DNA of 13,429 nt from the NCBI GenBank assembly GCA_038858525.1, contig JAWCFL010000031.1:1427-14855 (forward strand), read 5' to 3'. The notes beneath the pieces were generated by a model that saw only the letters and a list, made by a program, of their open reading frames with translations, made no database searches and was not told the DNA's origin. The translations under genes and the position numbers were made by a program. This document shows, one piece after another, positions 1 to 13,429 of this stretch; within the stretch, counting starts at the first letter, position 1, and every line of letters starts with the position of its first letter. The DNA is from Candidatus Jordarchaeales archaeon. Its GTDB lineage: Archaea; Asgardarchaeota; Jordiarchaeia; Jordiarchaeales; Freyrarchaeaceae.

Positions 1-446
1 ATTGTTTCCAGCGGTATTTCTAGCTGGAGGAGTACCACGTCAGCGCTACTTATGACTTCACTTGCTTTTTCAACATCCTCCCTCGAAACTTTTAGGTCCG
101 CGCCTGGTGCAACCGCTATAGTGTTCCTTCCAGACGAGTCCACCAGTATGAAGGCGATCCCTGTGTGCGCTTCAACGTCCTCAAAAACGTAATCAGTGCG
201 TACACCGTTCAGCTTGAAGTTTTTCAGTAATGTTTTTCCGAAGTGATCTCGCCCCACCCTACTAACCATGTAGACCTCGGCGCCCAAGCGTGCAGCGGCG
301 ACAGCCTGATTTGCCCCCTTCCCTCCTGGAGCCAACTTGAATCCTTTTCCTATAACCGTTTCTCCTACGCGTGGTATGGTGTCGAGTATTATGGTAAAGT
401 CCACGTGGCTGCTCCCTACGACGACCACCCGCCCAGCTGTAGGCAC
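1..446 (-). CDS. rbsK: Ribokinase (PfkB family), 3' end runs off the window
   Basis: Not in the ORF track; translated by hand from the reverse complement. GTG at 446 is preceded by GGGGGAAG and reads (M)PTAGRVVVVGSSHVDFTIILDTIPRVGETVIGKGFKLAPGGKGANQAVAAARLGAEV...HTGIAFILVDSSGRNTIAVAPGAD...LLQLEIPLET. It contains the PfkB signature PGGKGANQAVAAARLG and the ribokinase QLEIP motif. The frame is open to position 1. Confidence 0.9.
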   Translation of the reverse strand, partial: MPTAGRVVVVGSSHVDFTIILDTIPRVGETVIGKGFKLAPGGKGANQAVAAARLGAEVYMVSRVGRDHFGKTLLKNFKLNGVRTDYVFEDVEAHTGIAFILVDSSGRNTIAVAPGADLKVSREDVEKASEVISSADVVLLQLEIPLET

Positions 447-486
447 CCTACTTCCCCCAGTCTGATGGAAGAAGTTATTAGCTTGA

Positions 487-509
487 TTTCTCATATATTT
501 TATGAGAAA
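487..509. promoter_or_regulatory. Perfect 9-bp inverted repeat in the divergent rbsK / coiled-coil promoter region (candidate operator)
   Basis: TTTCTCATA (487-495), 5-nt spacer, TATGAGAAA (501-509), inside a 77-bp AT-rich divergent intergenic gap. The repeat is seen directly; its function is inferred. Confidence 0.5.
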
Positions 510-523
510 GGGGGGCTGCTCCA

Positions 524-2503
524 TTGGGTGATGAAGTTAGGGGCTCAAGCGTCTCTTTATTATCTCCTGACTTCGTAGAGAAAAATGTTAAGGCCCTTGA
601 AGCTATTGTTGGAAACGTGAGGTCAGGGCTGGACTCGGCTATTTCTCAGAGTCTTAACGTTTTAAGGCAAAGGATTCTCGACATGAGGGAGGACGTGAGC
701 AGGGAGGTTGTTTCCAGAATAAAGATACACTTTGCCTCTGAGCTCATAAAGAACGTTTTCGTCGAGGCCGTCTCGGGCGTTGTTGATGAAATTGCGCGTA
801 ACACAATGCAAGAAGTTATGTCTGCAACCGAAGCCGAACTAGAAGTCTTCAGGGAGGCGCTGGCGCGCTTCGCTAAAGAGTTCATTGATGTTCTCAGCAG
901 AGAAGAAGCTAGGCTAATAGAGGAGATCTCTAGACTGGACGGGGAGCTCAAGGAAAGGGAACGCTTAGTTAAGGAAAGCTCAGAAGCCCTGAGGCAGAGG
1001 GAGCGCGAGCTGGAAGAGAAGAAACGTGAGCTCGAGTTCGTGAAAACCGAGTTTGAGGAGAAGCGTGCCGAGGTTGAAAAAGCTAAGAAAGAGCTTCAGG
1101 AGCTGATGCGGAGTCTCGAAATGGAGAAGGAGAAATCAGGTTACTTGTCGAGGATGCTAGACGAGTCACGCGAGGAGGTTTCACGCCTAAAGGCAGAGGA
1201 GGAAGCAATGCGGAAACGCCTCCAAAACCTCAACGCAGAAAGAGAAAACCTTGAAAAGCTACTCGAGGAGAGCAGCTCGCAGCTCAAGGAAAGAGAGGCG
1301 CTCCTAAAGGAGCGAGAACAAGCCCTAAAAAGAATCGAGGAAGAACTCGGAAAAGCCAAGCTCGAGTATGAAGCCACTCTAGCTCGACTTAGAGGAGAAC
1401 AAGAGCGTTCAAGCAAGCTGATGAGCGAGCTTGAAGTTGCCAGAAGAGAGATGGAGCGGCTGAAGGCGGAGGAGGCTGAAGCTAAGGCGAGGGTGCAGGA
1501 GGCCACCCGGCAGCTTGCTGAGCGTGAGCGTGCCTTGCAGGAGGCCACCCGGCAGCTTGCTGAGCGTGAGCGTGCCTTGCAGGAGGCCACCCGGCAGCTT
1601 GCTGAGCGTGAGCGTGCCTTGCAGGAGGCCACCCGGCAGCTTGAGGAGAAGAAGAGAGAGCTTAGCGAGAGGGAACAGGAGCTGGATCTCAGGAAGGCTG
1701 AGCTGGAGCAAGTCAGAAAGGAGCTTGACCTAGCACGCGAGGAGTTTGTCGCTCTGCGTGAGCGCCTTGAAAGAGAGCGCATGCGTGTGGCCGAGCTCGA
1801 GGGCCAGCTTGAAGGTGCTCAGAGAGAAATAAGTGTTTTCAACGAGCAAATAAGAACACTTGAGGACATGCTTAGGGAGAGGGACAGTCTGATAGCTGCT
1901 GGGGAGAGCAGGCTCAAGCTCAAGGAGAAAGAGATAGAACGCCTTCGCTCAATAATAGATGAAAAAACAAGGGATTTGGAGGTTAAGAAGGAAGAGCTGG
2001 AGTTCCACAAGAGTCTGGCGGCTGAGCTTGAAGGCGAAGTTGAATCTCTCCGCAAAGAAGTTGATGAGCTTAGGAGGCGCCCCAACGTTGACCCAGCGGT
2101 TATAGCTGAGAAGGAGAGAATGCTAAAACTCAAGGAAGAGGAGCTCCAAGGAGTGCGAAGAAATATTGAGTTACTGGAGAAGAGGATAGTTGAGGTTGAA
2201 GAGGAAATAGACGCTAGGGTTAAGGATCTTGAAACCAGAAACAAGGAGCTTGAGAAAATAAAAGAAGAGCTCGAAAGAGAGAAGAAAAAGAGGGAAGAGC
2301 AGCTGGAACGCTATAAGGGAGCAATGATGCTCGACCCAAGATTCAAAGTCTACTTCATAATAGAATCCATAAAGAAGATCTCATTCCCGAACCTCCAAAA
2401 AGCCACAGGAATAATGCCGGCAGAGCTTAAAGCAACAATCGCTTGGCTTGAACGCGCCGGCATGATTAAAATAGATGGGGAAACAATAATCTTGAACAGG
2501 TGA
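524..2503 (+). CDS. Uncharacterised 659-aa long coiled-coil protein with predicted C-terminal winged-helix domain
   Basis: TTG start 8 nt after a GGGGGG SD-like run. It has an amphipathic helical N-terminal ~120 aa and an E/K/R/L heptad-rich rod (~aa 125-598) with no Pro between aa 16 and 519. The C-terminal ~55 aa (DPRFKVYFII...ISFPNLQKATGIMPAELKATIAWLERAGMIKIDGETII) has the helix-helix-helix-beta-hairpin pattern of a wHTH. There is no Walker A/B motif and no TM segment. Confidence 0.85.
   Translation: MGDEVRGSSVSLLSPDFVEKNVKALEAIVGNVRSGLDSAISQSLNVLRQRILDMREDVSREVVSRIKIHFASELIKNVFVEAVSGVVDEIARNTMQEVMSATEAELEVFREALARFAKEFIDVLSREEARLIEEISRLDGELKERERLVKESSEALRQRERELEEKKRELEFVKTEFEEKRAEVEKAKKELQELMRSLEMEKEKSGYLSRMLDESREEVSRLKAEEEAMRKRLQNLNAERENLEKLLEESSSQLKEREALLKEREQALKRIEEELGKAKLEYEATLARLRGEQERSSKLMSELEVARREMERLKAEEAEAKARVQEATRQLAERERALQEATRQLAERERALQEATRQLAERERALQEATRQLEEKKRELSEREQELDLRKAELEQVRKELDLAREEFVALRERLERERMRVAELEGQLEGAQREISVFNEQIRTLEDMLRERDSLIAAGESRLKLKEKEIERLRSIIDEKTRDLEVKKEELEFHKSLAAELEGEVESLRKEVDELRRRPNVDPAVIAEKERMLKLKEEELQGVRRNIELLEKRIVEVEEEIDARVKDLETRNKELEKIKEELEREKKKREEQLERYKGAMMLDPRFKVYFIIESIKKISFPNLQKATGIMPAELKATIAWLERAGMIKIDGETIILNR
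1494..1643 (+). repeat. Perfect in-frame 42-bp tandem repeat, 3 full copies plus a 24-bp partial
   Basis: The unit TGCAGGAGGCCACCCGGCAGCTTGCTGAGCGTGAGCGTGCCT starts at 1494, 1536 and 1578, with a partial copy at 1620-1643. Copies are 100% identical and encode (QEATRQLAERERAL)n. Confidence 0.98.
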
Positions 2504-2515
2504 CACTAAACCTCG

Positions 2516-2560
2516 CGGAATGTTTTTTCCGTCTCCTCATAATAAACTATACTTTTTGTT
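2516..2560 (+). terminator. Possible terminator between convergent genes (short hairpin plus T tracts)
   Basis: CGGAA-TGTTTT-TTCCG (2516-2531) contains T6 at 2523-2528, and T5 follows at 2553-2557, downstream of the coiled-coil stop. Oligo-T tracts are known archaeal terminator signals. Confidence 0.4.
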
Positions 2561-2582
2561 CTCTCGAGTATCATTGTTTCAG

Positions 2583-3026
2583 CTATATTATTCTGAAGTC
2601 TTCTTTAACTACGGTCAGTACTACATGGGTATTGGTCCTTTCAACATATGGTATAGAGAGAAGTTGCTTCGTGTATTCGCTCAGCTCCTTCCTGCTTCTA
2701 AACTTGGCTATGGCGATACAGTCAACTTCTCCTGTGACGTCGTAGACTGCGCATGTCGACGGTATCTTCGCCACTTCTTTCTCGACGTCCAGTAGCTTTC
2801 CCTTTGAAACAGTGATCTCTGTTATGGCAGTTATATCGTAGCCAAGCTTTTCGTGGTCTAGTATCACTGTATAGCCCTTTATTATCCCATCTTTCTCCAT
2901 CCTTTTCGTCCTAGCTATAACGGTGGTTGTGGAGACACCGATCAACTTAGCGATCTCGCGTGAAGAGCGCCTAGCATCTTTCAAGTACTCCGAGAGAATT
3001 CGACGGTCAATCTCGTCTAGGCTCAT
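2583..3026 (-). CDS. Lrp/AsnC family transcriptional regulator (147 aa)
   Basis: N-terminal HTH MSLDEIDRRILSEYLKDARRSSREIAKLIGVSTTTVIARTKRMEKDGIIKGYTVILDHEKLG and C-terminal RAM domain with YDVTGEVD. Start moved to ATG 3026 (SD-like GGTGGT upstream); the extra 21 aa in the ORF track lie in AT-rich intergenic DNA. Confidence 0.93.
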   Translation of the reverse strand: MSLDEIDRRILSEYLKDARRSSREIAKLIGVSTTTVIARTKRMEKDGIIKGYTVILDHEKLGYDITAITEITVSKGKLLDVEKEVAKIPSTCAVYDVTGEVDCIAIAKFRSRKELSEYTKQLLSIPYVERTNTHVVLTVVKEDFRII

Positions 3027-3377
3027 AAACCTGACCACCATCACGTTGAAGTCTCCTCTAACAAAATAAATGTTTCTTAAACTAGACATATGTAATACAA
3101 TTGTTCATTTAACAGCGCACTTAAAGATCACCAATCGTATTGTAATGTGACGCTTTGCAGTAAACATGTACCTGTCAAAACTGCGTGGAAATCATCGATC
3201 AAATATACATTAAACATATGTCAAACTGAACGGTTATTATTTTTAAAAATTAAAAAACAAATGTCTAATCTAATGTCGCAAAAAAATACAATTGAATCGA
3301 AAAAATCCAAAAAAGCATATATATGTCTGAATAGAAGAGGACTTGTAAAAATTAGGAATCCGGGAATAGGTGATCAT
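3027..3377. promoter_or_regulatory. AT-rich divergent promoter region between lrp and glnA with repeated short palindromes
   Basis: 351 bp non-coding. ACATATGT occurs at 3086-3093 and 3214-3221, AATACAATTG at 3094-3103 and 3285-3294, CATATATATG at 3316-3325, and SD AGGTGAT at 3368-3374. Confidence 0.5.
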
Positions 3378-4724
3378 TTGAGTAAGAGCGTTTTAGAGGA
3401 AGCTAAGGAAAACGCCCTAAAGGCTGCAAGGAAGAATGATGTTGACCTAGTTCTTCTCGGATTCGTTGACATTCTGGGAACGCCTAAGACCTGCACGGTG
3501 CCAGCTAGAAAGTTCGAGGACGCCCTTAACGAAGGAGTTGGCTTCGACGGCTCCTCTATAGAAGGATTCGTCAGAATATATGAGAGCGACATGCGTCTCA
3601 TACCAGACCCAACATCGTTCCGCATCCTCTCAAGAGTAACCATGGACAAGAAAGTGGCAATGGTTTTCTGTAACGTTTACATGCCTGAAGGAAAACCCTT
3701 CGAGGGAGACCCCAGATACATTCTCAAGAGAAACTTAGAAGAAGCGGGTAAGATGGGCTTCTCCTACTACGTTGGACCAGAACTAGAGTTCTTCCTATTC
3801 AAGGCTGAAAATGGTGTGGTTCCCGAGCCGCAGGATCGAGGAGGATACTTCGACCTGGCTCCACTAGACCAAGCTTTTAACGTCAGAGCCGAGGCAATGC
3901 AGGCTTTACAGGAGATGGGTATAGAGGTAGAAATGGGCCACCACGAAGTATCCCCGGGGCAGCACGAAATAGACTTCAGGTATGGGGACGCCCTAAACAT
4001 AGCGGACGCCGTTATAATATACAAATTTGTCATAAAGTCCGTGGCACGGAAGCACGGGCTTTTCGCGTCATTTATGCCGAAGCCCATTTTCGGCATAAAC
4101 GGGTCAGGCATGCACGTCCACCAAAGCCTCTGGAGCGGTGGGGAAAACGCCTTCTTCAACCCGAACGACAAGTACCACCTGTCAGACGTAGCCTACCACT
4201 TCATAGGGGGACAACTCAAATATATCAAGGACATAATACTCGTACTAGCACCAACCGTAAACTCGTACAAGAGGCTCGTTCCAGGATATGAGGCGCCAGT
4301 CTATATAAGCTGGGCTAGACGCAACAGGTCAGCCCTAATACGCGTCCCCGAGTACTTCATAGGTCGAGGAAAATCAGTGAGGGCTGAGCTGAGGTGCCCC
4401 GACCCGTCATGCAACCCATACCTAGCCTTCTCAGCAATGCTAAAAGCGGGACTTGAAGGAATAAAACAAAAAATAGACCCGCCAGAACCAGTCGAAGAAG
4501 ACATATACCATTTCGACGACGCAAAGCTTAAGGAGCTCTACATAGACACGCTGCCAGGATCCTTGGGAGAAGCAATAGAGTACGCTTCGAAGAGCAAACT
4601 GCTAAGAGAAGCACTCGGAGACCACGCCTACACTAAGTACCTAGAAGCCAAGAAAAACGAATGGGAAGAATTCAGAATGACAGTCACAGAATGGGAATTA
4701 AAAAAGTACCTCCCGATACTATAA
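3378..4724 (+). CDS. glnA: Glutamine synthetase type I (GSI-alpha-like, 448 aa)
   Basis: Motifs FDGSSIEGF, ESDM, GPELEFFLF, HHEVSPGQHEIDF, FMPKPIFGINGSGMHVHQSL, NSYKRLVPGYEAP, NRSALIRVP, ELRCPDPSCNPYLA. Start reassigned to in-frame TTG 3378 behind AGGTGAT, which gives a typical GSI length. Confidence 0.97.
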   Translation: MSKSVLEEAKENALKAARKNDVDLVLLGFVDILGTPKTCTVPARKFEDALNEGVGFDGSSIEGFVRIYESDMRLIPDPTSFRILSRVTMDKKVAMVFCNVYMPEGKPFEGDPRYILKRNLEEAGKMGFSYYVGPELEFFLFKAENGVVPEPQDRGGYFDLAPLDQAFNVRAEAMQALQEMGIEVEMGHHEVSPGQHEIDFRYGDALNIADAVIIYKFVIKSVARKHGLFASFMPKPIFGINGSGMHVHQSLWSGGENAFFNPNDKYHLSDVAYHFIGGQLKYIKDIILVLAPTVNSYKRLVPGYEAPVYISWARRNRSALIRVPEYFIGRGKSVRAELRCPDPSCNPYLAFSAMLKAGLEGIKQKIDPPEPVEEDIYHFDDAKLKELYIDTLPGSLGEAIEYASKSKLLREALGDHAYTKYLEAKKNEWEEFRMTVTEWELKKYLPIL

Positions 4725-4735
4725 CTTATTTTTTT
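4725..4735 (+). terminator. Oligo-T terminator candidate after glnA
   Basis: CTTATTTTTTT lies directly after the TAA stop (T7 at 4729-4735), facing a convergent gene. Confidence 0.5.
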
Positions 4736-4755
4736 AAAATCAAATCTCCATTTAT

Positions 4756-4941
4756 CTAGTAGTCGCAGTTAAGGCATATTCTTTTCCCGCAGTATTCACA
4801 ACTTGTTGAGTGTTCGTGACAGACTGGTTGCCCGCAGTCCTCGCACAATTCGCTTGTTTTCGCTCCACAGAAGCAGCATTCGTATTCACCTTTCAGCTCT
4901 GCATGTTCTATTTCCAGCACTGTAAGCGCCTTGGCATTCAT
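4756..4941 (-). CDS. Small Cys/His-rich zinc-finger protein (61 aa, B-box-like spacing)
   Basis: ATG 4941 with GGAGG SD 7 nt upstream. Sequence MNAKALTVLEIEHAELKGEYECCFCGAKTSELCEDCGQPVCHEHSTSCEYCGKRICLNCDY has five CxxC/CxxH pairs. Confidence 0.72.
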   Translation of the reverse strand: MNAKALTVLEIEHAELKGEYECCFCGAKTSELCEDCGQPVCHEHSTSCEYCGKRICLNCDY

Positions 4942-5037
4942 TCTTCTTCCTCCGCTTCCTTCACTAGGATTTAGGTATATTTGAGGTTGCCGTTTCAAAA
5001 GAAACTTTTTAGCCTAATTAATGCTTCAAATATAACA

Positions 5038-5964
5038 TCAGCTTTGAGCAGGCGGCTTCTCTTTTTCATCAGCCGCTTCTTTTCTGCCTGTCAGGGCCTC
5101 TATCATCCTGTACATCTTTTGGTACGCACGCCCGGATTCCTCGTCTTTTAGCGTCCACTCTCGCGCCTTAAGGAACTGTTTGACGAATTCATTTTTGTCT
5201 CCGGAGAGCACCGCTCCGGATAACCTCTTGAAAAGCTCTTCTCCCCTTCTGAGCGTTTCTTTGAACTTTTCGTTTTCCATTTGGATCTCGGCGTAGACGT
5301 CAGGGCTCTCCTGCAGGACGCTTTCAGAAATTGTGAGCTGGAGGCTGAAGGTTGTTCCTGAGAACTTTCTGACAAATTCAGGTTTTTCGCCTGACTCTGA
5401 GAGGAGAAGGGCGAAGAATATGTTGACGAAGTGAGGGAGCGCTAGGGTTAACGCGACCATCCTGTCGTGTGTTTCGGCATCGGAGAACATCACGTTCGCT
5501 CCGTCCTCAGCGAAGTAGTCTGCCAGCCACTTCGCGGCATCCTCATGTCCCCTTACCGGTATCACCACAATTTTCTGGCCCTTGATTCCCCTCGCCCCCG
5601 GGCCGAACATGGGATGTACACTGGCAGTCCTGTAACCGTTTTTGTCCCCCTCAACTCTCAGCACCTCCGGTATTACCCCCTTCACCGACGCCACATCAAA
5701 AAGTATCGCTCCCTTCTTTACGTAGGGTGAAACCTTCTTAACCGTTTCAGGCACTACGCTTATGGGAACTGAAACCATGACCATATCAGCGTCATTAACA
5801 GCTTCCTCGGCCTCCAACTTGTACTCTGCACCTACATCCTCAGCCACCTTGACAAGCCTTTCAACGGTTCGAGCCCAGATGACGACCCTGCACCCCTTCT
5901 CCTTAAAATACCTTGCAAACCAGGCCCCCATCCTTCCCGTTCCACCAAGAATGGTAACCTTCAA
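5038..5964 (-). CDS. tyrA: Prephenate/arogenate dehydrogenase
   Basis: Rossmann motif VTILGGTGRMG, DVASVKG, catalytic HPMFGP, HDRMVA. The TTG start overlaps the chorismate mutase stop (TTGA). Confidence 0.93.
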   Translation of the reverse strand: MKVTILGGTGRMGAWFARYFKEKGCRVVIWARTVERLVKVAEDVGAEYKLEAEEAVNDADMVMVSVPISVVPETVKKVSPYVKKGAILFDVASVKGVIPEVLRVEGDKNGYRTASVHPMFGPGARGIKGQKIVVIPVRGHEDAAKWLADYFAEDGANVMFSDAETHDRMVALTLALPHFVNIFFALLLSESGEKPEFVRKFSGTTFSLQLTISESVLQESPDVYAEIQMENEKFKETLRRGEELFKRLSGAVLSGDKNEFVKQFLKAREWTLKDEESGRAYQKMYRMIEALTGRKEAADEKEKPPAQS

Positions 5965-6239
5965 CCATCCACTCCCCTAGACTGAACGCTGACCGAATAC
6001 TCTATGAGCATCCTAGTCAACCTCTCGCAAAAGTCAGGGTCCAGCCCCATATCCTCTCCCTCCCTTCTAATCCTTGAGATGAGCTCCCTCTCAACCTCCG
6101 GGCTCCTAATAGGAATCCCCCTCCTCCTTTTCACTCTTCCAAGCTCCTCGACGAGCTCAACCCTCCTCTTAACGGCTTTCAAAACGTCGATTGTCGCCTC
6201 CAGTATTTTTCTTCTCAGCTCCTCAATTTCATCTGCCAC
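5961..6239 (-). CDS. aroQ: Monofunctional AroQ-type (type II) chorismate mutase
   Basis: 92 aa, all-helical, colinear with the E. coli PheA CM domain: R9/R26/K37/E50/S82/Q86 correspond to R11/R28/K39/E52/S84/Q88. GTG start with GGAGGG SD, located between aroC and tyrA. Confidence 0.85.
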   Translation of the reverse strand: MADEIEELRRKILEATIDVLKAVKRRVELVEELGRVKRRRGIPIRSPEVERELISRIRREGEDMGLDPDFCERLTRMLIEYSVSVQSRGVDG

Positions 6240-6241
6240 CT

Positions 6242-7342
6242 TTACTTCCCTCCGATCACTGGGGGGATTAAGCCAAGCGTAACAGCGTGGTCTGCGAGGA
6301 CAAGCGCAACCATTGCCTCAACCACGGGAATAGCTCTAGGAACAATACAGGGGTCATGTCTCCCCTTGACTTCTATGGTCGTTTCTTCTCCACGGGTAAG
6401 ATCTACGGTTTTCTGGGGCTTAGATATGGAGGGAGTCGGCTTAAATGTCACCCTACACACAATGGGCATCCCACTACTTATGCCTCCAAGAATACCTCCC
6501 GCGTTATTGGTCTCTGTAACTATTTTTCCACTTCTTATGGTGAACGGGTCGTTGTGCGCTGAGCCAGTAAGTTCAGCTGCCCTAACGCCTGAACCGAACT
6601 CCACAGCCTTAACAGCTGGTATGGCGAACAGCGCCCTGCTAATATCTCCCTCAAGAGTGTCAAAGACCGGGCTGCCGACGCCGGGCGGAAGCCCAATCAC
6701 CCTGCACTCCACGACTCCCCCAACGCTGTCCCCCCTTCTCCTCACATCCTCTATGACCTCTATCATCCTAGTTGCAGCTTCAAAGTCAGGGCACCTCACA
6801 GGGTTCTCATACCTTCTCTCTATTCCCGCATCACTAACCTCTCTCGCCTCGACCCCTCCTATCTTCACCGTGTAGGCTTCCACCCTGACCCCTAATACCT
6901 CCCTCAAGAGCTTCTTCGCTACTGCTCCTCCCATGACAAAGGACGCCGTAACCCTACCAGAGAGCCTTCCCCCACCACGGAAGTCGTTGAACCCTCCATA
7001 CCTGACCCTCGCCGTGTAGTCCGCGTGTCCTGGGCGAGGCTTATCCCTAAACTCGTAGTACTTGCTGGAGTCAACGTCAAAGTTCCACACCACCATGCAT
7101 ATTGGCGCCCCCGTAGTGTAACCTTCGAAAACGCCTGATAATATCTCCACTTTGTCCTCCTCAGCTCTGCTTGTCGTCACGGTGCTTTGACCCGGCCTTC
7201 TCCTGTCAAGGTCCTCCTGTATGTCCTTCTCGCTGAGAGGTAACCCTGCAGGGCACCCGTCAACGACCGCTCCCACGCACTTTCCATGGCTCTCACCAAA
7301 GGAGACCAGCACAAAGTTCTTACCCAGAACGTTTCCTCCCAA
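6242..7342 (-). CDS. aroC: Chorismate synthase
   Basis: Motifs FGESHG, DLDRRRPGQS, RPGHAD, GGGRLSGR, GGILGGIS, FKPTPSI, GRHDPCIVPRA. TTG start with AGGAGG SD. Confidence 0.97.
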   Translation of the reverse strand: MGGNVLGKNFVLVSFGESHGKCVGAVVDGCPAGLPLSEKDIQEDLDRRRPGQSTVTTSRAEEDKVEILSGVFEGYTTGAPICMVVWNFDVDSSKYYEFRDKPRPGHADYTARVRYGGFNDFRGGGRLSGRVTASFVMGGAVAKKLLREVLGVRVEAYTVKIGGVEAREVSDAGIERRYENPVRCPDFEAATRMIEVIEDVRRRGDSVGGVVECRVIGLPPGVGSPVFDTLEGDISRALFAIPAVKAVEFGSGVRAAELTGSAHNDPFTIRSGKIVTETNNAGGILGGISSGMPIVCRVTFKPTPSISKPQKTVDLTRGEETTIEVKGRHDPCIVPRAIPVVEAMVALVLADHAVTLGLIPPVIGGK

Positions 7343-7344
7343 AC

Positions 7345-8616
7345 CTAAATCCTCCTGAAGCTTGCTCCGATTCTTGCTAGGTCGTCGAGGAAGCCGGGGT
7401 AGGATACATCCACAGATTCCTCGCCGGATACTAGAGTCTCTCCCTCCGCCGCCAGACCTGCAACCACGAGCGCCATAAACACTCTGTGATCTCCATGCGC
7501 GTCCACAGCTCCTCCCTTGACTTTTCCTCCCCTTATAACGAGCCCATCTCTCCTCTCCTCGACATCAACTCCCATCTTTGAGAGTTCAGCCGTCATCACT
7601 GATATTCTGTCACTTTCCTTGAACCTCACATGCTCAGCGTTGAATATCCTCGTTTCTCCCTCGGCAAAAGCCCCTAGAACAGAGACTACAGGTAACAGGT
7701 CGGGTGTGTCCCCACAGTCTACGTTAACCCCAGTCAGCCCTCCGCCCCCTCTAACCCTAACCCACTTCTCACCCACGTCGACATCGCATCCCATTTCTCT
7801 CAGAACTCTTATGATCTTCTTGTCACCCTGAGGTGAATCAGCATCCAAGTTTGTTACTGTCACGTCCGAGTTTGTGATGGCGGCAGCCGCTAGGATAAAC
7901 GAAGCTGACGAAAAGTCTCCGGGGACAAGGAACCTTGTAGGCTTATACCTCTCTCTTCTAGTGTGGAAGGCTCTCTCCTCTCTTTCAACTCTAACACCGA
8001 ATGCCTCCATTACTTCTATGGTTATGTCCACGTATGGCTTAGACTTAAGCTCCGACGTCAAAAATATGCTCGTATCATTCTCAGCGGCAGGAGATACAAC
8101 TAGGAGAGCGGAAATGAACTGCGAGCTCATATCCCCTCTAATAAACGCCTCGCCGCCGCGAACTCCCCCTCCCTTAACGATTATAGGAGGCGTGCCATCA
8201 CCCTTAGTTGACCAGCACTCTACTCCAAGCTGATGGAGGGCTTCGAGAAGTGGCCCCATAGGCCTCCTCCTTATCGATTCATCTCCAGTTAGCACAGTGA
8301 ACCCGGGGGCTAGGGCCGAAACTGCTGTGAGAATCCTGATCGTTGTGCCCGAATTGTCCACGTTTATAACGTCGTCCGGTGTCCTCAAAGCCTCACAGCC
8401 CTCAATAACCCACCTTTCCTCTCTTCTCGTAGCCCTAGCACCCAGAGCAATGCACCCTCTGAAGGTAGCCATAGTGTCCCTGCTTTCCAGAGGCCTCAAT
8501 ATTTCTGATGACCCATCGGCGAGGGACGCTAAGACAGCTGCCCTATGCGTGTAGCTCTTGGATGGCGGCGCCTCCACACGCCCCTCAAGCCTGCATCCCC
8601 CTGCCACCTTTATCAT
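7345..8616 (-). CDS. aroA: EPSP synthase (3-phosphoshikimate 1-carboxyvinyltransferase)
   Basis: Motifs PPSKSYTHRA, NSGTTIR, RRRPM, SSQFISALL, VPGDFSSA, RFKESDRI, DHRVFM, SYPGF. ATG 8616 overlaps the aroK stop (ATGA); the ORF track's 8631 start is less likely. Confidence 0.96.
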   Translation of the reverse strand: MIKVAGGCRLEGRVEAPPSKSYTHRAAVLASLADGSSEILRPLESRDTMATFRGCIALGARATRREERWVIEGCEALRTPDDVINVDNSGTTIRILTAVSALAPGFTVLTGDESIRRRPMGPLLEALHQLGVECWSTKGDGTPPIIVKGGGVRGGEAFIRGDMSSQFISALLVVSPAAENDTSIFLTSELKSKPYVDITIEVMEAFGVRVEREERAFHTRRERYKPTRFLVPGDFSSASFILAAAAITNSDVTVTNLDADSPQGDKKIIRVLREMGCDVDVGEKWVRVRGGGGLTGVNVDCGDTPDLLPVVSVLGAFAEGETRIFNAEHVRFKESDRISVMTAELSKMGVDVEERRDGLVIRGGKVKGGAVDAHGDHRVFMALVVAGLAAEGETLVSGEESVDVSYPGFLDDLARIGASFRRI

Positions 8617-9491
8617 GGTTCCCCTCTCCAAACAGAAACCTGCGCCTTCTTGTTATTTACATCAGCCAACATGACGTTTCCCTCAAACTGGCTCCAAGCA
8701 TCAACCACATCATCCATTTTCTCAGGCGGAACCAGGGCGACTGTGGCTGGTCCTGTTCCCGAAAGCCCCGCCGCCACCGCCCCTGCCTCAAGCGCCCTCA
8801 CGGCAGCCTCAGGGCTAAGCCCGAGAGAGGCAGAGTAAGCCAGCCCATTGAGAGTCATAGCCCTCAAATAGTCCCCTCTCAACGCGAGCTCCAGGGCAGC
8901 CTCAACCAAGCTTCTCATGGCCTTCATGCGTCTAACGTTAATACCACTCTTGCGTATCTTCTCGGAGGGAACCAGTATCACCACCTTAAACTCCTCGGGA
9001 AAGTACTCCATGCGCAGTATACTCCTCTTTTCATTATCTGTCACAACGACTCCTCCAAAATATGATGCGCATGCGTCGTCAAAGGCTCCCGTTACAGTCA
9101 CCCCTGCCTCTATGGCGGCCTCAACACCCAATAAAACTGCGTCCACATCGTCCATTTTTTTACCTAGCGCTGCAAGTGTCGCGAGCACCACAGCGTTAGC
9201 CGCGGCACTACTACTTTTAAGTCCCCTCGAAACCGGAATGTTTGACTCAGTTATAACCCTCGCACCGTACTCGGAAACGTTAAACTTTTCCAGCACTTTT
9301 CTCACAGCTACCCTTATCAGCTTCGTGTCCTCCTCCGGGTCATTGAGTATTCTGCCCTCCACCACCCCCGCCTCATCCGTCAATTCCACTCTTGCTCTCG
9401 TCCACAAATCAACGCCGAACGCCGAGCCCTTACCACACGCTATAGCGTTAACAATTGTTCCCGCACCGTGCACCACAGCTTCCCCTATCAC
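8613..9491 (-). CDS. aroK: Archaeal shikimate kinase (GHMP kinase family)
   Basis: GAGTIVNAIACGKGSAFG N-terminus, GHMP motif SNIPVSRGLKSSSAAANA, VTVTGAFDDACAS, GLSGTGPA. The preferred start is GTG 9491 behind GGGGGG; ATG 9515 is an alternative. Confidence 0.93.
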   Translation of the reverse strand: MIGEAVVHGAGTIVNAIACGKGSAFGVDLWTRARVELTDEAGVVEGRILNDPEEDTKLIRVAVRKVLEKFNVSEYGARVITESNIPVSRGLKSSSAAANAVVLATLAALGKKMDDVDAVLLGVEAAIEAGVTVTGAFDDACASYFGGVVVTDNEKRSILRMEYFPEEFKVVILVPSEKIRKSGINVRRMKAMRSLVEAALELALRGDYLRAMTLNGLAYSASLGLSPEAAVRALEAGAVAAGLSGTGPATVALVPPEKMDDVVDAWSQFEGNVMLADVNNKKAQVSVWRGEP

Positions 9492-10347
9492 TTTCCCCCC
9501 GTCCTGTAAGCCCATCTATGACTGCCCTCCTCATAATGTCCTTAGGCGGGTTCACGCCCGTCCAGAGCTTGAATGCTACCGCCCCTTGATTCACCAGCAT
9601 TCCCACACCATCAATAGTCTTCGCGCCGACACTCCTCGCATCCCTGAGAAGCTTAGTCTCTATCGGGTTATAGACTGCATCAAAAACCGTCAGGCTGCTT
9701 TTCAAGACTTCACGGGGAACGGGGCTATCATCAACATCGGGGTACATGCCGACAGACGTAGCATTGACGAGCAACACGGCATCCTTAAGTTCCCCCTCCA
9801 AAACTTCCCTCCTCAGCCCCCCTCCCCTCACGCTCCAGCCTTTCCTCCTTAGCTCCTCAGCCAGCGCTATAGCCTTAGAGTCAGTCCTATTAAGTAGGAC
9901 GAGCTCCGAAGCTAATGGCGCAAGGGAGTAAGCTATTGCTCTAGCCGCCCCCCCAGCTCCCAAGACGACAACCTTTCCCCCATTAACCTCAACCTTTTCT
10001 TCCTTCAGCGCCTCTAGGCACCCTAACCCATCCGTGTTATAGCCTTTCAGCTCTCCACGCTCTACAACTATGGTGTTAACTGCCCCGATATCCAAAGCGT
10101 TTTCATCAACCCAGTCCAGAAGAGGCATCACTGAGACCTTGTGCGGTATAGTTACGTTGACCCCTCTCAGGTTAAGCGCTCTCACTCCCTCAACGGCTTT
10201 TCTAAGCATGTCCCCACTAACCCTGAAGGGAACGTAAACATAGTCCAGTTTCAGGTGCTCGAAGGCAGCATTGTGCATTCTTGGAGAAAGGCTGTGCTCT
10301 ACTGGGTCCCCTATTATGCCGACGACCCTCGTGCCTCCTCCTATCAA
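9448..10347 (-). CDS. aroE: Shikimate dehydrogenase
   Basis: Motifs GIIGDPVEHSLSP, NVTIPHK, GAVNT, GYNTDG, LGAGGAARA, NRT, NATSVGM, DAVYNP, GMLVNQG. The likely start is TTG 10347, because the ORF track's start overlaps spt5. The 3' end overlaps aroK by 44 nt. Confidence 0.95.
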   Translation of the reverse strand: MIGGGTRVVGIIGDPVEHSLSPRMHNAAFEHLKLDYVYVPFRVSGDMLRKAVEGVRALNLRGVNVTIPHKVSVMPLLDWVDENALDIGAVNTIVVERGELKGYNTDGLGCLEALKEEKVEVNGGKVVVLGAGGAARAIAYSLAPLASELVLLNRTDSKAIALAEELRRKGWSVRGGGLRREVLEGELKDAVLLVNATSVGMYPDVDDSPVPREVLKSSLTVFDAVYNPIETKLLRDARSVGAKTIDGVGMLVNQGAVAFKLWTGVNPPKDIMRRAVIDGLTGRGESDRGSCGARCGNNC

Positions 10348-10378
10348 CCCCTGAATCCCCCGTAATCCCTCCTTTACT

Positions 10379-10864
10379 TTACTCCTCTTCCCCTTCTTCA
10401 CCTCGCCTCCCCACAAGCTTGACGTAGTCAGCGTGAACCTTTATCGGGATAGGGTTAGGCGACTCTATAAGCTCTAAAACTACCTCTTCCTTACTGGTGT
10501 CAACTCTTACTATTGTTGCTTTCTCCCCTTTGAATGGCCCCCTAATTATTTCAACGACGTCGCCGGCACTGATCATGCTAACTTGGCTTTTGACGGTTAT
10601 GAAAGGCTCTATGTCATCCAGCTTCACCCTACCGCTAACCTGCCCCCTCACGTGAGGTATGCCAGCAGTCGCCGTTAGAACATCCTTAAGACTGCCCGCC
10701 TCTATAAAAATATAGCCGTTAAGCGTCTCCGGGACCAGAATGGCTTTGATGTCAATGTCCTTCGAACCCTTAACCCTCCGCTCTATGATCTCCGCTACAG
10801 CCTTCTCCTGCCCAATCGTAGTTCTTATAGCAAAAATGTTTCCACCAACAGACAACCCGCCCAT
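10379..10864 (-). CDS. spt5: Transcription elongation factor Spt5 (archaeal NusG)
   Basis: NGN domain (IFAIRTTIGQE...GYIFIEA...IPHVRG) and KOW motif GDVVEIIRGPFKGEKA; located directly downstream of secE. Confidence 0.95.
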   Translation of the reverse strand: MGGLSVGGNIFAIRTTIGQEKAVAEIIERRVKGSKDIDIKAILVPETLNGYIFIEAGSLKDVLTATAGIPHVRGQVSGRVKLDDIEPFITVKSQVSMISAGDVVEIIRGPFKGEKATIVRVDTSKEEVVLELIESPNPIPIKVHADYVKLVGRRGEEGEEE

Positions 10865-10867
10865 CTC

Positions 10868-11158
10868 CTAAGAAGGCGATAAGCCGATCATTGGAAGAAA
10901 ACCATTAACTAACACAAACTTGATTAAGAAAGCCAAGCCGCCTACTATCAAGATCCCAACTATACTTATCCTTACAATCAGCCACATTTCCTCCCTCGTC
11001 GGGTACCTCGCAGCTCTGAATACTCTCACGGTCCTCCTGACCACCCTCGACTGAGAAACCCACTTCACTATCCTTGACTCTGCAGCCTTCCTCACCAAGC
11101 GGTTTCCCCTAACTCTGCCAAGGACAGCTCTCACCTTACCGAGTCGCGTTTTGAACAT
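10868..11158 (-). CDS. secE: Protein translocase subunit SecE / Sec61-gamma
   Basis: RVFRAARYPTREEM hinge followed by a single TM helix (LIVRISIVGILIVGGLAFLIKFVL), in the conserved ftsZ-secE-spt5 order. ATG at 11158; the exact start is uncertain. Confidence 0.85.
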   Translation of the reverse strand: MFKTRLGKVRAVLGRVRGNRLVRKAAESRIVKWVSQSRVVRRTVRVFRAARYPTREEMWLIVRISIVGILIVGGLAFLIKFVLVNGFLPMIGLSPS

Positions 11159-11401
11159 CAAAACCCATCCTCTACATGCTCGACTTCAGAGAAACATTTA
11201 ATCTCCTATTGAAATATTTTTCCCAGAAAACAAAGAAACAACCTTTTATATCCAAAAAAGCGCGAAAACGCGAAAAGAACAATTTAAAATAAACGACCAA
11301 AACTGCCAAGCTTCAAGTCGAGACCGCTTGTTTTTCGTGAAACGCAAATAGAGTTGTCTGTGGAACTTGAGTGGATGATTGACTCTTCAGTGTTCTGCGC
11401 G

Positions 11402-12463
11402 TTAAATTTTTGTCAGTTGAAGTTCTGGTGGCACAACCCATTCCCCTGAAAGTATCTGCTCTACTTGGCGGTAAGTTACTCCACTTATAACTAGTGAAAC
11501 GCGTATCTTGTCCTTTAGGGCTGGATCTATGATGGCGCCCCATATTATCTCTCCATCAGGGGATATTCGTTCAGACATGCTCCTTATTGCCGCCTCTGCC
11601 TCGTGAAGTTTTAAGTCCTGGTCCCCCGTGACGTTTACTAGTGCCCCTGTGGCGCACGAGAGGTCGATGTCGAGGAGTGGGTTGTTCAGCGCATCCTCCA
11701 CGGCTTTCTCCTCTCTCCTCTCGCCGCTCGCCTCTCCGAGAGAGATGAGCGCCGCGCCCCCCTTCTTAATTATAGTTCTTACGTTTGCAAGGTCGACGTT
11801 AACTAGACCCGGCTTGGTTATCATCTCTGATACAGCCTTAACGCCCCTAACAAGTATCTCGTCAGCCAGCCTGAAGGCTTGGATCAAGGAGAGGTTTGGA
11901 GCGACCTCAAGAAGCTTCTCGTTTGGCACAACTATAACTGTATCCGAAACTCTGGAGAGCTTCTTGAGCCCCGAGGATGCACTTCTCCACCTCCTTGCAC
12001 CTTCAGCTATGAAGGGCAGTGTGCACACTGCAACGGTTAATGCTCCCGCTTTCCTCGCTGCTTCAGCTATTACTGGGGATGCACCCGTCCCTGTTCCGCC
12101 ACCCAGGCCGCACGCCACAAACACTAGGTCGCCCGAAATCATCTTCTTTATCTCTTCGATACTCTCTTTCGCCGCAGCCTCACCAACATCCGGGTCGTTT
12201 CCAGCACCAAGCCCCTTCGTCGTCTCCTTCCCTATCAGTAGCTTCTTATCAGCCTTAATATTTAACAAGTCTTGAGCATCAGTATTGACTGCAATGAGCT
12301 CAACGCCCTCTACACCAACGCTGGAAAGTCTATTGATGGCGTTATTTCCAGCACCACCTACCCCAAAAACCTGAATCTTAGGCATGTAACTTAAAATCTC
12401 GTCGAACTCACTCTTTTCATCCTGTTGATTTTCCTGCAAAATCTCTTCTATGATGCTCTCCAT
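11402..12463 (-). CDS. ftsZ: FtsZ, archaeal FtsZ1-type, with non-canonical T7 loop
   Basis: Motifs VFGVGGAGNN, NTDAQ, GLGAG, tubulin signature GLGGGTGTG, PFxxEGxRR, LLDID, IIWGA. The N-terminal extension MESIIEE and the secE-spt5 neighbourhood match FtsZ1. Strong SD GAGAGGAGGG. Confidence 0.97.
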   Translation of the reverse strand: MESIIEEILQENQQDEKSEFDEILSYMPKIQVFGVGGAGNNAINRLSSVGVEGVELIAVNTDAQDLLNIKADKKLLIGKETTKGLGAGNDPDVGEAAAKESIEEIKKMISGDLVFVACGLGGGTGTGASPVIAEAARKAGALTVAVCTLPFIAEGARRWRSASSGLKKLSRVSDTVIVVPNEKLLEVAPNLSLIQAFRLADEILVRGVKAVSEMITKPGLVNVDLANVRTIIKKGGAALISLGEASGERREEKAVEDALNNPLLDIDLSCATGALVNVTGDQDLKLHEAEAAIRSMSERISPDGEIIWGAIIDPALKDKIRVSLVISGVTYRQVEQILSGEWVVPPELQLTKI

Positions 12464-12481
12464 AGGAACACCCTCCTCTCA

Positions 12482-12506
12482 TTAACGTAAAAGGCTTAAC
12501 GTAAAA
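12482..12506. promoter_or_regulatory. Perfect 11-bp direct repeat in the ftsZ / dtdA divergent region
   Basis: TTAACGTAAAA at 12482-12492 and 12496-12506 (14-bp period), directly upstream of the ftsZ SD. Confidence 0.5.
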
Positions 12507-12564
12507 CTTTTCATGTTACCTAGGTTATACACATGTGACCCAGCTAGGAAAGCGTGGTGCACAG

Positions 12565-13401
12565 ATGCGGAGAATACTCGTTGTGGCTTCGCTGCGTGAC
12601 CCTGCAGGAATGAACATCTCTAACCACCTCAGAAGGATCGCGGAGCTGAAAGAGCAGCAGCCCCCAAAGCAATGCACGGCATGCTGGAAAGGGATTGTTG
12701 GGGAAGCTGAATTAGTACTAGTTCACGTTGCGGAAGACATCCTTTACTGCGACGGAGTGGAGAAGCTTTTCGACGTGGAGCTGGTCGTTTACGCTAGCAG
12801 GCACAGTAGCTCAGCCAACATGGCGACCTTATCCGTCCACGTCTCGGGCAACTGGGACAAGGCCGAGTATGGCGGTGAGCCCAGAAAGCTTAGCGTGGCG
12901 TCGCCAATGCATGTTAAAGCAGCCCTAAAGTCCCTCGCCAGACTGAAAGAGGAGTATTCGCTGAGCGGCTTCACCGTGGCGCAGGAGCAAACTCATCATG
13001 GCCCAACGGTTGACGTTCCATCCATGTTCATCGAGATAGGAAGTAGCGAGAAAGAGTGGGTAAATGAGGCGGCCGGGAGGATTGTTGCTGAGGCAATCAT
13101 GGAACTGTTGGTTCATCCGCCTGAGAAATGCATTAACGCTGTAGGTTTTGGAGGTGGACACTACGCTCCTAAGTTCACAGAGGTAAACCTTAACTCCAGT
13201 ATAGGCGTAGGACACATAGCTTCTAAATACTACACTGGCACGCTGGATGAAAACCTCCTTCAGCAAGCTGTTGACAAAACGCTGGGGGGTGTAGACCTCT
13301 TCGTGCTCGACTGGAAGGGAATGAAGGGAGAAGAGCGGGGAAGGATCGTAAGTTTCGCCGAGCCAAAAGGCATAAAAATTACGAAAACAAAAGAAATCTA
13401 G
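12565..13401 (+). CDS. dtdA: Archaeal D-aminoacyl-tRNA deacylase (DTD2)
   Basis: Motifs SRHSS, LSVHVSGN, THHGPT, FIEIGS, GFGGGHYAP, GHIA. ATG 12565 with GTGGTG SD; GTG 12535 is an alternative start. Confidence 0.93.
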   Translation: MRRILVVASLRDPAGMNISNHLRRIAELKEQQPPKQCTACWKGIVGEAELVLVHVAEDILYCDGVEKLFDVELVVYASRHSSSANMATLSVHVSGNWDKAEYGGEPRKLSVASPMHVKAALKSLARLKEEYSLSGFTVAQEQTHHGPTVDVPSMFIEIGSSEKEWVNEAAGRIVAEAIMELLVHPPEKCINAVGFGGGHYAPKFTEVNLNSSIGVGHIASKYYTGTLDENLLQQAVDKTLGGVDLFVLDWKGMKGEERGRIVSFAEPKGIKITKTKEI

Positions 13402-13429
13402 TTTTCTATTGAAACTTCAGTCTTCTAAA

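Follow-up and report, generated by a model that had tools for sequence, protein, structure and literature searches.

An ATPase-free head-rod-winged-helix protein of Asgard archaea is a candidate nucleoid tether or spacer

What holds DNA in place in Asgard archaea? These organisms are the closest known relatives of eukaryotes. To our knowledge, very little is known of how they organise DNA and cytoplasm beyond actin, tubulin/FtsZ, ESCRT and histones. The locus described here raises the question in a concrete form. It lies in a window of 13,429 nucleotides, by which we mean the whole stretch of DNA analysed, from an Asgard archaeon of the Jordarchaeia. Positions 524 to 2503 of the forward strand encode a protein of 659 amino acids. 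The original prediction divided this single open reading frame into an N-terminal head, a long coiled-coil rod and a small C-terminal module. All three parts are present. We asked what the parts are, how two chains might associate and what such a molecule could do.

The reading frame opens with TTG, closes with TGA and has no internal stops. The TTG start is supported because orthologues have Met at the homologous position and an SD-like AGGGGGG run (509 to 515, forward strand) precedes it by 8 nt. This G-rich run is also kept upstream of orthologues. A putative promoter, with BRE/TATA-like sequence GGAAGAAGTTATTAG, is found ~45 nt upstream of the start codon (467 to 481, forward strand). When the upstream regions of five Jordarchaeal orthologues are aligned, no other block is as well conserved; most of its columns are invariant. 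The same alignment, a weak test for such elements, revealed no palindromic operator that stood out. An oligo-T tract (2523 to 2528, forward strand), 20 nt past the stop codon, resembles archaeal terminators and may serve as one. The gene is conserved in 10 related genomes at 45–87% identity and, as described below, all indels in its rod are multiples of 7. Hence, the gene is real and conserved, and its anatomy is far beyond chance.

A pattern check of the 659 residues identified neither a Walker A nor a Walker B motif. Similarly, there is no transmembrane helix; the top Kyte-Doolittle score for any 19-mer is 1.0. Both findings bear out what had been predicted. The protein has no Cys. No Pfam or NCBIfam model reaches its cut-off with the full-length sequence, no sensor or effector domain was found in these searches, and a literature search found no paper on an Asgard family of this layout. 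The expectation that no named or characterised family would fit therefore stands. Besides Jordarchaeia, Freyarchaeia and Thorarchaeota, further Asgard families also have orthologues. The head (profile A7), rod and terminal winged helix (wH; profile A3) are collinear in the window protein and in its Jordarchaeia, Freyarchaeia and Thorarchaeota orthologues. The layout recurs in four further proteins (L045, L046, L047 and L048). Usually, genomes contain one or two copies. Short paralogues of 210–230 amino acids, with the same C-terminal module, are encoded in the same genome. Widespread in several Asgard classes, the family is yet labelled by public databases only as hypothetical or under the misnomers "chromosome segregation ATPase" and "myosin heavy subunit"; some Thorarchaeota members are called "wHTH transcriptional regulator" by NCBI. 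Pfam tags on Thorarchaeota orthologues (PF24161 and others) did not rise above E = 1 when searched again and we take them to be coiled-coil noise. We conclude that this is an Asgard-restricted and uncharacterised head-rod-wH family, defined here and with no public name.

The rod (899 to 2317, forward strand; aa 126–598) is delineated by heptad phase, occupancy of a and d positions, indels and g-to-e′ pairs. It is rich in charge (25.6% Glu, 24% Lys plus Arg). A single heptad phase extends from aa 126 to ~560, equivalent to ~62 heptads, with hydrophobic residues at 87% of a and 55% of d positions. At 0.1485 nm per residue, the 473 residues would span ~65–70 nm; the earlier estimate of ~70 nm was arithmetically correct. 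Among 11 orthologues, 8 of 8 rod indels are multiples of 7 (7, 7, 7, 14, 14, 28, 105 and 203) and indels at the termini are of 5, 5 and 3 residues. The distance between two anchors, F70 in the head and K608 in the wH, is 538 in five of seven Jordarchaeia and Freyarchaeia sequences, despite 45% identity and compensating indels. Two short forms have distances of 405 and 342; all three values are 6 mod 7. Two Freyarchaeia orthologues are short of 133 and 196 rod residues. The corresponding head-to-wH distance in Thorarchaeota is 323 in 116 of ~124 sequences. Counted in residues, each lineage keeps a constant spacing of head and wH (538 in Jordarchaeia and Freyarchaeia, 323 in Thorarchaeota), which is described here for the first time. 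The patterns are an unusually clear sign that the predicted coiled coil is under selection, with heptad phase and rod length kept through compensating indels.

Charge pairing bears on how the chains are arranged. There are 23 attractive and 5 repulsive g-to-e′(+5) pairs. Shuffled sequences scored −0.6 ± 4.8, and 0 of 2000 shuffles reached the observed value. In an antiparallel arrangement g-g′ contacts would repel, because 45% of g positions are acidic. At d positions, 29% of residues are charged, a proportion tolerated in dimers. The large rod deletions are distributed asymmetrically along the rod. The g-to-e′ pairing supports a parallel, in-register dimer. The proposal that a dimer would place two wH domains at one tip fits this complementarity, the acid-rich g positions and the asymmetric indels in multiples of 7.

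The rod is not uniform. Its sole Pro-containing interruption is the putative kink RRRPNVDP (2072 to 2095, forward strand; aa 517–524), and heptad phase is identical on either side. P520 and P524 are exactly where the original prediction had placed them. However, the statement that the rod is broken only here was approximately right, since a few irregularities contain Gly (for example, G276 and G460). Only Jordarchaeia have the kink prolines; in Freyarchaeia the place is taken by a stretch rich in Gly and Asn. In parts of the rod, such as aa 309–371, strong core residues number only about one per heptad, and there are many i-to-i+3 and i-to-i+4 salt bridges. Hence, some stretches could behave as single α-helices. 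A perfect tandem repeat (42 nt, 3.6 copies, 100% matches in TRF; 1494 to 1643, forward strand) encodes a 14-residue, two-heptad unit, QEATRQLAERERAL, in four tandem copies. Copy number varies among orthologues. One orthologue (L002) has its own perfect array of a different unit, and the array of another (L004) is 75% matched, which indicates that the repeat evolves in concert. The last stretch of the rod (2246 to 2332, forward strand; aa ~575–603) is highly conserved and leads into the wH domain. It is nearly invariant across Jordarchaeia and Freyarchaeia, and in the model its helix runs on into the wH (pLDDT 89–94).

The C-terminal module (2333 to 2500, forward strand; aa 604–659) had been suspected to be a wH domain. 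This view is upheld by an AlphaFold2 model, structure superposition and a profile search of the PDB. The model has a pLDDT of 91.3 and the topology α1-β1-α2-α3-β2-β3 (helices at 41–52, 57–64 and 68–80, strands at 54–56, 84–87 and 90–93, in model numbering). It superposes on solved wH domains, including 7bzh, 4ija, 7el2 and MarR, ArsR and IclR entries, with VIA-align Z scores of 9–10.7 and an rmsd of 1.0–1.6 Å over 55–58 residues. Foldseek agrees, with a TM score of 0.88, relative to the target, for 7bzh. Profile matches in the PDB were exclusively to wHTH domains (IclR-like, MarR, Lrp and ArsR). The wH of the window protein itself is below every Pfam cut-off, the best match being DUF2582 (20.8 bits vs 24.2). 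Other family members do pass: P0019 for MarR (35.8 > 24.6), P0057 for HTH_24 (28.4 > 21.9), and L045 for HTH_IclR (23.8 > 22) and also HTH_24. Across 24 wH modules of the family, the Pfam tally comprised HTH_24, TrmB, MarR, HTH_5 and IclR. Cullin, PCI and ESCRT types were absent from the profile-level matches, both in the PDB search and in this tally. A cullin- or PCI-type wH had been considered, given 27% identity to cullin WHB over 56 residues and a PCI hint in P0038; the tally does not support it.

Basic positions are conserved family-wide on α1, α2 and the recognition helix (K608, K626, 636/637 and 644). The wing tip is acidic in ~60% of members, which would be unusual in a wing that touches the minor groove. 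By its profile, the domain resembles DNA-binding wH domains of transcription factors (HTH_24, TrmB, MarR, ArsR and IclR) and not the docking type of CdvB, kleisins or cullins. Hence, the original idea of a spacer that binds DNA or docks protein divides in two. The DNA-binding half is in keeping with the profile, whereas the profile does not favour docking as in CdvB-CdvA and kleisins (the CdvB wH, 2xvc, reached only E 0.57 in the PDB search). Most likely, the wH binds nucleic acid, probably dsDNA.

The head (560 to 898, forward strand; aa ~13–125) is a conserved helical module with a core motif around FASELIK. It is rich in Val and Ser and has a periodicity of 3.6–3.67 residues, not 3.5. The AlphaFold2 model of the head is a single long helix and is not globular; its pTM is only 0.30, from a shallow alignment. 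It is conserved across Jordarchaeia, Freyarchaeia and Thorarchaeota, and a profile search detected it in 66 of 201 sampled Asgard genomes. A search with aa 1–125 against 5.8 billion proteins, for entries of 362–1154 amino acids, returned zero matches, the protein itself included. The word index evidently misses the family; HMM searches of genomes do detect the head. In the ESM Atlas the best scores (0.75–0.79) are in a range often reached by shuffled sequences. Homology to apolipoproteins A-IV and A-I (E 2e-4) was rejected, as the match sums weak repeats, each stretch having an E value of 2 to 26. The resemblance reflects amphipathic periodicity.

The head also occurs in another setting. In two 461-residue proteins from two other Asgard families (L044 and L049; families f3 and f20) it directly follows a TrmB wHTH, and is collinear with the head described here over >100 positions. 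From these alignments we define a new helical domain, the head, which the family shares with Asgard TrmB-like proteins. Its position after the TrmB wHTH points to oligomerisation and not membrane binding. Hence, the head is a candidate oligomerisation arm, because the same domain follows a wHTH elsewhere.

What might such a protein do? The sequence data support a polar rod of defined length with tips of the DNA-binding type, and so a concrete candidate for a nucleoid tether or spacer. In the reading that we prefer, tentatively and with slightly less than even confidence, the protein is a polar structural rod with paired DNA-binding wH tips and an oligomerising or docking head, acting as nucleoid tether, bridge or spacer. 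Two chains would pair in parallel and in register, through ~62 uninterrupted heptads, to form the two-stranded coiled coil. Therefore, two wH domains of the transcription-factor type would be side by side at the C-terminal tip. Each would contact nucleic acid, probably dsDNA, through its recognition helix and the conserved basic residues. The N-terminal tip would carry two helical heads of ~115 amino acids. These most likely self-associate, for example in head-to-head tetramers that could bridge DNA sites up to ~140 nm apart; alternatively, they may dock to a partner. The protein would thereby hold DNA at a defined distance from other DNA, or from a cellular structure, independently of SMC. 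Here, DNA binding, head oligomerisation, the cellular role and, from sequence statistics, the parallel dimer are all things that we infer. If the structural role is correct, the family would be a new, ATPase-independent class in the archaeal chromosome-organisation toolkit. An extension of this reading, which we think unlikely, is an Asgard-specific, ATPase-free chromatin scaffold. Here, parallel dimers would be joined or polymerised by their heads into bipolar rods or a lattice, with wH tails holding chromosomal DNA at fixed distances from each other or a cell structure. Spacing would be ~70 nm per rod in Jordarchaeia and Freyarchaeia, and ~40–45 nm in Thorarchaeota. Such a scaffold, if real, would be the functional counterpart, in a prokaryote, of lamin-like or kinetochore-like tethers made of coiled coil.

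The main competitor concerns what the wH binds. If it docks protein, in the style of CdvB-CdvA, RPA32C, Stn1 or cullin WHB, the rod would keep two protein assemblies at a distance, as a spacer in a cytoskeleton or scaffold. Structurally, docking wH domains, among them the MCM C-terminus, match as well as DNA-binding ones; Z scores are 9.8 for RPA32C, 9.7 for Stn1 and 9.6 for cullin WHB. The acidic wing tip would suit docking, and the extreme conservation of the rod end beside the wH could mark a composite protein-binding surface. However, sequence profiles match only DNA-binding wHTH families, the basic residues are conserved, and in other proteins the head accompanies a TrmB DNA-binding domain. 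No conserved neighbouring gene suggests a partner. We regard such an adaptor as doubtful, though worth keeping in view. Another explanation accepts DNA binding and makes the protein a sequence-specific transcription regulator, with the coiled coil serving only for dimerisation, as an arm of exceptional length. The NCBI label of some Thorarchaeota members implies as much. In favour, the wH is of the transcription-factor type, the short paralogues could be ordinary regulators and TrmB-family regulators likewise combine wHTH and coiled coil. Yet dimerisation would need far less than 62 heptads kept in frame, a rod length fixed by lineage and a head conserved in its own right. Moreover, the wHTH is C-terminal, unlike that of TrmB, MarR or Lrp, and neither a sensor or effector domain nor, in the weak test noted above, an upstream palindromic operator came to light. 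We judge this explanation improbable; a regulator that is only long-armed would be of modest interest.

An intermediate-filament-like polymer, akin to lamin or crescentin, would form filaments or a lattice, possibly attached to chromatin via the tail. Head-rod-tail layout and lineage-fixed rod length recall intermediate filament proteins, and there are resemblances to crescentin, at noise level (Atlas 0.78; Rod_CreS 20.9 bits in a paralogue). Against this, no intermediate filament or crescentin model comes near threshold (the Rod_CreS cut-off is 100), linkers and stutters of the intermediate filament pattern are missing from the rod, and the loss of 133 or 196 rod residues in Freyarchaeia, together with variable repeat copies, is atypical of lattice rods. 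Such a polymer seems distinctly improbable. The original prediction also offered a DNA-membrane tether, which would be of the RocS/RacA type with the head as an amphipathic membrane anchor. Here, DNA-binding domain, coiled coil and terminal helix do follow the logic of RocS (10.1101/2024.07.25.605149), and the second half of the head is weakly like the amphipathic helices of apolipoproteins. However, the head has a net charge of −6, acidic flanks and only a moderate hydrophobic moment (0.26–0.59). Furthermore, the apolipoprotein A-IV match is the sum of repeats noted above, and the ~115-residue head is conserved in sequence and also found mid-protein, in the TrmB-like proteins. We consider membrane anchoring very improbable and favour the DNA-binding structural rod.

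Comparison with known systems places the family near several, and within none. Like the TrmB family and TrmBL2, it has a wHTH of the same clan, TrmB being among the commonest Pfam matches of family wH domains. TrmB proteins oligomerise through a coiled coil or a helical arm, as is proposed here. In Thermococcales, TrmBL2 acts as a structural chromatin protein. Unlike TrmB proteins, in which N-terminal wHTH, dimerisation helix and effector follow one another, the wHTH here is C-terminal, the rod is ~470 amino acids compared to a TrmB arm of ~40, there is no C-terminal sensor or effector domain and the TrmB cut-off is not reached by the window protein. The head alone is common to this family and the two TrmB-like proteins. 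In those, it occupies the place of the TrmB dimerisation arm. SMC, Rad50 and archaeal SMC-related proteins (ASRP), the usual source of automatic annotation, share the long coiled coil. Matches are below threshold and confined to arm positions for TIGR02168 (64 bits vs a cut-off of 567); ASRP scores 41.7 bits. The window protein differs in having no ATPase head, hinge or CxxC zinc hook; the heptad frame is continuous through mid-length. SMC arms are antiparallel intramolecular coils.

Intermediate filaments such as lamins and crescentin share the layout and the conservation of rod length within a lineage. The lamin tail contacts chromatin. By contrast, the tail here is a wH and not an Ig fold, the rod is without linkers and large in-frame deletions of the rod are tolerated in some species. 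The window protein matched neither Filament nor Rod_CreS in Pfam, and we see no intermediate filament homology. A Snf7/ESCRT-III core, which precedes the wH in CdvB-type proteins, was likewise absent from the Pfam matches. RocS of Streptococcus pneumoniae and RacA of Bacillus subtilis also combine a DNA-binding HTH, a coiled coil and a terminal anchoring or oligomerising element. RocS function requires oligomerisation through its coiled coil (10.1101/2024.07.25.605149). However, both are much shorter, with an N-terminal, MerR-like HTH, so that domain order is reversed, and are anchored through DivIVA or an amphipathic helix at the membrane; the acidic head of the Asgard protein is unlike a membrane anchor. 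No sequence similarity to RocS or RacA was detected. Sso10a of Sulfolobus is an archaeal wHTH protein with a coiled coil, the dimers of which bend, bridge or stiffen DNA (PMC4941522). It differs in being ~95 amino acids long, with an N-terminal wH and an antiparallel coiled coil; the 659-residue protein is predicted to be parallel and has the extra head.

A comparison of the Jordarchaeia, Freyarchaeia and Thorarchaeota loci revealed no operon partner and no informative neighbour shared between lineages. The gene is at the end of, or inside, an aromatic amino-acid (shikimate) cluster in Jordarchaeia and Freyarchaeia, and is convergently transcribed; its context in Thorarchaeota differs. Small neighbours on the 3′ side are unrelated, with a Cys-rich 80-residue protein in Jordarchaeia and Freyarchaeia versus a 115-residue protein in Thorarchaeota. 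The same genome encodes a canonical SMC and two SMC-like ATPases. Hence, we rejected the possibility that the protein is a surrogate or replacement for SMC. In three Jordarchaeaceae genomes, the 220-residue paralogue is encoded ~3 kb downstream of smc-scpAB. The two are 37 kb apart in a complete Freyarchaeia genome and we attribute their proximity to local synteny.

The head–rod–winged-helix (wH) gene reads open for 659 codons from a TTG start (524–2503, + strand). Orthologues from ten related genomes start with Met at the position homologous to the TTG. Upstream lies a BRE/TATA-like block, GGAAGAAGTTATTAG (467–481, + strand), with columns mostly invariant in an alignment of five Jordarchaeal orthologues. 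An SD-like G-rich run (509–515, + strand) is found downstream of this block, and a T6 tract (2523–2528) follows the stop codon. The flanking genes are a divergent pfkB/ribokinase (3–524, − strand) and a convergent Lrp/AsnC (2583–3089, − strand). Given these neighbours and its own signals, we conclude that the gene is real and monocistronic. The source genome is 2.09 Mb in 63 contigs and 92.7% complete; the window is on contig 31. The ATG of the listed pfkB/ribokinase frame overlaps the TTG. The Pfam match of this frame does not start until residue 32, and the matches of some orthologues not until residue 30. Hence, this gene probably starts ~90 nt further in, and the divergent intergenic promoter region would probably then span ~90 nt.

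Heptad phase, AF2 models and wH superpositions confirm the three parts of the original prediction: a head, a heptad rod and a C-terminal wH. As also predicted, a sequence scan of the protein found no Walker A or Walker B motif and no TM-like segment; Cys was absent too. The rod (aa 126–598) is 25.6% Glu, 24% Lys+Arg and 14% Leu. Register assigned window by window keeps a single heptad phase from aa 126 to ~560. Hydrophobic residues occupy 87% of a positions (Leu, Ile, Val) and 55% of d positions; Arg/Lys fill another 29% of d. The expected break at RRRPNVDP (aa 517–524) is the sole proline-containing one, and heptad phase is equal on either side.

The family provides unusually clean evidence of geometric constraint. 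Among 11 orthologues from Jordarchaeia and Freyarchaeia, all rod indels are multiples of seven (7, 7, 7, 14, 14, 28, 105 and 203), compared with terminal indels of 5, 5 and 3. Net rod-length differences (0, 14, 133 and 196) are set by the unambiguous terminal domains. Hence, the pattern is independent of alignment details. The distance between F70 in the head and K608 in the wH is exactly 538 in five of seven such sequences, at ~45% identity, and is kept by compensating indels (+7, +7, −14). Two shortened Freyarchaeia forms have distances of 405 and 342; all three values equal 6 modulo 7. In Thorarchaeota the head–wH anchor distance is 323 in 116 of ~124 sequences.

To assess strand orientation, a homodimer was taken as parallel and in register and its interhelical g-to-e′(+5) pairs were counted; for comparison, non-core positions were shuffled 2000 times. 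There were 23 attractive and 5 repulsive pairs; shuffles gave −0.6 ± 4.8 and none of the 2000 reached the observed value. Acidic residues take 45% of g positions, which would make g–g′ contacts repulsive in an antiparallel pairing. The large rod deletions are asymmetric along the rod, which a parallel homodimer could tolerate but an antiparallel one could not. From sequence rather than structure, we infer a rod that is under selection as a coiled coil and whose strands pair in parallel and in register.

Within the rod, a perfect 42-nt × 3.6 tandem repeat (1494–1643) encodes a two-heptad unit. Copy number varies, with one copy fewer in the orthologue at locus L003, and copies are 100% identical within each of two species. 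The orthologue at L002 has its own perfect array (2358–2504), with a different unit; that at L004 (2368–2504) is diverged and 75% matched. Perfect arrays with different units, together with the L004 array, indicate concerted evolution within lineages or recent homogenisation of the unit.

The AF2 model of the wH (aa 604–659; 24-sequence alignment) has a pLDDT of 91.3, and the rod helix continues straight into α1-β1-α2-α3-β2-β3. VIA-align superposed it on dozens of solved winged helices (Z 9–10.7, rmsd 1.0–1.6 Å, 55–58 residues) and Foldseek concurs. Against the PDB, the sequence profile matched wHTH domains only: IclR-like 5w1e (4e-5), MarR (3e-3), then Lrp and ArsR/HlyU. The Pfam families most often matched by 24 family modules were HTH_24, TrmB, MarR, ArsR and IclR; none of the 24 matched a cullin, PCI or ESCRT-type wH. 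Three distant members exceed Pfam cut-offs for MarR, HTH_24 or IclR. Predominantly basic positions in 87 non-redundant modules are K608 (95%), K626 (74%) and recognition-helix positions 636/637/644 (45–63%). Because of the families matched and these conserved basic positions, nucleic-acid binding via the recognition helix is favoured, though not proven.

The head (aa ~13–125) is a new domain. It is Val/Ser-rich, with a net charge of −6 and a hydrophobic periodicity of 3.6–3.67, versus 3.5. AF2 with an 11-sequence alignment predicted a single continuous helix at residues 15–139 (pLDDT 78.5, pTM 0.30), the remaining four models scoring 51–60; this does not settle the quaternary state. A weak similarity to apolipoprotein was an artefact of adding up repeat matches. 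The head also occurs in a second architecture, in 461-aa proteins of Asgard families f3 (genomes ~1.4 Mb) and f20, encoded at loci L044 (524–1906, + strand) and L049 (1881–3263, − strand). Here, an uncharacterised N-terminal domain (aa 1–135) precedes a TrmB wHTH (aa 137–203; 39 bits, cut-off 25.6; nearest PDB relative TrmBL2). The head follows directly (aa ~206–312), then an uncharacterised C-terminal domain; there is no C-terminal wH. The head match is collinear and gap-free over >100 positions. In TrmB proteins, the position right after the wHTH is a helical dimerisation arm.

Among named genomes, those encoding the closest orthologues (78–86% identity) are Candidatus Jordarchaeia or Jordarchaeum, and the 43–46% set includes Candidatus Freyarchaeota; with the archaeal neighbours described below, this marks the host as an Asgard archaeon. 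A wH-module profile search of 1.84 billion proteins returned 64 cluster representatives at E ≤ 1e-3, nearly all coiled-coil proteins of 200–660 aa with the module at the extreme C-terminus. Recorded names are "hypothetical protein" (Jordarchaeales, Freyarchaeota, Promethearchaeota) and the JGI automatic label "chromosome segregation ATPase". About five such proteins are encoded in the window's genome, among them short paralogues (220 and 228 aa) that combine a coiled coil with a wH. The head profile is single copy in 4/4 Jordarchaeia and 6/6 Freyarchaeia genomes sampled. It is also found in Thorarchaeota, where at least 175 clusters of ~525-aa proteins are labelled hypothetical, "myosin heavy subunit", "SbcCD ATPase subunit" or "wHTH transcriptional regulator". 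A broader head profile was positive, often in two copies, in 66 of 201 sampled Asgard genomes (f1 4/4, f2 6/6, f3 4/4, f13 3/3, Thorarchaeota 39/43) and found nothing in several large families (0/21, 0/19, 0/10). Head and wH occur together in 480-, 489-, 537- and 818-aa proteins from four further lineages. Hence, the suggested phyletic survey identifies an uncharacterised, Asgard-restricted family. Many Thorarchaeota genomes have two head–rod–wH paralogues (~525 and ~487 aa), and Thorarchaeota proteins carry an acidic tail of ~15–20 aa after the wH. A further member, L027 (G000:C5:39120-39305), is a 263-aa frame with one in-frame TAG; pseudogenisation, a sequencing error or stop-codon recoding could account for it.

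As anticipated, no named family fits, known tether families included. Every SMC/Rad50 match was far below cut-off and at arm positions only, and membership tests placed the protein outside IF/crescentin and ESCRT-III. A literature search found no paper describing the family. The protein most resembles the wHTH-plus-coiled-coil architectural and tethering proteins TrmBL2, Sso10a (PMC4941522), RocS (10.1101/2024.07.25.605149) and RacA. However, it belongs to none of these: its domain order is reversed, its rod is ten times longer and its head is new.

The architecture is very probably a polar, parallel two-stranded rod of ~65–70 nm, with two DNA-binding-type wH domains at one tip and, at the other, two heads that would drive higher-order association or docking. 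Our best model, put forward tentatively as a whole, is that the protein may act as a nucleoid tether, bridge or spacer. A protein-docking scaffold is unlikely but deserves consideration; the wing tip of the 87 modules is acidic, and docking-type wH domains fit structurally as well as DNA-binding ones in VIA-align. The sequence profiles, however, match DNA-binding wHTH families, without cullin, PCI or ESCRT. A long-armed sequence-specific regulator is improbable, and an IF-like polymer slightly more so. Least credible is a membrane tether, part of the original prediction; since the head is acidic and its hydrophobic moment no more than moderate, membrane anchoring by it appears unlikely. The earlier interpretation thus holds for the architecture but not for the membrane, and the wH sequence is of DNA-binding rather than docking type.

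Archaeal-type neighbours include Spt5, an archaeal GHMP-type shikimate kinase and FtsZ. In Jordarchaeia and Freyarchaeia, the gene converges with the tail of an aromatic amino-acid cluster (tyrA, chorismate mutase, aroC, aroA, aroK, aroE, then Spt5). In the genus Jordarchaeum, Lrp and GlnA are inserted between them (2583–4724); this divergent Lrp/AsnC–glutamine synthetase pair is not there in other Jordarchaeia and Freyarchaeia genomes. DHQ synthase II, ADH synthase and asd lie upstream in Freyarchaeia, and the Thorarchaeota context is different. No partner gene is conserved across the contexts compared, so the neighbour survey is uninformative for function. The listed GlnA frame (GTG at 3147) begins ~88 residues ahead of the GlnA profile start; since orthologue matches begin at about residue 52, translation probably starts downstream of this GTG. 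At 4756–4998 (− strand), an 80-aa Cys-rich, zinc-ribbon-like ORF has no Pfam match. It is kept directly downstream of tyrA in Jordarchaeia and Freyarchaeia genomes and is unrelated to the 115-aa ORF in the equivalent position beside Thorarchaeota orthologues. FtsZ (Tubulin and FtsZ_C domains; 11402–12463, − strand), an unannotated 97-aa ORF (10868–11161, − strand) and Spt5/NusG (10379–10864, − strand) look like ftsZ-secE-nusG, a common archaeal arrangement, with the 97-aa ORF as putative secE.

Besides a canonical SMC (920 bits), the window's genome encodes two more SMC-like ATPases. In three Jordarchaeaceae genomes, the 220-aa paralogue (G000:C2:75177-75833; L013:4983-5645, minus strand) lies ~3 kb downstream of canonical smc with the same orientation; 37 kb separate the pair in a complete Freyarchaeia genome. 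Directly downstream of smc are 245- and 178-aa ORFs, presumed scpA/scpB.

Follow-up and report, generated by a model that had tools for sequence, protein, structure and literature searches.

We describe an archaeal ftsZ1 gene in which the second aspartate of the catalytic T7 loop is replaced by asparagine (Asn227), a new natural variant within a known protein family. The gene lies in a stretch of 13,429 nucleotides, called the window below, from a Candidatus Jordarchaeales archaeon, and is most likely a genuine FtsZ1 of hot-spring Jordarchaeales (Asgard), functional and presumably expressed. Asn227 probably arose by one G-to-A transition in a single genus; it was kept through species-level divergence and is reversible. 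In FtsZ research the T7 aspartates are treated as indispensable, and mutating them is the standard route to GTPase-dead, hyperstable filaments. Our literature search found no report of a natural FtsZ with Asn in the T7 loop, and none on the FtsZ of Jordarchaeia. On balance, we lean towards a working FtsZ1 whose GTP turnover would be reduced and not abolished, and which may act as a longer-lived assembly scaffold beside the catalytic FtsZ2 and SepF; strong purifying selection, reversibility and bacterial precedents all point to such a protein.

Table 1. Features of the ftsZ1 locus, in window coordinates
Feature	Position	Strand	Basis and remarks
ftsZ1, 353 aa, complete ORF with stop	11402-12463	minus	TIGR00065, PF00091 and PF12327
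T7 loop core N222-V-D224-L-A-N227 (canonical N-x-D-F-A-D)	11783-11800	minus	Direct reading and alignment to 1W5A/1FSZ; codons N222 AAC 11800-11798, D224 GAC 11794-11792, L225 CTT 11791-11789, A226 GCA 11788-11786, N227 AAC 11785-11783
Codon AAC, Asn227, second T7 aspartate replaced	11783-11785	minus	Codon alignment
Codon AGG, Arg157	11993-11995	minus	Sequence alignment; all FtsZ1 of the order that bear Asp have Lys here
Codon of V343	11435-11437	minus	Covaries with 157 and 227
GGAGG, Shine-Dalgarno-like, 8 nt 5' of ATG	12472-12476	minus	Conserved among relatives
Upstream element ATGAAAAGTTTTACGT, 16 nt	12499-12514	minus	Kept by all relatives in the genus and the family (7 orthologous upstream regions compared)
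secE, 3' of ftsZ1	10868-11161	minus	PF00584 weak, below curated cut-off; same position occupied in relatives
spt5/nusG (NGN and KOW)	10379-10864	minus	Domain search; completes the ftsZ1-secE-spt5 order typical of archaeal FtsZ1

The protein is clearly an FtsZ: it scores 402.1 bits against the TIGR00065 ftsZ equivalog profile (cut-off 295.2) and contains both FtsZ domains (PF00091 Tubulin, 152 bits; PF12327 FtsZ_C, 107.5 bits). Its best solved relative in a phmmer search is M. jannaschii FtsZ homolog 1 (PDB 1W5A/1FSZ, E ~6e-107), bacterial FtsZ structures being more distant, and its identity to a Pyrococcus 'FtsZ 1' is 53%. The best matches are FtsZ1 proteins, the ftsZ1-secE-spt5 gene order is present and a separate FtsZ2 is encoded elsewhere, which places the protein in the archaeal FtsZ1 group and not among FtsZ2 or CetZ proteins. 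An earlier, sequence-only reading had described intact GTP-binding motifs in a full-length gene with a strong Shine-Dalgarno sequence, and this description was confirmed: GGAGNN, NTD, GLGAGN, GGGTGTG, PF..EG..R and PNE were all read directly and aligned to 1FSZ, and the ORF and its GGAGG are as given in Table 1.

The same reading had placed Asn, encoded by AAC at 11785-11783, at the catalytic T7 aspartate. Direct reading and the phmmer alignment to M. jannaschii FtsZ1 agree with this: GLVNVDLANV in the query stands over GLINVDFADV, so that N227 occupies the position of the second T7 aspartate (M. jannaschii D238, E. coli D212, S. aureus D213). Over the 318-residue alignment with M. jannaschii FtsZ1 (PDB 1FSZ, 1W58-1W5B, 2VAP), all nucleotide-binding loops and the T7 N-x-D are common to both proteins, whereas D238 and the Phe before Ala have become Asn227 and Leu. 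The last acid of the T7 hydrolysis motif, in the form N-x-D-x-x-[D/E] (PMC12583498), is thus Asn227 in the window protein, which is filed as FtsZ despite this deviation on account of its overall homology. Given that Asp-bearing relatives use GAC or GAT in the codon alignment, the replacement amounts to a single G/A transition. The adjacent F-to-L change had been read as a sign of a drifting loop, but Leu225 is invariant among the FtsZ1 proteins of the order, in both its families (NVDLAD is found in 15 FtsZ1 clusters across them), and is therefore an old lineage trait, without drift.

The asparagine is found well beyond the window. The identical FtsZ1 protein is present on 13 public contigs (NCBI, JGI, ENA and Logan), and Asn is seen in all nine distinct sequences, which form three 90%-identity clusters, the window's own and two at 90% and 84% identity; none of the nine variants carries a frameshift. 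Synonymous codon differences flank AAC between lineages (CTA/CTG, GTT/GTC, GTC/GTT, CTT/CTC, GTA/GTG, AGA/AGG), which indicates that the Asn state persisted through real divergence (dS ~1-2). The stretch is also present in hot-spring metagenome runs of at least six studies, from 2017 to 2024, and both haplotypes, Asn and Asp, were recovered again in JGI metagenome contigs. Although the difference is a single G/A, an identical protein from four sources, the same residue in three diverged lineages and recovery across at least six studies leave a sequencing or assembly artefact at that base with practically no credibility. Among the matches listed for the pattern K-P-G-L-V-N-V-D-[FL]-A-[DN] in metagenomes, most were unrelated NVDFAD FtsZ genes; the matches listed also held one Asp-type sister contig and one Asn-type contig, which matches the window at 100% identity along 3.3 kb and may be of the same population.

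Among archaea, the substitution is rare. Asp occupies the second T7 position in 117 of the 120 nearest archaeal FtsZ clusters, the three Asn clusters being the only exceptions, and a pattern search of 400 Asgard genomes placed an Asn-type T7 in FtsZ genes of the window's genome and one congener only. Five other Asgard matches to that pattern were discarded: none lies in an ORF with a tubulin signature, and the reversed pattern, used as a control, gave 8. As to whether orthologues in the same gene context would show the asparagine fixed in a clade, the alignment gave a divided answer: it is fixed in three species-level lineages, but the closest relative of the window has Asp.

To follow the trait, a codon-based maximum likelihood gene tree was built with codon 227 removed beforehand. 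Asp is ancestral on this tree, both families of the order having NVDLAD, and the Asn sequences (four rows: the window, P0003 and G002/P0005) form, inside a single Jordarchaeales genus, a clade that also encloses G003, which bears Asp. The window and G003 are sisters (support 99/98), so that at least two changes at site 227 are needed; a single clade of Asn-bearers is rejected (AU test, p = 0.0013). The FtsZ1 proteins of the two sister species are about 90% identical, and G003 shows no other change in the T7 loop. Nucleotide identity to the window across the locus follows the order of the tree (G003 81%, P0003 79%, G002 73%, P0006 71%, G004 68%). Recombination as the source of the sister's Asp haplotype was considered and rejected, given that no segment was closer to outside Asp lineages in sliding-window identity; short gene-conversion tracts are possible. 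A further member of the genus, G001 (73% complete), yielded an FtsZ2 gene only, its FtsZ1 being undetected most likely for reason of an incomplete assembly. P0003 may be the FtsZ1 lineage of G001, since both show similar dS to the window.

Two other sites change together with 227. The genus-level clade is marked by 13 amino-acid substitutions, of which G003 has 10, remaining ancestral-like at K157, D227 and I343; coincidence at three or more sites has a probability of about 0.03. Every Asn227 sequence carries R157 together with V343, whereas the Asp sequences of the family all have K157 and either I or F at position 343. The neighbour of residue 157 is R158, which corresponds to R143 in S. aureus and R169 in M. 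jannaschii. Since this arginine resembles an arginine finger in S. aureus and contacts, through water, the second T7 aspartate of the adjacent subunit (PMC8936486), the pairing of K157 with D227 and of R157 with N227 is mechanistically suggestive. We tried K157R as a general compensator of the D-to-N change and rejected it: Asp-type archaeal FtsZ1 have R in 48 clusters and K in 36, and Asn-type bacterial FtsZ have K in 16 and R in 12. As K and R vary freely in both types elsewhere, we treat the 157/227 coupling as an unexplained local pattern and not as compensation. Epistasis, a long-lived two-haplotype polymorphism and short gene-conversion tracts are all possible sources of the three-site covariation.

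The gene is not decaying, and is under strong purifying selection. Within the genus, pairwise dN/dS of ftsZ1 is 0.05-0.08 (0.01-0.05 for Asn-bearing pairs), and in the same genomes that of FtsZ2 is 0.02-0.05. Measured as dN to the outgroup P0006, amino-acid change has not been faster in the Asn lineages (0.111, 0.108 and 0.133) than in their Asp sister (0.119).

What, then, could the substitution do? Within a filament, the lower subunit would owe its complete GTP site to the T7 loop of the subunit above. The first aspartate (D224) would position the attacking water, and the second, replaced here by N227, would normally hold that water and be linked through water to the arginine-finger-like R158 of helix H5. 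Asn227 should keep the geometry and the hydrogen bonds, and lose the negative charge. GTP binding and polymerisation would then be expected, with hydrolysis proceeding at a lower rate and subunits turning over more slowly, in an enzyme that is not dead. FtsZ1 would serve as a longer-lived scaffold for ring assembly while a fully catalytic FtsZ2 and SepF stand beside it, and a high growth temperature would perhaps offset the loss of rate.

Laboratory mutants provide precedents for these expectations. The sequence-only reading had stated that this residue is the trans-acting second T7 aspartate and that substituting it gives stable filaments, and E. coli FtsZ D212N, which is GTPase-defective and forms stable filaments, bears this out (PMC3573117; bioRxiv 2024.12.31.629942). 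It is the same substitution at the same position, in a protein that binds GTP and polymerises; however, the E. coli mutant is engineered, whereas the Asn of the window FtsZ1 occurs naturally and is fixed in several species, in a gene that purifying selection maintains. In S. aureus, the first T7 aspartate (D210) swings and positions the attacking water, while D213 helps to hold it, maintains the conformation of the loop and contacts R143 of H5 in the lower subunit through a water molecule (PMC8936486). There, D213N abolishes assembly and does not stabilise filaments (PMC8936486), in contrast with the window FtsZ1, which carries the same residue at the same position under natural selection and presumably assembles. 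H. volcanii, like the window's genome, has an archaeal FtsZ1/FtsZ2 pair and SepF, and its FtsZ1 needs the T7 aspartate: D250A, a change of one of the two T7 aspartates to Ala, does not complement and is dominant-negative (bioRxiv 2020.06.04.133736), although this is an Asp-to-Ala and not an Asp-to-Asn change. From the outcomes of S. aureus D213N and H. volcanii D250A, the effect of losing the carboxylate depends on the protein, and could exceed what we propose. Finally, Odinarchaeota are Asgard archaea with the same dual FtsZ and SepF, and their FtsZ1 assembles into single protofilaments, the T7 loop being inserted at the interface; their FtsZs are reported with the canonical N-x-D-x-x-[D/E], from which the window FtsZ1 deviates (PMC12583498).

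Bacteria offer natural precedents. A census of one genome per prokaryote species with the pattern G-L-[IVM]-N-x-D-[FL]-A-N-[VI] gave 45 loci, 40 of them in ORFs with a tubulin signature (21 in Chloroflexota, 11 in Patescibacteria and 8 in scattered bacteria). When ten of these bacterial Asn-type FtsZ were tested, nine passed the TIGR00065 cut-off. A Pfam tubulin/FtsZ search found the Asn type to be the only FtsZ in six of ten assemblies, for which completeness is not given (Paceibacterota, Saccharibacteria, Opitutia, a deltaproteobacterium, Clostridiales and Nitrospirae); in the other four, three Chloroflexota and one Thermoleophilia, an Asp-type paralogue accompanies it. The Asp-to-Asn change is thus rare but recurrent in nature. 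These proteins resemble the window FtsZ1 in being bona fide FtsZ with a natural Asp-to-Asn change, and differ from it in being bacterial, of independent origin and mostly in keeping Phe. In one Chloroflexia genome with an Asn-type FtsZ (L095/L096, G042:C3:1095409-1095892), the Asp-type paralogue is split into adjacent frames of 149 and 169 aa, either through a frameshift in the assembly or because this canonical copy is broken.

A strong GTPase defect is made less likely by the return of the sister species to Asp and by these natural bacterial FtsZ with the same Asn, some of them the sole copy in the assembly. For the same reasons, namely the Asp reversal in the closest relative and the six of ten bacterial assemblies (completeness not given) with Asn in their sole FtsZ, a substitution of little effect also fits. 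In such a near-neutral scenario, D224, R158 and bound cations would carry catalysis and Asn227 would still hydrogen-bond the water; the rate would be about normal, and Asp and Asn would alternate by transitions. The unchanged rest of the loop in the Asp-bearing relative agrees with it, as does a dN in the Asn lineages that is overall no greater than that of their Asp sister, and in S. aureus the water-positioning residue is D210 and not D213 (PMC8936486). On the other hand, Asp is otherwise invariant among the nearest archaeal clusters, with no other FtsZ lacking it in the 400 Asgard genomes; D-to-N was harmful in both bacterial proteins tested, to GTPase in E. coli and to assembly in S. aureus; and neutral flipping does not predict the covariation of sites 157 and 343 with 227 (P ~0.03). 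We consider near-neutrality possible but doubtful. If the variant proved kinetically normal, it would be a lineage-specific oddity only.

The window's genome (2.09 Mb, 92.7% complete) contains exactly two genes of the tubulin family, and no third was found in it. A search for ftsZ2, sepF and ESCRT-III/Vps4 genes, which the sequence-only reading had called for, recovered all of them: the FtsZ2-type protein (G000:C1) has an intact T7 loop (S-L-I-N-L-D-Y-A-D-V), a complete GTP pocket and the C-terminal sequence DDLGIPKL, and SepF, a Snf7/ESCRT-III gene and Vps4 are also encoded. Just downstream of ftsZ2, in convergent orientation, a 256-aa ORF (L001 2667-3437, minus strand) has a GKGGVGKT P-loop, which suggests an ATPase of the MinD/ParA/CooC type, a candidate positioning factor.

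In the T7 loop of beta-tubulin, Lys stands where alpha-tubulin has the catalytic Glu254. The window's genome shares with this system the natural lack of the trans-acting catalytic acid in one of two superfamily paralogues; tubulin, however, forms an obligate heterodimer in which the GTP at one site is never hydrolysed. A loosely similar arrangement, in which FtsZ2 would supply its catalytic T7 loop to FtsZ1-bound GTP at mixed interfaces, agrees with the intact NLDYAD of the even more conserved FtsZ2, and with the Chloroflexota and Thermoleophilia genomes in which an Asp-type paralogue is kept beside the Asn type. We nevertheless judge it improbable. The two proteins are not a complementary pair, in which each paralogue would miss what the other keeps: FtsZ2 also has the complete GTP pocket, and FtsZ1 is without one carboxylate only. 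Moreover, the sister species with an Asp-type FtsZ1 has the same FtsZ2, and in H. volcanii the roles are distinct, FtsZ1 in ring assembly and FtsZ2 in constriction, with no copolymer described (bioRxiv 2020.06.04.133736). We would give just as little credit to a bolder version, in which Asn227/Arg157 and Asp227/Lys157 would be co-adapted settings of the active site, a switch of turnover speed, with the GTP of the slow form hydrolysed mainly at mixed interfaces with FtsZ2. If true, it would represent an early and reversible division of labour of the alpha/beta-tubulin kind, in the archaeal lineage closest to eukaryotes.

It had also been proposed that this FtsZ1 could be leaving its division role. 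On such a reading, ESCRT-III and Vps4, or FtsZ2 alone, would take over, and the active site would be starting to decay. ESCRT-III and Vps4 are indeed present, and amino-acid change in FtsZ1 is about 1.5 times that in FtsZ2. However, the dN/dS of 0.05-0.08, the intact remaining motifs, the absence of frameshifts in nine variants, an amino-acid change no faster than in the Asp sister, the conserved gene order and upstream element, and the regain of Asp in one species all argue against it, and ESCRT genes are general in Asgard archaea with canonical FtsZ1. The selection data thus largely refute a release from division, which we hold to be very unlikely.

The interest of the working but slower FtsZ1 that we favour is moderate, and lies mainly in the ready-made Asp and Asn versions found in sister species. 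These are matched natural pairs, about 90% identical in FtsZ1, differing at the T7 residue and both under strong purifying selection, in an Asgard host that also has FtsZ2, SepF, ESCRT-III and Vps4. They permit a clean test of the need of archaeal FtsZ1 for GTPase activity, and of whether a slow FtsZ1 can be a scaffold while FtsZ2 constricts. The repeated tolerance of Asn in bacteria, sometimes in the sole FtsZ found, tempers the textbook view of the T7 aspartates.

Around the gene, the ftsZ-secE-spt5 order recurs in all the relatives compared, the named database relatives being 'Candidatus Jordarchaeales' and 'Freyarchaeota', both Asgard archaea. The divergent gene upstream of ftsZ1 is dtdA (D-aminoacyl-tRNA deacylase), and the conserved element ATGAAAAGTTTTACGT between them is, by inference, probably a BRE/TATA promoter. 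Two copies of the motif TTTTACGTTAA lie 8 nt apart, 5' of ftsZ1, in the ftsZ-dtdA intergenic region (12481-12507); the distal copy, within ATGAAAAGTTTTACGT, is the only one conserved in relatives, and the proximal copy is species-specific.

Directly 3' of spt5, on the same strand, lies a tightly packed operon for aromatic amino acids (aroE, a GHMP-type shikimate kinase, aroA, aroC, chorismate mutase and tyrA). As delimited mechanically, the shikimate kinase ORF (8613-9515, minus) overlaps aroE (9448-10416, minus) by 68 nt and aroA (7345-8631, minus) by 19 nt, and the true starts of these ORFs are probably internal. At the other end of the window, the Gln-synt_N domain of the glutamine synthetase ORF (3147-4724, plus) is preceded by about 98 residues, which are either an extension of the N terminus or the result of a start called too far upstream; an Lrp/AsnC regulator is divergent upstream of this ORF. 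A 659-aa ORF (524-2503, plus), flanked by a pfkB kinase fragment and the Lrp/AsnC regulator, gave no Pfam match above cut-off; its sole match, a sub-threshold Fez1, suggests a long coiled coil, and the product may belong to the coiled-coil or cytoskeleton-associated proteins of Asgard archaea.
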